Shown one piece after another: positions 1 through 64,000 of a stretch of DNA of 64,000 nt. The DNA lies in IMG/VR virus record IMGVR_UViG_3300005573_000004, positions 64,001 to 128,000 of that record. One strand, written 5' to 3'. Position 1 is the stretch's first letter, and the number at the start of each line of letters is the position of its first letter. The stretch is from a virus. A model generated the notes under the pieces. It had not been told where the DNA came from, did no database searches, and saw only the letters and a list, made by a program, of their open reading frames with translations. The position numbers were made by a program, and so were the translations under genes.

Positions 1-15
1 AGTGAAAGGAGTATC

Positions 16-3000
16 ATGTCAGGAAAAGATACAGCTAGAAAGATTTTAAGTCAATTATTTAATTCAAATCCTAACCCACAACCTAATATTATAAAAGTAG
101 AAGCTATATTCATTGAGGATCTCACTCCAGAGGTAAAGAATAAATTAGTAAAGATAGCTTATAATACTTATGTAAAGAAATCAGATTTAAGTAGAGTTTG
201 GACTATTGAGAGAATTGACGGTAAAGATTATGTAGTAGCTGTAGATTCTGGAAGACAATTATCATATAATTATGATATTAAGCACTCTGATAGTGATATA
301 CAAATTGTTCGTGGGGATGAAGTTTTAGCTAGTTTTCCGGTTGATGAACTTACAGACGTTAACAGTTTAGCATCCTTTTTAAGAAATAAAGCTGCTATGT
401 ATAAATTTTTGCCTAGCCAATTATTTGTACAAGCGATGCGTAACGATTTTGAATCCTTTAAAAAAGTTTTTATTTCTGCTAATGCTTTGATGAGAAAGAG
501 TGCTGCAAATGATGTAGCACTGAGTATAGATACGGTAATTCCTACTGATGATGCTGCCATCAATGCCTTAAATTACACAGTAGATAACACTATTAAACCA
601 TATATAGACTCACTATTTTTGAATTATTCTGCACCAGGAGTACAAAACAACGATGAATTAATGAAAGAGATAGACTCTATACATAAGCAAATTATAAACG
701 CAATTAAAGGAGTTATAAATGCTGTAAAAGGTTCTTCTATTACACTTGAAGATTTATCAGACAAGATAATAGGTAACGAAACAATTTCATCGGCTTTAAA
801 CGAAATTGATCAACTTGCACAAAAATTTAACAATTTGGATAGCTATCCTGAAATAATTAGGACTTATTTGTTACTAGACACCTACGGCGTGAGTCAAGTT
901 ACAACAATGTTAGCAGCTAGTTTGTTTAGCTTATTAAAGGAGCGAAGTAAAACTAAAGATGTCTCTGAAGAGACTAAAGAGAATAGACGGAAACAGACAG
1001 TAGAAATTCTTACAGAAAGACAGCGTCTTGAAAGAGACATTACGTCTCGAGGTGGTAAAGTCTTAGGATATATAGAAGGAATTAATTCTTATTTACAAAT
1101 ATTAAAAAGATTGAAAGATGAACAAGACAATTTAAGATATCAATTAAACTCTTTAATTGATCGTTTACTGAAGTATATAGACATAAAATCAGACACATCA
1201 AATGACACATCAAAAGACACATTAAATGACACATTAAAAAACGCATTAAAGGATGTGATTGAGGGTCTCATTAGCAATCCATTAGAGATTACTAAGGAAC
1301 AATTAAAGGAAAAATTAAGATATATTTTTACGGAGTATTCTGACGACCAATTAAATAGATTGGTGGACGCGTTATCTGCTGCATTCAGTCAAGCGTTCTT
1401 TAAGTCTATTAAGACATTTTTTAACGAAGTAGGACTGCGTGTATTATCTCAAAGTGTATTGGGTAAATTATTTTACCAAGTTATTGATGAAGGTTCTATA
1501 CCAACGTTAGAGAGTTCTGAAATACCAAAAGACCTAGAAAAGTATAAACAGTATGTAGCAGATTTTAATGCGTTAGTTAGATCTAATGAAAGATTTGATA
1601 TAGTTTTGGCTAAATTTTTAGAGCGACATCCAGAGATAACTACAAAAGATCAAATCATGGATATAATAAATGGTATATCGGCTTTAGCACAGGTTTGGAC
1701 ACAGAAAGCTGCTAGTACCTTATATAAGAAAAATTTAGCTATTTCTTCTAGTCCTGGAATTGCAAATTCTTTAAACTCAGATATATATGAATTTATGAAT
1801 ACTTCTCATTATCTTGAGGATTTATTTGTAGAATTAATAAAATCCTTATCTAAGGAAGCACAGAACTTAATTTATGCAACAGAAAAACTTGATTTAAATG
1901 ACGAAAAAGATCTTCAAAAAATAAAACAATATCTTACCGACGAAGACCGTAGGAACTTTATAATTGCTATATTAATAATTGGAGCTATGGGGCATGTTAT
2001 ACTACTTCAAGGTGCAGCAATTACTCCTCATAATCTTGTTACTCCATCATTTGGAGGTTCCATAGTATCCGATATTAAGCAGGCTATTGAGCAGGCTATT
2101 GCGGCTGAAAAAAATAAGCCGAAAAAAGATTTAGATATCAAAGCTCTTAAAAAAGAAACAATAGAAGGGGCAAAAGTAAAAGTAGATTATCTACAATCTT
2201 CTCTTCTTATTCAATTAATGAAAATTAATCCAAAGTTTGTAAATGAGCGTGTAAAAAATTATAGCGGTGAGAACAAAGTAGATTTTATAAACTATTTAAG
2301 AGAGGGTTTACAAAACCAGTTAAAGGAATTAATGTCTGCTCATGCTAATTTTAAACAGGTTACTGACAACTCTCTTACTCTTTTAGGTGATCTATTACAA
2401 AAACCAGATAAAGAAAAAAAATTTTTAACAGCATTACCGTTTTTAGCTAGAAACAATGCACCAGTTACGACAAAGATAATAAAAAAAGGCAAAGATGTAA
2501 CTAAACAAGCTATAAACGAGTTTGCTACTGAATATTTTAGGACTTTAGCTTCCGCATATGTATATTATAACCAAGAGAATAGAAATAAAGTTAAAGAAGA
2601 ATTAACTAAAAAAATTGAGAAATGGCAAAAAAAATACAATACTACTGTAGATGCAGTTTTTGGTACAGGAGTAGATGCTTTAGTAAATACTCCGATACAG
2701 GTGGATATAGCTATAAGTTCTGTACCAGATTTAAGGAAACAGGCTCACTATGATTTAATAATTGGAAAGATTATTAACGGAATGAAAGATCTTACAAGAA
2801 ACCATACTTTAATGGGTATGCCTAATATTATGATGGCTTTATCACATCAAACTGGGTTTGTAGCATCTATTTTTGCAAAGTATATAGGACCAGAAAGTAT
2901 TACAGCTAATATCGAAAATTCACAGTTACAAATAGTAACACCAGAGAACAACATTAATTTAGGTACGCCAACTAGTCCATATTCATCTGGAAAAAGAAAA

Positions 3001-6000
3001 AATCCTATTATATTATCTAGGAAATTATATAAAATTAATGGATTTCCTGATTATTTTATTAGAAACTTTTTATTATCTGATCCTCAATTAAAGGAGCTAT
3101 ATGACGTTCTTTCTGATGACGTCCGGTATTTTACTGGAGCGATAAAATATAATAGTACTAAATTTAAAAGTGAGTGGGACCTGATTGCCGCTCATGTAAC
3201 AAGACTAGTCACCCCAGACAATCTTAATAAGGCTTATAATGACTTTTTAAAAGATTTGAAACGGTATTTGCCTCCTCCTCCTCCTCCTTCTACTACTTCT
3301 ACTACTACTCCAGCTAGTCAAGCTAGTCAAGCTCCAAATAATACGACCAATACCTTGGAAGACGTTCAAAATATGATATCAAACAAGACATATACCAAGA
3401 TAGAAAGAGAAGCAGAAGATTTTAAAGATAAACTTAATGCCCCGGATGGCCAGATGGTTTTGGATGATTTAATAATTGCATTTACAAGGGCTTTACACTT
3501 GGAGATTTTGACTAATCAGCCAGAAATGAACAAAGGTATATTAACTTTGAAGGCCTACTTAGCTAAATTATTAAAGCAGTCTTCTAGTTCTGATAACTTA
3601 CCGTCACTAGCGGGAGCATTAAACTCTTTGTCCTATTTATTAGATCTTGCGTATAGTTGTGCAAGTTTATGGCATCCAATGATAAAAACCGCAGCTAAGA
3701 AAAAGAAAAATATTGGCCCGGTTAATCCTGCTCCAACTAACCCGGCTCCAACTAATCCTGCTCCAACTAACCCGGCTCCAACTAATCCGGCTCCAACTAA
3801 CCCGGCTCCAACTAACCCGGCTCCAACTACCCCGGCTCCAACTACCCCGGCTCCAACTAACCCGGCTCCAACTAACCCGGCTCCAACTAACCCGGCTCCA
3901 ACTAACCAAATTAATCCTTATTTATCTACAATACAAGCTTTCGAGGAAGCAAACAAAACAATAAATGAAAGAATGCGAAGAGTATGGAATACAGTATATG
4001 AAGTTTCACAAGAGATTATTACAATGTCAAATGGTGTTAATTTATGGGGTAGGCATTCCGGTAAGCTCCCAGCAATGTTATTTGATTATATACCAACACT
4101 ACTAAATCATACAATAGGTTTCCTAGACTCTCAGCTTGAGTCTGGAGTTCCACAATTGAAAGCATCTTCTCAACGTAAACTGCATACATATCTCCAAGAC
4201 GTTATTAGATATGGAAACTCTTATAAGGGACTGAAAGCATATTTGAAAAAATTCTTAAAACCTGCCTGTGACAATGTAGAAAAGGGGTATACCAAGAAGA
4301 TAAATGATATAACTAATAAACTTACAGATATTGCTGCATCTATCAATAAAATTACTGCAGACCTAAAGAATACACAAAATAAAGATCAAATTGCGGAGTA
4401 TGAGAAACAAATTAATGAGTATAATGAGCAAAAAAAAGGACTTGAAGAAGCTAGAAAAAATATTGAAGCCAAACGTAACAAGATTGAGTCTCTAAAAAGA
4501 TATATAAATGAGGTGCTACAAAGTACGTATTCAAATGAGTATGAGCTGGCCAGCAAGATAACCGAGATACGTAGTCAATTCAATTATATATCAGTGTTTG
4601 GTGGTATGCCAGTAGAAATAGAAATGTACAATTTAGAGCCAGATTCATATTTTTCACCTCTTATACCTTCTACTGATGACGAGGCTACTTTAAAAAAATT
4701 ACGTTTGGTTGAAAAAATGTTGGGGATTGATTCACAATTAATTGATGGTTTATCTAATACGTTGGGAACTATTACACAGATTCGATTAACACTTGAGCTA
4801 GCTGGTGAAAAAATTCAAGTATTAGGGGAACCCATGAGTGATGCAGATCTTGTCCGTTTTAGCCAACTTTTCCCACTTAGTCCTACAGCACGACTGAGAG
4901 CTCATATGCATAGCACTTCTGGGATTTATGTATTATCAGATGGCCTCATTAATTTTTTATACCAAGAGTTACCTAAGGCTGATTATAAGGATTTTGTAGA
5001 TATGGTTGATAAAAAAATAAATGGAACTATCAACACAGTTTCAATAGATGATCGTATAAAGTTACTTTCTAAGATTTTGAAACTGATACTTCGATATGAT
5101 ATAGACTTTTATCAACATGATATTAGCACATTATTTTATTTATTAGAGATTCACCCTAGATTAGGTCGTGATATCGTAAAAAACATAAAGGATATGTTTG
5201 AGGACGTGGCTAAGACATTAACTGAACAAAGTAATCCAGGATCTAATAGTTTAGTTAACTATTATATAAATATTTTAGAAAGATATTTTAGCGGAACTCC
5301 TAATAATAATACTATAGCACAGTATCTTTTTAGGTTTTTGAATACTACAATGATGGGGTATATTTCGGAGAAATTTGGACAACAGGCACAGAGCAAGTTA
5401 AAAAACAGGATATTTGAAGATTACTGGGACACTGCTTTAAAAAAATTAAAGATAGCACTTAACAATCCAAAAGGATATTCTTCAAAAGTAGCACCTTATC
5501 TTATAAGAACTGAAGATATAGAGGCTAATGAGTTAGATATGAAAGGTAAGTTTACTAAAGACGATTTAGATTATATCTTTTCAATATTAGAGCAGCTATA
5601 TAATGAGAAGGCTTCGAATGTAACTTCTGGTAAAGTTGGTACAGTTGGTAGTAAACTATCTGAACTACTATACTCTGGTCAGTACAGTAGAATATTAGGA
5701 GCCGCAGTTGATGGATTAACTCAAATCGTACTTCCATGGATTATGAGAGGATTAGACGAAAACGATGTGATAACTAATTTCCCACCAGATATGCGTGAAG
5801 ATGTCCCTTATAAGCGGCCATATAATTCCTATTTATTGAAAGAATATCTGAGTGGTTTTATAATTAAATTATTTGGTATTTTAATAGATAGTTATATTGC
5901 CTTGAATGGGCAAACATATACAGGTAATATTGATTCTAAAATACAACAACTATCTAACGATCTTAGAAAAAAACTAAATGGACCTGTAAATTCGCGTCTT

Positions 6001-6390
6001 GATGAAGCTTGTAAGTACATTGTTGATATTATAGGTAAAGTTTTAAAGGATAAGATGGGTATTCTTCAAATACTGAATGTTACACAGACGACGGAACGCA
6101 CACCCATGATATTTTCGAAAGGAAGCTTTTTTAATTATAAAGATACATTTAATTATTCACTAATAAAAATTGGCGAGATAGCAGAAGCTATCCAAAATAT
6201 TGATCCAGATGTTAAAGATCCAGATATTAAAGATCTTGAAGCAAAAGCTAAAGCATTAGTCGCTTTATTAGTTAATCAAGTACAGAATATAAGTAGATTA
6301 TTAGATAAAGCTAAACAGGTTAATAAAGAATTAGAGGAAGAAATTAATAAAGAGGAAGAACTTAATAAATCAGAAAGTGATCTTCAATAA
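16..6390 (+). CDS. Giant (2124 aa), mostly helical hypothetical protein; possible internal head/ejection protein
   Basis: Long ORF with SD AAGGAG; coiled coils, poly-Pro/Thr stretch and (N/T)PAPT repeats; no enzyme motif recognised. Confidence 0.6.
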   Translation: MSGKDTARKILSQLFNSNPNPQPNIIKVEAIFIEDLTPEVKNKLVKIAYNTYVKKSDLSRVWTIERIDGKDYVVAVDSGRQLSYNYDIKHSDSDIQIVRGDEVLASFPVDELTDVNSLASFLRNKAAMYKFLPSQLFVQAMRNDFESFKKVFISANALMRKSAANDVALSIDTVIPTDDAAINALNYTVDNTIKPYIDSLFLNYSAPGVQNNDELMKEIDSIHKQIINAIKGVINAVKGSSITLEDLSDKIIGNETISSALNEIDQLAQKFNNLDSYPEIIRTYLLLDTYGVSQVTTMLAASLFSLLKERSKTKDVSEETKENRRKQTVEILTERQRLERDITSRGGKVLGYIEGINSYLQILKRLKDEQDNLRYQLNSLIDRLLKYIDIKSDTSNDTSKDTLNDTLKNALKDVIEGLISNPLEITKEQLKEKLRYIFTEYSDDQLNRLVDALSAAFSQAFFKSIKTFFNEVGLRVLSQSVLGKLFYQVIDEGSIPTLESSEIPKDLEKYKQYVADFNALVRSNERFDIVLAKFLERHPEITTKDQIMDIINGISALAQVWTQKAASTLYKKNLAISSSPGIANSLNSDIYEFMNTSHYLEDLFVELIKSLSKEAQNLIYATEKLDLNDEKDLQKIKQYLTDEDRRNFIIAILIIGAMGHVILLQGAAITPHNLVTPSFGGSIVSDIKQAIEQAIAAEKNKPKKDLDIKALKKETIEGAKVKVDYLQSSLLIQLMKINPKFVNERVKNYSGENKVDFINYLREGLQNQLKELMSAHANFKQVTDNSLTLLGDLLQKPDKEKKFLTALPFLARNNAPVTTKIIKKGKDVTKQAINEFATEYFRTLASAYVYYNQENRNKVKEELTKKIEKWQKKYNTTVDAVFGTGVDALVNTPIQVDIAISSVPDLRKQAHYDLIIGKIINGMKDLTRNHTLMGMPNIMMALSHQTGFVASIFAKYIGPESITANIENSQLQIVTPENNINLGTPTSPYSSGKRKNPIILSRKLYKINGFPDYFIRNFLLSDPQLKELYDVLSDDVRYFTGAIKYNSTKFKSEWDLIAAHVTRLVTPDNLNKAYNDFLKDLKRYLPPPPPPSTTSTTTPASQASQAPNNTTNTLEDVQNMISNKTYTKIEREAEDFKDKLNAPDGQMVLDDLIIAFTRALHLEILTNQPEMNKGILTLKAYLAKLLKQSSSSDNLPSLAGALNSLSYLLDLAYSCASLWHPMIKTAAKKKKNIGPVNPAPTNPAPTNPAPTNPAPTNPAPTNPAPTNPAPTTPAPTTPAPTNPAPTNPAPTNPAPTNQINPYLSTIQAFEEANKTINERMRRVWNTVYEVSQEIITMSNGVNLWGRHSGKLPAMLFDYIPTLLNHTIGFLDSQLESGVPQLKASSQRKLHTYLQDVIRYGNSYKGLKAYLKKFLKPACDNVEKGYTKKINDITNKLTDIAASINKITADLKNTQNKDQIAEYEKQINEYNEQKKGLEEARKNIEAKRNKIESLKRYINEVLQSTYSNEYELASKITEIRSQFNYISVFGGMPVEIEMYNLEPDSYFSPLIPSTDDEATLKKLRLVEKMLGIDSQLIDGLSNTLGTITQIRLTLELAGEKIQVLGEPMSDADLVRFSQLFPLSPTARLRAHMHSTSGIYVLSDGLINFLYQELPKADYKDFVDMVDKKINGTINTVSIDDRIKLLSKILKLILRYDIDFYQHDISTLFYLLEIHPRLGRDIVKNIKDMFEDVAKTLTEQSNPGSNSLVNYYINILERYFSGTPNNNTIAQYLFRFLNTTMMGYISEKFGQQAQSKLKNRIFEDYWDTALKKLKIALNNPKGYSSKVAPYLIRTEDIEANELDMKGKFTKDDLDYIFSILEQLYNEKASNVTSGKVGTVGSKLSELLYSGQYSRILGAAVDGLTQIVLPWIMRGLDENDVITNFPPDMREDVPYKRPYNSYLLKEYLSGFIIKLFGILIDSYIALNGQTYTGNIDSKIQQLSNDLRKKLNGPVNSRLDEACKYIVDIIGKVLKDKMGILQILNVTQTTERTPMIFSKGSFFNYKDTFNYSLIKIGEIAEAIQNIDPDVKDPDIKDLEAKAKALVALLVNQVQNISRLLDKAKQVNKELEEEINKEEELNKSESDLQ
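3724..3903 (+). repeat. 15-bp in-frame tandem repeat x12 encoding (N/T)PAPT
   Basis: AAYCCKGCTCCAACT-type units read directly. Confidence 0.97.
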
Positions 6391-6411
6391 ATTTAAGGAG
6401 GAACTAAATTA

Positions 6412-7575
6412 ATGACAAGACAAGATTTAATTGTAAAAGCATACGTGCATTATGCAGGTATACCAAGATTTGATGATAAGATATTTAAGCAGTTTGTAGG
6501 AGAATTTCCGGAATTGATTCGTGAATTTCCGAAAGCTCAACTACGTCAAATGATTGTACGCGGTGCCGAAGCGTTTAGGGATGAAATTGATCCAGTAATT
6601 GATATTAATGAAATTCGCAAAAATGTTGGGAGAGAAAATACCGAACTTGAGTATTTTTTTAATCATGCTCCTACACGCTTAAAAGCTTTTATTGATCATT
6701 TTAAGACTTTTCCGTTTAAATCGGCATCAAACAAATCTATAGTGAAGAAATCTATTTTAACTGTCTATGGAGAAGATGTTCAAAATCCAGAGTCTACAAT
6801 GAATAAAAATTTAGATAAAGAATTATCCGATATTTTAAATTCTGATGCTACTAATCCGTCCACAACTCCAGAAACTCCAAATACTTCAGATATTTTAGAT
6901 ACTTCAGAGACTAAAAATACTTCCGAAACTACTCTAGGAGAAGATATAAAACCTGAAGGAGAGTCTACGGCAGAGTCTTTACCTCCAGAAATAGAAGACG
7001 AAGCAGTTGCAACGCTAAATGGATATTTACAAAAGGATGTCTTTAATAACAAGCTTATACCAGTAGTAAAAATTGTAGAAGCGTGGAAACTCCAAAACGG
7101 CTATATAGTAACTTTTGAACTTTCCTCCTTAGATAAATCAAAAAAAGTTTATGCGTCAGCTGTTGTTTATAATGATAAATTAGTTCTTCCTGCTGAATTA
7201 CGAGATGAAAATGATCAAGTTATTGGTGAATTTAATAAAGATACTATTCTTAATGTATTTGCTGAGACAGAAAGTGAAATGCCTACTGATTCCGACAATT
7301 ATCAGGATCTTATGAGTGAAATGATAAAAACCAGATCACCAGCAAAAGCGAGTAAAATACTTGATAAGATTATACAGAGATTTGGAGCAGAAGTTGGCAG
7401 AAATGCTTTTGATACTTTTACCAGGGTTAAATATAAGAAAACTTCTGCTGATCCAATTAGACCTGCAGATTTATTAGATGTTAAATTTGCGTCAGATTTC
7501 CCGGATTTAGAGTTTGAAGAAACTATGGATCCAGATACCAAAAAAATTATGGATAATCTAAGGAGGAAGAAATAA
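6412..7575 (+). CDS. Hypothetical protein, probable head-associated
   Basis: SD AAGGAGG; acidic S/T/E-rich linker; KSAS and KFAS motifs. Confidence 0.6.
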   Translation: MTRQDLIVKAYVHYAGIPRFDDKIFKQFVGEFPELIREFPKAQLRQMIVRGAEAFRDEIDPVIDINEIRKNVGRENTELEYFFNHAPTRLKAFIDHFKTFPFKSASNKSIVKKSILTVYGEDVQNPESTMNKNLDKELSDILNSDATNPSTTPETPNTSDILDTSETKNTSETTLGEDIKPEGESTAESLPPEIEDEAVATLNGYLQKDVFNNKLIPVVKIVEAWKLQNGYIVTFELSSLDKSKKVYASAVVYNDKLVLPAELRDENDQVIGEFNKDTILNVFAETESEMPTDSDNYQDLMSEMIKTRSPAKASKILDKIIQRFGAEVGRNAFDTFTRVKYKKTSADPIRPADLLDVKFASDFPDLEFEETMDPDTKKIMDNLRRKK

Positions 7576-8504
7576 TGAAAGTTTATTCTTATAATAATCA
7601 GTTAGTCGCGATCTTAAAAGAAACTCCAGAAACTGTAACATTTATTACTGCATCTGGAGATATAAAAGAGATACCGCAAAGCAAAGCTATAGTAGAAGAA
7701 GCAAAACTTATTACAGCTGGAGTTTATAATGATAAATTTATCCAAGCAGCACTTGGCGGTTTGGTTTCTGCTCCAAAGTATATTAAAAAGACTGGTGGTC
7801 TTATGTTATATGTAGGCAAACACGGTATTGCTTATGTTGAGCCACAGGGAAAAGGTTTAGTTAAGTATGCTATTGGAGTAGATAGTGGTGCATTTGTAAA
7901 TCCAGAAGAAGTTAATAAGAAAAAGATTCCTCACGGTAAAGAACCAGATTGGGATAAAGATAAACTCTTTAAAGAAGACATGAGAAAAGATAACGGCAAG
8001 GGTGGGAAGAATACGAAAAAGCCTATGGATGAAATTGATGATTTAGAAAGTATGGACTCTTCAGTTCCTGAAACTTTAGATATAGCAGATCCGAATGAAC
8101 AACTTGGTCAGGTTAAATCCATAGTATTGAAATGGGATAGTCCTAAAATAGATGGGTCTATTGAAGATATTAAGAGCATGTTTGGGGAAGGAAAACCGCT
8201 TCCAGAACCTACTAGTATTGTTATAGATACTGGTGAGGAACGTATTACAAGTAAGAAAACTTTAAATACAGCTTCTATACAAGAACGTATAAAAACAGCA
8301 CGTTCTGTAGGGGCTCCAGGTTTAGGTCTTACTCCTACTATGTCACATACATGCCCGAAATGTCAAAGTTTATTAATGTATAAATGGGATCCTCAGAAAC
8401 AAGAAACATTATTAGTTTGTCCTGTTTGTGGTTATACGGAAAGATATGAACGAGATGAAGAAACCCAAAGAACGATTCCAATAGAAAAAAGAGAAACCAA
8501 CTAG
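7575..8504 (+). CDS. Hypothetical protein with C-terminal zinc ribbon
   Basis: CPKC...CPVC; TAATG overlap with the previous gene; SD AGGAGG. Confidence 0.7.
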   Translation: MKVYSYNNQLVAILKETPETVTFITASGDIKEIPQSKAIVEEAKLITAGVYNDKFIQAALGGLVSAPKYIKKTGGLMLYVGKHGIAYVEPQGKGLVKYAIGVDSGAFVNPEEVNKKKIPHGKEPDWDKDKLFKEDMRKDNGKGGKNTKKPMDEIDDLESMDSSVPETLDIADPNEQLGQVKSIVLKWDSPKIDGSIEDIKSMFGEGKPLPEPTSIVIDTGEERITSKKTLNTASIQERIKTARSVGAPGLGLTPTMSHTCPKCQSLLMYKWDPQKQETLLVCPVCGYTERYERDEETQRTIPIEKRETN

Positions 8505-8517
8505 AGGGAGTTTTCTA

Positions 8518-8913
8518 ATGCCAATTCCAGATGGTTTGTTAGATACATTAAAATATGTTAGAACTGATGGAGTTTCACGAGCTTGCCCTGTTTGTGGTGC
8601 TCCAATGGAACATATAACAGATGGATTGAACGTAATTAATAAATGTTTTCAGTGTGGTTTTTCTGAAAAGCCTACTGGAGATATTAGTAATCAACATAAA
8701 TATGATCATACAATTACTATTGTAACAGCTTTTCTACAGAAACGAGGATTTTTTGAATTATATCAGCCTTTAGATGAAAAACTTTTTAATTCATTGATTT
8801 CTGCTGGTAGAGATACTGAAACAGCTAGGGAGGAAGTAATTAGAGATTTAGATTTAAAAGGAGAAGCTTTGGAATATTTTAATTCAAAAGTAGATTTTTT
8901 AGGTAATTTGTAA
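8518..8913 (+). CDS. Small zinc-ribbon protein
   Basis: CPVC...CFQC. Confidence 0.7.
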   Translation: MPIPDGLLDTLKYVRTDGVSRACPVCGAPMEHITDGLNVINKCFQCGFSEKPTGDISNQHKYDHTITIVTAFLQKRGFFELYQPLDEKLFNSLISAGRDTETAREEVIRDLDLKGEALEYFNSKVDFLGNL

Positions 8914-8925
8914 CAAAGGAGGTAG

Positions 8926-9627
8926 CTGACTATTAAATTTGAAGAAGTCCTTTTACATCCTTATTATGATACTATCAAACAGAAATGTTTTGCTGATGAA
9001 CCAGCTACTGAAATCTCTAATTGGATTAAAAATACAGTAGATGCAGATGCTAATATTCCACAAGAAAAGAAAACGGATTATTATGTTTCTGATAGAAAAA
9101 TAAGTGCATATAAAAAGTTATTGCAGGAACAGACAAAAGATATTATGGTGAGTATGGAAAAACCTATGGCTGTACTTCCTACTCAACCTATTTCTGCAAA
9201 ACAAATTGATATACAGCATAACGAAGGTGCTGTATTAAAACCTATTATTTCAAAAGATATTGAACGAAATATATTAAATGTAAATGAAACATTCTTAAAT
9301 TTAGCTAGCACAGTTGAAGATCTTATTCAAAAATTATTAAAAGAAGAAGCTCAGTTTGGGGTTAGAGATACTGGAATGATTAGAACGATTCGTAGCCTTT
9401 TAGCAGAACTTAGGCAATTACTTGAACTTTATTGTAAATTAACTGGGCGTGAAGATTTTGCTAAATCTTTGGGTAGTAATTTGGGAGAAGCTGCAGCTAA
9501 AAATATTATTAATAAAGAAACTAAAGAGAAACTGATGGTATATATACGAAATCTTGTGGCTGATTTAAATCCTGAAGCTATATCAAAAACTCTTGCAGAA
9601 TTGGAGGCTATTTTGCGTGGCGAGTAA
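8926..9627 (+). CDS. HTH-like/helical protein, possibly terminase small subunit; probable non-canonical start (CTG 8926 or ATT 8932)
   Basis: Frame is open 65 codons upstream of the TTG at 9121; SD AGGAGGT at 8917-8923; extension HPYYDTIKQKCFADEPATEISNWIK looks HTH-like. Confidence 0.55.
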   Translation: MTIKFEEVLLHPYYDTIKQKCFADEPATEISNWIKNTVDADANIPQEKKTDYYVSDRKISAYKKLLQEQTKDIMVSMEKPMAVLPTQPISAKQIDIQHNEGAVLKPIISKDIERNILNVNETFLNLASTVEDLIQKLLKEEAQFGVRDTGMIRTIRSLLAELRQLLELYCKLTGREDFAKSLGSNLGEAAAKNIINKETKEKLMVYIRNLVADLNPEAISKTLAELEAILRGE

Positions 9628-10585
9628 TTCATATATAAATCCATTTATGTTATCTATTGAGCCTGGTAAAAAACGCAAACATCATTCTGAAGGAATGAAA
9701 GATGTTAAACGTCAAGAGATTAATAACGAAGGATATGCCAAAGAAATAGGTTCGGGCACAGATGAAACTGGATATGGGGAAAATGATAAAGACAAGGCTC
9801 CTTGGATGAAAAATCTACATCAATTTTTATCAGGTCCAGATAGTATGAACCCAGATATGAAAAACATGCCTGGAAATCCATATTATTCTTATACTAGTAG
9901 CGGATATAGTTATTATGGAATGATACGTCGTGCAGTTATAGAAACTGTGAAAGAGAAAGTAAGAAATGCTCTTGATCGTGCCAAGAAAGAAGGAATAATA
10001 GACAAAGATCAAAGTATTTTTGACGTTAAGATTGATATTCCTGGAGTTGGTCCAGTAACATATGATCAACTTACTGAGGCTATGGCTGAAAAAGCTCTAA
10101 AGATATTAAACAAAATGATATCAGAAAAACATAAAACAAAATCAGAGGAATCAGAAGGAGCTTTAGGTTCTGATAAATTGCCTGATTTAGGACTTGGAGG
10201 TTTAGGTAATGTAGGAGGACCAGGAGGATCAGAAGGCAGCAGTTTAGGTGGTGCTTCAGAAGGTGGAGATCCAGCTGCAGAACTAGATGAAGCTCTAAAT
10301 GCTCTTCAACAACTGAACGCTTCATTTAATTTAAATATAAAAACAGGAAAAGGTAATAAACAGCAATTTCCAATTTCAGGCGAAACAGATGAAAAACATA
10401 AAAAACGTAAAATGGTAGAACAATTGAGTAAAGATGAAGAAGAGGAAGTAGAATTCTATAAAACACAGCACGAACCGAATTTAGAGTCAAAACCATATAT
10501 TCAGGATGGTAATGGAAATACTAATCCTGAGCAAGCATTTGCAAATGATCCTATGTGGAATAATGTTTATATGTGGATGGGCTAA
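9593..10585 (+). CDS. Hypothetical protein with Gly-rich linker (true start probably ATG 9647 or 9695)
   Basis: ORF track; low-complexity GGLG segment. Confidence 0.6.
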   Translation: MQNWRLFCVASNSYINPFMLSIEPGKKRKHHSEGMKDVKRQEINNEGYAKEIGSGTDETGYGENDKDKAPWMKNLHQFLSGPDSMNPDMKNMPGNPYYSYTSSGYSYYGMIRRAVIETVKEKVRNALDRAKKEGIIDKDQSIFDVKIDIPGVGPVTYDQLTEAMAEKALKILNKMISEKHKTKSEESEGALGSDKLPDLGLGGLGNVGGPGGSEGSSLGGASEGGDPAAELDEALNALQQLNASFNLNIKTGKGNKQQFPISGETDEKHKKRKMVEQLSKDEEEEVEFYKTQHEPNLESKPYIQDGNGNTNPEQAFANDPMWNNVYMWMG

Positions 10586-10591
10586 TTGGTC

Positions 10592-10765
10592 ATGGAAAAA
10601 ACTGATTTATTAATTCAAAGGATTACAAAGTTAGTAAGAGAATTGCCTCAAGGGGCAATGACATATGAATTAGAACTTTTGTTCACTGAATTAACCAAAC
10701 AAATTGATAAAATTCGCAAGGAGGCTAAAAAGCAATGCAAGACAAAATTATCAAACAAGGAATAG
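10592..10765 (+). CDS. Small hypothetical protein (57 aa, MEKTDLLIQRITK...), below the ORF-track cutoff
   Basis: Manual translation; fills the gap between co-oriented genes. Confidence 0.5.
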   Translation: MEKTDLLIQRITKLVRELPQGAMTYELELLFTELTKQIDKIRKEAKKQCKTKLSNKE

Positions 10766-12249
10766 GATCGGATGTATTTCCTTCTGGAACGTTTATAGCT
10801 AATTTAGCTATTGAATTAGCAAGAAGGATGATACGTAATGGCGAAAGGATTTCACATTTAATTGATGAGGTAAAAGAACGGTATAAAAATATAACCGACC
10901 AAGACATTTATGCTCTTTTATCTGAATTACAGAAATTAGGTTTTGATGTTACGCCTAATGAATGGTTGTATTTAACTCCAGTAGAATATCGTGCAGCTAT
11001 GTTAAAAAATCTTAATATTGTGAAAAATGCTAAAATCTATGGTAGTCGTTATGAGGATATTATAACTGCCATTAAAGAAACCAAAGAAGAACTTAAAGCT
11101 TGCAATGACTGGCTTGACGAAAATAATGATGCGCGTGTATTAAATCCGCAGACTTATTATAGTTATTATGAAATGAGAAACAATTTAGAGAAAAAATTAG
11201 AAGATTTACAGAAAGCTTTACAATTAAGCAAATCAGCAAAAGTATATGATAGGACTTATGCTGGTGGAGCAGTACCGCTTCGTCCGCTTAATTTAGTTAT
11301 AGATGATAAAGTTAGTTTTATATCATTTGATGATAAAAATCAACTCATTAAAAGTGCAGCTGAAGATTTACAAGACAAATCTTCTGTTGAAGAAGCGAAG
11401 CAACAGGAAAAAGTAGACATACCTCTAGTTAGAGCTTTTGAAAAACTAGGTGATATGGAAGCTCTTAAACCTTTTTGGTGGGATTTTAAGAAAAACTTTG
11501 GAGAGATTTATGATGATCCAGATAGAATAGCTGAAGCAATTGATGAATTATTGGAGTATATTGATCGTACCAAAGCAGAAAAAGATATGTCTCCAGAGGA
11601 AGTAAATGAAGCATATGAGGTTATAAATGATTTTATAGAACAGCAAGCCAAGAAAGGAATAAAATTAGAAACTAAAATTAACGAGTATTTAGATACTAGC
11701 ATGGACACATCTGATGAAGACGAAGATGAGGAACCTATAAATGCTCGCGAATCTGGGTTACCCGCAGAGGAATCTCCAATTAATATAGGAGAATCTATCG
11801 GTTCTGATATTGGCGGAAATGCTCCTAAATCAGAAGGGCAATTAGCAGTTACAACGTCTAATAAAAACCGTGTAGTTGTTGGAAACTATTTAGATAAAGA
11901 TGTTGCTAAATCTTTACAATATATTAATAAGATCAATGAAATTTTATCTAATGTCCGTGCAAGTACATCTATTCCAAAAACTGCACACGTAGATAAGGCT
12001 ATTGATAATTTACAGGGTTCTTTAAAAGATATAAAGAACTACATTGAAACAGAACTTCCATTTAATTCAGATGTAGAGCGAAAAGCTGCTCGTACTGTCT
12101 TGAGTAATATAATGAAGAAGTTATCTGTTTTAATAGATCTCTATACAGATGAAAAAGGATCAGACGAGCTTATGAAATATATAGCTTCTTCTGATTTTCT
12201 TAAAACTATAAAATCAGCAAAGATTTTATTAACTACTATAGGTGAATAA
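10735..12249 (+). CDS. Hypothetical multi-domain protein, probable head-associated
   Basis: SD AAGGAGG; several K-x-A motifs (KNAK, KSAK, KSAA, KTAH). Confidence 0.6.
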   Translation: MQDKIIKQGIGSDVFPSGTFIANLAIELARRMIRNGERISHLIDEVKERYKNITDQDIYALLSELQKLGFDVTPNEWLYLTPVEYRAAMLKNLNIVKNAKIYGSRYEDIITAIKETKEELKACNDWLDENNDARVLNPQTYYSYYEMRNNLEKKLEDLQKALQLSKSAKVYDRTYAGGAVPLRPLNLVIDDKVSFISFDDKNQLIKSAAEDLQDKSSVEEAKQQEKVDIPLVRAFEKLGDMEALKPFWWDFKKNFGEIYDDPDRIAEAIDELLEYIDRTKAEKDMSPEEVNEAYEVINDFIEQQAKKGIKLETKINEYLDTSMDTSDEDEDEEPINARESGLPAEESPINIGESIGSDIGGNAPKSEGQLAVTTSNKNRVVVGNYLDKDVAKSLQYINKINEILSNVRASTSIPKTAHVDKAIDNLQGSLKDIKNYIETELPFNSDVERKAARTVLSNIMKKLSVLIDLYTDEKGSDELMKYIASSDFLKTIKSAKILLTTIGE

Positions 12250-12250
12250 T

Positions 12251-12988
12251 ATGGCATTTCCTTATGATCTTTTAGTTCCTAAAATTAAAAAAGACGGTGG
12301 GAAATTTGTAACTGAAACTAAAGATATTGATCCGACTACTCATAAAATTATACTTAGTAATTATGCTCGTGGACGTGAGATTTTGTCAGATGGAAGAGTC
12401 CTTTCTTCCAGTATTAGAGTAACAAAAGGTGGTATAATTTACACTGAGATATTTGATACTCCAGTGCCAGATGGTCCATATTTCTATCACTATGAAGATA
12501 CCTCACTTAATGTTGATAGCAGTGTTTTATTATTTGGCCAACATGAATCTGGTACAGTAACTATTTCATATGAAACTCGTGGTGATTATATTTTAGCAGA
12601 ACGGCATAATCTAATTGAGAGTGATTTAGCTGCTATAGAAAAATTACTTTCATCTAATGGAGCAGGATTTAAAGGTATTTTAGTTGGGAGTATTCCAGAC
12701 AGTAGTTGGACTAATTATATTATTAATGCTGGTCCAAGTGTATATGGCAAAATAATTGATGTATCAGCATATACCAATAACGCTGCTACGGCAATTGTCC
12801 AGATAACATTAGGATTTAATAGTGATACTTCTACAAATTTGCCAACATCTCCAGTTTTTTCTATTACTGGGGCAAAGATAGACAGTGGTCGTTTTTTAAC
12901 TTCTAGCGAAATACTTATTGCTACATCTGAACAGCCGGGATCTACAACTGGAACAAAGTTTCTTAATTATACAATAATAATTCCGTGA
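12251..12988 (+). CDS. Putative virion structural protein (fibre/appendage-like)
   Basis: MAFPYD N-terminus and AERHNLIESDLAAIEK segment resemble the 23331 gene; beta-rich. Confidence 0.5.
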   Translation: MAFPYDLLVPKIKKDGGKFVTETKDIDPTTHKIILSNYARGREILSDGRVLSSSIRVTKGGIIYTEIFDTPVPDGPYFYHYEDTSLNVDSSVLLFGQHESGTVTISYETRGDYILAERHNLIESDLAAIEKLLSSNGAGFKGILVGSIPDSSWTNYIINAGPSVYGKIIDVSAYTNNAATAIVQITLGFNSDTSTNLPTSPVFSITGAKIDSGRFLTSSEILIATSEQPGSTTGTKFLNYTIIIP

Positions 12989-13141
12989 CCTGCCTTTGTA
13001 TAAAGGTAGAGGTCTCCTTAGCATAAGGAATAATTTCATAAAAATACCGAAATTTGTCGTCTATATATAGTAGAAGGCTAAAAATTTGATAAAGGTGTTT
13101 CTCCTGAAGGGAAATTTAGTTATTTAAGGAGGAAGATTAGA

Positions 13142-13744
13142 ATGAAGAAAGTGAATATACCGAGAGAAAAAAGATGGGTTCATCTGATTTGTTTAATTCT
13201 CGTACCTATACTTTCGATATTAGGTAGTCCTCAGATATCAAACGAAGCAGTATACAAAGTAAATACGATGCACGATTATATAGAACAATATTTGAAACTT
13301 TTTCCTAATTTAGAATATGCTGAAGTAGTAGCTGTTATTAATAAAGAAAGTGGAGGAAAAGCGGATTTGGTAACATATGAAAAGTCCGTAAAAGATTATA
13401 GTTATGGTCCAATGCAAGTTCGTGGTAAAACTTTGAGGGCTATGGGATTTCGTGGTGATTTTAGACAGATTCTTAATTATGAAAATGGAATTTATTGGGG
13501 AATGAAGTTTTTAAGTATATGTAAAGAAAATGTAACTAGAGAATATATGAAGACTCATAAAGTAAAAAATAAGCATGCTATTAGAAAACGCACTTTTGCA
13601 ACTTATAATGCTGGAGGAGTTTATTGGCGTACAGGATACGTAGGCGAAAAATATATTAATCATTCATATGTTCGTGCGTGTGAATGGCATTATTGGAAAT
13701 TGTATAAATATAATAAATTCTTTTCTCCTGCAAATAATATATAA
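13142..13744 (+). CDS. Lytic transglycosylase (SLT/GH23) with N-terminal hydrophobic anchor
   Basis: KESGG (catalytic Glu), SYGPMQV and YNAG motifs; N-terminal hydrophobic helix. Confidence 0.88.
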   Translation: MKKVNIPREKRWVHLICLILVPILSILGSPQISNEAVYKVNTMHDYIEQYLKLFPNLEYAEVVAVINKESGGKADLVTYEKSVKDYSYGPMQVRGKTLRAMGFRGDFRQILNYENGIYWGMKFLSICKENVTREYMKTHKVKNKHAIRKRTFATYNAGGVYWRTGYVGEKYINHSYVRACEWHYWKLYKYNKFFSPANNI

Positions 13745-13762
13745 ATATAAAAAGGAGAATTT

Positions 13763-14158
13763 ATGAAAAAATTATTTTTCATATTAGCTTTGATAGGTTT
13801 ATTTTTTGCACATATTGAAATTTTTGCGGAAAACACTCCTACTCCAACTGCTACTATGACTAGCACTCCAGGAGTATTTTATATTTATAACTCTTTAGAT
13901 TTGTTTATAAATGAATCAAGAACTATTAATAATTTGTCTGGATCATATACTTGGACTAATAATTGGGGGAATCAGATAGTTCCAGATGTAACTTTAGAAT
14001 CTGGACCTATAGATGCTTATGAAGCGATAGTAAAATTTGATACAAATAATATTATAGTTACTGTAGTAGATAAATATGGTATTCCAGTAAGTTGTACTTT
14101 TACGCCTGCTGTGGTTAATATACGTGCATATAGAAATAGATCAGGGTTTACTTGGTAA
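13763..14158 (+). CDS. Secreted protein: signal peptide, short T/P linker, shared C-terminal domain
   Basis: MKKLFFILALIGLFFA signal peptide; TPTPTATMTSTP; C-terminus aligns with the 15921 and 18288 proteins. Confidence 0.7.
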   Translation: MKKLFFILALIGLFFAHIEIFAENTPTPTATMTSTPGVFYIYNSLDLFINESRTINNLSGSYTWTNNWGNQIVPDVTLESGPIDAYEAIVKFDTNNIIVTVVDKYGIPVSCTFTPAVVNIRAYRNRSGFTW

Positions 14159-14181
14159 AAATATATTAGGAGGTTTATTTT

Positions 14182-15333
14182 ATGGATATTGATGGAAAAA
14201 GACCTACGTTTCCAGATGGAGTTAAATTAAAAACAAACGATTTACTTAGTTTGCAAACTCAGCTTACTAGTATGGTTCAGGCTTTATCAAATATGTTTTC
14301 TGACGGAGTTATATCAGGTTTAACTCTTGAACAGGAAGGAGAGTATATATCATACGACTATGAACATAATCGTTGGGATTATGGAAAAGGAAGCGTACGT
14401 ATTCACGGTGGTATGGCTAAAGCTGAAAATGGTGAATTATTAATTATTGAAGAAGGTCAAATTCCTGATATATCTAATGATTTATTCTGGGATCAAACTA
14501 ATATTGGATCAGGTAGAGATATTTGGATTTATAAAGATGATGTAGAAAGTATAAAAACTAGGCCTGATATTATAGGTACTTCTAAAAGTGTACTAGAAAA
14601 AAATATTTATAAAGTAGCATATGGTAATTCTCCAAGTAAACAACCTTATTTTAAACTTTGTACTGTTACTAAATTAACTCCTGGATATCCGGCGTCAATT
14701 CAAAATAGTGTTACAATTAATTATGCTCTTAAGAGCTTGACGCATTCTAATTCATTATTTACAAATAGTACAACATATACCGGACCAAAACTCAAAGGAT
14801 ATGAAGCTTTAGTAGATCGGAGTGTTCCTGGAACAGCGCTTATTACACCAGGGACTATTACGAACGTTGAAATTGCTGATAATGCTATAACTACAAATAA
14901 AATTTTGAATCTTAGTGTTACAAAAGAAAAAATTAATGGAAATTTTAAAAGTCAAATATTTTCATTCAACGTACCTAAAGGAGGTTCTGTTATATGTGCA
15001 AATTTTAGCGGTGGAGGGGTGATATTTTATCCGGGAACTAGATTAAATGTAACTGGTATAGTTACCACTATTTCTGAGGGTGTTGATAGAGGTTTTTGGG
15101 TAGCATGGGGTGGTTATATTGCTAGTAATGGAAATCTTATTCCGCATTATGGAAGTCCAGAAACTAATTCTGTAGATTTATATGGTTTTAGTACGGATAG
15201 TGGACAGATATCCAATAGTGGTTGGCAATTAGTGTATCTTCCCAAGGATAGACTCTTAACGGCTAAAAATAATACAGGTTACGATGGAAGATATTGTCAT
15301 TTAGAAGTTACTATTTTTGGATACTATCTATAG
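14182..15333 (+). CDS. Putative tail fibre/baseplate-associated structural protein
   Basis: RPTFPDGVKLKTNDL N-terminus, GVISGL, and ITNVEIADNAITTNKI fibre-type repeat. Confidence 0.6.
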   Translation: MDIDGKRPTFPDGVKLKTNDLLSLQTQLTSMVQALSNMFSDGVISGLTLEQEGEYISYDYEHNRWDYGKGSVRIHGGMAKAENGELLIIEEGQIPDISNDLFWDQTNIGSGRDIWIYKDDVESIKTRPDIIGTSKSVLEKNIYKVAYGNSPSKQPYFKLCTVTKLTPGYPASIQNSVTINYALKSLTHSNSLFTNSTTYTGPKLKGYEALVDRSVPGTALITPGTITNVEIADNAITTNKILNLSVTKEKINGNFKSQIFSFNVPKGGSVICANFSGGGVIFYPGTRLNVTGIVTTISEGVDRGFWVAWGGYIASNGNLIPHYGSPETNSVDLYGFSTDSGQISNSGWQLVYLPKDRLLTAKNNTGYDGRYCHLEVTIFGYYL

Positions 15334-15352
15334 AAATAAAAGGAGGCTATCA

Positions 15353-15556
15353 ATGACTACAAATTCAAACAAGAAGGAAACACCGAAGGAAAAAATAAAA
15401 GAATTAGAGGAAAAGCTAAAAAATATGCCTGTCTATGAATGCGAAATATATTCTAGAGTCGTTGGATATTTCAGGCCTATAAAGCAATGGAATAAAGGAA
15501 AACAGACCGAATGGACTGACAGAACCAAATTCACTCCTGAATTTTTGGAGAAATAA
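15353..15556 (+). CDS. Stand-alone NrdD-like C-terminal glycyl-radical domain (class III RNR fragment)
   Basis: CEIYSRVVGYFRPIKQWNKGKQTEWTDR matches the NrdD C-terminal signature; SD AGGAGG at 15341. Confidence 0.88.
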   Translation: MTTNSNKKETPKEKIKELEEKLKNMPVYECEIYSRVVGYFRPIKQWNKGKQTEWTDRTKFTPEFLEK

Positions 15557-15919
15557 ATGAAAAAGCTAATACTAATTTTTTTACTTATATATAGTTTGCT
15601 TTATGCTAATACTCTACCGAAACCATATTTATTTTATTTTAGAGTTCCTATTGGAGTGCACGTTGTTAGTCCAGAAAATTTAAATGTCAAAGCATTTACG
15701 ACTGGAACAAATGATGAAAATTTTAGCTATTATTGGATTTGTTTATATGGTGATACAACTGAAAATAATGAAATGGCATTTTTATATTGGATGAGAGCAT
15801 TATACGAAAATGCTCCTTCAGAATTAAAGCCTTATATGATTTTTGAAGAAATTGGTAGCAATACAGCTTCTGCACGATATGATGCTATAAGACACAATTT
15901 GATAGAATTAGGTTTCTAA
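15557..15919 (+). CDS. Small secreted hypothetical protein
   Basis: MKKLILIFLLIYSLLYA signal peptide. Confidence 0.65.
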   Translation: MKKLILIFLLIYSLLYANTLPKPYLFYFRVPIGVHVVSPENLNVKAFTTGTNDENFSYYWICLYGDTTENNEMAFLYWMRALYENAPSELKPYMIFEEIGSNTASARYDAIRHNLIELGF

Positions 15920-15920
15920 G

Positions 15921-18275
15921 ATGAATAAAATAATCAAATTCATAATTTCATTCCTCTTTATACCTATTATCGTTTTTGGAGCAGGAAATGAGTATTTTAA
16001 TTTAACGCATTTTAAAATTTCAAATCCTTCAAATCAAACAATGAATTTTATGTATAATTATTATAATTATGCAACCTACAACGTGAAATTAAGTGATTTT
16101 AAAGTAGTTGGATATTTTTTTAGAGACGGAAGCACTAATTGGATTTATGATAGTTCTAATACACAAGGTTCAATTTATTATTCAGATGGAAGTTGGTATA
16201 CAAATACTGGTTCTAATTTTACAATAACGTTTACAAATTTAACATATACAGTAGATTGTGGTTTGGTAAATGGTATACAAAGGAAAGCAGATGGAATGTT
16301 TGAAGCAAGATATAATGGAGCAGAAGATATTCCTGCAAATGGCGGTTATGTGCAATTAGGTTCAGGAAATTATTGGTTTAGAATAAGAAAAAGTGATTGG
16401 AGTGATATTAGTTCAAATAAAGCGAATTCTTATTCTTGCCAAGATAATGATACAGTATTAGGAACAACAGCACCAGGAATTAACTGGAAATGGCTTATTT
16501 TATATTACAGCGACGATGGTGGAACAACTTGGCATCAAGTATGCGAAAGGACCGATACTAATGGAACAGTAGATACAGAAAGCGGAGCATTACCTTGCAA
16601 TCAAAACGCTTGTGCTGCTCCTACTAATGCTTCTACTAATACTCCTACTATAACTCCTACCATAACTCAAACTATAACTCCTACTATAACTCAAACAATA
16701 ACTTCTACCATAACTCAAACTATAACTCCTACTATAACTCAAACAATAACTTCTACCATAACTCAAACTATAACTTCTACAATTACTCCTACAATAACTC
16801 AAACAATAACTTCTACTATAACTAAAACCATAACTTCTACTATAACTATAACTTCTACCATAACTCAAACTATAACTCCTACTATAACTCAAACAATAAC
16901 TTCTACTATAACTAAAACCATAACTTCTACTATAACTATAACTTCTACCATAACTCAAACTATAACTCCTACTATAACTCCTACCATAACTCAAACCATA
17001 ACTTCTACCATAACTCAAACTATAACTTCTACAATTACTCCTACAATAACTCAAACAATAACTTCTACTATAACTCCTACCATAACTCCTACCATAACTC
17101 AAATTATAACTCCTACGATTACTCCTACCATAACTTCTACAATAACTTCTACAATAACTTCTACAATAACTTCTACAATAACTTCTACTATAACTTCTAC
17201 AATTACTCCTACCATAACTCAAACAATAACACCTACTATAACTCCAACCACGGCTAACCAAGGAGATTTAAGAGTTTGGAGTGTTTCGCAAGAATCTAAT
17301 AAAATAAAATGGGCGTTTCAACTTAGAAATACCAATCCAGATCAAGTACCTATGCCTTTATCTAGTTATTTAGTTACATTTTATATTAATTCTACCAAAC
17401 CAGCTAGTTCTATAGATTTTTATTCTAATGTAGGAAGTTGTGGAATTTATGATCAGAATGGTACATTGATTACACTAATTGGTAGGTGGGATCTTTATGA
17501 TATTTCTGATATATCTCCTATAGATTGTGGTTATTCTTATGGAATTCAGAGACGTGCTACTATAAAAATAAGTATTAAATATAATGGAACAGAGACAATT
17601 CCATATGGTGGATATATGGCTCCGGTTTCTAATACTGCTGTAGTTGGATGGATACAGTATAAAGATAATTCGAATTTTGATCAATCCTATGATTACTCCA
17701 GTATGTTATCATTAAATTTAGGTTCTGATATAAATTCTGCTATTGATTATCAGTATGTAGACTTATCTATTTTAAATAATACAGAAACTAAATTGTGTGA
17801 AGGAAAACTTGGACCAAACGATACAAATGCTATTCAGGATATATATGGACATTGGATTGATGCATTTAGTGGAATTTGGCCTTGTGGAACTGTAATATGT
17901 AATATTGCAACTCCTACAATTACTTCTACTAGTACTATTACATTAACTCCTACTTTAACTGTGACTCCGACTATAACTCCAGGTGAAGTTATTTGGTCTT
18001 CTAATACTCATAAAATTATAAATACAGTAATTTCATCTTCTACTGGAACTGGTATAGTAACGTGGAGACAAGATTTTCCTTGGGAGGCAAAAAAATATAA
18101 TGTTCAGATTCAAGCCCGGCAAATGCCAAATAATGCAAAGATAACTTTTTATAAACTTGACAATTCTGTTATAATAAGTATAATTGATGATAACGGCAAT
18201 ACAGTAGATTGTTCTGGAACTAATGCTATCTTGGATGTATTTATTGACTATGATATTAAGCAATACAATTTTTAG
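15921..18275 (+). CDS. Secreted protein with two CBM3-like domains, a long Thr-rich linker and the shared C-terminal domain
   Basis: Signal peptide; LSDFKVVGYFF and RIRKSDWS...SYS; second copy FQLRNTN...LSSYLVTFY...SNFDQSYDYS; resemble CBM3 consensus. Confidence 0.72.
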   Translation: MNKIIKFIISFLFIPIIVFGAGNEYFNLTHFKISNPSNQTMNFMYNYYNYATYNVKLSDFKVVGYFFRDGSTNWIYDSSNTQGSIYYSDGSWYTNTGSNFTITFTNLTYTVDCGLVNGIQRKADGMFEARYNGAEDIPANGGYVQLGSGNYWFRIRKSDWSDISSNKANSYSCQDNDTVLGTTAPGINWKWLILYYSDDGGTTWHQVCERTDTNGTVDTESGALPCNQNACAAPTNASTNTPTITPTITQTITPTITQTITSTITQTITPTITQTITSTITQTITSTITPTITQTITSTITKTITSTITITSTITQTITPTITQTITSTITKTITSTITITSTITQTITPTITPTITQTITSTITQTITSTITPTITQTITSTITPTITPTITQIITPTITPTITSTITSTITSTITSTITSTITSTITPTITQTITPTITPTTANQGDLRVWSVSQESNKIKWAFQLRNTNPDQVPMPLSSYLVTFYINSTKPASSIDFYSNVGSCGIYDQNGTLITLIGRWDLYDISDISPIDCGYSYGIQRRATIKISIKYNGTETIPYGGYMAPVSNTAVVGWIQYKDNSNFDQSYDYSSMLSLNLGSDINSAIDYQYVDLSILNNTETKLCEGKLGPNDTNAIQDIYGHWIDAFSGIWPCGTVICNIATPTITSTSTITLTPTLTVTPTITPGEVIWSSNTHKIINTVISSSTGTGIVTWRQDFPWEAKKYNVQIQARQMPNNAKITFYKLDNSVIISIIDDNGNTVDCSGTNAILDVFIDYDIKQYNF
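16642..17250 (+). repeat. 12-bp-unit in-frame tandem array encoding T-I-T-[P/Q/S/K]
   Basis: ACHATAACTYCT/CAA units over about 600 bp. Confidence 0.95.
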
Positions 18276-18287
18276 CGAGGATTCCAT

Positions 18288-21200
18288 ATGAGAAAAATTT
18301 TAACTTTCTTTTTCTTATTGATAGCTTCTACAAGTTTTAGTTTAACTTGGGAAACTTATACAAATATGACCAATTCTGCTGGTCAAGGTGTTAGTACTAT
18401 GGCTAATGCCATAGTTTCTTATAATGGTTATGTTTACCTTTTAGGTACTGGAAACACTATGTCTGCTTCTTCAGATACAATATATAAATTTCCTTTGGAT
18501 TTATCATCTCCAGTTTCAGTGCTTGGAACGAAGTTGCCTTTAGGTGGAGGAAAATATCAATCTGCATTTATGTATGGTAATAGTATTTATTATTTTCCCG
18601 ATCGTAGTGATTATGTATCTGGATCTAGAAGTTTACAAGGAGTTTATAGAGCAAATATTATTAATAATGTTATAGGTAGTTTTTCCAAAATAGGAGATTT
18701 ACCATTTTATAAAGACCATCCGTATACAATGAGGACAATAATTCAGAATCCAGATGATAACAGTTACTATATTATCGGTGGTGCAGTTTTAGGAGAAAAT
18801 GATTGGAGTAATTGGTGTGGATTTGCCCAACAGACTAATTCATATTCATTTTTTTATTCATATGATCCATATACTGAGTATCGTTCTAATTCTTATGCTA
18901 TTGCTATGCGTACTCACGATAATAATGATAATGAGATTGAACCTTGTAGAGTAATTACTGGAGAAAATATATTTTCTGTTGCAGATGTAGTTAAAGTTTC
19001 TGATGGGTATATTATAGGTGGTTCTTTATATGATCCTATAATTGGTCTTACAGTTGGGTATAAATTTTTAAAAATTGATTTTAATGGAAACACGATATCT
19101 AGAACATCAGATGTTTTAACTAATGGTATATATCTTATGAATATAACTAAAGATTATAATGATAATGTATATTTATGTGGGTATACTGGTTCTTTAGGAT
19201 ATATAATAAAAGCAGATTCTAATCTTAATACAAAATTTGTAAAGAGTTATAATTTAGCTGATTCTTATACACAGCTTAATGATATTGAAGCTTATGGTAA
19301 TACTTTATATGCAGTTGGATATACAGTTTCTACTAATCCTAATTTGATATATCATAATATTTTAGTTAAATTAGACCTTAATGGTAATTGTATAACTTCA
19401 TTTTCAGATCAAAATATGACATATTCCGGGTCTGCTTATTATGGTATTACAGTTGTAGCTGATACAATTTATGCTGTAGGATCTGGTATTTCTGATACTA
19501 ATCAGAGTTATCCTATATTAGGAGCATATGATTTAAATTTGAACCGTAAATGGACAGTAAATATTTCAAATCCAGGAATTGCTTATTTTGGTATATATGA
19601 TAATGTTAATTTTTCATACCCTGTTATAGCTATTATTCCGGTTTATTCTAGTACCTACGGTATTTATAGAGTTCGAGCAGATACAGGGTCTTATATTGAT
19701 AGTGCTAGTTATACTATGATTTATGAACCTTATCTTAATCATCACTCTATGTTTAAAAATGGAAAATATTATTTAGGTACTAATACACAGATTATAATGA
19801 TTGATAGTAATTTAAATACACAAATTGTATCTGCTATTGCTTATGGGTCTGATATATCTCCAGCTACATCTAATATAACTTATGTTAAAGTAAGTGGAAG
19901 TACTATTGTTGATTCGTGGACCAATACTGTTCCATTCCTTAGTTATGGAGGTAGTGGTTCGGTTTATAATGGATATTTACATTATTATGGTGGATTATCA
20001 AAATCTGCAATTGATGTTACAAATATACATTATTATGCTCCAATAGGAGTTAGTGGCACTCTTGGTACTTGGGGTTCAGAATATTGGCCGGGTCCTCCAA
20101 TGGCTTATGGAAATGCTGTAAATTTAAATGATAAAGTTTATTTTTCTGGTAATCCCTATCCCTATCCATATCCATATACTATGATTGGTACTTATGGTAT
20201 TGGTGGATCTATGTTAACTTGGACCTATGATGCTCACGCGCCAAAACCAACATGGGGAGAACGATTGCTTGCTGCATTAGGAAAATTATTTAGAATAGGT
20301 GGAACTACAGATTCTGATACATATTATCCAATTAACGATGTTTTTATTGCAGATAATTTTACTCCAACTATAACTCCAACTATTACACCAACTTGGACTC
20401 CAAATTTAACACCAGTTACTTTTAATGATTGGGTACAAGTTCCTACACCATCTTCGGATATACCAGGCAGATCTGGTCATGCATTAATTGATGGAAGTGA
20501 AATTGGATCACCAGGATGGATGTTTGTTGCATTAGGATATAATTATGATATTTTTCTTAAAGATATACGGAAGTCTCCAAATGGTTCTGATTGGGAATTT
20601 GTATGTTCATCTAATACTCTTAGTTATAAATATTCTTTTGGTTATACAACTTTTAATAATAAACTATGGATGATTGGCGGAGTTGATAGTTCTGGTCTTA
20701 CAAATTCTGTATATTCTTCAACTGGATCTAATATTAAATGGGAATCACGTTTACCATTAGGCGTAGCTGCTCCAGGCGTTGTAGTTTTTAATAACTATAT
20801 ATATGTAATTGGTGGTGGAGATGCTGGTACGGGAGCTGGACAAGCATCAGTTTTTCGTTCTTCAAATGGAATAGATTGGGAAACGGTTACATTAAATGCA
20901 GAATTTGGACAGAATGCATATGCACCTGCGGCGTGTGTTTATAATAATAAAATATGGTTAATTGGCGGAAATTATGCATATGGATCTGGGACACAAAACG
21001 TATATTATTCATCAGATGGAGTTTCCTGGACATTGGCTACAAGTTCTGCAGCCTTCGGAAAGAGAGAGCATGCAAAAGCTTTAGTATTTCAAAATAAAAT
21101 GTGGTTAATTGGTGGAGAGAGTAGTAATACTTATTATAATGATACTTGGTATTCAACTGATGGAATAAATTGGACACAATATATTACAGATCATACTTAT

Positions 21201-21767
21201 ACAGGACGTTCCAGATTTGGCGCAACTATTTTTGACGGAAGAATGTGGATCCAAGGAGGTTATGCTGGTGTTGGCTCTAATTCTAGTCTTAGAGATGCGT
21301 GGTATTTAATTCCTGGAACTCCTACAATAACGCCTACTGTTACAATAACACCTACTGTTACTAAAACATTTACACCTAGAAATACTGCTACCAATACAAT
21401 TACTCCGACTCTTACTCCTACACTTTTTCTAACAGCAACTATAACACCAACAGTTACAGTTACTTTAACACCTACTCCATATGATATATGGTGGAGAACT
21501 ACTGGTACTGTATATCATGGTTCTATTTTAATGGATTCATCAAATGGTAAAAAAGTTGTTACTTTACCACCAGAATCTGCAATATATTTTCCTGATGGAC
21601 AATGGAAAGCAAAATTAAGTCGTGATAGAATACAACCTGATACGTATCTATTATATACACCAGGTTCTATGCAATTTACAATAATTATACAAAATAGAGA
21701 CGGAACTGAGCACGATTGTTCATCCGATACGTGCACAGTATATTTTAGTGTATTTAAGGAGCCATAA
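18288..21767 (+). CDS. Secreted multi-beta-propeller (Kelch/Asp-box) protein with T/P linkers and the shared C-terminal domain
   Basis: Signal peptide MRKILTFFFLLIASTSFS; Kelch blades NKLWMIGG, NYIYVIGG, NKIWLIGG, NKMWLIGG; S-x-DG-x-x-W boxes. Confidence 0.8.
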   Translation: MRKILTFFFLLIASTSFSLTWETYTNMTNSAGQGVSTMANAIVSYNGYVYLLGTGNTMSASSDTIYKFPLDLSSPVSVLGTKLPLGGGKYQSAFMYGNSIYYFPDRSDYVSGSRSLQGVYRANIINNVIGSFSKIGDLPFYKDHPYTMRTIIQNPDDNSYYIIGGAVLGENDWSNWCGFAQQTNSYSFFYSYDPYTEYRSNSYAIAMRTHDNNDNEIEPCRVITGENIFSVADVVKVSDGYIIGGSLYDPIIGLTVGYKFLKIDFNGNTISRTSDVLTNGIYLMNITKDYNDNVYLCGYTGSLGYIIKADSNLNTKFVKSYNLADSYTQLNDIEAYGNTLYAVGYTVSTNPNLIYHNILVKLDLNGNCITSFSDQNMTYSGSAYYGITVVADTIYAVGSGISDTNQSYPILGAYDLNLNRKWTVNISNPGIAYFGIYDNVNFSYPVIAIIPVYSSTYGIYRVRADTGSYIDSASYTMIYEPYLNHHSMFKNGKYYLGTNTQIIMIDSNLNTQIVSAIAYGSDISPATSNITYVKVSGSTIVDSWTNTVPFLSYGGSGSVYNGYLHYYGGLSKSAIDVTNIHYYAPIGVSGTLGTWGSEYWPGPPMAYGNAVNLNDKVYFSGNPYPYPYPYTMIGTYGIGGSMLTWTYDAHAPKPTWGERLLAALGKLFRIGGTTDSDTYYPINDVFIADNFTPTITPTITPTWTPNLTPVTFNDWVQVPTPSSDIPGRSGHALIDGSEIGSPGWMFVALGYNYDIFLKDIRKSPNGSDWEFVCSSNTLSYKYSFGYTTFNNKLWMIGGVDSSGLTNSVYSSTGSNIKWESRLPLGVAAPGVVVFNNYIYVIGGGDAGTGAGQASVFRSSNGIDWETVTLNAEFGQNAYAPAACVYNNKIWLIGGNYAYGSGTQNVYYSSDGVSWTLATSSAAFGKREHAKALVFQNKMWLIGGESSNTYYNDTWYSTDGINWTQYITDHTYTGRSRFGATIFDGRMWIQGGYAGVGSNSSLRDAWYLIPGTPTITPTVTITPTVTKTFTPRNTATNTITPTLTPTLFLTATITPTVTVTLTPTPYDIWWRTTGTVYHGSILMDSSNGKKVVTLPPESAIYFPDGQWKAKLSRDRIQPDTYLLYTPGSMQFTIIIQNRDGTEHDCSSDTCTVYFSVFKEP

Positions 21768-21768
21768 T

Positions 21769-23295
21769 ATGGATATAATATCTGGAATTAAACAAGCTTT
21801 TACCTTATATAAAATGTCTAAAAAAGTTAATACAGATGTGGAAATACCTGAACCGTATGCATCTATCATAGAAAAAATGCAACGAGTTGCAGAAAAAACT
21901 GGCTATAAAATTTATCCAGTTGGAGGATTTGTTAGAGATTTAGTTTCTGGATATTTTCCAAAAGATTTAGATATATTAGTAGATGGTCCAGGAGATAATC
22001 CAGCTGTTGAATTTGCTTCTATTTTAGAACAGAATAACGTTGGAAAAAATGCAGTAACGTTTGAAAAAGAAGTATCAGATATAGATCCAATGGCTGCAAA
22101 ATTTGGCGTTGCTAAAATGATTATTGATGGTATTCCTGTAGAATTAGTTATGCCACGTGGAGAAAAGTATAATCCTGATTCTAGAAAGCCTGAAGTTTTT
22201 AAAGCAGATATAAAACAGGATGCTTTAAGAAGAGATTTCACTATTAACACATTAATGTATGATCCTGCAACCAAGCAAGTATTAGATCCGACGGGACACG
22301 GTTTAGAAGATTTAAAAAACGATGTTATAAGATCTGCTAATCCTGATGTAGATACAGTTTTCAAAGATGATCCATTAAGAATGCTTAGAGCTATCAGATT
22401 TATGATAACTAAAGATATGAAAATTGATCCAAATACTTTAGATGGTATTCGTAGGAATGTTGATAGGCTTAATATAATTTCTAAAGAACGAATTGCTGAT
22501 GAACTTAAAAAAATAATTTTAGCAGATAAACCCAGTAGGGCAATCAGGCTAATGAAAGACCTTGGTCTTTTAAAATACATTATACCGGAGCTTGAAGATA
22601 CAGAGAAAGTGATGGAAGTTTCTAAATATCATCTTGAGGAACCTACTTTTGAACATATTATGCGAACATTAGATAACATTCCTCCAGAAATAACTTCTAG
22701 ATTAGCAGCTTTATTACATGATATTGGTAAACCATTGACAAGAACCATAGAAAAAGGAGTAGTGCATTTTATAAATCATCACAATGTTGGTGCTGATATG
22801 GCTAGGAAGATATTACAAAGATTAAAATTTCCAAATGAAATGATAGAAGATGTTAGTAAATTGATCCAATATCATATGGTGCCTCATATGTATACTAGCG
22901 AACAAGGAGATAAATCATTAAGAAGATTCTTATTAGATATTGGTCATTTGATAGATTTCATATATGATTTAGCAGAAGCTGATAGAAAAGGTTCTGGAGT
23001 TAGAAATGAAGAAGCCGAAGCTAGATTTCAAGAATTTAAAGAAAGATTAGAAAAGTTAAGACATCAACCTATTACGGTTGAACAGTTGAATAAACCTCTT
23101 ATTGATGGGAATGAACTAATGGAAATGTTTAATAGTCCGCCTGGAAGGTGGATACGTGATGTACATAAAGCTCTTGTAGATTTGCAACTAGAAAATCCAC
23201 AATTAACAAAGGACCAAGCCAAGACTTTTGTTGAGGAATATGTAAGATTAAAGCATCCCGAAATTTTTAAGAATAGACTCTTGACAGAACATTAG
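21769..23295 (+). CDS. cca: Class II CCA tRNA nucleotidyltransferase with HD domain
   Basis: VGGFVRD..KDLDI, DALRRDFTIN, DDPLRMLRAIRF, SKERI and LLHDIGKP motifs; SD AGGAG before ATG 21769. Confidence 0.9.
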   Translation: MDIISGIKQAFTLYKMSKKVNTDVEIPEPYASIIEKMQRVAEKTGYKIYPVGGFVRDLVSGYFPKDLDILVDGPGDNPAVEFASILEQNNVGKNAVTFEKEVSDIDPMAAKFGVAKMIIDGIPVELVMPRGEKYNPDSRKPEVFKADIKQDALRRDFTINTLMYDPATKQVLDPTGHGLEDLKNDVIRSANPDVDTVFKDDPLRMLRAIRFMITKDMKIDPNTLDGIRRNVDRLNIISKERIADELKKIILADKPSRAIRLMKDLGLLKYIIPELEDTEKVMEVSKYHLEEPTFEHIMRTLDNIPPEITSRLAALLHDIGKPLTRTIEKGVVHFINHHNVGADMARKILQRLKFPNEMIEDVSKLIQYHMVPHMYTSEQGDKSLRRFLLDIGHLIDFIYDLAEADRKGSGVRNEEAEARFQEFKERLEKLRHQPITVEQLNKPLIDGNELMEMFNSPPGRWIRDVHKALVDLQLENPQLTKDQAKTFVEEYVRLKHPEIFKNRLLTEH

Positions 23296-23309
23296 ATATT
23301 TTGTATACT
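23281..23309 (+). promoter_or_regulatory. Sigma70/sigmaA-type promoter
   Basis: TTGACA-N17-TATACT, ending 21 nt before the ATG at 23331. Confidence 0.7.
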
Positions 23310-23330
23310 TTATAAAAAAGGAGTAAAACT

Positions 23331-23951
23331 ATGGGTTACCCTACAAATTATGACAGTTTTGTACCTGTAAAAAAGACTGGAGATACGATAACAGAAGTTA
23401 TTAATATTCCTGCATCGGCAGCTCCAATTACAGTTTTTACAACATATCCAATTTTAAGAGGCGTGTCTATTCCTGGTTATGTGGAAGTTGTTGCCATTCC
23501 GGCTACTGGACAGTTTAGAGTCTATTATAAATCAAACCAGATTGTATTTGGTCCAACACCATTACCTGTTTCGGTAACTATTACTTATATAACTACCGGG
23601 ACACCAATTGCAGATATTCCATTTCAAGCAATATTAGATGCTATTACAGCGATTGAAAAAGCTCTCGGTTTAAATCCAGGAGGAACATTTTCAACACTAG
23701 CAGATAGGCTTATCGCAATTGAAAGCGGAGCAAATCATACACATAAAGTATATGATGGTACTGGAGCAATTAATGGAACTAATATAATATTTACATTGCC
23801 TGAGGCACCATCACAACCAGAAGCGACCATAGTAGTTTTAAACGGAAGTGTTTTAACTTATAATACAGATTATATTCTTAGTGGTGCTGATGTGGTATTT
23901 TCAGATCCTCCATCAGTTGGAGATACTTTAATAATTTATTATACAGTCTAA
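23331..23951 (+). CDS. Putative virion structural/fibre protein
   Basis: MGYPTNYDSF N-terminus; AITAIEKALG; C-terminal GxNxxFTL..V.LNG..DY..F..PP..GD module typical of phage fibres. Confidence 0.6.
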   Translation: MGYPTNYDSFVPVKKTGDTITEVINIPASAAPITVFTTYPILRGVSIPGYVEVVAIPATGQFRVYYKSNQIVFGPTPLPVSVTITYITTGTPIADIPFQAILDAITAIEKALGLNPGGTFSTLADRLIAIESGANHTHKVYDGTGAINGTNIIFTLPEAPSQPEATIVVLNGSVLTYNTDYILSGADVVFSDPPSVGDTLIIYYTV

Positions 23952-23964
23952 ATAGGAGGAAAAT

Positions 23965-24249
23965 ATGGCTAAATATAATGCTAAAATACGTGGAAGTAGA
24001 CAGATTATGGATAAAACTATAACAAATGCAGAGATAGCAGATGGAGCTGGAATAGAAGAACAAAAATTAGCCTTAGCACACGGAACTAAAGATTTATATG
24101 ATAAAAGTGTTCGTACAGATGAATCTAGAACAGTAGAGGACAATGTTGATATTGAAGTTCCTCATATTATTATACGAGACAAAGTAAACGGTAAAAAATA
24201 TCGTTTAGAACTTCGCAATGGAACTCCAGTTACGGTGGAATTAACATGA
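23965..24249 (+). CDS. Small fibre-like structural protein
   Basis: ITNAEIADGAGIEEQKL repeat; C-terminal NGKKYRL beta-hairpin. Confidence 0.5.
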   Translation: MAKYNAKIRGSRQIMDKTITNAEIADGAGIEEQKLALAHGTKDLYDKSVRTDESRTVEDNVDIEVPHIIIRDKVNGKKYRLELRNGTPVTVELT

Positions 24250-24497
24250 ATGTTAATCCTGATTCATTAAAAAAGCTTTGGGAGATTCAAAAACAATATT
24301 CTGGAAAATCCAGAAAAAGAATATTAGACTCTTTGAGAAAAAAGGAATATAATCCTCACCAAGATACGGATTATGTTAACCAGATGCAAGTTACTGATAG
24401 AGATACACAAATGGATCCAGATTTACAAGGAGAAGGAGGATCTTCTCTTGGAGTTGGAATACCAAATTTAACAAACGATAAACTGGAGGGTTACTAA
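24246..24497 (+). CDS. Hypothetical protein
   Basis: ATGA overlap with the previous gene. Confidence 0.55.
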   Translation: MNVNPDSLKKLWEIQKQYSGKSRKRILDSLRKKEYNPHQDTDYVNQMQVTDRDTQMDPDLQGEGGSSLGVGIPNLTNDKLEGY

Positions 24498-25166
24498 ATG
24501 CTGCTCACTCCCAAGGCTTTGCTTCTTAAGAAGTTAGAGTTTTTAGTTGGTCGTCCTCTTACTGCAGAAGAACATATGGAATTAACTAAAAAAATTAAAG
24601 TAGGAAATAATGCAGAAATTAAGGCTGCTGTAGACAAATTACGTCAAGCAAATAGAAAATTTGAACCTCTTTATGTTATTGTTGAGAAATATGCTAAAAA
24701 TCAAGATTTATCAAAGTTATCTCAGGAGGAATTGATCAATATTGTAGAGGATATAGTAGTAAAGACAACTTCAGTACAAGCAGGATTACGCATTCTTAAA
24801 AAATCTAAATCTATGTCTAAAATGGCTCTAATTAGGTATATCTATAATCTTTATCTCAGAGATGTACGTAGAAGAGAAAAGAAAGGAAATCGTGAAGCAA
24901 TTACAAATGATCAATCAAATAGGCCACCAGTCGGAGAAAGTATGGCAGCTCCGTTAGGATTTGAAAATCCAGTTAAACTTGACCGTCTTTTGCCTATTGA
25001 CGAATATGATTCAAAGGATGAATATCTAAATACTGAATTTAGGAATCGTCCTTCACATAATGAACCAAAAAAACTTACTGTAAAAGAACGCATTAAAAAT
25101 TATATCCAAAATTTTATTGGAAAACCAACAGGAGGAAAAGAAGATGTCGGAAATCAAAAGAATTAA
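24498..25166 (+). CDS. Hypothetical basic helical protein
   Basis: SD GGAGG; ORF track. Confidence 0.6.
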   Translation: MLLTPKALLLKKLEFLVGRPLTAEEHMELTKKIKVGNNAEIKAAVDKLRQANRKFEPLYVIVEKYAKNQDLSKLSQEELINIVEDIVVKTTSVQAGLRILKKSKSMSKMALIRYIYNLYLRDVRRREKKGNREAITNDQSNRPPVGESMAAPLGFENPVKLDRLLPIDEYDSKDEYLNTEFRNRPSHNEPKKLTVKERIKNYIQNFIGKPTGGKEDVGNQKN

Positions 25167-25416
25167 CACAAAGTATTCTAGAGTTAAACCAGCAACAAAA
25201 TCAGATCCTAATTCTAATCAACTTAAACGCAAAGCTTTTTTAGATGCCTTATTAGATGAAGCAATGGAGGACCCGTATACATATAGTTCTTTTGAAGAGG
25301 CTATTGCTGATTTAAGTGGAAAGTTTAAATTATCTTTAGACGAAATTAAATATTTGAAGCAATCTTCTAAAGATAAAAAAATTAAATTTGTAGAGGAATT
25401 TAGAAAAAAACATTAA
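25144..25416 (+). CDS. Small protein immediately upstream of terL
   Basis: SD GGAGG before ATG 25144. Confidence 0.55.
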   Translation: MSEIKRINTKYSRVKPATKSDPNSNQLKRKAFLDALLDEAMEDPYTYSSFEEAIADLSGKFKLSLDEIKYLKQSSKDKKIKFVEEFRKKH

Positions 25417-25420
25417 TTCT

Positions 25421-27202
25421 ATGCTCCAAGAACTAGACCCAATATATTTTATAGAGAAGAATTTTGAATTAAATGGCAAGCATTTTACTTTAATAGATGA
25501 TAAACTAGAAAATGCTCGCCATTATATTCGTGGTATTTATTATACCATAGCATTTACTTTGCCTAAAATAAAGAAGCCTATGGTTATTGTAAAAGGTCGT
25601 CAGGTTGAGATGTCAACCACGATGAGTAATATTATAGCGTATTTTACAGAGACATATCCATATTTTAAAACGTTATATGTTACTCCTGCTCTTGAACAGA
25701 TGAAGAAATTTTCTGGAGAAAAAATTTCTCCGTTACTAAGATATAAACGTAATCCAGATATTTTAAATCCTTTAGCCAAACAGGAGGATATTGAAGGAAC
25801 GTTTACAGTTAAAATGAAACAGTTTTCGAATGGATCTACTATCTATTTAGAATCAGCATCAGATGAAGGAAATAGGATACGTAGTATTTCCGCAGATATG
25901 TTAATAAAAGATGAGTATCAGGATTTTGATGAAAATGCAGAAAGCAATATAGACGAAGTTTTAAGCCATTCTGCTTGGGGTTTAGATATAGCTTTAGGTA
26001 CTCCGAAATATACAGAGACTAATTTTGAAAGAAAATGGAAGAGTTCAACTCAGCATTATTATCATTTACAATGTCCATCGTGTAAACATTGGTTTGTATT
26101 GAAATTTGATTTATTAACTACAGGATTTAAAGTTCAATGTCCGAATTGCCATCACGAAGAAGACAAAAGAGCACTAATTCCGCACGGGAAGTGGATACCA
26201 TTAGGTAATCCAAATGCCTTATATATAGGTTATCATTTATCACAGCTTTATGTTCCTTGGAAGTCTAAAGAAAAACTGGACCAAAACATAAAGGAAAAGC
26301 AGGAAGCTGGAATTAACGTTGAGAAATATTTAAAAAACGAAATTTTAGGAGAATTTTACGCTGGTATTTCTCAAAAACCTCCGACAGAAGCTATTGAACG
26401 TGCTTTTAAGCGAGATTTGCCTTATAATATTATTATTCCTATTTCTCGTCCAGTTTATGCTGGAGTTGACTGGGGTGGATGGAGTGCTTTGGAAGATGAC
26501 CCGACACAATGTTATACTATTTATGCTGATGGTACATTAACAGAAAACGGAGTTTTATTTGTTAATTATATGGAAGTTATAGATATGCAAGATGATATAG
26601 AAAAAGCTGATAGAGTTGCACAATTAATGGAGCAGCGTCGTGTTAAATTATGTGTAGCTGATAGTGGATATGGCAAAAATCAATGTTTGCGTTTATATTC
26701 AAAGTTTCCTACTAGATTTTTGCGTTGCAAATATCTTCCAGGATCATCGCTTACTTTAATTGATACTAAATCAGAAATAAAATCTGGTCTTATAAAAGCT
26801 AATATAGATTATTCATTAGAAGAGCTTTATTCTGCGATGCAGCAGGATAAAATACATATTGCTCGAAATCAATATACAGAAAGATTTATAGAACATTTTA
26901 AGAACTATGAAATAACTTTACAAGAAACGCATAATCATGTCCATAAACATTTTCAGAAAGTAAGAGGAAAGAAAAATAAAGTAGATGCAGTTCACGCAAT
27001 CAATTTTTTACGTTTAGCTGCGTTACACGATTCTAATGCTTTAGAGCATTCAGATCTACCTGTAGTAGGTGGAGAAAGTATGCGTCCTAGAGCATATCCT
27101 TTATTAACTGGGCATTCATTGGAAGAATTAAAATATAGAGCACAAATGGGTAATCCATTAGGAGTTCTTAGTAGATCCATTAGACGCACAATGGGTGAAT
27201 AA
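25421..27202 (+). CDS. terL: Terminase large subunit (GpA-like)
   Basis: Walker A KGRQVEMST, Walker B IKDEYQD, GTP coupling motif, CPSC/CPNC, nuclease motifs GVDWG and DAVHA. Confidence 0.93.
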   Translation: MLQELDPIYFIEKNFELNGKHFTLIDDKLENARHYIRGIYYTIAFTLPKIKKPMVIVKGRQVEMSTTMSNIIAYFTETYPYFKTLYVTPALEQMKKFSGEKISPLLRYKRNPDILNPLAKQEDIEGTFTVKMKQFSNGSTIYLESASDEGNRIRSISADMLIKDEYQDFDENAESNIDEVLSHSAWGLDIALGTPKYTETNFERKWKSSTQHYYHLQCPSCKHWFVLKFDLLTTGFKVQCPNCHHEEDKRALIPHGKWIPLGNPNALYIGYHLSQLYVPWKSKEKLDQNIKEKQEAGINVEKYLKNEILGEFYAGISQKPPTEAIERAFKRDLPYNIIIPISRPVYAGVDWGGWSALEDDPTQCYTIYADGTLTENGVLFVNYMEVIDMQDDIEKADRVAQLMEQRRVKLCVADSGYGKNQCLRLYSKFPTRFLRCKYLPGSSLTLIDTKSEIKSGLIKANIDYSLEELYSAMQQDKIHIARNQYTERFIEHFKNYEITLQETHNHVHKHFQKVRGKKNKVDAVHAINFLRLAALHDSNALEHSDLPVVGGESMRPRAYPLLTGHSLEELKYRAQMGNPLGVLSRSIRRTMGE

Positions 27203-27222
27203 TCAACCGGAGGTTCTAATAT

Positions 27223-29985
27223 ATGTATATAAATAGTTCTACTCCTCAAGGACAGTCAAATTTTTACAAAAAGATAGCTTCACAGAAACTTGCAAGAGGC
27301 AATCAAGGATTTACACGTAAAGCTTCAGTATTTGGATATGGTACAGGATCGGATTCTGTTGGTATGCCTCCAGTAGCACTTAGTGGTGGACAGGTTAGCC
27401 GTATGGCTATGAAGCCGTTCAGTCCATTATACCAAGAATCCAATTTAATGTTGCCAAAAGATAGAAAGACAATGAACGCCTACAACAGGCATTATTATGA
27501 AACAGATTATTGGGTTGGGAATATTATTGATTTACATACTTATTATCCACTTGGTGGATTTGATATTATTTCAAAAAATAAAGATCTAGAACGTCTAATG
27601 ATTCGTGCAGCTGATCGTGTAGATTTATTAAACATAGTATTAGGGGTTGGGTTAGAATATTGGGTTTATGGGGAAGCATTTCCGTTCTTAGAATGGGATA
27701 AAAATACTATGATGTGGAGCAGAGCAACTATATTTAATCCTGATTTAATGGAAGTTCGAAGAACCATATTTATGGATAAACCAATTATTACTTTAATTCC
27801 TGATGCTGAATTAAAGAGAATTGTTACTTCTACACACCCAGCGGATGCAGTATTGCGTGAACAAATTCCGAGAGGAGTTTTGGAATATGTTTTAAAAGGT
27901 GAGAATATTCCATTATCATCAAGAAATATATCTCATATTCTTAAAAAGACCGTTCCACACGATTTACGTGGAACTTCTATTATTCAAAGAGTTTGGAAAG
28001 AACTTATGTTACGTGATGCATTCAGAGAAGTATTATTTGTTATTGCTCAAAACCATATTACTCCATTAAAGATATTCAAGATTGGTGGAGTTAATAAAGA
28101 ATATTATCCAAGTTCTGATGAATTAGCAATATGGCAAGGAATTATTGAAGAAGCACAGAACGATCCGAATTTTAGTATTATAACACACGAAGGATTAGAA
28201 GTAGATTATAAGGGTGCAACTGGACAGATTCTAGATGTTCATTCATATTTAGAGCAAATACAAAATAACGTATTGACAGGTTTATTTGCTTCTAAAGCTA
28301 TGACATCTGGTGATGGTCCGTGTTATGATTGTCAAACGGAAGTATTAACTGAAAATGGATGGAAGAAATATGAGGAAGTTTTAGAAAATGAAAGGATAGC
28401 AGTTTTTGATCCTGAAACTCATAAAATAGACTATGAACTTCCAGAAGAGCGGCATTATTGGTTAAATGATGGTAAAAAAGATATGATCCATTTTGAAACT
28501 CAGCATATAGATGTTTGTGTAACTGCAGACCATAATATGCACGTTTTGCGTGACGGTAAATGGATAAAGATTCCTGCACAAGAGGTACGTTTAGGAGATA
28601 AATTTTGTGGACATTTAGAATGGGAAAGTCCAATTGAACCAAAACCTATAGTAATTGGTGATAAGATTATAGATCCAAAAATTTGGATGAAATTTTTGGG
28701 CTATTTTATTTCAGAAGGTTATATTAGTTATAATAAATCAGAACACGAGAACGGACCCAATAGTTTTACTTATCAAATACGTATACCACAGAGTAAATTA
28801 AGAAATCCAGAAACATTTGCAGATATAGAGGAAACGCTAAAGGCTATGGAATTTACTTATTCTATCATAGAGAAATCTCCAAAAGGATCGGAAAGCTATG
28901 ATTTTATTATTTATTCAAAAGAGTTAGTAGAATATTTAGAAGAATTATTTGATGTAGTTCAAATAAATTCGTATACTAAATATATTCCACAAGACTATTT
29001 AATGTGGCCGAAAGAATATTTAAGTTTACTTTTACAAACATTGATGTCTGGAGATAGACATATTCGTTATTCACATAAGAAGAGAGGGCATTATTATGCG
29101 TACTCTACTTGTTCTGAGAAATTGGCTGATTCTATACAAGAACTTATTTTAAAGGTAGGATATTTGCCAACTAAGAGATGGGATCCTTATAGTGGAACTT
29201 CTGGGTTATGGCGTGTATATTACTCAACGAATTCCCCAGATATTGTTACGCCAGGATTAGCTAGTGCAGAACATATAAGTAAACTAGATGGCTATAAAGA
29301 TTATGTATGGTGTTTTAAAATGCCATCAGGTGCTTTTATAACGAGACGTAATGGTAAAATTGGTACACATTTCAATACATATGCAAACGCACAAGTAGCT
29401 TATGAAATTCTTCAGAAGCGTTATGTTTATTTTAGAAATGTTATTGAGAGATGGCTTAAGAATAAATTTTTCCTTCCTATTTCTATTATGCATGGTTTCA
29501 AAAATAAAGAAGGTGGATATGATGTACCACAGATTAAATGGTCTCGTATGGATTTTAATAAAGATGATGCTTGGAGAAATAAAGTTATTGAACTCAATCA
29601 GTCAGAGAAAAAACTTATTTCTGATAGAACTGTTGTTACGGAACTCGGTTTTGATTATGATGAGCAACAGGAACTTATTCAGACAGAACGTATTGCTCAA
29701 CAAGCACAAAAAGAAAAAGCCAAAGCAATGGCTAAAGGAGAAGAAGGTGGAGCTGGTGGTTTAGGAGGTTTAGGTGGAGGTTTAGGTGGAGGTTTGGGAG
29801 GCGGACTTGGAGGTTTAGGTGGAGGTGGAGGTTTGGGTGATTTAGGTGGGGGAGGAGGTTTAGAAGGTCTAGGTGGAGGAGGAGAAGGCGGACCAGAACT
29901 TGGAGGTCTTGGTGGTGGCTTAGAAGGTTTAGGTGGTGGCGGTGAAGGTCCAGAATCAACAGCATTTGGTACACCTGGAGAATAG
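27223..29985 (+). CDS. Portal protein interrupted by an intein; Gly-rich C-terminal tail
   Basis: Follows terL; YWVYGEAFPF and DLRGTSII portal-type motifs; spliced junction GDGP|TYANA. Confidence 0.85.
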   Translation: MYINSSTPQGQSNFYKKIASQKLARGNQGFTRKASVFGYGTGSDSVGMPPVALSGGQVSRMAMKPFSPLYQESNLMLPKDRKTMNAYNRHYYETDYWVGNIIDLHTYYPLGGFDIISKNKDLERLMIRAADRVDLLNIVLGVGLEYWVYGEAFPFLEWDKNTMMWSRATIFNPDLMEVRRTIFMDKPIITLIPDAELKRIVTSTHPADAVLREQIPRGVLEYVLKGENIPLSSRNISHILKKTVPHDLRGTSIIQRVWKELMLRDAFREVLFVIAQNHITPLKIFKIGGVNKEYYPSSDELAIWQGIIEEAQNDPNFSIITHEGLEVDYKGATGQILDVHSYLEQIQNNVLTGLFASKAMTSGDGPCYDCQTEVLTENGWKKYEEVLENERIAVFDPETHKIDYELPEERHYWLNDGKKDMIHFETQHIDVCVTADHNMHVLRDGKWIKIPAQEVRLGDKFCGHLEWESPIEPKPIVIGDKIIDPKIWMKFLGYFISEGYISYNKSEHENGPNSFTYQIRIPQSKLRNPETFADIEETLKAMEFTYSIIEKSPKGSESYDFIIYSKELVEYLEELFDVVQINSYTKYIPQDYLMWPKEYLSLLLQTLMSGDRHIRYSHKKRGHYYAYSTCSEKLADSIQELILKVGYLPTKRWDPYSGTSGLWRVYYSTNSPDIVTPGLASAEHISKLDGYKDYVWCFKMPSGAFITRRNGKIGTHFNTYANAQVAYEILQKRYVYFRNVIERWLKNKFFLPISIMHGFKNKEGGYDVPQIKWSRMDFNKDDAWRNKVIELNQSEKKLISDRTVVTELGFDYDEQQELIQTERIAQQAQKEKAKAMAKGEEGGAGGLGGLGGGLGGGLGGGLGGLGGGGGLGDLGGGGGLEGLGGGGEGGPELGGLGGGLEGLGGGGEGPESTAFGTPGE
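28321..29376 (+). mobile_element. Intein (352 aa) with LAGLIDADG homing endonuclease domain
   Basis: Block A CYDCQTEVLTENGW; block B VTADH; FLGYFISEG and LMSGD; block H SEKLADSIQEL; ends FITRRNGKIGTHFN followed by Thr. Confidence 0.93.
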
Positions 29986-30023
29986 TCATGAATTTCTTTA
30001 ATAACTCATTGCGAGGTGTAGAT

Positions 30024-31154
30024 ATGAAAATATCCAAGGCAGCTGAAATTGCCATAGATTTAGATGGAACTTTAATAGAAGATAGATTTCCGTTTCTTGG
30101 CAAACCTATTGAAGCAAATGTAGAATTGGTGCGTAAATTACACGATGCTGGTTATCGTATTGTAATTTTTACTGCAAGGCTTACTACTAGACCAGGTGAT
30201 AAAGCAAAAATTGAAAAATTTCTACGTGATCGTGATATTCCATTTGATAAAATTACAAATGTAAAACCTAGTACAGCTTCAGTTTTTATAGATGATCGTA
30301 GCATTAATGTTAAATATAATGAAAACTGGCCAAGAAATATTATAGATCGTATTAAAAAGATTATAAAAGACCATAAAGATGCAAAAGCTAAATTAAAAAA
30401 AGCGTCTTTAGAACATCCAGATACAATAGTGTTCAAACCAAATGAATATTATACGCAAGGATTGACAGAACAACAAGTTTTTGATTATTATAATAAGTAT
30501 GCAAATCAAATTGTTGAACAGCTAAAAGATAAACCAGTAATGATTGTGATAAGAACACCTGCTGGAGATATAATTAGAAAGAACGACCCAGCTGATGGAA
30601 CTCTTACTATTTCAAATATTGAAGATTTTAATAATAAATTAAATACAGGTAGAACTATTGAAGTTCATAGAATATTAAAAGACGAAGAAAAATTTGGTCT
30701 TGTAGATGTAGATCCAAGACCGGAAGTACCATTTGAAGATACTAAAAAACTAACCCAAGAATTAGTAGATTTTTTAAAGGAAGCTTTTAATGATATTTTA
30801 GATAACATTCAGGTTTATTTTAGTGGGAATAGAGGATTTCATATATATCTAAATTGGAGAAAAGAGATGAATGTCACTGAAATGCGTCAAGAACTTAGAA
30901 AGGCACTTGAAAATTTTTTAATTCAAAAGAAAGATCCTAAAGTAAAATTAGAATTACCCACTAGAAATGATGAGACCAGGTTAGATATTACAATTTATCA
31001 TCCTGGTGGCTCTATTAGAGTTCCTTATTCTTTACATAAGAAAACAGGTTTAGCTGCTATACCAGTTAATAATATTATGGAATTTGATCCAAAATCGGCT
31101 ATTATTGTAAAATCAAAAGGTAGTTATATTAACCTAAAATTTTTTAAAAAATAA
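30024..31154 (+). CDS. HAD-family phosphatase fused to LigD-type primase-polymerase (AEP) domain
   Basis: DLDGT, FTAR, KP..FIDD (HAD); VFDYY, VDVDP, FSGNRGFHIY, RVPYSL (LigD Pol); SD GAGGTG before ATG 30024. Confidence 0.85.
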   Translation: MKISKAAEIAIDLDGTLIEDRFPFLGKPIEANVELVRKLHDAGYRIVIFTARLTTRPGDKAKIEKFLRDRDIPFDKITNVKPSTASVFIDDRSINVKYNENWPRNIIDRIKKIIKDHKDAKAKLKKASLEHPDTIVFKPNEYYTQGLTEQQVFDYYNKYANQIVEQLKDKPVMIVIRTPAGDIIRKNDPADGTLTISNIEDFNNKLNTGRTIEVHRILKDEEKFGLVDVDPRPEVPFEDTKKLTQELVDFLKEAFNDILDNIQVYFSGNRGFHIYLNWRKEMNVTEMRQELRKALENFLIQKKDPKVKLELPTRNDETRLDITIYHPGGSIRVPYSLHKKTGLAAIPVNNIMEFDPKSAIIVKSKGSYINLKFFKK

Positions 31155-31167
31155 GGAGGAAAGAGAA

Positions 31168-31635
31168 ATGGCAATTGTTAATCACAAGTATCATGTAACG
31201 TTTACGGAAGATACTGATACGTATCCATCAGTAGACAGAGAGATTAATTTTACAGATAGTTCAACTCCGATAGATGATAAGGATAGGATTTTTATTGCTC
31301 CTAGTTCTGCTGCTACATGGACTTTAGACACACCAGTTAAAATTTTTGATGTCAGTGCCCCTATTTCTGGAGTTGCCCCAAATGGACGTAAAGCTCGTTA
31401 TATGCTTATTGAAGTTACTTCTCCGGTATATTTATGGTTTGAAAATGACCCTACTCCGACAAATCCAGTAGATCCAATTACTGCTGTTCCTATACGTATA
31501 GAACGTATGATGATGGTTGAGGGTCCAACAAGTGGAAGTATTCAAAAGATTTGGGCTGTTAATCCAAGTAGAACAACTGATCCGACCCCAGTGACTGTAG
31601 AAATTAAATTATACTATACATTAATTAATTTATAA
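31168..31635 (+). CDS. Beta-rich hypothetical protein, likely structural
   Basis: SD AAGGAGG; T/P/V-rich. Confidence 0.55.
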   Translation: MAIVNHKYHVTFTEDTDTYPSVDREINFTDSSTPIDDKDRIFIAPSSAATWTLDTPVKIFDVSAPISGVAPNGRKARYMLIEVTSPVYLWFENDPTPTNPVDPITAVPIRIERMMMVEGPTSGSIQKIWAVNPSRTTDPTPVTVEIKLYYTLINL

Positions 31636-31649
31636 AATAGGAGGATACC

Positions 31650-31892
31650 ATGCAAAATATTAAAAAGACACTTGAATCATTAAAAAAATCTGGTGATAGT
31701 AAAACAGTTAAAACAGGTAAAGTAGGTCCTATGCTTGATCCTATAGACTATCTTTTAGGATTAGGACTTCAGTTTTATAGAGATCCTCTTTTTAGAAAAT
31801 TTGTTTATAAAAAAACTCATAAGGTTCCGGCTGATTTACCGGAAGAACAACAATTAGAATTATTAGCAGAATTCTATAAAGGTTTATCTTAA
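31650..31892 (+). CDS. Small hypothetical protein
   Basis: SD AGGAGG; ORF track. Confidence 0.6.
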   Translation: MQNIKKTLESLKKSGDSKTVKTGKVGPMLDPIDYLLGLGLQFYRDPLFRKFVYKKTHKVPADLPEEQQLELLAEFYKGLS

Positions 31893-31919
31893 TTTTTTCT
31901 AACCTGAAAGGAGGAGATT

Positions 31920-32705
31920 ATGGCATTTTATGGACCTGTTATTGGGAGTTCACGATTAAACAAAGCTTTGTATTTATTAGCCCAAGGAAAGTCAAAACGA
32001 GCAGCCTGTTCAATCGCAAAAATAGATAGACAGCGATTGAGTTTTCTGTTAGGAGGAAGTAAATTAGTTCCATATAAGTTTGCTACAAAAGTAGCTAAAG
32101 ATGTATTACAAAATCATCTTACTTTTGATCAAATTAAGAAAAAATATGGAATTCGTGGCTTACGTGCTCTTAATAATTATCAGATAATTGTGAAACTGTA
32201 TAGAGATAAGATTGAAGAACAAATGATTTTAAGAGCTCGGATTAAGGCGGATTCAGTAGAAAATATACCAAGTGTTAAAACTTTAAGTAAAACTCTAAAT
32301 GTCTCTAAAGATAAAGTTTATGCTAAACTCCGAAAAATACTAAATTCAGTACGAATAGGAAACGTAGCATTAATGAGAGGTTCTAAGGTTAGAACTACAG
32401 TATTTGCACTTTGGAAACAAGGGGTTCGTGATCCATATGTTATTAGTTCTATAGTAAAAAGAACACCACAATATGTTGTTTATATTTTAAATAGATATGG
32501 AATTCGTGTTAGAGAAAATAAAACTCCATTTTTTACAGATAGGGACTATGAGTTGATTGACCGTTTACGTAAGACCATGACATGGCGTGAAATCGCCACA
32601 GTTTTCGGTTGTTCTATTGGGTCAGTTTACAACTTCTACGTCCAGTATAGAATAAAACCAAGGAGGAACGAAAATGAAAAAATCTACTCAGCTGTCCGCA
32701 GTTGA
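31920..32705 (+). CDS. Basic multi-HTH DNA-binding protein
   Basis: Several HTH-like units, e.g. GKSKRAACSIAKID, SVKTLSKTLNVSKDKVY, MTWREIATVFGCSIGSVY. Confidence 0.72.
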   Translation: MAFYGPVIGSSRLNKALYLLAQGKSKRAACSIAKIDRQRLSFLLGGSKLVPYKFATKVAKDVLQNHLTFDQIKKKYGIRGLRALNNYQIIVKLYRDKIEEQMILRARIKADSVENIPSVKTLSKTLNVSKDKVYAKLRKILNSVRIGNVALMRGSKVRTTVFALWKQGVRDPYVISSIVKRTPQYVVYILNRYGIRVRENKTPFFTDRDYELIDRLRKTMTWREIATVFGCSIGSVYNFYVQYRIKPRRNENEKIYSAVRS

Positions 32706-33765
32706 AGTCCGAGCAATTCAGGCTCTTATCAACAAAGGAAATTCCCCAGAAGTTATTTCTGAAGTCTTAAAAATTCCAAAGAAGCACGTCGTTTATGTAC
32801 TTCGTAATTTGAAAAAATTTGATCCAGTTTTAGAACCTAAATCTATTGAGCAGAGAGAGACTGAAGAACAAATTGAAGATTTTACCAGGATACTTATAGA
32901 TAAAAAAAGTTCAGCCGAAATAGGTGCTAAACTGTTTGAACATATTTCAGAATTATCTGAAGATTATATGCATAATTTTAAAGCCGATTCTATTTGTAAA
33001 TTCAAATGGAAACCTCGTTATGTCGGGATAACAGCATTATCTGATTTTCATATAGGGCATGAAGGAGTAGACTATAAACGACTTCAGCATGATATGAACG
33101 TGATAGCAAAAACACCAAATATGTTTATAGCTTTCTTAGGCGATGCTATTGATAATTTTATTAACGAAAAGCATCTAGGTGCCATTATTAATGCAGTTAG
33201 TAGCCCAAAACAGCAATTGTATATGTTACAGCATCTTTTGAGTATGCTAAAAGATCCTAAAGCCAAGATTTTGTTTGTTACAAAAGATAATCACGTTTCT
33301 AACAGACTTAAAAAAGCTACTGGAATTGATTGGTCCAATAAAATGTGGGACGATTACGGAGTATTTTATGGTGGTGAAGAAGTTCGTTGTGAATTATATC
33401 TGGGAAAACAACAGTATAATATTTTAGCTAGACATAGTTTTCGTGGTCAATCATCTGTACATCTAACGGCTGGAGCTAAAAAACTACTCCGAGAAGGTAT
33501 GTATGAAGATATAGATGTCGTTATGTTAGCCCATAAACACGAAGGAGCGGCTGAACTCTTTTCATATAGAGGTCGTCCTCGTTTGGCTATTCAAACCTCT
33601 ACTTATAAACTTTTGGATCCATATGCTGCTCATTTAGGGTTCCATCCTCCGACGGTATTTATGCCTTGTATTATTTTATCTCCAGAAAAAAAGGATTTTA
33701 TATTTTGTCCTAATGTGGACGTTGCTGCGGAAATGCTGGAAGTTTTAAATAAAAAATATAAATAA
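32674..33765 (+). CDS. HTH plus calcineurin-like metallophosphoesterase
   Basis: SDFHIG, GDAID, DNH, RH and AHKH motifs; N-terminal HTH-like segment. Confidence 0.82.
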   Translation: MKKSTQLSAVEVRAIQALINKGNSPEVISEVLKIPKKHVVYVLRNLKKFDPVLEPKSIEQRETEEQIEDFTRILIDKKSSAEIGAKLFEHISELSEDYMHNFKADSICKFKWKPRYVGITALSDFHIGHEGVDYKRLQHDMNVIAKTPNMFIAFLGDAIDNFINEKHLGAIINAVSSPKQQLYMLQHLLSMLKDPKAKILFVTKDNHVSNRLKKATGIDWSNKMWDDYGVFYGGEEVRCELYLGKQQYNILARHSFRGQSSVHLTAGAKKLLREGMYEDIDVVMLAHKHEGAAELFSYRGRPRLAIQTSTYKLLDPYAAHLGFHPPTVFMPCIILSPEKKDFIFCPNVDVAAEMLEVLNKKYK

Positions 33766-33771
33766 GCATTA

Positions 33772-33808
33772 TAGGCGGCTCAAAAGAGCCGCCTAACTGA
33801 TTTTTTCT
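33772..33808 (+). terminator. Probable intrinsic terminator
   Basis: TAGGCGGCTC-AAAA-GAGCCGCCTA hairpin with a T-run 5 nt downstream. Confidence 0.7.
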
Positions 33809-33817
33809 CATATTTTT

Positions 33818-33845
33818 CCCCATACCCCCACCCACACCCCACCCC
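33818..33845 (-). other. G-quadruplex-forming motif (five G-runs)
   Basis: Minus strand reads GGGG-T-GGGG-TGT-GGG-T-GGGGG-TAT-GGGG. Confidence 0.7.
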
Positions 33846-33885
33846 TAATATATATTAGAGTGTATTTTTGAAAAGGAGTCTTAAA

Positions 33886-34239
33886 TTGATAGGTTATACT
33901 ATAAATTCTATAAAACGTGCAGAAGTAATGGATGAGATGCCTACTAGTCCTAATCAACAGGGATTAGGTTTTGGGCCTTATCTTGATAATGAGCATCCAA
34001 ACGATGGAGAGAGTCTAGTAGCGATAGAACGTAGCTTTCCAAAACCAACTGGCTGGAAAGCGATTAAAATAAGAAAGCCAAGTGATAAATCTACGATAGC
34101 TTTTGAAGATCTTTTGAGAGTTAGCGAAGAGTTTGAAGATTTAATTAGATTTTTAGTAGATGAATCTCAAGGAGAGACTTTAGAAGAGTCTTTAGCGGAA
34201 CAATTTAAACATTTTCCACGAGTAAATTGGAGTTTATAA
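33886..34239 (+). CDS. Hypothetical head-region protein (TTG start)
   Basis: SD AAGGAG before TTG 33886. Confidence 0.55.
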   Translation: MIGYTINSIKRAEVMDEMPTSPNQQGLGFGPYLDNEHPNDGESLVAIERSFPKPTGWKAIKIRKPSDKSTIAFEDLLRVSEEFEDLIRFLVDESQGETLEESLAEQFKHFPRVNWSL

Positions 34240-34419
34240 ATGGCATTTACAAAAGTTGGTGACAGTATTATCACAAAGATAATGGATGTTAAAGATGGTA
34301 AAATTGTAAAGACCAGTGAGGTTAATAGTATTAGTAATGTATGTCCTAAATGCGGTAAAAATCCGTGTGAATGTACTAAAACTCAAAATTTAGAGGAAAA
34401 CAATGGACTTAAAAGATAA
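34240..34419 (+). CDS. 59-aa Cys-motif protein (MAFTKVGDS...CPKCGKNPCEC), below the ORF-track cutoff
   Basis: Manual translation; fills the gap. Confidence 0.6.
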   Translation: MAFTKVGDSIITKIMDVKDGKIVKTSEVNSISNVCPKCGKNPCECTKTQNLEENNGLKR

Positions 34420-36892
34420 GATTACTCAAATTTTTAATTATTTAGAAAACAGATCTATTGCTAATCCAGAAGAAGCGGCTCAGATGCAAAAGCAAGCTGT
34501 TATGAAAGAAAGAGAAATTTTTGAGAGAGCACTTATAGATACAGTTAAAAGTGGTGGAATGTCTTATGATGAAGCCGTGGCTAGAGTAAAGGCTTCAGAT
34601 TTTTCACCATTAGACCAAAATATAATTTTAGCAAATATAGGTCATCTTGAAGCAAATCTACCTATAAAAACAGCTAGTCAAAAATCTATGGAGGTTGACA
34701 CTATGGACCCAGTTTCAAAGGAAATTGAGGAATTAAAAAAACGTCTTCCTCATTACGGGGCATTTGTCGAAAATGTTTTAAAAACTTCTTATTATTTGGG
34801 CACTGGTGATAAAGCAAAACCAGATCCTCAAGGTGAGAAAGTTTTTAAAGAAGACGAAAAATACGTTGAACAATCTAAATCAGAGGAGGCTAAAAGAATG
34901 AGCCAGACAGAAAAGAGAATTAATCCAGAAACAAGACTTTATCCAAAAACCGCAGGAACTGACAAGTATAATACGAAAGCTCCGGAAGATCTTAGAGAAT
35001 CGTATGCTCCAAAACACGATCAATGGGACAATGATGTTTTGGATAAAGAATTAGCTGACAATAAAAAAGGTCAGAGCGAACAGGAACGTCGTACGAAAGA
35101 ATTGCAGAAGAAGAGAGAAGAGTATTTAAGAGCAGCAGACAAAGTAGATGTTAAATTTTCACACGCATCTAATGCATGGGTTATTTCAGAAAAAGCAACT
35201 GGAATTCCAATAGTGATCGCTTCTGTAGAAGATATCACAGGCAATCATCCTATTAGTCCAGAAGCATTAGCAGAATTAAAGAGTGATAAATTTGGTGAAT
35301 TAATTAAGGAAGATATCAAAGAAAGTGGATTAGAAACTACAGCAAGAAATTTACTTGGTGATACTTTTGATAAACTTGCTGCAGAACACGCGTCTTCTAT
35401 AAAAACAGCCGAAGAGAAAGCAGATATGAGAGTGAAACTTGAGACTCTTAAAGATATTTATGCTTCTCTTAAAGAAGGTCTTGGTAAATTAACAAAAGTA
35501 GCTTCAGTTTCTAGATTATTTAAAAGAGCAGTAGAAGCTATTCAAGATGCTGAGGAAGCAGTAGAAACTGATAAAGATAATGCTCCAGAAGCAATTTCTG
35601 ATGCAGCAGAAGCACTTACACCTATAAGTGATATGGGTCTTGCAATGGAAGGCCAGAGTGAACAGCCTGATGCAAATAAACTTGCAGAAGAAATTAAAGC
35701 ATCAATTTCTGACCCAGAAATTCAGGCTAAAGTTGATCAGTTAGTAGATATGGTACTTTCTTCAAATTCAGGTACTACTCCTCTTATTGAAAATGAAATA
35801 GGAGAAGCAGAGGAAGAGATAGGAAAAGCAGAAGAAGAAATAGGAGAAGCAGAAGAAGAAATAGGAGAAGCAGAGGAAGAAATAGGAGAGGCAGAAGAAA
35901 TAGGAGAGGCAGAAGAAAAAGAGGAAAAAGGAAAGAAAGAGAAAAAAGAAGATAAAGAAGAAAAGGAAGATAAAGGCAAAGAAAAGAAAACCTCTGCAGT
36001 TGTTGCAGCACTTAGGAAACTTGGTGCTGATAGAGGCAAAGGCGATTATGATGTAACAAAAGGATTTAGCCTGGATCAGATGGGTGAACATAACAAAGGA
36101 AACATCACTCAAGATGGTAAAAAGTTTATGACATGGGAAACATTAAAGAAGCAATTTGAAGCTTTAGTAAATAAAAAACCTACAGGTAAACTTGTTGCTA
36201 ACTTTGTAAATGAATTAGTAAAAACAGCAGCTGGAACTGGGGTTATGTCAGCAGAAGAAGTTTATAGATTAGCATTTGGTCCTGAATATGCAAAACAATT
36301 AACAAAGGAAATGACACAGAAACAAATTCTTAAAGAACATGATAGATTAACAAAAGACACAGATAATGTATATGCTTCTGCAAGCGAAGCTTATATGAGT
36401 GGTGCAACAAGGATGAAGCTTGCAATTGAAGCTACGCAGAATATGGTTAAAAAAGGTTTGATCAAAGAAGCGGATAGAGAAGCATTTGATCGTCAGGTAG
36501 ATAATTTTATGAAAATGGATGAAGATACATTTAGAGCGTTTATGGATTCAACTGAAAATATAGTAGCAACGTCAGAACTTGAAGATGGTAGATTTAAAGT
36601 TGCAGCTTTAGACAGACCAGACGAATATGGAAACATAGTGACAGGTTGGATTGATGGAAAACACGTTGCATCTATGTCTGGTGAAGATATAAAAGCTCCA
36701 AATGGTAAAGTAACAAAAGCACATTTAGCAAACGCAATGCATTTATTAAAACAGGCATTTAAAGAAGGGCTCTTTGATGAAGAGCTTTCTGATGGTAAAG
36801 TTCCTACTGATGTTCAGGGTGTAGACTTAAAAGGCTTGAACGTTGGACAGGAATCATCTAAACCAGTTTTGAAAGTAGAAGATTTAATATAA
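34403..36892 (+). CDS. Putative prohead scaffold/core protein
   Basis: Large, acidic and helical; directly upstream of decoration and capsid genes; EEEIGEA repeats; dense K-x-A motifs. Confidence 0.65.
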   Translation: MDLKDKITQIFNYLENRSIANPEEAAQMQKQAVMKEREIFERALIDTVKSGGMSYDEAVARVKASDFSPLDQNIILANIGHLEANLPIKTASQKSMEVDTMDPVSKEIEELKKRLPHYGAFVENVLKTSYYLGTGDKAKPDPQGEKVFKEDEKYVEQSKSEEAKRMSQTEKRINPETRLYPKTAGTDKYNTKAPEDLRESYAPKHDQWDNDVLDKELADNKKGQSEQERRTKELQKKREEYLRAADKVDVKFSHASNAWVISEKATGIPIVIASVEDITGNHPISPEALAELKSDKFGELIKEDIKESGLETTARNLLGDTFDKLAAEHASSIKTAEEKADMRVKLETLKDIYASLKEGLGKLTKVASVSRLFKRAVEAIQDAEEAVETDKDNAPEAISDAAEALTPISDMGLAMEGQSEQPDANKLAEEIKASISDPEIQAKVDQLVDMVLSSNSGTTPLIENEIGEAEEEIGKAEEEIGEAEEEIGEAEEEIGEAEEIGEAEEKEEKGKKEKKEDKEEKEDKGKEKKTSAVVAALRKLGADRGKGDYDVTKGFSLDQMGEHNKGNITQDGKKFMTWETLKKQFEALVNKKPTGKLVANFVNELVKTAAGTGVMSAEEVYRLAFGPEYAKQLTKEMTQKQILKEHDRLTKDTDNVYASASEAYMSGATRMKLAIEATQNMVKKGLIKEADREAFDRQVDNFMKMDEDTFRAFMDSTENIVATSELEDGRFKVAALDRPDEYGNIVTGWIDGKHVASMSGEDIKAPNGKVTKAHLANAMHLLKQAFKEGLFDEELSDGKVPTDVQGVDLKGLNVGQESSKPVLKVEDLI
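35792..35918 (+). repeat. 21-bp in-frame tandem repeat (EIGEAEE)
   Basis: GAAATAGGAGAAGCAGARGAA units, about 6 copies. Confidence 0.9.
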
Positions 36893-37044
36893 TTTTTTTG
36901 TCCTTATTTCTGAGGCCTTTATGAATTGAAAAAGCCTGACTTTGACTGGGTCAAGGCTTTGTAAATGAGTAAAGAGCGTGTAAGAAAAGAGGAAAGCCGC
37001 TTAATAAAAGGCTTTATACTTAAATTAATAGGAGGTATGAACGA

Positions 37045-37833
37045 ATGGGTTTTTTCAGACCAGTAATGGCTGTTAACAAACCGGCTAGCTTTCCAATTGA
37101 AAGTGGCATAGCATTTGAACGCGGCACGTTTTTATGGTTCAAAAAAGGTAGTGGTGTCGCAACAACTGATCGTGACGCTACTTATCAGCCACTTGGAATA
37201 GCAGATGATGACAAAACGGATAATGTTACAGCCAAAATTCAGAACCAGGTGATTTCTTATACTTTGGTTGTTAATTCATCAGGTAATGCAACAGCAACAT
37301 ATTCACTTGGTCGTACAATCGCGAAAGATTCTGTAATAGAGACTGCAATTCAAAAACCAGCTTCTTGGACACTTGTTTCAACACCTAATTTAGATGGTAC
37401 ATCAACTTTTACATTGTCAGCAGACGGTATATTGACGCATAATGTTACAGGTGCAACTGCAGGTACATACAATGTAACCTTAACACTTGATTATTCTTAT
37501 GTAAAATCAGCATCACAGAATGGCGGAGCTGCTATAGTAACAGATATGTTTAACAACAATAGCACAGCAGCGTCTCAATTAGTTACAGTTTGGTTCATGG
37601 AAGGAATCTATGAATCAGACCAATATGATCCTTACGTAAGTTATTCAGTTGGTGATCCAATTTATGCAAAAAATGGTGGTATTTTAACTTCTGACAGTAC
37701 AAATGCAACAAAAATTGGGTTTATTACAAAAGTTCCGTCAACAAACTGGAACGCAGAAACGAAGACAACTCTTGGGCATTCACAGCCGAAACCAGAAGCT
37801 GTGCAATTCCTTATGAGATTGTCTCTTGTATAA
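37045..37833 (+). CDS. Head decoration/cement protein
   Basis: Directly upstream of MCP; PLGIADD and VTVW..G.YESDQYD...G..LT motifs; beta-rich insert. Confidence 0.65.
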   Translation: MGFFRPVMAVNKPASFPIESGIAFERGTFLWFKKGSGVATTDRDATYQPLGIADDDKTDNVTAKIQNQVISYTLVVNSSGNATATYSLGRTIAKDSVIETAIQKPASWTLVSTPNLDGTSTFTLSADGILTHNVTGATAGTYNVTLTLDYSYVKSASQNGGAAIVTDMFNNNSTAASQLVTVWFMEGIYESDQYDPYVSYSVGDPIYAKNGGILTSDSTNATKIGFITKVPSTNWNAETKTTLGHSQPKPEAVQFLMRLSLV

Positions 37834-37849
37834 GTGGAGGTAATTAACT

Positions 37850-38881
37850 ATGCAGATAATTAAAACAGGTACAGGATTTGACAGAAGGGCAGATGTATCC
37901 TTCGGCAGAGATGGCAACATCAATGCTTTTGATAGACAGGATGCAATCAATCGTATTGCAAAATATTTAACTGCAAGCGAACAGCCCACTTATGATGAGA
38001 GAGTGTCTTCGTTATTTTCTGAAGAAGAAAAAAACCACCTAATTAACAAATTTGCATCACCAAACGTAAGGTTAGTAATTGGACAGGCAATGGCCAGTCC
38101 ATTAAAAACGTTCTTAGAATACAAGGGCGTTATGAGACGTGCATTAAAAGTTGATCCGCTTGCTCCAGGTGCTATTCCGATTTACGATCGTGATACAGAA
38201 GAAATTTCAGCTGAGCCGATTGCTTCCCAGTCAGCAATTACTCAGACGAAAATAGTTGGGGAACGTATCATGGTCCCAGTTTTTGAAATCGCAGCGAACC
38301 CAACTATAAAACTGCGTGAGGTTAAAATTCGCAGATTTAACATAATTGACCGTATACAAGTTCGTACACGTCAATTTATGCAGGAAGCTGAAGACGCAAG
38401 TATTATAAACTTGTTAAATGCAGCTTCTACTTTGGTTAACTCTCCAGTTGTAGTTGACACTTCTGCAAGTGGAAACTCACAGGGTTATATCCAGAGAAAA
38501 GACTTGGTCAAGCTTGCTCGAGAAATTGAACAGCATGACTTATTTGCAGTATCTATGTTCTTTTCAATTTACAGATATGCAGATATCAAACAGTGGGGTA
38601 CACAAGAATTGGATCTTGTAACCTTAAAACAGGTTATAGATACAGGTCTTGTAGCTCAGTTACATGGGCAGAATATCTATGTGACAAAGAAATTGCCACA
38701 TGATATAGTACTCTGCACTTCAGATCCTGACTATGTTGGCGTGATGCCAGTATATCAGGATATTGAAGTAATCCCTGCTGATATTCCTTGGGAAACCTCA
38801 TTCGGATGGGCGTTCACAGAGCTCATTGGAATGTCGGTATTTAACCCGAAGGGCGTCAGTAAGTTAGTTATTTCAAAATAA
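37850..38881 (+). CDS. Major capsid protein, HK97 fold, encapsulin (Linocin_M18)-like
   Basis: PLKTFLEYKGVMRRAL, VPVFEIAANPTI, RFNIIDR..QEAED, E..G..V.NP.GV; position after scaffold and decoration genes. Confidence 0.88.
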   Translation: MQIIKTGTGFDRRADVSFGRDGNINAFDRQDAINRIAKYLTASEQPTYDERVSSLFSEEEKNHLINKFASPNVRLVIGQAMASPLKTFLEYKGVMRRALKVDPLAPGAIPIYDRDTEEISAEPIASQSAITQTKIVGERIMVPVFEIAANPTIKLREVKIRRFNIIDRIQVRTRQFMQEAEDASIINLLNAASTLVNSPVVVDTSASGNSQGYIQRKDLVKLAREIEQHDLFAVSMFFSIYRYADIKQWGTQELDLVTLKQVIDTGLVAQLHGQNIYVTKKLPHDIVLCTSDPDYVGVMPVYQDIEVIPADIPWETSFGWAFTELIGMSVFNPKGVSKLVISK

Positions 38882-38895
38882 CTAGCTGTAATATT

Positions 38896-39026
38896 TTAGC
38901 TATGGAGGTCGATTAAACCTCCATAGCTAATTGGACTTATACCTATCGGGTCGTGATGACCCGATTCGCTTCTCATTATATAGAAGCACCTCCTTTCAGG
39001 TGGAGGCCAGGGTTTCCTTGGCCTCC
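38896..39026. other. Five tandem hairpins downstream of the MCP gene (structured RNA/terminator region)
   Basis: Stems of 14, 8, 6, 5 and 11 bp read directly. Confidence 0.75.
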
Positions 39027-39052
39027 TAAAAAAATCAAAAATGGAGTAAAAA

Positions 39053-39643
39053 ATGGCTGAAAATCCAAACAAAAATCAAAACAAAGATGTCAATAAACAC
39101 GTAAATAAACCCTCAATGCAATTAGATACAATGGAACTTGCCATTGTTAATGCTATTAAAAAGAATATTTTTGATTTAGCAGCTCAATGGGTAAATAATC
39201 TTTCAGCTGATCAAGCTAAAGCACTTTATACTCAATTAGGGGAAGGTAATATTGATTTTGGTAAACCTGAAGTTCTTTCTTTAATGAAAAAATTTGATGC
39301 TCAAATGAAGCCAAATTATTATGGACGTAAATCTTTTATTTATTATATACCTTTCGCTATTAGGGAAGCTATAAAAAATAAATATGCTAGAGAACTTAAA
39401 TTAACAAATAGTTTCGTCAATATTAGATTATTCCATAAATATGCTAAAATTCCAGAAAGACCATATTTAGTTAAAAATAGTAAAGTTTTGTTACCAAATA
39501 ATCGTGGTGTTGGAGTATTGGAAGATGATCCAGAACTTTTAGAAAGCTTTACTGGATTTGATTGGATTGCTCGTGTGAAAGCAGAAAATCCAGTACATTC
39601 TGGAATATATTATGTGTCAACGCTAAAAGAACTGAAAAAATAG
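39053..39643 (+). CDS. Hypothetical protein
   Basis: SD GGAG; ORF track. Confidence 0.6.
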   Translation: MAENPNKNQNKDVNKHVNKPSMQLDTMELAIVNAIKKNIFDLAAQWVNNLSADQAKALYTQLGEGNIDFGKPEVLSLMKKFDAQMKPNYYGRKSFIYYIPFAIREAIKNKYARELKLTNSFVNIRLFHKYAKIPERPYLVKNSKVLLPNNRGVGVLEDDPELLESFTGFDWIARVKAENPVHSGIYYVSTLKELKK

Positions 39644-39656
39644 GGGTAATTTCAAA

Positions 39657-40478
39657 ATGGCGTTACCTGCACCAACAAATTTTGACGCAGATTATGAAAC
39701 GTTATCTAGAGATAGATTATGTGTAACATTATGGTGGGAAGAAGATCCACGTGCAGCATATTATCGCCTTTATAGAGATACCGATGTGCGTGAAATTCGT
39801 CCTCCATATGAATATAAAACTGTAGATGGAAAAAAGTTTATAGTTTATCGTGATGTAGAAGCTTGGTCAGCAGGCCAAGCTTTAGATTTATTTTATTGGG
39901 TTGCAGCAGTAGAAAACATTGCTCCCTCAGGGAGTCCTCCAATCTATCAAGAAGGGGCCCTCTCAGACGCTATCACCAATTTACATCCTTTCGGACTTAG
40001 GGTCATTGAAGAAGCCAGATCAATGATCGGTGATGATTTACGTATTTTTAATGATAAAATGAATAAAGTCCAAGAACAAATTTCAATTTATAATTATAAA
40101 ATAGCTATGGATCAAGCTTTGAGTGCTATAAATTCAACTCCGACTTTTACCTCATATACTTATGGAAGTATTCCATATGAATTTAAACATTTATTAACTC
40201 TTGGAACATTAGTTAATGTCCTACCAAAATTAATTCTTTTAGAAAAAGCAAAAGCTATGCAATTTGAAGATCAGGGGCAACAGTGGACTCCTCCTGATTT
40301 ATCAGCAGCATTTGAAACTAGGCTAAAAGAATTAAAAGAAGATTTTAATACACTCAGAAAAGAAATTAAACATAATGTTCGTCCAAATCCAAGAGGAGTT
40401 GGTAGTTTAAAAGCTTTATTTATCAGTCCACAAATGTTAAAATGGCGTCACGTTCCAACTGGAAGAAATTTCTTCTAA
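39657..40478 (+). CDS. Putative head-tail adaptor (neck) protein with N-terminal Fn3-like domain
   Basis: LPAPTNF..TLWW..YRLYR (Fn3-like); R..IGD, AL..INSTP and F.DQG motifs; position after MCP. Confidence 0.55.
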   Translation: MALPAPTNFDADYETLSRDRLCVTLWWEEDPRAAYYRLYRDTDVREIRPPYEYKTVDGKKFIVYRDVEAWSAGQALDLFYWVAAVENIAPSGSPPIYQEGALSDAITNLHPFGLRVIEEARSMIGDDLRIFNDKMNKVQEQISIYNYKIAMDQALSAINSTPTFTSYTYGSIPYEFKHLLTLGTLVNVLPKLILLEKAKAMQFEDQGQQWTPPDLSAAFETRLKELKEDFNTLRKEIKHNVRPNPRGVGSLKALFISPQMLKWRHVPTGRNFF

Positions 40479-40489
40479 GGAGGAAAATC

Positions 40490-40654
40490 ATGGTAAAAAT
40501 AATAGAATTTTTATACGGAATAGTAAAAGATTATATAATAAAACAAGCGAATGCTACAGGTAATAATGCTTTTATAACTAAATTTGAGATAGCTTTTAGG
40601 ATCATTGAAGAAACTTGGAATGAGATTAAAGCAATAAAGCAAAATTTGAAATAA
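40490..40654 (+). CDS. Small hypothetical protein
   Basis: SD AAGGAGG before ATG 40490. Confidence 0.55.
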   Translation: MVKIIEFLYGIVKDYIIKQANATGNNAFITKFEIAFRIIEETWNEIKAIKQNLK

Positions 40655-40660
40655 ATAAAA

Positions 40661-42235
40661 ATGAGCTTTGTAAATTTCAAAAGATTAAGTAGTATAATTG
40701 ATTATCCTAGGAGTGGTCTAGATAGTAAAGTTTGGACTACTCAAGGGATTTTAAAACCTAGAATTAAAGATTTTATTTTAAAAAAATTAGATAAGTTTTT
40801 TAGAAGTAAAGGATATACATTAAATGAAATTTTAAGTGCAGTTAATGCTGTATATTTTATAGGTTCTTTGACATCTTATCAATATACAGATAAGACAGAT
40901 TTGGATATTCATTTCCATTTTGATCAGAATAAGATAAAAGATGTATTAAGAAGACACGGTCAAATAGTAAAATCTAATGAAGAGCTTGATGAGATATTAA
41001 ATAAAGAATGGAAAGATGCTATTGATGAAGATATAATACCTGGAACTCAACATCCTCTTGAAGTTTATTTTGAAATTGACGGGTTTACAAAGAGTGATAA
41101 TAGTGATGGAGTTTATGATATTCTTAACGATAAATGGTTAAAAGAACCCCCTTCTATTGAGGATGATTTTGATGTAGAAGAGATATATCCAGCAGCAGTA
41201 GACGAAGCAATTGATATTATGAGGAATATTGATGATAAAATTGGACATATAAAGCGTGAGATAAAAGATATTAGTCTTTTAAAGGAAACTCTTAGATCTT
41301 GGGATAAAGGTAAGAAAAAATTATTTTTTAAAAAGCTCTTAGATAAAATAGATACAATAGAAAAATCAATACGAGATATAGTAGAGATGGGTTCTGAAAT
41401 TATAGATAATAGACAAGATGATTACGTAAAACAATCAGAAGATAATATTAAATTTAAATATTTACAGAGATATAAATATATTTGGCTTGTTAAAAATCTG
41501 GAAGATGCTTTAGAAGATGAAAAAGAAAAAATTCAAGTTGAAGATGATGATGATATTGAGAGAATTAGGATAATTTTGAAAGAATTTGAAGATAAAGATA
41601 CGAGTAAAGATATAGAATTTGAAAAAAAGGAGAGTAAAATGAGTTTTATAAATTTTAAAAAATTAGGTTTAGGTTTTGGTTTGGGTCCTGGTGCAGGATT
41701 CGGGTTAGGTCCTGGTGTAGGAAGAGGTTTAGGTCCTGGTGCAGGTTTAGGTCCTGGTGTAGGAAGAGGTTTAAATCCTGGTGTAGGAAGAGGTTTAGGT
41801 TTAGGTCCTGCAGGATTAGGAAGAGGTTTAGGCCCTGGTGCAGGACTCGGTTTATGTTTGGACCAAGATGTAGGACTTACACCTTCCGATCCTACTTTAG
41901 TACAACCAGATGTTTCTATAGAGGTTCCTAAAGAAGTTTTTCCAGAAACTCTTCCAGAAGGTTCGTCAGCGACTTCTTTAGAAATTCCTTCTGGAATACC
42001 TGAAGGAAGAGAAAGAGATTATGAAATTTTAAAAAGAGATATCATATTGGAGCAAGCAGCTATTGACGAATATCGTGGACAACTTAGGGATGCTTCTCCA
42101 GAAGTCAAAAAGATATTGGAACATTTAATTAAGGAAGAAGAGGAACATAGGAAAGAATTGGAAGAATTAATAGAAGAAATAAAATCTAAACCGTCAGGCA
42201 ATACAACGGACGAAATCAAAGTTATAGAATTGTAA
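40661..42235 (+). CDS. Pol-beta-type nucleotidyltransferase fused to Gly-rich repeats and a ferritin-like helix pair; internal in-frame start at 41639
   Basis: [23 protein letters not shown] and GVYDI..WLK..P; GLGPG repeats; E..AI..Y...L.HL..EE.EH; SD AAGGAG before ATG 41639. Confidence 0.8.
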
Positions 42236-42263
42236 TTCTAAGTTCTTTTATAATTTTTTCATA

Positions 42264-42437
42264 ATGAAAAAACTGAACAAAGAGAAAATTGAAAAATGTG
42301 AAATGTGCGGTATGTTCACAGTCGAGACTATTAAAGTAGTAGGTCCAAAAGGTTTCGTGCATTTGTGTGTTTCTTGTTATAATAAATTTTTTAAAAACAG
42401 ATATAAAAAGTCAAATAGGAGTTCAGAACATGAATAA
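42264..42437 (+). CDS. 57-aa zinc-finger protein (CEMC...CVSC), below the ORF-track cutoff
   Basis: Manual translation MKKLNKEKIEKCEMCG...LCVSCYNK. Confidence 0.6.
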   Translation: MKKLNKEKIEKCEMCGMFTVETIKVVGPKGFVHLCVSCYNKFFKNRYKKSNRSSEHE

Positions 42438-43269
42438 TAATTATTTAAAACAATTAAAAGCTGCAAATATGTGGTTACGTAGAATAGCAGTACGAACACC
42501 GGAACAGACTGTAAAACAAATTTTATCTGATCTTAGAAAAGTTAATAAAGAATTAAAAGATATTCGTGCTGCTGTAAAAGATGGAAAATATTCAGAAATT
42601 TCTGAACAAGTTCAAGCTGCTATTTCTTATTTACAAGCTATTGACCACGTATCAAAATCTCCAACTGCAAAAGCTATAGAAGAAAAACGTGAGAAAAATC
42701 TAGCAAAAAATATATCTGAAACTAATGAAGAAGATGAAGATGATGAATCAGAAGAAACAGATAAAGCAGATGAGTCAGAAGAAACGGATGAGGATATAGA
42801 TAGATCTTTAGGACTAGGATTTTTAACTACAAAGTCTAGACTTTTATCTATTATTAAGAATTCTGCAAAAGATTTTCCTACATCTTGGGAAGAGCCTATG
42901 ATGGAAATTAAAGGTTCTATGAAAGTTGAGATAGTACCTCAAGGAAATGATGAATATTTAATTAAAGGATATTGGATGACAGATCCAAAATTTAAAGCAG
43001 AGAAAAAAATTAAAGGATTAGATCAGATAAGTAATGCTATTATAGAACTTGAATATATGATTTTAGATCAAAAACCTTTAAAACCTGGAAATTCTTCTAA
43101 TAAGACAAGTTCTAGTATTAATTTTGATAAACTTGGTAGAATTGTAAAAGAAAAAGGCGGATATTACGTCAAAAGTGAAAAAGGTAAAAATCTTGGTGGG
43201 CCATATAAAACCAAAGAAAAAGCGAAAAAAAGGCTTCGCCAAGTAGAATATTTTAAACATAGAGGGTGA
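42430..43269 (+). CDS. Multi-domain hypothetical protein with C-terminal basic mini-domain
   Basis: SD AGGAG before ATG 42430; ends SSINFDKLG-RIVKEKGGYYVKSEKGKNLGGPYKTKEKAKKRLRQVEYFK. Confidence 0.65.
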   Translation: MNNNYLKQLKAANMWLRRIAVRTPEQTVKQILSDLRKVNKELKDIRAAVKDGKYSEISEQVQAAISYLQAIDHVSKSPTAKAIEEKREKNLAKNISETNEEDEDDESEETDKADESEETDEDIDRSLGLGFLTTKSRLLSIIKNSAKDFPTSWEEPMMEIKGSMKVEIVPQGNDEYLIKGYWMTDPKFKAEKKIKGLDQISNAIIELEYMILDQKPLKPGNSSNKTSSSINFDKLGRIVKEKGGYYVKSEKGKNLGGPYKTKEKAKKRLRQVEYFKHRG

Positions 43270-43273
43270 TTAA

Positions 43274-43591
43274 ATGTCCAGTTTTATAAATTTCAAAAAA
43301 TTGGCCTCGATGAGTTCTAATAAAATAAGAAAAATTTCTACTAATTTGTTGGAATGGATAGAAAACACAAAAAAGATGAATGAGAAATATCCAAGTCTTG
43401 TCAATTTTTTAGAAGCGGTAAAGGAACATTATTTGAGGAATTTTAGTGATGATCCAAAAATAAGACAGATGGGGATTTCTCTTGAACAAGCTAAGAATAT
43501 AATTTCTTCTGCTCTTGGCAGACATAAAGAATATAATTTAGATTTTCAAGCGTTACATAATGCAACAGAAACATATTTTTCAAAAGACTAA
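43274..43591 (+). CDS. SFxNFKK-tagged hypothetical protein
   Basis: Starts [12 protein letters not shown]. Confidence 0.65.
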   Translation: MSSFINFKKLASMSSNKIRKISTNLLEWIENTKKMNEKYPSLVNFLEAVKEHYLRNFSDDPKIRQMGISLEQAKNIISSALGRHKEYNLDFQALHNATETYFSKD

Positions 43592-43612
43592 CTACTAAAT
43601 TTGAGGTGTTTT

Positions 43613-43966
43613 ATGGAAGATGCACAGCTTAAGTTAATTTTAGAATCTTTAAAAGAATTAAAAGATGAGGTTAAATCTATTAAAAAGCTCCTAAATGGAA
43701 ACGGAGAAATTGGTTTATTAGAAGCTCATAGAGATTTAGAGCAAAAATTTACTAGTGTTAGCGTAAGAGTTCGTGCTATTGAAGAAGATGTTAAACCATT
43801 AAAAGAGTCTTCTTTTAAAAGAAATACATTAAAAGAATTTGTCAAACAAATTGGGGTTATTTTAGCAACTATGTCGCCTATCATAATTCCTACGCTTATT
43901 TGGATGACAAAAATTTGGGACAAACTTAATCAGTTAGTTCCATTGGATACAGTTATTAGAAAATAA
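43613..43966 (+). CDS. Coiled-coil plus single-TM protein (possible holin-like)
   Basis: LNGNGEIGL, coiled coil, C-terminal hydrophobic helix; SD GAGGTG. Confidence 0.5.
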   Translation: MEDAQLKLILESLKELKDEVKSIKKLLNGNGEIGLLEAHRDLEQKFTSVSVRVRAIEEDVKPLKESSFKRNTLKEFVKQIGVILATMSPIIIPTLIWMTKIWDKLNQLVPLDTVIRK

Positions 43967-43983
43967 AAGGAAATAAAAAATTT

Positions 43984-44433
43984 ATGAGTTTTATCAATTT
44001 TAAAAAAATGACAAAAATATCTAAAGAATGGTTTCCGAATTTGGAACCACACGAACAATATTCATATGTTACTTCTCATAGTAACCAGCCAGAATTACTA
44101 AAAGAGTTATATCCTAGTGCAAAAGATGATATAACTCGTTTGGAAATAGTAAATATAACTGGAGATAGTGATCTTGCAGAAAGATTATTTATTAATACTA
44201 AATATCCGTTAATAAAAGCACGTCTTGTTCCTTTTATAAAAAATAAGGAGTTATTAAGAGACTTTTTTGTATCGTATATTAATTCTGCAGAAGCATTACG
44301 AAAAGTTAAAACACGTTTAACGGATGAACAAAATAGAGCTTTAATCCAAAGTATGAAAGAACTTCATTTGTTGCCTGATAATATAAATACAGAGTTTGAA
44401 GATATGAAAAAAAGAAATCCAATGATAGACTAA
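43984..44433 (+). CDS. SFxNFKK-tagged helical protein
   Basis: Starts MSFINFKKM. Confidence 0.65.
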   Translation: MSFINFKKMTKISKEWFPNLEPHEQYSYVTSHSNQPELLKELYPSAKDDITRLEIVNITGDSDLAERLFINTKYPLIKARLVPFIKNKELLRDFFVSYINSAEALRKVKTRLTDEQNRALIQSMKELHLLPDNINTEFEDMKKRNPMID

Positions 44434-44449
44434 GGAGGATAAAAGGTAT

Positions 44450-45340
44450 ATGTTTACTAAAATTGCAGAATCAGCAATTATAGATATTAAATCAAAACCT
44501 TTAAATTTGTTTGAAGAATTAGCACAAAGGCACGCTACAGAATATGCCAAAGTTGCTACATTGGGAGAGGAAGATATTCGTAAACAGAATTATAATTTAT
44601 ATAGAACTATAGCAGAAAAGAAACCGAATCTGTTAGCTTTTGCAACTCGTGCTATTTCTGCATATGAAACTTGGGGTCCAAACAAGAATGGAGATGCTTT
44701 TGAACGTGCAGAATTAGAAAAATATTATCCTACATTTTTTATGCGTCCGCATTTATTGGACCACAGGATGGAGATCCCATATATTCGTGGAATGATAGCT
44801 GGAAGTTATTGGCGTCCTTTAACAAAAACGGCATCTAATAGACCAGATGGAGATTATGTAGAGACTTTAATTTTTGTAAATAGAGATGATTTTCCAAAAT
44901 ATGCATCAATGGTAGAAAACGGTACTGTAAATTCGTTTTCTATGGGTGTCGAAGTTCAAGAAGCTGAGTGTAGTCATTGTCATAACATAGCCAGAAATCC
45001 ATCGGAACTCTGTGAATGTGTTTCAAGGTTAAAAAATTTAGTAGTTGGAGGGCGTAAAGTTTTCGAATTTAACCGTGGTTTGAATTTTATTGAACAATCT
45101 GCTGTAGTAAGTCCAGCTGATGTTGATTCACATACTTTGTATATTTTAGCTAGTGTAAAAAATACAGCTCATCAAGATGTAGAAAGATTAAAAAAGATAG
45201 CTTCTGTACTTGATAGTTATTCAGAAACTGAAAAACAAATAAGACGATACGAATATCAGATGTTAGAAGCATATGCCAATCAATTGGCAGATAAGATAAT
45301 GCTCGATTTAAATATTCTTCCAAGGAGGCCCAATTTATGA
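44450..45340 (+). CDS. Putative prohead (capsid maturation) serine protease with Cys-cluster insert
   Basis: NKNGDAF, LLDH (His), FSMG (Ser), CSHC..C.C and EQSAVVSPAD, an HK97-type protease layout. Confidence 0.78.
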   Translation: MFTKIAESAIIDIKSKPLNLFEELAQRHATEYAKVATLGEEDIRKQNYNLYRTIAEKKPNLLAFATRAISAYETWGPNKNGDAFERAELEKYYPTFFMRPHLLDHRMEIPYIRGMIAGSYWRPLTKTASNRPDGDYVETLIFVNRDDFPKYASMVENGTVNSFSMGVEVQEAECSHCHNIARNPSELCECVSRLKNLVVGGRKVFEFNRGLNFIEQSAVVSPADVDSHTLYILASVKNTAHQDVERLKKIASVLDSYSETEKQIRRYEYQMLEAYANQLADKIMLDLNILPRRPNL

Positions 45341-46491
45341 GCTTTGTAAATTTTAAAAGAATTGCAGCAGAAAGGAAAGTTAGAGCTTTATGGAGACGTG
45401 CGAACCAGAATTTGCCTTTGTTTTTGTCACAGTTAGAAGACACTTTTCAATCACCAGAGGTTAAGAAAAAGTTTCAAGATTTAAAGAAAAGATATCTTGA
45501 GAATCAGATTGCTGAAAAACTGCTTTTACAAGAATTAACCAAACTTTTAGAAGAAGATATGAATTATATAGATAAGACGCAACACGAACAAGATAAAAAT
45601 CTTTTTGCTCCACCTATATCAAATCCAAAAACATCTAGATCAACATTTAGAAATACTCGTTTACTAACTGCCGAACAGTTTAATCTTTTATGGAAGTTTT
45701 CAGGTTTTGATATTTTATCTTTCTTATTAAAATTAAAGAATTTAGTAAAAGATCCTCAAAGTATAAAAGAATTGGACGCTTTAAAAAAAGCATATTTAGC
45801 TAATAAAATGGACGAAAAGACTATTTTAAATAGAGTTCAATATATATTAGATAAAGATATGGCTTATACGGATGCTTTTTATCGTCAAAGAGATAGAGAA
45901 TTATTTTCTCCAAAAACTAACAAAGCCAGTTCTTTATATAATCGTAGATTAGTTATTGCAAATTTATGGAAACGCGCCGATAAGGATCCTATAGTTTTTT
46001 TAGATGAATTGATAAATAATAATACATTTCAGACTCCAGAAGTGTTAGAACAAGCTAAAGCTTTAAGAGCTAAAGCTGATAAAATGGATAAACGTGTCCT
46101 TCTTGATAAAATACAAAAATTACTAGATGAAGATGCTGAATTGTCTCTAGAATCTGCAAAAGATAGAGATATAGAAATAGCTAAAAAGGATCCATTTTAT
46201 GCTAGACAGTATGAGACTCCTGACTATGACTTTACAAATACAGATACAGAAGAATGGTCACCAGAGGATTATAACGTTATAAATATTTTTGAATCTAATA
46301 ATAAAAAAAGTTCTAATTTTAAAAATAAAAGATATATTTTTGGAGAAGAAATATCAGATGAAGATTTAAATAGTATACCTACTGATCCAGATAAAATTTC
46401 TGATTTTGCGCAAAAGAAGAGAGAGTTGGCAGATAAAGCGGAAGAAATAGGAAAGATTTTGCAGGAATTGAAGCAATTGAAAAAACAATAG
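45337..46491 (+). CDS. SFxNFKR-tagged protein with three tandem ~95-aa helical repeats
   Basis: LW..., F L..L, LD.D.. repeats separated by S-x-x-N-x-R linkers. Confidence 0.7.
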   Translation: MSFVNFKRIAAERKVRALWRRANQNLPLFLSQLEDTFQSPEVKKKFQDLKKRYLENQIAEKLLLQELTKLLEEDMNYIDKTQHEQDKNLFAPPISNPKTSRSTFRNTRLLTAEQFNLLWKFSGFDILSFLLKLKNLVKDPQSIKELDALKKAYLANKMDEKTILNRVQYILDKDMAYTDAFYRQRDRELFSPKTNKASSLYNRRLVIANLWKRADKDPIVFLDELINNNTFQTPEVLEQAKALRAKADKMDKRVLLDKIQKLLDEDAELSLESAKDRDIEIAKKDPFYARQYETPDYDFTNTDTEEWSPEDYNVINIFESNNKKSSNFKNKRYIFGEEISDEDLNSIPTDPDKISDFAQKKRELADKAEEIGKILQELKQLKKQ

Positions 46492-46502
46492 GAGTATAAC
46501 TT

Positions 46503-47399
46503 TTGTTTGGATATCTGCATAGTTTCATCAGACAGGCATTTATCAGAGAGATCCAGAATTTATTGGATGAACATCCGTTTTATACTAGATCAAAAGATTC
46601 TGGATTTCAACGTTCTCCTGTAGTAGTTTCAGAGAAATATAATTTTGATGGCAGACAATTTCCAGCGGTAATTGTTGATACTTCTAGTGCTTCAGAATTT
46701 AGGCTAGATTTTACTAATTTTATTGAAGATGTTTATGGGAACGTAAGATTAACAAGTATAATTCCTTACGTAGTAACCAAAGTAGAAACAGATAAAACTT
46801 ATTCTAAGCCTAGAACTGACAATGTATATGGATTGCAATTTGTTAATATTGGTCGAGATAATAAACGAGAAATTAATCTAAGAGTGTCTGATGGAAATGC
46901 AGGAACATATAGCTATTTTGCTGTAAAGCCTTGGGAAGTAAGAAATGATATTATACCTGGTGCAATATTGTTCTTTGGAAGTTTTAATGATATAGAACCT
47001 GGTAAAGTAATTTATATTGAAACTTTTAAAGACACTACTATACTTGGCGAATTATATGGAAAAGGTTTTGATTTTTCTATAAGTATAAATGTTTATGCCC
47101 AATCACAAAACGAAGCAAAGGAATTAACAGATTTAATAAACGCTTATGGAGTGTATATTCTTCCACAGCATCTACATAATGCTCATGGTTTTGTATTAAA
47201 ATCTATGAAAACAGATGGTGTGATTGAAAAAGATGGAGAATTAGGTGAAGAAGTATTTAAAGGTGGATTTAGCGTTGATCTTTGGACTGAACATCAGTTT
47301 TTTGTTCCAGTTGATAGAGCTGAGAGTTATACACTTTGGGTAGAATTACGTGAACGTGTAGATCATTTGGTGAACCAATTATGGCAATACACGGAGTGA
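46503..47399 (+). CDS. Putative tail terminator/completion protein
   Basis: FPAVIV and ISINVYAQS..EAKELTDLI motifs; neck region. Confidence 0.55.
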   Translation: MFGYLHSFIRQAFIREIQNLLDEHPFYTRSKDSGFQRSPVVVSEKYNFDGRQFPAVIVDTSSASEFRLDFTNFIEDVYGNVRLTSIIPYVVTKVETDKTYSKPRTDNVYGLQFVNIGRDNKREINLRVSDGNAGTYSYFAVKPWEVRNDIIPGAILFFGSFNDIEPGKVIYIETFKDTTILGELYGKGFDFSISINVYAQSQNEAKELTDLINAYGVYILPQHLHNAHGFVLKSMKTDGVIEKDGELGEEVFKGGFSVDLWTEHQFFVPVDRAESYTLWVELRERVDHLVNQLWQYTE

Positions 47400-47402
47400 T
47401 TC

Positions 47403-48152
47403 ATGTCTAGTTATATTCCGAATAGTAATCCTAGAGAATCAAGATATATACCTAAATCAAAAGAAGAACGTATATATACTCATACATTTCAGAGTTTAAC
47501 GGATTTATGGGATCCTAAAGAAATGTATGATCGTAATATTATTAAGGAAGCAACAGGTGGACAGAATATTCTAGATGAGCATATAGAGAGGCTTCAGAGG
47601 CTCATAGAGGCACGTGGTAACTATGTATTTTTAGTGAAGCGGATACTTGACGGAGACTATTGTAGTTGCTATAATCCTATTAGTAAGGAAGTTATGAGAA
47701 AGTATTGTCTTGAATGTTATGGAACTAGGATTTCAGGTGGTTATAGGCTCTTTTATAACAAAGATAGAGTAGATGGAAAAATCATTATATCTCAGCCATT
47801 TGCTGATGAGTCTATTTCAATGGAAGAATGGGGCAGAGATTGGAAAGAGGAATTAGAAGGTTGGACTTTACCTTGGATTCCTTTAGAAAATGGTTCTACA
47901 ACATTTTCATATGATTTTATAATTAAGTATAATGAGGATGGAACAGAACTCGGAAGATATTATATTACATCTGTTAAACCATCTAGAGCCATTGGAAATA
48001 AAGTTACGTATCAAAGATTTTCTATGAGACTTGCTGATAAACCAACCTATGAAATAGGTCGCAATGGTGAGAAGATTATTTCTCGCCGTGGCGATATTAT
48101 ATATGAAGTAGATATTAATAAGTTAGATAAAGTATTTGGCGGAAAACCATAA
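47403..48152 (+). CDS. Putative head closure/neck protein
   Basis: G..CSC....C.ECYGT...GGY, WTLP.P and RY.I..V motifs. Confidence 0.6.
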   Translation: MSSYIPNSNPRESRYIPKSKEERIYTHTFQSLTDLWDPKEMYDRNIIKEATGGQNILDEHIERLQRLIEARGNYVFLVKRILDGDYCSCYNPISKEVMRKYCLECYGTRISGGYRLFYNKDRVDGKIIISQPFADESISMEEWGRDWKEELEGWTLPWIPLENGSTTFSYDFIIKYNEDGTELGRYYITSVKPSRAIGNKVTYQRFSMRLADKPTYEIGRNGEKIISRRGDIIYEVDINKLDKVFGGKP

Positions 48153-48163
48153 AGGAGGATTAA

Positions 48164-48499
48164 ATGAAAGATTTTCAAAGAATGTATAAAGCATTAAATG
48201 TTAATCCAGGAGAAACTAAAACACTTGTTATTAGTAGAACTGAAGCTGTTAATAATAAATTTGCTTTTGTCTTTAGTGGAGTTGGTTCAGGTGATTTATA
48301 TCAATATGCAAAAATATGGATATTAGCTGGAGCGGCAGATAAAAAAGTTAATTTGACAGATTGTTTAGATATTATTTTAGATTGTGGTGATGCCGGATGT
48401 ATTCTTACAGTGGACTTTCCAATAGTAAGTGATATTGAAATATCTATTACTGGTCCAAGTAACGGTTTATCACTAGGTGTTCATGCAGGAAATGATTAA
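48164..48499 (+). CDS. Small beta-rich protein, tandem paralog A
   Basis: Near-identical ends to 48536..48877. Confidence 0.7.
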   Translation: MKDFQRMYKALNVNPGETKTLVISRTEAVNNKFAFVFSGVGSGDLYQYAKIWILAGAADKKVNLTDCLDIILDCGDAGCILTVDFPIVSDIEISITGPSNGLSLGVHAGND

Positions 48500-48535
48500 G
48501 ATTCTCCGTAAGATTTTTGAATAAAAGGAGTCTAC

Positions 48536-48877
48536 ATGAAAGATTTTCAAAGGATGTATAAAGCATTAAATGTTAATCCAGGAGAAACTAAAACACTTAT
48601 TATTAGTAGAACTGAAGCTGTTAATAATAAATTTGCTTTTGTCTTTAGTGGAGTTGACCGTTCGGATGTAATAAATCATGCAAAAATATTGATAACGGCT
48701 GGAGCTGAGGATAAAAAAATTGATTTAGTACAATGTGGAAGTCGTGTTTTAGCTTGCGGTTTTCATGCGTGTATTCTTGTAGTAGATTACCCTATAATGA
48801 GTGATATTGAAATAATACTTATTGGGCAGCAAAGAAGTGGTGTTATATCACTAGGTGTTCATGCAGGAAATGATTAA
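48536..48877 (+). CDS. Small beta-rich protein, tandem paralog B
   Basis: Near-identical ends to 48164..48499. Confidence 0.7.
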   Translation: MKDFQRMYKALNVNPGETKTLIISRTEAVNNKFAFVFSGVDRSDVINHAKILITAGAEDKKIDLVQCGSRVLACGFHACILVVDYPIMSDIEIILIGQQRSGVISLGVHAGND

Positions 48878-48901
48878 ATAAACTCTAAAGAAAAGGAGTT
48901 T

Positions 48902-50788
48902 GTGGATATGTATTTAGTACATACAATTAGAATAGCATTAGCAAAAGAACAAATGGAAGAGAAGAAAGCATTTATAGTAGAAAATATAGTAGATGTCGCA
49001 TTAAATCTACTAGATAATAGAAATCTTATACAAGCTTTAATGAAACTTAATCCATTTGTTGTGATTGAAAAAGGTACATATAAAACTACATATAAAGCTA
49101 TAGAAACTGTTGAGATTGAAAATTTAATTAGATATATAGTATCTTCTCATTGGCATGATATTTTATGGAAGTTTGCAAGCTTAGATAAAGACGACTGGAG
49201 TAAAGACGCATTTATAGCAGTATCTAATGTTTATTTAAATAAATATTTAAGTAGATTAGAACAGGAGCAAAAAATAAAGAGAATATTGAATCCTTTGTCA
49301 CCTGATTCTTATCATAAAGATAAAGATTCTGTAATATATTATAAAATCCTTCCAGAAGGATATAGTATATCTGGAAGGAAATCCATGAAAAAGTATTTGG
49401 AAGAACAGGAACCTACATATGCTAGTTATGTTGACGAATTAGTAACATCGCTTGATCGTAGAGCAACTCCAAATGATTATGTAGCGAAGCTCTTAGAATT
49501 TATTTTTAAATATCCAAATAAACCAGAAGTTATGTGGATATTAAATACTGTCAATAAATCTTTTTTTACTATAAAAAGAAAGGATGGATCTACATCATAT
49601 ATTGATAATGAATTATACGATGCAGAACTCTTTAAACTTTTACGTGAAAAGAATATTTCTGATAAAAATTTACCCTTATATGAACTTTTAGCAAAAACAG
49701 TTGAAGACTTAACGCCAGAATTAACCGATTCACAAACCAGAATTTCATTTGATAAATTAGTAAGGGATAAGAATATTATTAATCAAATTATTGATAAAGT
49801 TAAAACTAAGGAAGGACTTACGCAATTTTTTGCTAAATTTTTAGATAATTATAAAGCTCATATAGAGAAAAAACGAGAAGAACGAAAAAATCGCCAGTCT
49901 GTTTATGCGGTTACAGTTTCATTTAAATCTAAAAATGATGATGATAATGGTAAATATAAAGATTTAGACGCTGTTCTTGAAGAATTACCTGACGACTCAT
50001 ATACTGTTGAGGATTTGAATGATAAAATATATTTTTCCGATAAGCTTGTTAGGATGATTTATGCACAAGTATTAGCAAACATATTACAGCAAAATGTATT
50101 TCCAAAGATGAAAGCAATACTTAATACTGATGAGATTGCGAATATTATAAAAGATATTATTGAAACATTATTAAAAGAATGGCACCTTGATACAGAGATA
50201 TTAGGTTTAGAAAGCTTTACACCATCGATAGCTTCACAATTTCAAAAAGTATTAATAGATTTATTAGAGAGAGAGCTTAATCCACAAAAGTTGTCGAAAT
50301 ATTTTGATATTCAAACAACTGTTGACGATACAAGTAGTATTATTAACTTACGTAATGTATTTTTTGAAGTGACAGAAGAAATAATTAAGGAAGCTATACA
50401 AAAATTAATACGTATATCTGCTGGAACTTCTGGAACTCCTGGAACTCCTAGAACTCCTGGAACTTCTGGAACTCCTAAAACTCCTGGAATAGTTGGAATA
50501 AAAATATTTGAGACGCGAGCATTTCAAATTGCTCTTGCTGCGGCTTTAAATGTAAGAGTACTTAGATCTATTCTACCTGAAGTTGAAAGTAACTTACAAA
50601 ACAACTTTGAAACTGTAAAAACTAACTTTATAAACTTTCTTCTTGGGTCTAAAAAGAGTAAAAAAGATAAAAAATATATTGAAGACTCTACGGAGGGAAT
50701 ACTTAGTGATATAATTAATGAAGTTAAAATTTTGAGAACAAATGTAAGCAGACGTAACAATCAAACAGAAAAAACGCAAAACACATAG
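48902..50788 (+). CDS. Large helical hypothetical protein
   Basis: ORF track; 9-bp GGAACTYCT repeat near 50420-50490. Confidence 0.6.
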   Translation: MDMYLVHTIRIALAKEQMEEKKAFIVENIVDVALNLLDNRNLIQALMKLNPFVVIEKGTYKTTYKAIETVEIENLIRYIVSSHWHDILWKFASLDKDDWSKDAFIAVSNVYLNKYLSRLEQEQKIKRILNPLSPDSYHKDKDSVIYYKILPEGYSISGRKSMKKYLEEQEPTYASYVDELVTSLDRRATPNDYVAKLLEFIFKYPNKPEVMWILNTVNKSFFTIKRKDGSTSYIDNELYDAELFKLLREKNISDKNLPLYELLAKTVEDLTPELTDSQTRISFDKLVRDKNIINQIIDKVKTKEGLTQFFAKFLDNYKAHIEKKREERKNRQSVYAVTVSFKSKNDDDNGKYKDLDAVLEELPDDSYTVEDLNDKIYFSDKLVRMIYAQVLANILQQNVFPKMKAILNTDEIANIIKDIIETLLKEWHLDTEILGLESFTPSIASQFQKVLIDLLERELNPQKLSKYFDIQTTVDDTSSIINLRNVFFEVTEEIIKEAIQKLIRISAGTSGTPGTPRTPGTSGTPKTPGIVGIKIFETRAFQIALAAALNVRVLRSILPEVESNLQNNFETVKTNFINFLLGSKKSKKDKKYIEDSTEGILSDIINEVKILRTNVSRRNNQTEKTQNT

Positions 50789-50801
50789 GAGGTAGTAAAT
50801 T

Positions 50802-52520
50802 ATGGCATACACATCGCCAGGCGTTAGAATTACAAATCAATTTCAACCACTTGCAAATCCGGCTGTAGGTGGCGACAGATTATTAGCTATTGTAGGGAAA
50901 ATACCAACAAATCCAAATCTTTTTCCAAGATTGAATGTTGAGGCTAGGAGAGCAAATTCAAACCCAGATGCAATAACATTTTTAGTACCGGATCCATCTT
51001 TAGGTACTATCTCAGATAATCAGCGTGTAGTACGTATATGGCAAGGAGGTACACGATATAATCCAGCTCCGGCAGACCATATTTATACAGTAACTCACGG
51101 ATCATCAGGTGGTACAGATACTATAACTACTACTTTATCAACTCCAGCTTCAGGTGCAAATGTTCTTGCTGTATATAGCAAAGTAGGAACAAGCTTTGTT
51201 AAATATATAGCAGGGACAGATTATACTTTTACTTTATCCAACGGATCAGGAGGCGAATTACAAGTAACTATTGATTGGTCGCCGTCCGGAAGTGAACCAC
51301 CAGCAAATGAAGATTATGTTGTAGTTATTGAAGATTCGTCTGTAGATTATACATATGCAGTAGATGATACTGTGGAAGGTAAAGTGACTGTATATGTATA
51401 TTGGGGTACAATTTCTAGTAATAAACCAGAGACTGGATCTGCTTATATGGCTACTGTAATATTACCATTTCCATATGATAGACAGATTATTACGTCTACA
51501 GATGAAGCATATCGTATGTTTGGACCGGTATTGGACCCGACAAATCCAGATCCTTCAAATGCATTTTATATTAATGAATTAGCAATGGCAGCTTATTTGG
51601 CATTTAACGAAGGTGCTGGACAAATTATGCTTGTTCCGTATGATACAACTACATTAACATATGAAGCTGCTCTTGATTTGCTTAAATCGGATGATTTACC
51701 AAATATTATAACAGGTATTGATTCAACGGTAATTCAATCTGGTAATCCATCATTAAATAACAAAATTATTAATCATGTTGAAGATGCTAGTTCTCAGCAG
51801 TTTCAGAAATTTCGTATTGGGATTTTAAATCCGTCAGTTGGAGATTTCAATGATGCTAAAAGTAAATATGCTAATATGGTAGCACTTGCAGATTCTCGTC
51901 GTATAATTATAGTAGGACCATCGCAATTAACTTTTAAAATTCCTATACCAGGAACAGGTGAATATGTAGATTTTAAAACAGATGGTGGTTATGGTGGAGT
52001 AATTTTAGGAGCTATGATGAGTCGTATTGAATATGATTTAGCAACTTCTATGTTACGTAAACCTTCTCGTACTATTTTTAAGGTTCGTAAAGATCAAGAA
52101 TGGGATGATAGGAAATTAGATATTATTGCAGCTTTAGGTATTACATTATTTCAGAAAATGGATGGAGTTTATAAATGCCGTGAAGATATAACGACATCTC
52201 AATCTGGAACAATTTTTGAAGCCGAACCGACTATTACTATGATTTCTGATAATATTGCAAAATCTGCTATTAAGGTATTAGATGCAACAGTTATTGGAAC
52301 TAAACTTTTATTGCCTACAACATTAGAAAATATAAAAGCACGACTCATAAGTATGTTGGAAAATAAAGCAAAGGCTCCATCTATTATTATAGGTTATGGA
52401 TCACCAGAGATTTCAGTAGATAGTACTGATCCTAGAAAAATTAATGTAGTTATTCCAGTTCAACCAGTTCAGAAAGTTAGAGAAATCAATGTTACATTTA
52501 GTTATGTAGCATCACTATAA
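50802..52520 (+). CDS. Contractile tail sheath protein
   Basis: MAYTSPGVRI N-terminus; C-terminal DPRKINVVIPVQPV..INVTF; inserted Ig-like (GTDY) domains. Confidence 0.9.
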   Translation: MAYTSPGVRITNQFQPLANPAVGGDRLLAIVGKIPTNPNLFPRLNVEARRANSNPDAITFLVPDPSLGTISDNQRVVRIWQGGTRYNPAPADHIYTVTHGSSGGTDTITTTLSTPASGANVLAVYSKVGTSFVKYIAGTDYTFTLSNGSGGELQVTIDWSPSGSEPPANEDYVVVIEDSSVDYTYAVDDTVEGKVTVYVYWGTISSNKPETGSAYMATVILPFPYDRQIITSTDEAYRMFGPVLDPTNPDPSNAFYINELAMAAYLAFNEGAGQIMLVPYDTTTLTYEAALDLLKSDDLPNIITGIDSTVIQSGNPSLNNKIINHVEDASSQQFQKFRIGILNPSVGDFNDAKSKYANMVALADSRRIIIVGPSQLTFKIPIPGTGEYVDFKTDGGYGGVILGAMMSRIEYDLATSMLRKPSRTIFKVRKDQEWDDRKLDIIAALGITLFQKMDGVYKCREDITTSQSGTIFEAEPTITMISDNIAKSAIKVLDATVIGTKLLLPTTLENIKARLISMLENKAKAPSIIIGYGSPEISVDSTDPRKINVVIPVQPVQKVREINVTFSYVASL

Positions 52521-52531
52521 GGATCAATCGC

Positions 52532-52981
52532 GTGAATATATTAGAAGCTAACAGATATTTGAAGAGTTTGAAAAAATCTCGTGTCAAAAACAGGATGAAA
52601 CTCTCTTTTACTGTTAGTAAAATTCTTCTTACTGCTATTGAGCGTGGCGGATCTTTTAAAAAAGAGATTCCTCAAGTTATAGAAGAACGTTTTAAAAAAC
52701 AACCACGTCCAATTAAAGAGGATATAAGACAACTTATTATTAAGATGCAATCAAGTGTAAATAAGGAGTTAATCTACAATCTCTCTCATATTACAGAAGT
52801 TGCACAAAAACTAGATAAAGACCAAAACGATTGGAGTGCTTTAAGATTATTAGTAGGTCCAAAATTATTGGACTTTTTGTCAAAACATATTGACATGACA
52901 GCTAAAGAATTTTTCTACAAATTGATTGGTAATAGCGGACAATTGGATAAAATATTTGATACTACAAATCATATCTTATAG
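52532..52981 (+). CDS. Basic hypothetical protein between sheath and tube genes
   Basis: ORF track; GTG start. Confidence 0.5.
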   Translation: MNILEANRYLKSLKKSRVKNRMKLSFTVSKILLTAIERGGSFKKEIPQVIEERFKKQPRPIKEDIRQLIIKMQSSVNKELIYNLSHITEVAQKLDKDQNDWSALRLLVGPKLLDFLSKHIDMTAKEFFYKLIGNSGQLDKIFDTTNHIL

Positions 52982-52994
52982 GAGGTAAAATATT

Positions 52995-53540
52995 ATGGCG
53001 AATCTTTACGGTCCTTCAGCTCCAGGAGTTAGGACTCAAACAGTTTTTAGTTTACAAGTAGTTATAGGAAGCTCAGTTATAGAAAGCTCCAATAATACAA
53101 CTGGTACAACGAACTCAACAGATGTACAAATTGGAACAGCAACTGAACTTAGTCCTAACCACGAACGTTCTAATACGCTTATTGGTGGTGTAGGTATAGG
53201 TGATAGAATAATGGAGATCGTTCCTGGACGTTCAAAATATTCTGTTTCCTTAAAAAAATTTTCACTATGGACAAAAAGACTGGCGGAAATTTTTGGATAT
53301 AGTAGAGATTTCAGAATGTTAGCAGAAATGCAAAAACCTTTTGATATTAAAGTTTATCACGTTAATCCAAATAATAAAGATGAAGTTGAAGTTACCATAT
53401 ATAGGAATTGTGTGATTAGAAGTTGGAGACGTAGACAAGAATGGTCTGATGAAGTAGTTATTGCAGATGATGTAGAAGTTGATGTTACTTCAATAGATGC
53501 AAATAAAACACTATGGCCATCATTAAGTGAATTATTCTAA
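52995..53540 (+). CDS. Tail tube protein
   Basis: IG.....R....G.G...EIVPG, PFDI and YRNC.I motifs; follows the sheath gene. Confidence 0.8.
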   Translation: MANLYGPSAPGVRTQTVFSLQVVIGSSVIESSNNTTGTTNSTDVQIGTATELSPNHERSNTLIGGVGIGDRIMEIVPGRSKYSVSLKKFSLWTKRLAEIFGYSRDFRMLAEMQKPFDIKVYHVNPNNKDEVEVTIYRNCVIRSWRRRQEWSDEVVIADDVEVDVTSIDANKTLWPSLSELF

Positions 53541-53562
53541 ACTAATTTAAAGGAGGTGCCCA

Positions 53563-53928
53563 ATGGGAGCACTTGAAGATTTAAAAGTTCTTATTATGGA
53601 AGGAATGCTAGAGAAGGAAGTTGAAGTAAAATTAAAGGACAAGGTTTTTAAATTTAAAATTCGTACTATGACGCTTTTGGAAGATTTAAAGGCTATGCAG
53701 GACGCAGGTTTAACTGATGTTCCTAAAAATGGTGTAGAAAACTTTAATTATATTCTTGCTGCTATTCCTTATATTGTTAAAGAAGTTAATGGAGAACCAG
53801 TCAAACCTGAAACTCTTAAAGAATTTATCGGGGTATTTCCCGGTGATGTTGTAATGCAAATATTTGACGCATATAATCAATTACGTTCTAGAGAAATAAA
53901 AGCAGGTGAAGAACTAAAAAACTCCTAA
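53563..53928 (+). CDS. Tail assembly chaperone (G-like)
   Basis: Between tube and tape measure genes; ends ELKNS at a slippery site. Confidence 0.78.
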   Translation: MGALEDLKVLIMEGMLEKEVEVKLKDKVFKFKIRTMTLLEDLKAMQDAGLTDVPKNGVENFNYILAAIPYIVKEVNGEPVKPETLKEFIGVFPGDVVMQIFDAYNQLRSREIKAGEELKNS

Positions 53929-54008
53929 ACGACTCCGAGTTTCGTGCCTATTGGCAATTAATAAGATCCGCGGCCGGGGTCGTTAGTGAGGAAAGATTTA
54001 GCGGATCT
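53916..54008 (+). promoter_or_regulatory. Programmed -1 ribosomal frameshift signal (A AAA AAC plus pseudoknot)
   Basis: Heptamer 53916-53922; the -1 frame is open into 54054..54317; stems 53928-37/53975-84 and 53964-71/54001-08. Confidence 0.82.
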
Positions 54009-54317
54009 AAACGTACCCCAAATAGATTACAACTTATTTGGTCGGTACTGAATATGCGATTAGATGAGGGTGTTCCAATAGAAGATCTTGAAGTTGCTGA
54101 ACAGGATATTTCTACTGTTCCTGATTTCTTTATTTTTGAATTATCACAACATATGTCTAGGGCTGATATTGCAAAGAAATTCCATACTACTGAAGAAGAA
54201 ATAGACAAAATCATTACGAGATATATCGAAGTAGCAGCTAGACTCAATCAAGTAAAAGAGAAACTAGACACGGAATTGCGAGAAAAATATAAAAATACAT
54301 CAGATAATATAGGGTGA
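53919..54317 (+). CDS. Frameshift extension (T part of the GT chaperone)
   Basis: Stop-free -1 frame from the slippery site; ATG 54054 has no SD. Confidence 0.75.
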   Translation, partial: KLLNDSEFRAYWQLIRSAAGVVSEERFSGSKRTPNRLQLIWSVLNMRLDEGVPIEDLEVAEQDISTVPDFFIFELSQHMSRADIAKKFHTTEEEIDKIITRYIEVAARLNQVKEKLDTELREKYKNTSDNIG

Positions 54318-54322
54318 CTTTT

Positions 54323-55975
54323 ATGGCAGATTTAGAATTAAATAAGATTATAGAAGAGTTAAAAAAGGCTACACAAGATCTCAAAGAAGTTTTTGAGATG
54401 AAAGATTTGGATGATAAATCTACCCTTCTTTTGACTAAACTTAAAGCTGTCGAAACCCTATTTGCCTCCCTTAATAAATTGGAAGAAAAATCTAAAACCA
54501 ATATATTAAATTTAACCAAAAGCCAAAAAGCTTGGACGGATGAAGCTAAAAAGACTAAAAAAGCTATTGAAGAAGCTTTTATAGCGAATGCGGAAAAACG
54601 TATTTCAAAGATGAAAGGTGTTGATTATGAGGAACAACGAGCTACTAATGAAATGGTCGGACAGCTTCGGTTATTGCAGAGAATTGGAGATAAAGAAACA
54701 GCATCATTAGCTACTAATAAACTTCGTGTATATTACACTACTGTTTGGACAAAACAAGTTGGAAATGCCCTTCAAATAGCTAAACAGTTTACATCTGAAG
54801 AAGGAATGGCAGGAGGGCTTAGTAGCTTAGCTACAGCTGGAATTAGTAAAGGTCTAGGAAGTATTATTGGAGGATTAACAGCTGGGGGTATTGGAGCAGT
54901 TTCAACTTTTATGGTAGGGATTATCGGTGTAGGTACAATCGCTTATAGTCTTTATCAAAATTTGCATCAGTTAAAGGATCGTGTAGCTGGTTATACTACT
55001 ATGATAGGATCAAGTACAAAATCCAGTTATGAAGTAGCCAGACAAGCTGAATTTTATTCTGGGACTCTTGCTAAAGCTTCTCACGATTTTGCTATGAAGA
55101 CAGACGAAGTAAGATCAGCTCATAGTATTTTTGCTCAGAATTTAATGGTTGAATCAGAAGATTTTTTTAATATTCTGAAAAGTGGAACAAAGAGTTTAGG
55201 AGGTATCCGTCGCTATGCTACAGCATTTGGACTTTCTTATGATGATGCTACTCAAGCATCTATACTTTTAACTAATACACAACGTAAATTAGTTGGAGCA
55301 AAAAAAGCTGAAGAAGCAGCTACTAAAGATTCAATTTATTTATTTTCTAATTTAAGATATGCAGCTAGGAAAACTGGTATAGCACTTCCAGCTTTAGAAA
55401 GAGCTGCCAGAAGTGCTGTTTCTTCTACTAATGAATATGCTACATCTGCAGAATCAGTTAGCAGAATGATGACTATGCTTTTGACTCAAAAAAGTTCGGT
55501 AGCTCCTGCTACAGCTGAACAAGCTGCAAGCGATGTGGCAGCTATTACTAGTGCTATTAGAAGTATGCCATTAACAGCAAAAATGTTAGCTATGCCTCAA
55601 GCAGGTTTAGGAGCAGGGATTGAAATGATGGGATTAGATCCTATGCAATTATTAGAAAAATTTAGGGGGCTAATGGGAGGAAAACTCATGTTTTCAGATG
55701 CAGATTCACCAGCTATAAAGCAATTAAAAATGCTTTTAGCTAGTTCTATTACTGGAATTCGAAATGATAGGATGCTTTATCAGATGTTAGATAGGAAATC
55801 ATCTGAAACTGCTAAAGCGGACCTTACCCGATTTGAACAAGATAAACAACTTATAATGAACGCCGATAAAAATCAAAAAGATACACAAGGATTTACGATT
55901 GCTTTTGCTCGTGCTATTATTTCATTATTAACACAACTGAACAATAGTTTAGCTATTTTAGTTGGTGGAGGCTAA
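54323..55975 (+). CDS. Tape measure protein
   Basis: Ala/Gly/Ser-rich helical protein with a hydrophobic segment, directly after the chaperone. Confidence 0.75.
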   Translation: MADLELNKIIEELKKATQDLKEVFEMKDLDDKSTLLLTKLKAVETLFASLNKLEEKSKTNILNLTKSQKAWTDEAKKTKKAIEEAFIANAEKRISKMKGVDYEEQRATNEMVGQLRLLQRIGDKETASLATNKLRVYYTTVWTKQVGNALQIAKQFTSEEGMAGGLSSLATAGISKGLGSIIGGLTAGGIGAVSTFMVGIIGVGTIAYSLYQNLHQLKDRVAGYTTMIGSSTKSSYEVARQAEFYSGTLAKASHDFAMKTDEVRSAHSIFAQNLMVESEDFFNILKSGTKSLGGIRRYATAFGLSYDDATQASILLTNTQRKLVGAKKAEEAATKDSIYLFSNLRYAARKTGIALPALERAARSAVSSTNEYATSAESVSRMMTMLLTQKSSVAPATAEQAASDVAAITSAIRSMPLTAKMLAMPQAGLGAGIEMMGLDPMQLLEKFRGLMGGKLMFSDADSPAIKQLKMLLASSITGIRNDRMLYQMLDRKSSETAKADLTRFEQDKQLIMNADKNQKDTQGFTIAFARAIISLLTQLNNSLAILVGGG

Positions 55976-55980
55976 GATAT

Positions 55981-56880
55981 ATGGATATTAATAATTGGCA
56001 ATCAAGTCTTGGTCAAAATTTAGGACAAAATTTTGACGCCTTTAAAACTAAAATTAATATGTGGAATCAAGCTATTAATCTTTATGCTTCAACTAGTCCA
56101 GGTGGAGCTAGCAAGGATTTTGATTTACCTTTAGCTACTAGACTATTAGCTATTTCTGTATATGGAAATAATTTTTTAGAAACAGTACTTCCAGCTCTTG
56201 TTATGCCAGTTAATCCAAAGCAACTTAGAGTAGATCATAAGAAGAAGAGTAGTTATAGATATACATTGGGTGGATTTGTATTGAATCATTGGCATCCAGA
56301 CTTAACTACGATTACAGCTAATGGATATATTCCATCATTTCAGGGAAAATCTAAACCACTATCTTTATCTTTTTGGTATTTTATGGCTTTATTGCAGTTA
56401 TATAGAAAATGCGGTGAAGTGGATACTACTGTCGCGCCACCGGTACCGGCAGTACTACCGATGGATTCTATTATGAATTCTCAGCAACCTACTATTCCTC
56501 CGGATTTACCTGCTTCTGCTGAAGGAGAACCTCCTATGCCTTCAGAAATGGAAACTTCGCCAACTACTACTGTCAATTTAATAGCCCAACAAACTTCATT
56601 ACGTAATGCTGAACTTGTATTATGGTATAATACAGATATTTATATAGGAATTTTTACTAATTTTACAATAGAAGAAGATGAAGAACATCCAAACACACTT
56701 TTATATAATTTTACTTTTTCTGCAAGATCATACAGAAATATAATTGGAGACACTATTCCAATTGCAGATATTGTTCGTGGCACTATTGATACTGTTATTG
56801 GAATTTCAGCATTAAAAGGTACTTTTGCTGGACCAGGAAGTTCTTTAGATGTTGGGCCAGCAGGAAAAATTTTCAAATAG
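55981..56880 (+). CDS. Baseplate tube-initiator-like protein
   Basis: MPVNP, TLGG...HW and Y.G.F.NF.I.E....P....YNFTF motifs. Confidence 0.65.
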   Translation: MDINNWQSSLGQNLGQNFDAFKTKINMWNQAINLYASTSPGGASKDFDLPLATRLLAISVYGNNFLETVLPALVMPVNPKQLRVDHKKKSSYRYTLGGFVLNHWHPDLTTITANGYIPSFQGKSKPLSLSFWYFMALLQLYRKCGEVDTTVAPPVPAVLPMDSIMNSQQPTIPPDLPASAEGEPPMPSEMETSPTTTVNLIAQQTSLRNAELVLWYNTDIYIGIFTNFTIEEDEEHPNTLLYNFTFSARSYRNIIGDTIPIADIVRGTIDTVIGISALKGTFAGPGSSLDVGPAGKIFK

Positions 56881-56888
56881 GAAAAATT

Positions 56889-59800
56889 ATGGCTGATTTA
56901 GATTCTCTAAAACAATTAATTCTATCAAATAATATTGGCCAGATAACTAGAGATAATGTAATTATTCAAGCTCCTGATATTCTTATTTATAAGAATAATA
57001 TTAACGTTTTTAAAGGCGGAGCACCTCTTGAAGCAGCTGATTATGAAATTATGAGTTTACCATTCAATCAGGAAGTTGCTGACTTTAGATTAATTAGTTT
57101 AACTATTAACGCTGATACAAATCCTAATCCACATACTGCGAGTCTACAATTTGCAATCCCTACCGCACAAAATGATACAAAAGTAACATATGTTACTGAA
57201 TTAGACCTTCCAAATGAAATGGATAAATGGTATTTGATGGACCGTGTAGAAATCTGGATTTCACCAAATAAAGGAGTATTACCATATATACGTTCATTTG
57301 TTGGATGTGTAACATCTTTATCTTATGAAATTCGTGAGTATCAGTTTATTTTTACTGTTCAGTTAAAGGATATGATGTTTTGGCTAGATCAGGCTAGAGT
57401 ACAAACTAACTGGTCCATGTTTGATTTAGCTCTTCGTCGTCCACAGTATATTACAGACCCAAAAGATACATCTAAATGGATGATTTATTCTAATAGATTT
57501 GCTGGTCTTAATTTTAGACATTTAATTGAGAAAGTGTTATTTAATCGAAAAGTTAAAGATTTACCATATAGTGCAATAGCTGGGTCTAAAGTTGAAGGTA
57601 ATCCAAAAGAGTATGATTTATATGAAAATGAAGAATTTAATTTATTACCAGTTTATAGTGCTGGAGAAATGTATGCTATTTTAGCTTCAGTTGGAATCAA
57701 TCAAAGTCCGGTAGCAGAGCTTCCATATAGTTCTAAGTTTAGGAATGCTGTAGTTAACTCTATTCAAAACGCTCCTGGTGGAGCAATTGCGAAGCAACTT
57801 CCACAAGGTTCTGATTCTACAAAGCTTGGTATAAATGCTAATGTAATAGCACAAAAAGTAAAATCTGTTGATTCAAACCCTCCATTACAAGTAAATGATA
57901 TTGCTTTTGGTTTTGTTGAAAATGTTGCAGAAGCAGAAGAATTACGTGCTATGCAAATTAGAAATCAAAAAGCCATGAGTTTATATTGGGAATTTGCATT
58001 TTTTAGTTATATAAGAGAGAATTATATTTCTTTAATACGAGAAGATGATATAGCTCTAATGCCTTTTCCTTGGGAATCTGATTCTAATTCGTTAGTATTA
58101 TATGAAGGAAAATTTTCTTCCAGAGGGCAAATTATTAGACAATTGTCAGAACAAACTCTATATGAAATTTATCAATCTAATCAAGGATTTATATTTGTCA
58201 AACCACCATTATATAACGCTCCTCCTATTAATAATATTCAGGCTTCTGAAATTTCAGATATAGTTAAACAGGAAAATATTGATCCAGTTTTAACTTCAGC
58301 AACTACAGAAGGTATTATAGACTGGAAGACTATGGATAAAGAAATGCCGCAAGTAACTATTCCTAAAAATGAATATCCATTTGTATTAGGTGCCTATCAG
58401 ATATTATTTCCAAAAAATTTTAAACTGGAGACACCAGAAAATTTTGATTTTAGAGATGATGCTTTGGCATTTAGAGTACCAATTGATTCTGTTCCTGCTT
58501 ATACTCAGATTTGGATCCAGTTACAAAACGAAAATGATAGATTTGTCAAAGACTCATTAGTTCTTAAATTAAAAGAGGAAGTTAAATCAAATGGTCAAAT
58601 AGTTAAACTTGATCCTTTAGTAGGGGAAAAGCCTCAAGTTTTAATCAATGTTATGTTATGGAAATTTTATTATAAAGTATTAGATCCAGTTCAAATTTCA
58701 GCTTTAAACTCTGGTTTAAATGCTCAAATATTTTATTTAGAGTTTAGTACGAAAGGCAGAACGGTTGGTACTGTTGTTGCATTAGATCTCTTTTTTGCTT
58801 TTATTGAAGAATGGCTACTTGCACATATGAAAGACTTTGGTATATCTGATCCTGTGCAGATTCGAAAAATTAATTATAATATTTACACTAAAATTAAGCA
58901 GATTTTAGACACAAATAGGGTAAATACGAATAAAGAAAGTGGCGAGATATCGAACCAGGCAGTTGTAGAAGAAGAACGTCAAAATGAAATAGAGAAATTT
59001 AATAATAATGATTTATATCAAACCATTATTAGTAGTTTCTCACCCACAACATCAGGATCTTTTAGTCTTATGGAAAGATTTTTTATTTCACCTGGTGGAT
59101 ATCAATCTGTAGATGCCTATGTTGAAGCAACATTTTCTTATAAGAAAATTAATTTGGACCCCTCGTACAAACAAGAGAATGCACAGTGGATTAGTGAGGA
59201 AGTTAGAAGAGTACATCCTTCTAATTTAGAAAAACCTACGGTTTTAATATTAATCGGTGGAATACTTGCAGCAGAAAGCTACAAACTTAAATCATATTCT
59301 ACAGGTGAATATAATATTATGCAGCATGGATTTAGAGACGTAAAATTAAATAATAATTTAATTCGTTCTAATTTAGGAGCATCGGTATTTTCTAAATATT
59401 ATTTATATAAAAATAATGTTCAGGCTAAAACTTATACATTTACGCTACAAACGTTACGTCCTGATATTGTGCCAGGATTTCCAATATTAAATACTATAGA
59501 TGGATGTGTATATTATGTGCAATCTATAGCTTTATCACTTACTGCAGGAGAATCTACTCAAACAACTGTAACTTGTGTTGCAAGGAGGCGTCCACTTTTT
59601 GGACTTACTGACTATGTAATAGAAGAAGGTATTCTTGGGGATGCAAATAATTATTTAGAAGCTCTATCTACTTGGGAGCAATATTCAGAAGAAACATTAG
59701 ATGGATTACCCATTTTTACTACATCATTAGAAGCAGCATCAAATCCAGCGTATACTTTTTTAGGATGGGAAATGTATGGTCCATCTGATAATGATTTAGG

Positions 59801-60524
59801 TGAAATTTTTACTAATGCAAGTGGAATTTTCCTTCCACCATTTGGTGGATATTTAACTGCAGATTTAGCAGGATTAGTTAAAACTGGTTTAGAAGACCTA
59901 GATACTACAATGAGTATAGTTTTTTATGGCTATGATGAAAAAACAGGATATTTTTATAGATTCGGATTACTACCTAGCGACTATTTTGGTCCTGGAGCAC
60001 CACGTGGAACAGTTCTTTGGGATGAAGATCCTGCACTTTTTGCATCAGCTCGTAATAAAGACACATATATTTTTGGTTGGAACCCAGCTTCTCCAGGAAT
60101 AAGAAAGGAAGGAGAAATTTTTATTACTCCTATTATAGATTTTAGAGGACAAGATATTTTATTTGTATATAAGGATGAGGGGACAGAGATTAATCCAACA
60201 GTTAAAGTAGTTGGACTGGAGAATAATAATAGAGTTATAAAGTATTCTGTTACAAAATTACACATAATAGAACCAAAACAATTAGAATCTATATTGAAAA
60301 AAACAACATATTTAAGTGACAAAGAAAATTCTTATTTATCTGGGACATTTGAAGGCAACGTATCTACCCTTGAAAGGCAAGATTTAACTACTGCTTATAA
60401 TCCAACCTTATATTATCGAAGAATAGCTATGATAAACGACTTAGTAAGTAAGCAAGAAGCTACTATATCTAAGTTGCCAAAGAAGTGGGTAGGTAATAAA
60501 AAGGGAGGAAATACTAATGGCTAA
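56889..60524 (+). CDS. Baseplate hub protein (large)
   Basis: DRVEIW..F.G.VT, E.YQ...G....KPP.YN and RPDI.PG.P..YYV.SI motifs. Confidence 0.65.
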   Translation: MADLDSLKQLILSNNIGQITRDNVIIQAPDILIYKNNINVFKGGAPLEAADYEIMSLPFNQEVADFRLISLTINADTNPNPHTASLQFAIPTAQNDTKVTYVTELDLPNEMDKWYLMDRVEIWISPNKGVLPYIRSFVGCVTSLSYEIREYQFIFTVQLKDMMFWLDQARVQTNWSMFDLALRRPQYITDPKDTSKWMIYSNRFAGLNFRHLIEKVLFNRKVKDLPYSAIAGSKVEGNPKEYDLYENEEFNLLPVYSAGEMYAILASVGINQSPVAELPYSSKFRNAVVNSIQNAPGGAIAKQLPQGSDSTKLGINANVIAQKVKSVDSNPPLQVNDIAFGFVENVAEAEELRAMQIRNQKAMSLYWEFAFFSYIRENYISLIREDDIALMPFPWESDSNSLVLYEGKFSSRGQIIRQLSEQTLYEIYQSNQGFIFVKPPLYNAPPINNIQASEISDIVKQENIDPVLTSATTEGIIDWKTMDKEMPQVTIPKNEYPFVLGAYQILFPKNFKLETPENFDFRDDALAFRVPIDSVPAYTQIWIQLQNENDRFVKDSLVLKLKEEVKSNGQIVKLDPLVGEKPQVLINVMLWKFYYKVLDPVQISALNSGLNAQIFYLEFSTKGRTVGTVVALDLFFAFIEEWLLAHMKDFGISDPVQIRKINYNIYTKIKQILDTNRVNTNKESGEISNQAVVEEERQNEIEKFNNNDLYQTIISSFSPTTSGSFSLMERFFISPGGYQSVDAYVEATFSYKKINLDPSYKQENAQWISEEVRRVHPSNLEKPTVLILIGGILAAESYKLKSYSTGEYNIMQHGFRDVKLNNNLIRSNLGASVFSKYYLYKNNVQAKTYTFTLQTLRPDIVPGFPILNTIDGCVYYVQSIALSLTAGESTQTTVTCVARRRPLFGLTDYVIEEGILGDANNYLEALSTWEQYSEETLDGLPIFTTSLEAASNPAYTFLGWEMYGPSDNDLGEIFTNASGIFLPPFGGYLTADLAGLVKTGLEDLDTTMSIVFYGYDEKTGYFYRFGLLPSDYFGPGAPRGTVLWDEDPALFASARNKDTYIFGWNPASPGIRKEGEIFITPIIDFRGQDILFVYKDEGTEINPTVKVVGLENNNRVIKYSVTKLHIIEPKQLESILKKTTYLSDKENSYLSGTFEGNVSTLERQDLTTAYNPTLYYRRIAMINDLVSKQEATISKLPKKWVGNKKGGNTNG

Positions 60525-61296
60525 TCCTATTTTTGCTAGAAGAATTGGCAGATTATTTAATACTCCTATAAATAATGAAATGGGTATGTCCGAGCTTTTT
60601 CCATATGCTGGAGTTATTATGTCAGTAGATGAAAAAGCATTGTTAGCAACTGTTAGTACTAGCAATGGAATAGTTACTAATGTTAAAATTCCTATTTTAT
60701 CTTATAGTCTTGATACTGGTATTTTCCATAAACCTTCTGTAGGAGATTATTGTTTGGTAGTTTCGACTGCTCGTGATGAGAAATATATTATCGGTTTTTA
60801 TTCATTTAATTCTATACAGGAACTAACTAATCAAAATAGAGTAATGCCGAAAGAACACACTTTAGTTATTAAAACTAAAGCAGGTGATACAATACAACTT
60901 TCTATAGATGAGGCTACTCCAACTATATCAGTACAGAGTCCAAAAAAACTTCAGCTCCAGGTTGACTTAGACAAAAAAAGTGGTATAATTAGTATAGATT
61001 CTACAGATACAGATGTGACTATGAAATTAAGTGTTGTTGATAAGGACGCAGGAAAAGAAAAAGCTTCAATTGAATTTGGTACTGAAACTGGTGATATGAC
61101 TCTAAAGACTGAAAATGCTTCAATTGAAATGAAGAGTACAGGAGAGGTAAGTGTTAATAATGGTCAGTCTCCTGTTGTTACTTTAGATATGTTAGCAGCC
61201 TTGGTAACTAGCGGGTCTGCCGCTTTTATCAACAGTGGAGCCTTCATCGGTGCAATTAATACGGAAAAAACTAAACCATATAAATTTACAGCATAA
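60517..61296 (+). CDS. Baseplate spike (gpV/gp45-like OB fold plus beta-helix)
   Basis: G.I..VD....V..P..G....P.VGD..LV..IIG; beta-repeat C-terminus. Confidence 0.7.
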   Translation: MANPIFARRIGRLFNTPINNEMGMSELFPYAGVIMSVDEKALLATVSTSNGIVTNVKIPILSYSLDTGIFHKPSVGDYCLVVSTARDEKYIIGFYSFNSIQELTNQNRVMPKEHTLVIKTKAGDTIQLSIDEATPTISVQSPKKLQLQVDLDKKSGIISIDSTDTDVTMKLSVVDKDAGKEKASIEFGTETGDMTLKTENASIEMKSTGEVSVNNGQSPVVTLDMLAALVTSGSAAFINSGAFIGAINTEKTKPYKFTA

Positions 61297-61307
61297 GAGG
61301 AAAACTA

Positions 61308-62294
61308 ATGGCATTTGATTTAGAATATATTTTAACAGAGTGTGACCACAGAATACACGATGAACTTTTATTTGAAAGTGTAATAACTTCTGACATAGTA
61401 GCGTCAGATGCAGCACGCTTTGGTTCTTCTTTTTTTGGGCGTAGTAGATTCGGGTATACTGTTTTTTATTTAAATGATAGATATGGAGCGAGTGGACAGT
61501 TTTTTGATAATCCTGATGGAACTGTTACTGCTGTTTTTCCATTAGTAAATAAAATAGCTGGCTCACCAAAGCTTTTTTATAAACTTCCATCAGAATATTT
61601 AAGACATCCACTTCCGCAGTATACGAGCACAGAACTTGGAACTCCTTATTATGGAACTTTTGGTATATATTATGGTGCAGATACTGATTATTATTTAGGT
61701 AGTTCAACTGAAGTTCCATCAGATTCTAATAGTTCTGCAAATGAATTATGGTTTATAGCATATGAACCAATGGCATATAAGGGCTATAATATTCCAGCTA
61801 ATAGTATTGTTATAAATAGATTTAATAATGAATATACTTGGTTATTGGATTATAATGTAGTAATGGAAGAATGTCCGTATTGTGAAGGAACTGGAGTAAA
61901 AAATGATTTAAAACTCAGTCCAATTGGTAGACTTAAATTAGTTGCTGATATGGATAAACTTATGCAACAAGTTATAAAAGCTATAATTACTTCTAAAGGA
62001 AAAAACATATTCTTTCCTAGTTATGGAACTATTATTCCGCAAGCAATTGGATCTCGTGGTTTAAATGGTTTTATCTTACGTGAAGAAATTTATCAACAAT
62101 TATCTATGATTGCTAAAAATCAACAAGATATACTAAATATGAATTCATTATTTTTTACTGCAGGAGAAGTATTGCATGATTTAATTGGGGTTCAAGTACA
62201 ACCATCTTCAGATCCAAGACAAATTAATTTATTAGTTACGATACAGAATAAAGCATCAGAAATGCGTACGTCTAAGACATTCAAAGTAGGCTAA
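61308..62294 (+). CDS. gp25-like baseplate wedge/sheath initiator with N-terminal extension
   Basis: KL.Q...K..IT.KG...F.P.YG and DPRQI motifs; CPYC. Confidence 0.72.
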   Translation: MAFDLEYILTECDHRIHDELLFESVITSDIVASDAARFGSSFFGRSRFGYTVFYLNDRYGASGQFFDNPDGTVTAVFPLVNKIAGSPKLFYKLPSEYLRHPLPQYTSTELGTPYYGTFGIYYGADTDYYLGSSTEVPSDSNSSANELWFIAYEPMAYKGYNIPANSIVINRFNNEYTWLLDYNVVMEECPYCEGTGVKNDLKLSPIGRLKLVADMDKLMQQVIKAIITSKGKNIFFPSYGTIIPQAIGSRGLNGFILREEIYQQLSMIAKNQQDILNMNSLFFTAGEVLHDLIGVQVQPSSDPRQINLLVTIQNKASEMRTSKTFKVG

Positions 62295-62304
62295 GGAGGA
62301 TTTT

Positions 62305-64000
62305 ATGGAATTAATACCAACTAAATCTCGTACTCAATTAGTTCGTGAAGTTATAGATTATATAAATAGTCGTTATCCGTCTGCAGATCTAAGTCCAGGT
62401 CTAGTTTTTAGAGATCTTCTTGTAGAAGCTCCTATGCAGTTCATAGGAGATACAGTTGCTATGACTAATTTTATTGGACAAATTTTAGATTTATCTGCTT
62501 TAGAGCAATTAGTATCTAATCCTAAAACTAGAATTGAAACTGCTATTGCTTTAGGAATAGATCAAACTGCTATGAACGATATTATTACTAAAATTATAGA
62601 ACTTTATGCAGCTAATTATAATATAGTTAGAAGAGTTGGTACTTATGCATCAGGAGTTTTAACATTTTATTCTATTGAAAAACCTACTGATATTATTAGA
62701 ATTCCTGCTGGAACTATAGTTCGTGTGCCTAATACTGGTATTTCTTTTCAAACTATTCAAGATGCTGCTTTAGATGGAAATAATTTAGATTTTAATAGAG
62801 ATTATGATACTCTTAAGAATCGTTGGTTTGTTAAAGTTTCAGCACAATGTACTATAGTAGGTAGTATAGGAAATGTTCCAGCGAATAGCATAACTCAAAT
62901 AGATGATACATCTATAAAACTTTCTGTAACTAATGAAGACAGGTTTACTGGAGGTTCAAATTCAGAAGATGATTATACTCTTCTAACAAGAGTAAAAAGA
63001 GTATATCGTGGGAACTTTCAGGGTACTGCAGACTCATTATTAGCTAACGTATTAGCTTATTCTGGAGTTAAAGATGCTGTAATTGCATATCTCCCAAACG
63101 ATCCTAATAAGATAGACGATTCAATTAATTCTATAGATATATTTGTTTATGCTAATAATAGAGTAAATTTCACAGATTCTGTACAACCAGCATTTAACTC
63201 AAATTTTATTGCACTTTCATCAAAATACATTTCAAATATACGTACTTTAACAATTCCTCAAGATAATAATTCAGATTTTTATGTTCCTTCATTTGCATAT
63301 TCATTATCCTATACTTCTGATGGAACTTCATATATAAGTTTTTCATATATCAAAGATAAATATATTTCTGTTTTGCCTTATTCTACTTATAGTTGTAAGA
63401 TTAAATTAGTTTTAAATGGAGATTCTCAAAAGCCAATTTATGGAAGCTTTCCAGATTTTTCAGATGATCAATATCTAAACTCTAATAGTAGACTTTATGT
63501 ATTTGTTAATCAAAATGGAATGTGGGATGATGTGACTTCAAGTTGTTTATATAAAAAAGATGGAAATGATCAAGCTATAATACTACCTGGATTAGGTTAT
63601 TCTCCAACTATTGCACTTAAAATACATCCAAAATCTACAGACATAATTAAAGTTAATTATGATTATGATTCAGTTATTTCTGATATGTCTACATACTTAT
63701 TTAGTTCAAGTCGTAAATTTGTTGGACAAAATATATATTTCTATCCAGCAACTCCAGTAGGTATTATTGCTCAGATTCAAATACAAGTTGATCCATCCTA
63801 TGGCACGACTGATCGGGAAGCTATGGCTAAACAAAAATATATAGAATTAATAAATAGTTATAGATTAGGTGCAGAATTAAACCAAACAACTTTTGTTTCT
63901 GAATTTTTAAAAATTGCTGGTATTGTAGATGTAAAAATACCATTTGATATATTCACACGAGATCAAAATACTCGCACCGGATCTAGTGATATTATTTTGT
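62305..64000 (+). CDS. Baseplate J-like wedge protein (truncated by the window end)
   Basis: SD AAGGAGG; MELIPTKSRTQLV..DLSPG.V.RDL, IPAGT.V, G..GNVPANSI and FTGGS..EDD..L..R motifs. Confidence 0.85.
   Translation, partial: MELIPTKSRTQLVREVIDYINSRYPSADLSPGLVFRDLLVEAPMQFIGDTVAMTNFIGQILDLSALEQLVSNPKTRIETAIALGIDQTAMNDIITKIIELYAANYNIVRRVGTYASGVLTFYSIEKPTDIIRIPAGTIVRVPNTGISFQTIQDAALDGNNLDFNRDYDTLKNRWFVKVSAQCTIVGSIGNVPANSITQIDDTSIKLSVTNEDRFTGGSNSEDDYTLLTRVKRVYRGNFQGTADSLLANVLAYSGVKDAVIAYLPNDPNKIDDSINSIDIFVYANNRVNFTDSVQPAFNSNFIALSSKYISNIRTLTIPQDNNSDFYVPSFAYSLSYTSDGTSYISFSYIKDKYISVLPYSTYSCKIKLVLNGDSQKPIYGSFPDFSDDQYLNSNSRLYVFVNQNGMWDDVTSSCLYKKDGNDQAIILPGLGYSPTIALKIHPKSTDIIKVNYDYDSVISDMSTYLFSSSRKFVGQNIYFYPATPVGIIAQIQIQVDPSYGTTDREAMAKQKYIELINSYRLGAELNQTTFVSEFLKIAGIVDVKIPFDIFTRDQNTRTGSSDIIL

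What the first reader, a model, noticed from the sequence alone, without database searches (positions are those of the whole stretch)
13763..21767. Secreted modular adhesin-like system: signal peptide, passenger, T/P linker and a shared novel C-terminal domain
Seen: 13763, 15557, 15921 and 18288 all start with Sec-type signal peptides, which is unusual among virion genes. Three end in a homologous ~95-aa domain after a T/P linker: IIVTVVDKYGIPVSCTFTPAVVNI, VIISIIDDNGNTVDCSGTNAILDV and FTIIIQNRDGTEHDCSSDTCTVYF. 13763 is almost only this domain. Passengers are two CBM3-like domains with conserved Cys residues (15921) and several beta-propellers (18288). Inference: the shared domain is an anchor or oligomerisation module. 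It could display carbohydrate-binding proteins on the infected cell, or attach exported (possibly O-glycosylated, disulfide-bonded) fibres to virions at lysis, tethering them to cellulose where hosts live.
Basis: partly seen in the sequence, partly recalled or inferred. Interest (0 to 1): 0.82.

Follow-up and report, generated by a model that had tools for sequence, protein, structure and literature searches.

The report
Phage-exported adhesin trio sharing new domain
A family of large phages from hot springs and digesters encodes three exported, stalked sugar-binding proteins that all end in the same new 97-residue domain, whose shape resembles phage fibre tips; what they do outside the cell is unknown.

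Summary
The window lies in a complete 150-kb virus. ORFs 13763, 15557, 15921 and 18288 are the only ORFs in the window with a classical Sec-type N-terminus; the SLT-like 13142 has a signal-anchor. Three of them end, after a Thr/Pro linker, in a homologous ~97-aa domain (CTD). An HMM built from outside sequences only scores them 2.5e-26, 6e-28 and 6e-4, against 0.34 for the next ORF. The divergent third type gives HHalign 95.6%.

The CTD matches no Pfam, NCBIfam or PHROG model. It folds confidently (pLDDT 89) as a beta-sandwich. Its best structural matches are the distal C-terminal domains of phage tailspikes and fibres and H-type lectins, but they are only middling (Z 5-7, TM 0.6-0.7).

An exhaustive search of 1.84 billion proteins found about 20 full-length copies. 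Every one whose context could be read lies in a syntenic relative or beside a head-protein gene (that match is weak for P0040). No carrier was seen in a cellular genome, so an ordinary host sorting tag is unlikely.

The copies fall into three clades. All three phages with full coverage keep exactly one signal-bearing protein of each type. The CTDs are the most constrained parts (dN/dS 0.04-0.10). The CBM3-like passengers are supported and one Kelch propeller is confirmed; the other propellers are not.

Function and host are unknown. The earlier scan notes concern this same genome only.

The parts
13142..13744 (+). Exported SLT-type lytic transglycosylase with an N-terminal signal-anchor; first gene of the exported cluster and conserved neighbour of the type-1 CTD gene
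   Evidence: Pfam SLT 20.3 bits, just under the 21.3 cut-off. ES...GPMQ...YNAG motifs are visible in the translation. 37% identical homologue in L005; 'SLT (weak)' homologue directly upstream of the CTD gene in L011/L012.
13763..14158 (+). P0001: signal peptide (aa 1-22), 12-aa T/P linker, type-1 CTD (aa 35-131; nt 13865-14155)
   Evidence: dN/dS of the CTD 0.088 against the 93% relative.
14182..15333 (+). Tail-fibre-family protein without signal peptide, interleaved in the cluster
   Evidence: phrog_892 at 1.4e-4; its L005 homologue (607 aa) hits phrog_892 at 1.4e-15.
15557..15919 (+). P0004: small exported protein (signal peptide, no CTD, no family), conserved directly upstream of the CBM3-like gene
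   Evidence: Homologue in L005, 112 aa, E=5e-5.
15921..18275 (+). P0002: signal peptide; CBM3-like 1 (aa 21-235); ~210-aa Thr-rich stalk (nt 16626-17252, a 12-nt unit x53); CBM3-like 2 (aa 445-663); T/P linker; type-2 CTD (aa 686-784; nt 17976-18272)
18288..21767 (+). P0003: signal peptide; conserved ~600-aa N-terminal region with blade-like repeats; T/P linker; Kelch propeller (about aa 700-1012); T/P linker; type-3 CTD (aa 1063-1159; nt 21474-21764)
   Evidence: dN/dS of the CTD 0.042.

Best explanation
This is a conserved module, specific to one phage lineage, of Sec-exported modular glycan-binding proteins. Each phage encodes three proteins built as signal peptide, variable passenger, Thr/Pro stalk and a constant ~97-aa C-terminal beta-sandwich (CTD). 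The passengers seen are CBM3-like domains, a Kelch propeller, a propeller-like region and, in relatives, LamG/NHL. The CTD has three ancient paralogous types, and each phage keeps one of each. The module also includes an exported SLT-type muramidase and small exported proteins. The CTD belongs to the structural class of distal C-terminal domains of phage fibres and tailspikes and of H-type lectins. In another phage a homologue sits at the tip of a fibre-type protein that has no signal peptide. I infer that in this lineage a fibre-tip binding or assembly domain was redeployed onto exported proteins. After Sec export and signal cleavage, the CTD would tether the chains to a conserved ligand outside the cytoplasm, either a host envelope glycan or the partner CTDs. 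The stalks would then hold the variable carbohydrate-binding heads away from that anchor. Shown here: the architecture, the homology, the phage-only distribution, the one-of-each-type pattern, the purifying selection and the fold class. Inferred: export, the ligand, the oligomeric state and the biological purpose (adhesion of infected cells or debris to polysaccharide, or coating of the host surface).
For: Signal features occur only in these ORFs and are conserved in divergent orthologues. There are no amino-acid changes in the signal peptides against the 93% relative. CTD homology. Each CTD lies within 0-2 residues of the C-terminus. AF2 with 22 rows gives pLDDT 89.2, pTM 0.76. Fold neighbours: Pam1 tailspike and LKA1 gp49 C-termini Z=7.2, K64-1 S2-4 6.7, phi297 6.1, K1 lyase 5.8, R2 pyocin fibre 5.4, H-type lectins 5.2-5.8. 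Atlas TM 0.63-0.70 to Gp53-like_C, Phage_cement_2, Phage_tail_fib, H_lectin and tailspike clusters, mostly viral. BFVD top rows are phage fibre proteins. The exhaustive search gave 46 hits, about 20 of them full-length and C-terminal. All long contexts are syntenic phages. P0032 is a tail-fibre PHROG match (2e-11) plus CTD, has no signal peptide and follows the major head gene. There are three clades, and the window phage, L005 and the 173-kb G001 each carry exactly one of each, all with signal peptides. The slot after SLT holds a type-1 CTD with passengers of 0, ~300, ~780 or ~1,690 aa. CTD dN/dS is 0.04-0.10, against 0.37-0.45 for P0003's passengers. Four invariant Cys in the CBM3-like module fit an oxidising, extracytoplasmic location.
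Against: No experiment or dedicated predictor confirms export. Structural matches are middling; Z below 8 is common for unrelated beta-sandwiches, and Foldseek against PDB found nothing significant. The host and its envelope type are unknown: the CBM3-like module gave no cellular match and the Kelch block gave only ~30% matches to scattered MAGs. In a diderm host, Sec export alone would leave the proteins in the periplasm. The cluster is interleaved with a tail-fibre-family gene and lies just upstream of the terminase, which equally fits a virion-related role. P0001 has no passenger, so 'display' cannot be its function.
Confidence: 0.5

Rival explanations
1. Post-lysis virion arming. The exported proteins are accessory fibres that meet the virions only when the cell lyses. 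The CTD docks them onto a virion component, for example the non-exported tail-fibre-family protein encoded among them.
For: The cluster is interleaved with a tail-fibre-family gene and lies directly upstream of the terminase and head genes. One fold neighbour is a phage cement/decoration family. A constant domain under variable heads is the logic of a virion-docking module.
Against: I know of no precedent for a Sec-exported tailed-phage fibre. In the one fibre-type carrier (P0032) the CTD is at the distal C-terminus, not the virion-proximal end. The region also holds non-structural genes (NRDD peptide, CCA-adding enzyme).
Confidence: 0.15
2. Receptor masking. The CTD is a receptor-binding tip domain. 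Exported copies saturate the phage receptor glycan on the infected cell and on debris. This blocks superinfection and protects progeny, as the T5 Llp lipoprotein does for FhuA (from my own knowledge, not checked here).
For: The fold class and the P0032 context point to a distal, ligand-binding fibre domain. P0001 is signal plus CTD only, which this rival explains best. The CTD is under strong purifying selection.
Against: It does not explain the large, conserved carbohydrate-binding passengers and long stalks, or why three CTD types are retained. No CTD copy was found on any non-exported protein of this phage.
Confidence: 0.15
3. Host secretion tag. The CTD is a sorting signal for a host secretion or attachment system (in the manner of the T9SS CTD) that the phage proteins hijack.
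For: The architecture signal-passenger-linker-~90-aa C-terminal beta-sandwich is that of T9SS cargo. The second half of the CTD shares a hairpin motif with HYR/PKD repeats, which are common in such cargo.
Against: No match to Por_Secre_tail, CHU_C or the NCBIfam T9SS models. The exhaustive search covers the very metagenomes that hold these phages, yet it found no full-length copy on a cellular protein (and the context calls).
Confidence: 0.05
4. Not exported. The N-terminal hydrophobic segments are uncleaved membrane anchors or assembly signals for proteins that stay on the cytoplasmic side.
For: No dedicated predictor or experiment was available. 13142 looks more like a signal-anchor.
Against: The n-h-c organisation is classical, with small residues at -1/-3 and 17-22-aa length, and is conserved across divergent orthologues. 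Invariant Cys sets and Thr/Pro stalks are typical of extracytoplasmic proteins.
Confidence: 0.05

Closest known systems
Distal C-terminal beta-sandwich domains of phage tailspikes and tail fibres (Pam1 tailspike 7eea, LKA1 gp49 4ru4, phi297 gp61 4ru5, K64-1 S2-4 9k4a, K1 lyase 7w1c, R2 pyocin fibre 6cl6; Pfam Gp53-like_C)
   Same: Same size, all-beta sandwich, position at the very C-terminus. Best structural matches in three libraries. One homologue (P0032) really sits at the end of a fibre-type phage protein.
   Different: No sequence-profile match to any such family. Z is only 5-7. The window's carriers have Sec signal peptides and Thr/Pro stalks instead of a virion-attachment N-terminus and a trimeric shaft.
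H-type lectins (Helix pomatia agglutinin 2ccv, SLL-2 3wmp, discoidin I C-terminal domain 2w94; Pfam H_lectin)
   Same: Similar small beta-sandwich (Z 5.2-5.8; Atlas TM 0.63 to an H_lectin cluster that is mostly viral). This suggests glycan binding.
   Different: No Pfam H_lectin match. Sugar-binding residues were not examined.
T9SS cargo (signal peptide, passenger, C-terminal sorting domain) and cellulosomal dockerin-bearing proteins (signal, module, Pro/Thr linker, C-terminal docking module)
   Same: The same modular logic: an N-terminal Sec signal, swappable functional modules, flexible Thr/Pro linkers and a constant C-terminal ~70-100-aa module that addresses or assembles the protein. CBM3 is the classical scaffoldin module.
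   Different: No sequence match to T9SS CTDs or dockerins. The domain was found only in phages, not on host cargo. No cohesin-like partner was identified.
HYR / PKD Ig-like adhesion repeats
   Same: The last ~40 residues share the V-x-V-x-D-x-x-G-N-x-x-x-C hairpin (HHalign 86.5%, E=5e-6). Tandem HYR/PKD/Big_9 proteins appear as multi-stretch partial hits.
   Different: Only 40 of ~97 columns align. The CTD is single-copy and C-terminal, not a tandem repeat. PKD and HYR structures are not among the top structural matches.

Membership tests
T9SS C-terminal sorting domain (PF18962 / TIGR04183; CHU_C PF13585 / TIGR04131) | Match to the family HMMs | tested here: not met
   No hit at E<=0.1 (Pfam) or E<=1 (NCBIfam), for whole proteins or isolated CTDs.
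T9SS C-terminal sorting domain (PF18962 / TIGR04183; CHU_C PF13585 / TIGR04131) | Shared with many cargo proteins of the host | tested here: not met
   The exhaustive profile search found about 20 full-length copies. All those with readable context are in phages. Caveat: the host genome is unknown.
T9SS C-terminal sorting domain (PF18962 / TIGR04183; CHU_C PF13585 / TIGR04131) | Host possesses a T9SS | not testable with these tools
   Host not identified.
Phage fibre/tailspike distal C-terminal domain (e.g. Gp53-like_C PF21882) | Structural match to solved or predicted members | tested here: inconclusive
   These domains are the top matches, but at Z 5.4-7.2 and TM 0.54-0.70. Foldseek against PDB is not significant.
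Phage fibre/tailspike distal C-terminal domain (e.g. Gp53-like_C PF21882) | Sequence-profile match | tested here: not met
   No Pfam or PHROG family covers the CTD. Profile against PDB sequences gives nothing below E=0.27.
Phage fibre/tailspike distal C-terminal domain (e.g. Gp53-like_C PF21882) | Located at the C-terminus of a virion fibre protein | tested here: inconclusive
   True for the homologue P0032. The window's three carriers have signal peptides and no fibre shaft.
H-type lectin (PF09458) | HMM match and fold | tested here: inconclusive
   No HMM hit. Fold matches at Z 5.2-5.8 and TM 0.63.
HYR Ig-like repeat (PF02494) | Full-length profile match | tested here: not met
   Only 40 columns align. 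No Pfam HYR hit on the window proteins.
CBM family 3 (PF00942), for the passengers of P0002 | Pfam HMM match | tested here: not met
   No hit at E<=0.1.
CBM family 3 (PF00942), for the passengers of P0002 | Remote sequence and fold similarity to solved or annotated CBM3s | tested here: met
   A profile of five copies gives CBM3s as the top 11 PDB hits, best E=8e-4. Atlas features 0.93 with 184/256 shared, TM about 0.6 over 150 aa, and all ten best share CBM_3.
CBM family 3 (PF00942), for the passengers of P0002 | Planar aromatic cellulose-binding strip; binding to cellulose | not tested
   No good model of this domain: the single-sequence fold failed.
Kelch beta-propeller, for P0003 about aa 700-1012 | Pfam match above the gathering score, repeated blades | tested here: met
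   PF24681 at 67.8 bits (cut-off 50); Kelch_1 at 43 bits. Four K/R-h-W-h-x-GG blades.
Sec (SPase I) signal peptide | Basic n-region, 10-15-aa hydrophobic core, small residues at -3/-1 | tested here: met
   My own heuristic scan only, without SignalP. The features are conserved in orthologues. No lipobox.

The most novel reading that the evidence does not exclude
The three paralogous CTDs, one of each type retained in every phage, assemble 1:1:1 into a heterotrimeric foot like the homotrimeric C-terminal domains of tailspikes. This would join three different exported chains into one three-headed, stalked extracellular adhesin. The nearly invariant single Cys might stabilise it. Such a complex could be built outside the cytoplasm and then added to virions or to the host surface at lysis. 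That would be extracellular assembly of a phage-encoded host- or substrate-binding organelle.
Probability: 0.12. Interest if true: 0.85.

Novelty: new variant of a known kind. Interest (0 to 1): 0.66.

Why it matters
Tailed-phage proteins that act outside the cytoplasm before lysis are few, mainly toxins, exclusion lipoproteins, spanins and some endolysins. Here a whole lineage of 150-173-kb phages from hot-spring and anaerobic-digester metagenomes keeps a set of three Sec-exported, mucin-like-stalked carbohydrate-binding proteins, held together by one new domain family. If they coat infected cells or debris, they would be a new way for a phage to change host adhesion to polysaccharide substrates or to control adsorption. 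If they are added to virions after lysis, that would be a new assembly route. The CTD is also a compact, apparently thermostable, phage-specific module with swappable passengers, which is of practical interest as a display or targeting scaffold.

Tried and rejected
1. Single-sequence AF2 of P0002:440-784 gave pLDDT 38.5 and was unusable. Its CTD part did show the same strand order as the good model.

2. Homotrimer prediction of the CTD (3 copies, alignment A2) returned no verdict: score 0.00, controls not run. It is neither for nor against oligomerisation.

3. Foldseek against PDB found nothing at E<=0.001. A profile of the CTD against PDB sequences found nothing below E=0.27.

4. Host identification failed:
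- tblastn of P0003 against GenBank phages gave no match.
- The terminase and capsid proteins have only distant relatives. The capsid is 40% identical to Bacillus phage G, and the terminase about 25% to Geobacillus and Bacillus phages.
- A scan of 185,579 species genomes with the CBM3-like module found no relative.
- The Kelch block gave only ~30% matches to unrelated MAGs.
- The genome search draws no relatives for a virus record.

5. Screens of the phage for other muralytic families (Amidase_2, Amidase_3, Phage_lysozyme) were empty. The same screen missed the sub-threshold SLT match, so this result is uninformative.

6. An IMG/VR pattern scan with type-1 CTDs found nothing.

7. About half of the 46 hits in the exhaustive search are cellular HYR/PKD/Big_9 tandem-repeat proteins that match only a 30-45-column hairpin. 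I rejected them as family members.

8. A literature search found no description of such a system.
Full report
CONTEXT. The window is bases 64001-128000 of a complete 149,961-bp virus record with direct terminal repeats. GC is about 32% and almost all window genes lie on the + strand. The terminase, portal and capsid genes follow the region of interest. A 93%-identical relative comes from IMG metagenome 3300029625. That sample is the Yellowstone spring SJ3, 61.9 C, pH 5.4 (PMC6368606, PMC8098120). Other relatives come from ENA and Logan assemblies, including a biogas-plant run (PMC7842101).

OBSERVATION: ORFS AND SIGNAL PEPTIDES. The ORFs are as described. A simple n-region charge plus hydrophobic-core scan of every + strand ORF of at least 60 aa flags exactly 13763, 15557, 15921 and 18288. 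ORF 13142 carries a longer basic n-region followed by a hydrophobic anchor. Elsewhere in the genome a few more signal-bearing ORFs exist, but none carries the domain. Signal features persist in orthologues that are only 30-45% identical. Against the 93% relative, the signal peptides have no amino-acid changes. SignalP was not available.

OBSERVATION: THE SHARED DOMAIN. Pairwise similarity is clear only for P0001 against P0002 (z=6.2, 0/1000 shuffles). The exhaustive profile search of 1.84 billion representatives settled the matter. It returned 46 hits, and about 20 of them are single full-length matches at the extreme C-terminus of proteins of 96-1784 aa. An HMM built only from those outside sequences recovers P0002 (6e-28), P0001 (2.5e-26) and P0003 (6.4e-4). 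The next ORF of the phage scores 0.34. P0003's domain has its own orthologues (44% identity in L005). As a small profile, that type matches the profile of the other two types at 95.6% probability (E=1e-8, 77 columns), against 0.25% for the reversed control.

OBSERVATION: THE PASSENGERS. The two CBM3-like modules of P0002 are paralogues with four invariant cysteines. Pfam does not see CBM_3. However, a five-row profile puts family-3 CBMs in the top 11 PDB hits (best E=8e-4), and the ESM Atlas agrees by features and by structure. In P0003 one Kelch propeller is firm. The N-terminal ~600 aa is conserved (32% to L005) and has blade-like repeats, but matches no family.

WHAT THE DOMAIN IS. No Pfam, NCBIfam or PHROG model covers it. 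The PHROG hits of P0002 and P0003 fall on the linkers. With a 22-row alignment, AlphaFold2 gives a confident six-to-seven-strand beta-sandwich (pLDDT 89.2, pTM 0.76).

Foldseek against PDB finds nothing significant. The exhaustive aligner, BFVD and the Atlas all rank the same class first:
- the distal C-terminal domains of phage tailspikes, depolymerases and fibres (Pam1, LKA1 gp49, K64-1 S2-4, phi297, K1 lyase, R2 pyocin fibre, Gp53-like_C, Phage_tail_fib);
- a phage cement family;
- H-type lectins.

The scores are Z 5.2-7.2 and TM 0.54-0.70. They are middling and do not prove homology.

The multi-stretch hits of the exhaustive search are cellular HYR/PKD/Big_9 repeat proteins. They share only the V-x-V-x-D-x-x-G-N-x-x-x-C hairpin. 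That could be a remote Ig-like relationship, but it is not membership.

WHERE THE DOMAIN OCCURS. No carrier examined sits in a demonstrably cellular genome: all are unnamed metagenomic sequences, one deposited at NCBI as a 1.3-kb contig of a metagenome assembly. Every carrier on a long contig sits in a syntenic relative of this phage. The shared order is a ~2,000-aa protein, conserved small genes, the SLT gene, the CTD genes, a tail-fibre-family gene, a tiny NRDD peptide, Kelch and CBM3-like proteins, then the terminase.

Two carriers come from other phages and lack signal peptides. P0032 has a tail-fibre PHROG N-terminal half (2e-11) and follows the major head gene. P0040 follows a gene with a weak head-protein match (E=0.0019).

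An ordinary host sorting tag is therefore unlikely. The metagenomes that hold the phages would also hold the host's cargo proteins.

COMPARATIVE PATTERN. A maximum-likelihood tree of 25 CTDs gives three clades, with support 94/89, 89/89 and 99/99. The window phage, L005 and the complete 173-kb phage G001 each carry exactly one CTD of each type. Every one is on a signal-bearing protein and lies within 0-2 residues of the C-terminus.

The slot directly after the SLT gene always holds a type-1 CTD, but its passenger varies widely:
- nothing in P0001;
- a Kelch propeller in P0051;
- about 780 aa in L005;
- about 1,690 aa with LamG/NHL in P0020.

P0003's Kelch block is absent from its L005 orthologue. 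The CTDs are the most constrained segments (dN/dS 0.04-0.10), against 0.37-0.45 for P0003's passengers and 0.14-0.54 for the linkers. Linker length differs even between the 93% relatives.

The picture is a constant C-terminal module, variable heads and hypervariable stalks, in three non-redundant copies.

MECHANISM. My best reading (confidence about 0.5) is that a fibre-tip-type binding or assembly domain has been redeployed onto Sec-exported proteins. After export, the CTD would tether the chains to a conserved extracytoplasmic ligand, either a host envelope glycan or the partner CTDs. The Thr/Pro stalks would present the carbohydrate-binding heads.

The rivals are post-lysis arming of virions (0.15), receptor masking (0.15), a host secretion tag (0.05) and no export at all (0.05). 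Retention of exactly three types suggests, but does not show, a 1:1:1 hetero-oligomer.

The host is unknown. Capsid and terminase affinities to Bacillus-group phages are weak hints only.

VERDICT. The domain is a new family, and the exported three-protein module has no described counterpart that I could find. Its function remains inference.

Noticed in passing
window 15317-15556 (+): A tiny ORF matches only the last ~30 residues of anaerobic ribonucleotide reductase NrdD, the glycyl-radical end (PF13597, 3.5e-8). A 57-64-aa counterpart sits at the same position inside the exported-protein cluster in every relative examined.
   Followed up: partly
G000:C1:145676-149797 (- strand, outside the window) and G000:C1:39843-40271 (-): A second set of signal-bearing ORFs. 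Four are adjacent paralogues that start MIKKLL/MFKKLL followed by a hydrophobic core. None carries the CTD (E>1).
   Followed up: partly
L005:16009-18654: The 881-aa CBM3-like exported protein of the relative L005 ends, after its Thr stalk, in a different ~90-aa C-terminal domain with no CTD match. So the stalked exported proteins of this lineage use at least two kinds of C-terminal module.
   Followed up: no
window 16618-17248: The stalk of P0002 is encoded by about 53 copies of a 12-nt unit (a 48-nt super-unit x12.8). The assembly of the 93% relative appears to break around this array: the contig behind L004 starts at or just after the stalk of its P0002 homologue, and L003 ends before it. 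This suggests length instability or an assembly problem.
   Followed up: no
CTD alignment A2, position 77 of P0001:35-131 (window about 14093-14095): A single Cys in the motif V-D-C-S is nearly invariant (>90%) across the family, with no second conserved Cys in the domain. It is replaced in the L005 type-3 copy and in P0019. It could form an intermolecular disulfide or bind a metal.
   Followed up: no
window 21748-23295 (+): A CCA-adding tRNA nucleotidyltransferase with an HD domain (phrog_2244, 1e-63) overlaps the end of P0003 by 20 nt. No tRNA gene was found in the window.
   Followed up: no
window 37850-38881 (+): The major capsid protein is 40% identical (E=2e-63) to that of the 498-kb Bacillus phage G. 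That is far above all other cultured phages.
   Followed up: no
L005:8694-9077 and the 173-kb relative: Relatives carry an S-adenosylmethionine decarboxylase-like gene (PF02675) just upstream of the SLT gene. No counterpart was seen at that place in the window.
   Followed up: no
L024 (G002:C1:11826-12113, -): The CTD-bearing frame in a 12.5-kb IMG/VR fragment contains one in-frame TAG. It may be a broken gene, a sequencing error or recoding.
   Followed up: no

Follow-up and report, generated by a model that had tools for sequence, protein, structure and literature searches.

A shared ten-residue leader peptide on unrelated proteins around the prohead protease gene of an uncultured phage

Head-module genes and their leaders

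We analyzed a 64,000-nucleotide stretch of DNA (the window) from the 149,961-bp genome of an uncultured phage that encodes terminase, portal, and sheath. A short peptide, here called the leader, recurs around the gene for the prohead protease. The full unit comprises ten residues, M-S-[FY]-[IV]-N-[FL]-K-[KR]-[LIM]-[ASG], and ends with a hydrophobic followed by a small residue (A, S or G), usually with a flexible linker behind it. The genes of this region and all leader copies of this genome are located on the + strand. The major capsid protein (37850–38881), which shares 40% identity (E 2e-63) with the major head protein of phage G, has no leader.

Leader copy 1 (40661–40690, matrix score 26.8) opens a 524-aa ORF (40661–42235) composed of leader, nucleotidyltransferase, internal leader, Gly-rich linker, and EncFtn-like half-ferritin. 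The Pol-beta-type nucleotidyltransferase domain spans approximately residues 20–206 and contains G-S ... D-x-D. The ORF matched phrog_36119 (E 1e-9), its top Atlas matches were viral PF01909 clusters (score 0.97), and Pfam gave ferritin-like matches. Its 489-aa homologue P0002 shows the identical order of parts. In an AF2 model of the nucleotidyltransferase part, residues 1–30 had a pLDDT of 25–33 and were nearly devoid of secondary structure, as a free leader should be.

Copy 2 (41639–41668) lies in frame within the same ORF and starts, as had been described before, with an internal ATG preceded by a Shine-Dalgarno sequence of its own (AAGGAGAG), which is strong and located 6 nt upstream. Position 41639 is likely a nested start giving rise to a 198-aa leader-linker-ferritin protein. 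The flexible linker behind this copy is rich in Gly, Pro, and Leu according to the translation (approximately 41669–41880); Gly-rich linkers also follow the leader in L013 5214 and L002 7897 of related phages.

The two-helix domain at 42023–42196 can be classed as an EncFtn-like half-ferritin by its fold assignment and its iron-site residues. The family profile matched structures of EncFtn, EncB, and EncC in the PDB at 1e-10 to 4e-14 (EncC 4e-14, P. furiosus EncFtn 2e-12, R. rubrum EncFtn 3e-10). PF22277 (EncFtn-like) matched 10 of the 15 family members, and the domain of the window reached 26.8 bits on Rubrerythrin, which is above the cut-off. The residues E29, Y36, E58, and H61, corresponding to the E, Y, E-x-x-H iron site, are invariant in all 15 members. 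In the window the domain is located behind the nucleotidyltransferase, and in the related phage L001 it forms a stand-alone 82-aa leader-plus-domain gene.

The following 279-aa ORF (42430–43269) has an N-terminus without leader. Its last domain, which is basic and 45 residues long, is preceded by the degenerate internal copy S-S-S-I-N-F-D-K-L-G (43108–43137, matrix score 18.8), already listed in the preliminary description. This copy is kept at the equal place in the L001 orthologue (7041–8072) with a score of 21.6, and the orthologue has an additional full leader and an 86-residue domain. A 105-aa ORF (43274–43591) with copy 3 (43274–43306, one extra Ser) and a 149-aa ORF (43984–44433) with copy 4 (43984–44013) have no assigned function. 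Orthologues of both are present in L001 and L002; in those of the 149-aa ORF the leaders have diverged, retaining I-N.

The ORF at 44450–45340 was assigned, by its sequence and its position in the head module, to the prohead (head maturation) serine proteases of the MEROPS S77/S78 clan. It matched phrog_18299 (E 4.7e-10), shares 32% identity with gp19 of phage G, and its Atlas leads were Peptidase_S78/S77/S80. The protease has no leader, contains a Cys/His-rich insert, and its stop codon overlaps the start of the next gene. The latter encodes a 384-aa protein (45337–46491) that begins with copy 5 (45337–45366) and that we term scaffold-like based on its place after the protease, an all-alpha AF2 model (pLDDT 60), and internal repeats. 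The repeats and the alignment of the modules indicate three tandem four-helix modules and a C-terminal helix. Each of the three to four modules of this protein is opened by a leader-like segment, and in the model the helix that begins a four-helix module consists of residues 6–21.

Distribution and conservation of the leader

In a six-frame translation of the whole genome, the strict motif S-F-[IV]-N-F-K-[KR] occurred five times, always on the + strand (window positions 40664, 41642, 43280, 43987, and 45340). Amino-acid composition predicts 4.8e-4 copies per proteome and 3.6e-6 at N-termini by chance, and 100 codon-shuffled genomes contained 0.01 copies on average. A scan of the entire genome with a position matrix built from 21 copies (threshold score ≥ 11) returned the five strict copies and the degenerate one at 43111, and nothing else. 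All six copies present in 150 kb lie within 4.7 kb around the prohead protease, and neither the matrix nor the motif scan of the whole genome detected a copy in replication, tail or other genes. The preliminary description had stated that the same peptide opens four unrelated ORFs, and this holds, as do all positions given there: an ATG directly precedes the strict motif in ORFs 40661, 43274 (with one extra Ser), 43984, and 45337, and, orthologues in other phages aside, BLASTP shows no mutual similarity between the bodies of the tagged proteins. The shared leader is real and goes far beyond chance.

Two weaker variants that had been suggested earlier did not survive this analysis. The portal peptide S-N-F-Y-K-K-I-A scored -2.6 and S-Y-I-N-L-K at the C-terminus of ORF 29988 (primase-polymerase) scored 6.4, with shuffled proteomes reaching up to 17. 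L016 and L007, which are more distant relatives, retain neither of them, and both were discarded as noise.

Among 22 leader copies from five phages, Asn5 is invariant and encoded equally often by AAT and AAC (11 each). Ser2 is encoded by four different codons, and position 10 is S, G, A or T in 21 of the 22 copies, with ten codons used. The DNA upstream of the copies is not conserved. Since the residues are fixed while synonymous codons vary, this codon comparison shows selection at the level of the leader peptide, in line with the conservation proposed before.

We compared the window with the related phages L001, L002/L008, L013, and L016, whose capsid proteins are 70–90% identical to that of the window. 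In these four relatives all leader copies scoring ≥ 17 are confined to the interval from the capsid gene to the gene that follows the protease. The carriers fall into 12 or more protein families without BLASTP similarity to each other, including a zinc ribbon in one relative, and the gene content varies between phages. Copies inside ORFs lie between domains, with linkers rich in K, S, G, N, and P on either side; a 607-aa ORF of L016 contains five of them and the 643-aa protein P0006 contains four. As judged from these gene comparisons, the leader is shown to be modular, being retained while the cargo genes change, and restricted to the head module. Two lineages with homologous protease and capsid protein have shared leaders of their own on many ORFs, M-K-R-L-x-K-K in phage G and M-W-T-K-T-A in a third lineage. 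If each leader evolves together with a partner specific to its lineage, distant relatives should indeed have such distinct leaders.

Comparison with known systems and proposed function

The T4 CTS ends with a hydrophobic-x-Glu cleavage site. The leader contains no Glu and no such site; it ends with K-K-hydrophobic-small and is unrelated to the CTS in sequence, which makes it an analogue, not a homologue. In T-even phages, diverse internal proteins share only the conserved CTS (PMC3012670), a propeptide of 10–20 residues (PMC5694885), which takes proteins to the scaffold core before being cut off (PMC3012670, PMC5694885). As for IPI-III, Alt, and gp24 of T4, a short N-terminal peptide is found here on unrelated, fast-changing accessory proteins of the head module, and the carrier genes adjoin the gene for an S77/S78-clan prohead serine protease. 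At the level of gene organization, the locus thus has both the shared N-terminal peptide and the variable head-module carriers beside the protease seen in T4. Unlike in T4, a scaffold-like protein bears the leader, copies recur inside polyproteins, and the function is predicted from sequence. DarB of phage P1 also has an N-terminal capsid signal, and its first 30 residues are enough for a reporter to be packaged in the capsid (PMC9024508). However, this signal is known from one protein and not as a family of shared leaders, and it has no sequence similarity to the leader.

The preliminary description had interpreted the peptide as a modular addressing tag. Modularity, conservation of the peptide, confinement to the head module, and the many unrelated carriers all stand, but a pure address label fits poorly because of the hydrophobic-small end, the repeated copies in polyprotein-like ORFs, and the leader-like openers of the scaffold-like modules. 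These features indicate that the leader also, or mainly, acts as a cleavage or assembly element. Most likely, the leader marks cargo that is to enter the assembling capsid and be trimmed there, and we lean toward a T4-CTS-like targeting leader that doubles as cleavage site. Accessory proteins (the nucleotidyltransferase, the EncFtn-like ferritin, the zinc ribbon, and others without known fold) would have acquired the leader of the scaffold-like protein and could thereby join the assembly of the scaffold core within the growing shell. For this purpose the leader would bind the partner of the scaffold N-terminus, possible partners being the capsid protein on its inner face, the scaffold, and the protease; the major capsid protein is a candidate receptor. 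Once the shell is assembled, the hydrophobic-small junction at positions 9/10 would be cut by the prohead serine protease, whose gene lies amid the array; this site is proposed because the small residue at position 10 is conserved. The cut would free single-domain cargo of its leader and split polyprotein-like cargo into domains, and the processed cargo would remain inside the head, perhaps to leave it together with the DNA on ejection. The principle would be that of the T4 capsid-targeting sequence, in a different phage lineage and with an unrelated peptide. Several findings count against this reading: multiple copies per polyprotein are superfluous for addressing alone, the protease and the capsid protein both lack the leader, and the analogous leader of phage G occurs genome-wide and not just close to head genes.

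A bolder, rather doubtful extension is that the procapsid is encapsulin-like. Through the leader that they have in common with the scaffold, enzymes (an EncFtn-type ferroxidase, a nucleotidyltransferase) would be loaded onto the inside of the HK97-fold shell, and the lineage-specific leaders (S-F-V-N-F-K-K-L, M-K-R-L-x-K-K in phage G, M-W-T-K-T-A) would represent a general, undescribed addressing and processing code of large phages. As in encapsulins, the cargo has a short terminal peptide and a flexible linker, one cargo domain is an EncFtn-like half-ferritin with the E/Y/E-x-x-H iron-site residues, and the shell has the HK97 fold, the binding to which is predicted here. An encapsulin, however, is a DNA-free compartment lacking portal, terminase, and tail, whereas the genome studied here is that of a complete tailed phage and encodes terminase, portal, sheath, and protease; the leader is N-terminal or internal and unrelated in sequence to encapsulin peptides.

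Alternative explanations and significance

The main rival to a targeting leader, which we regard as unlikely, is a pure protease recognition or cleavage leader without address function, like the N-terminal leader of ribosomal protein L27, which is cut by Prp and recurs on the scaffold and capsid proteins of the staphylococcal phage 80alpha. Cleavage would fall to the prohead protease of the phage or to a Prp-type protease of the host, and polyproteins would be split into domains wherever a copy occurs, which the multiple internal copies in L016 and P0006 resemble. The Prp/L27 motif M-L-x-x-(D/N)-L-Q-(F/L)-F'A-(S/H)-K-K (PMC9405229) has the length and register of the leader: nine residues precede a small residue at position 10, position 5 is invariantly N or D (Asn in 80alpha), and positions 4, 6, and 9 are hydrophobic. 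The 80alpha leader is likewise common to non-homologous structural proteins including the scaffold (PMC5744158, PMC9405229), where it is required for assembly (PMC5744158). However, positions 7–8 are K-K/R instead of Q-F, and the 80alpha scaffold protein became uncleavable after an F-F to A-A mutation (PMC5744158). The leader of our phage is present on many accessory proteins and not on the capsid protein, and 80alpha has no prohead protease of its own, whereas this phage has one. The phage genome yielded no Prp homologue (PF04327); a host Prp may be available. In a scan restricted to AGY Ser codons the exact motif opened L27 in no genome of 185,579 species, the 29 pattern matches being scattered singletons. 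A cleavage-only leader would also have no obvious use on the stand-alone 82-aa protein.

We consider it improbable that the leader is a homotypic assembly element, i.e., the first helix of a self-packing scaffold module, with the tagged proteins as parts of the scaffolding core and not as shell-docked cargo. A related segment opens each scaffold-like module, and residues 6–21 of the AF2 model would be that helix, but the cargo leaders run into Gly/Pro-rich linkers and not into the rest of a module. In addition, the internal module openers have diverged below detection (matrix scores below 0), whereas the cargo leaders are nearly invariant.

Even less credible is a function outside the head, in which the leader would serve early or accessory proteins during infection, for example in their localization, secretion or recognition by chaperones. 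Few of the tagged proteins have a known function, and the analogous leader of phage G starts ORFs scattered over the whole 497-kb genome, beyond the head-gene neighborhood, which would fit dispersed virion genes and equally a function unrelated to the head. In the genome of the window and the four close relatives, however, every copy is located in the head module, including that of the scaffold-like protein, and no hydrophobic signal-peptide core follows the leader in the tagged proteins. Finally, a DNA or RNA signal (cassette recombination joint, promoter or translation enhancer) with the shared peptide as by-product is very improbable: one low-degeneracy 24-nt consensus fits all five window copies, and one L002 gene ends in a leader-like peptide directly before the leader of the next gene, reminiscent of recombination, but all copies are in frame with fixed residues and freely varying synonymous codons, copies inside ORFs are conserved without any start codon, and the sole other DNA near-match in the window is antisense, has three mismatches, and does not encode the peptide.

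If a targeting leader that is also cleaved is confirmed, a portable ten-residue handle by which any chosen protein could be brought into the capsid of a thermophilic phage would offer a ready tool for encapsulation. Phage G, which is cultivable and has its own leader, makes the idea testable. Of greatest importance is the EncFtn-like cargo: a 2026 paper about how HK97-fold viruses and encapsulins evolved explicitly raises the question whether viruses have genes for cargo-related proteins that co-assemble in procapsids (PMC13669383), and the locus is a concrete, testable candidate for this question. Under the encapsulin-like interpretation, it would be a living link from phage scaffold and cargo loading to the cargo loading of encapsulins. 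More generally, the T4 internal-protein principle would be widespread and would evolve as lineage-specific peptide codes.

Occurrence and conservation of the leader peptide

The window covers the middle of a 149,961-bp phage record, which is complete and has terminal repeats. When this entire genome was translated in all six frames, five copies of the motif S-F-[IV]-N-F-K-[KR] were found, all on the + strand (40664, 41642, 43280, 43987, and 45340), and the ORFs which the preliminary description had assigned to this tag exist as given. Based on amino acid composition, the expected number of strict copies is 4.8e-4 for the proteome and 3.6e-6 for N-termini, and codon-shuffled genomes contained on average 0.01 copies. 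With a position matrix built from 21 leader copies of five phages, only the five strict copies and a degenerate copy at 43111 reached a score ≥ 11 in the genome. True copies score 19–27, and the maxima in shuffled proteomes were up to 17. Weak variants had also been proposed at the start of the portal and at the end of ORF 29988, but both proved to be not above noise and are not kept in the related contigs L016 and L007. A small ORF at 33868-34239, located upstream of the gene for an 829-aa acidic protein, shows a conserved Y-T-I-N-S-[IL]-K-R after a likely TTG/ATG start, which is kept in the orthologs of the related phages L001, L003, and L008. It is followed by P-T-S-P-N-Q-Q-G-L-G-F-G, a linker resembling the one behind leader copy 2. 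This N-terminus may be a diverged leader, though its matrix score is below noise.

Alignment of 16 N-termini gave the pattern M-S-[FY]-[IV]-N-[FL]-K-[KR]-[LIM]-[ASG], beyond which (position 10) the proteins were unalignable. In many carriers the leader is followed by Gly/Pro/Ser-rich stretches, and K/S/G/N/P-rich stretches are found in front of the internal copies. The internal copies that start with Met (41639 in the window and 7809 in L001) are preceded by Shine-Dalgarno sequences of the same quality as at real genes, and nested translation at these two sites is therefore likely; at 41639 it would yield a 198-aa leader-linker-ferritin protein. The internal copies of L016 lack a Met and must act within the chain. 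In an AF2 model of the protein starting at 40661, residues 1–30 were modeled with very low confidence and showed hardly any secondary structure. A complex prediction with the capsid protein and a 36-residue leader alignment gave a score of 0.00, which has no weight for or against binding.

Conservation of the tag at the peptide level, as originally put forward, was borne out by the codon usage of 22 leader copies, which come from five phages. All of them have Asn5, encoded by AAT in 11 copies and by AAC in the other 11. Ser2 is encoded by AGC, AGT, TCT, and TCA, and at position 10, 21 of the 22 copies have S, G, A, or T, with ten different codons in use. All copies are in frame, and the DNA upstream of them is without conservation. 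This combination of invariant residues, varied codons, in-frame copies and unconserved upstream DNA indicates that selection acts on the peptide. The sole further DNA near-match in the window is antisense and has three mismatches. In L002, a relative of the window phage, ORF 7043-7891 ends with the leader-like sequence S-S-F-I-V-F-E-K-L-S (7862-7891) and a stop codon, six bases before the true leader of the next gene (7897). This arrangement resembles the scar that recombination of two leader-coding segments would leave.

Gene organization of the head region and occurrence of the leader in relatives

The leader copies lie within an ordered set of genes, which comprises those for the large terminase (25421), the portal (27223-29985), a HAD plus LigD primase-polymerase protein (29988-31154), the 829-aa acidic protein (34403), a decoration-like protein (37045), and the major capsid protein (37850-38881), which is 40% identical to its phage G counterpart. 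Two genes without assigned function (39053 and 39657) precede the tagged array (40661-44433), which is followed by the prohead serine protease gene (44450-45340), a gene that overlaps the protease stop with its start and encodes a tagged 384-aa protein (45337 onward), and the head-completion and tail genes (46503 onward, sheath at 50802).

Several of these genes have features of their own. The portal contains an insertion of about 335 residues (approximately residues 370–718) that is missing from the portals of L008, L016, L006, and L007. It starts with Cys, ends with H-F-N followed by Thr, and holds a LAGLIDADG_3 domain (E 5e-8). Most likely, this portal insertion represents an intein equipped with a homing endonuclease. 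The HAD-phosphatase and LigD primase-polymerase fusion directly after the portal has the reversed domain order in L016. The capsid protein N-terminus (37850-38005) is about 52 residues longer than the annotated major head protein of phage G; these residues are conserved among relatives, lack a canonical leader, and may represent a short propeptide. The protease, for which a PDB sequence search gave no match, carries at about residues 180–200 a Cys/His-rich insert (C-x-x-C ... C-x-C) that is also present in the protease of the third lineage described below and is possibly a zinc ribbon, which would be unusual in this protease clan. Tandem paralogs (48164-48499, 111 aa, and 48536-48877, 113 aa) with identical first 20 residues sit between the head-completion genes and a 628-aa ORF preceding the sheath gene.

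Relatives were identified by searching IMG/VR and JGI contigs with the capsid protein and the protease. The capsid proteins of L001/L004, L002/L008, L013, and L016 are 70–90% identical to that of the window, and the leader is present in all of these phages. All copies with a score ≥ 17 lie in the interval bounded by the capsid gene and the gene following the protease; the 10 kb upstream of it, on the portal side, and the tail genes contain none. The carriers themselves change: four of the five tagged ORFs of L002 have no homolog in the window, L013 has two other tagged ORFs before its homolog of 39657, and L016 shows the variant S-[YL]-V-N-L-K-K in five copies within a single 607-aa ORF. One of these copies precedes a zinc ribbon that is encoded in the window by a separate, untagged 57-aa gene. 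BLASTP of leader-stripped carriers joined orthologs only, giving at least 12 unrelated carrier families. Beyond the known relatives, a back-translated leader scan of IMG/VR retrieved only an unrelated phage family with the heptapeptide near the C-terminus of a conserved protein, which was discarded. The same type of scan over 185,579 species genomes found no L27 and no prophage relative; its 29 scattered singleton matches were mostly non-coding short frames. A capsid-protein scan of these genomes also found no relative and hence no clue to the host.

Domains of the tagged proteins

The tagged 384-aa protein is termed scaffold-like because it is poorly conserved and encoded at the usual place of a scaffold gene. 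AF2 predicted it to be all-alpha (pLDDT 60), with three four-helix modules in tandem followed by a C-terminal helix, all connected by low-confidence linkers. The modules align with each other and each starts with a leader-related segment, the first of which alone is canonical.

In its N-terminal part, ORF 40661 carries the Pol-beta-type nucleotidyltransferase signature (G-S ... D-x-D) and matches phrog_36119 (E 1e-9); the Atlas clusters closest to this part are viral families of PF01909 (score 0.97). The single-sequence AF2 model of this part (pLDDT 50) was too poor for a fold search, and a PDB sequence search gave no match. Judged from sequence, the C-terminal 60 residues of ORF 40661 are a half-ferritin. 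A library-wide profile search yielded 45 relatives of this domain, and alignment of 15 of these showed E29, Y36, E58, and H61 to be invariant. The family profile matched encapsulin cargo proteins of solved structure, namely EncC (4e-14), P. furiosus EncFtn (2e-12), NE0167 (3e-12), R. rubrum EncFtn (3e-10), and EncB (5e-10), and also bacterioferritin (1.5e-25). The Pfam family EncFtn-like (PF22277) matched 10 of the 15 members, and the window's own domain was above the Rubrerythrin cut-off. In L001, the domain forms a stand-alone 82-aa gene product consisting of leader, short linker, and domain, and a homologous-protein search with it retrieved only itself. The remaining tagged proteins gave no match in Pfam or PHROGs.

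Lineage-specific leaders and their possible function

Nearly all library homologs of the ferritin domain have a short leader. It is of the same kind as that of the window in P0002, P0003, and P0006, the last with four copies in 643 residues, and other homologs have a different leader, M-W-[LF]-K/T-x-x-A. An IMG/VR search for related loci with P0006 and P0009 found none. A third, GC-richer lineage (47–54% GC) is represented by three IMG/VR contigs of 90–147 kb (3300037264_003220, 3300032053_000009, and 3300031999_001882; handles L027, L028, L029, and L073), which encode homologs of the nucleotidyltransferase and EncFtn-like domains in ORFs of 1,089–2,444 residues. Here, M-(S)-W-T-K-T-A opens at least eight small ORFs and M-[ST]-F-I-D-F-T-G two ORFs, directly upstream of the genes for a protease-scaffold fusion, 36–41% identical to the window protease, and a capsid protein homolog. 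Bacillus phage G (L026, NC_023719) has homologous capsid and protease proteins, and its leader M-K-R-L-x-K-K-[SAG] opens at least 11 ORFs, among them gp17, gp38, and gp20, the last of which immediately follows the protease gp19. These ORFs are scattered across the whole 497-kb genome (16055, 28218, 39023, 73330, 81748, 147654, 207449, 254652, 255160, 258975, and 446709), and K-R-L-x-K-K occurs 16 times on the + strand vs. six times for a reversed-pattern control. Full-text searches for the leader strings of the window phage and phage G found no paper mentioning them.

The recurring pattern is a conserved leader, changing accessory proteins, and a head module adjoining the prohead protease. We read the peptide as a putative combined docking and processing leader, because three features exceed what a mere address would require: the scaffold-like protein carries it, its hydrophobic-small end is conserved, and it is repeated between polyprotein domains. 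Cargo would imitate the scaffold N-terminus and presumably enter the core by the same partner, and the protease would then cut the leader at positions 9/10. A serious alternative, which we nevertheless consider rather unlikely, is a leader for cleavage only, comparable to the ribosomal protein L27 leader removed by the protease Prp, in which case a host Prp might be responsible. Both leaders have equal length and register and share N at position 5, hydrophobic residues at positions 4, 6, and 9, and a small residue at position 10. In phage 80alpha, the capsid and scaffold proteins likewise bear copies of the L27 leader, and assembly depends on the copy of the scaffold (PMC9405229, PMC5744158). 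However, positions 7–8 are K-K in the window leader and Q-F in the L27 leader, a Prp gene (PF04327) was not found in the phage genome, and in the 185,579 species genomes, scanned with AGY codons for Ser, no bacterial L27 began with exactly this motif.

A docking and processing leader would not be novel in principle: by analogy, the principle is already known from the capsid targeting sequence of T4 internal proteins, the comparable N-terminal signal of phage P1 DarB (PMC9024508), the 80alpha leaders, and encapsulin loading peptides. What appears to be new are this particular peptide, its presence on a scaffold-like protein, its occurrence within polyproteins, the lineage-specific leaders that phage G and the third lineage have in parallel, and an EncFtn-type domain as candidate phage-head cargo. 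As the whole case is built on sequence analysis, the tagged proteins are putative particle components. A question raised before (PMC13669383) is whether there are virus-encoded, cargo-like proteins co-assembling in procapsids, and the candidate EncFtn-type head cargo would bear directly on this question.
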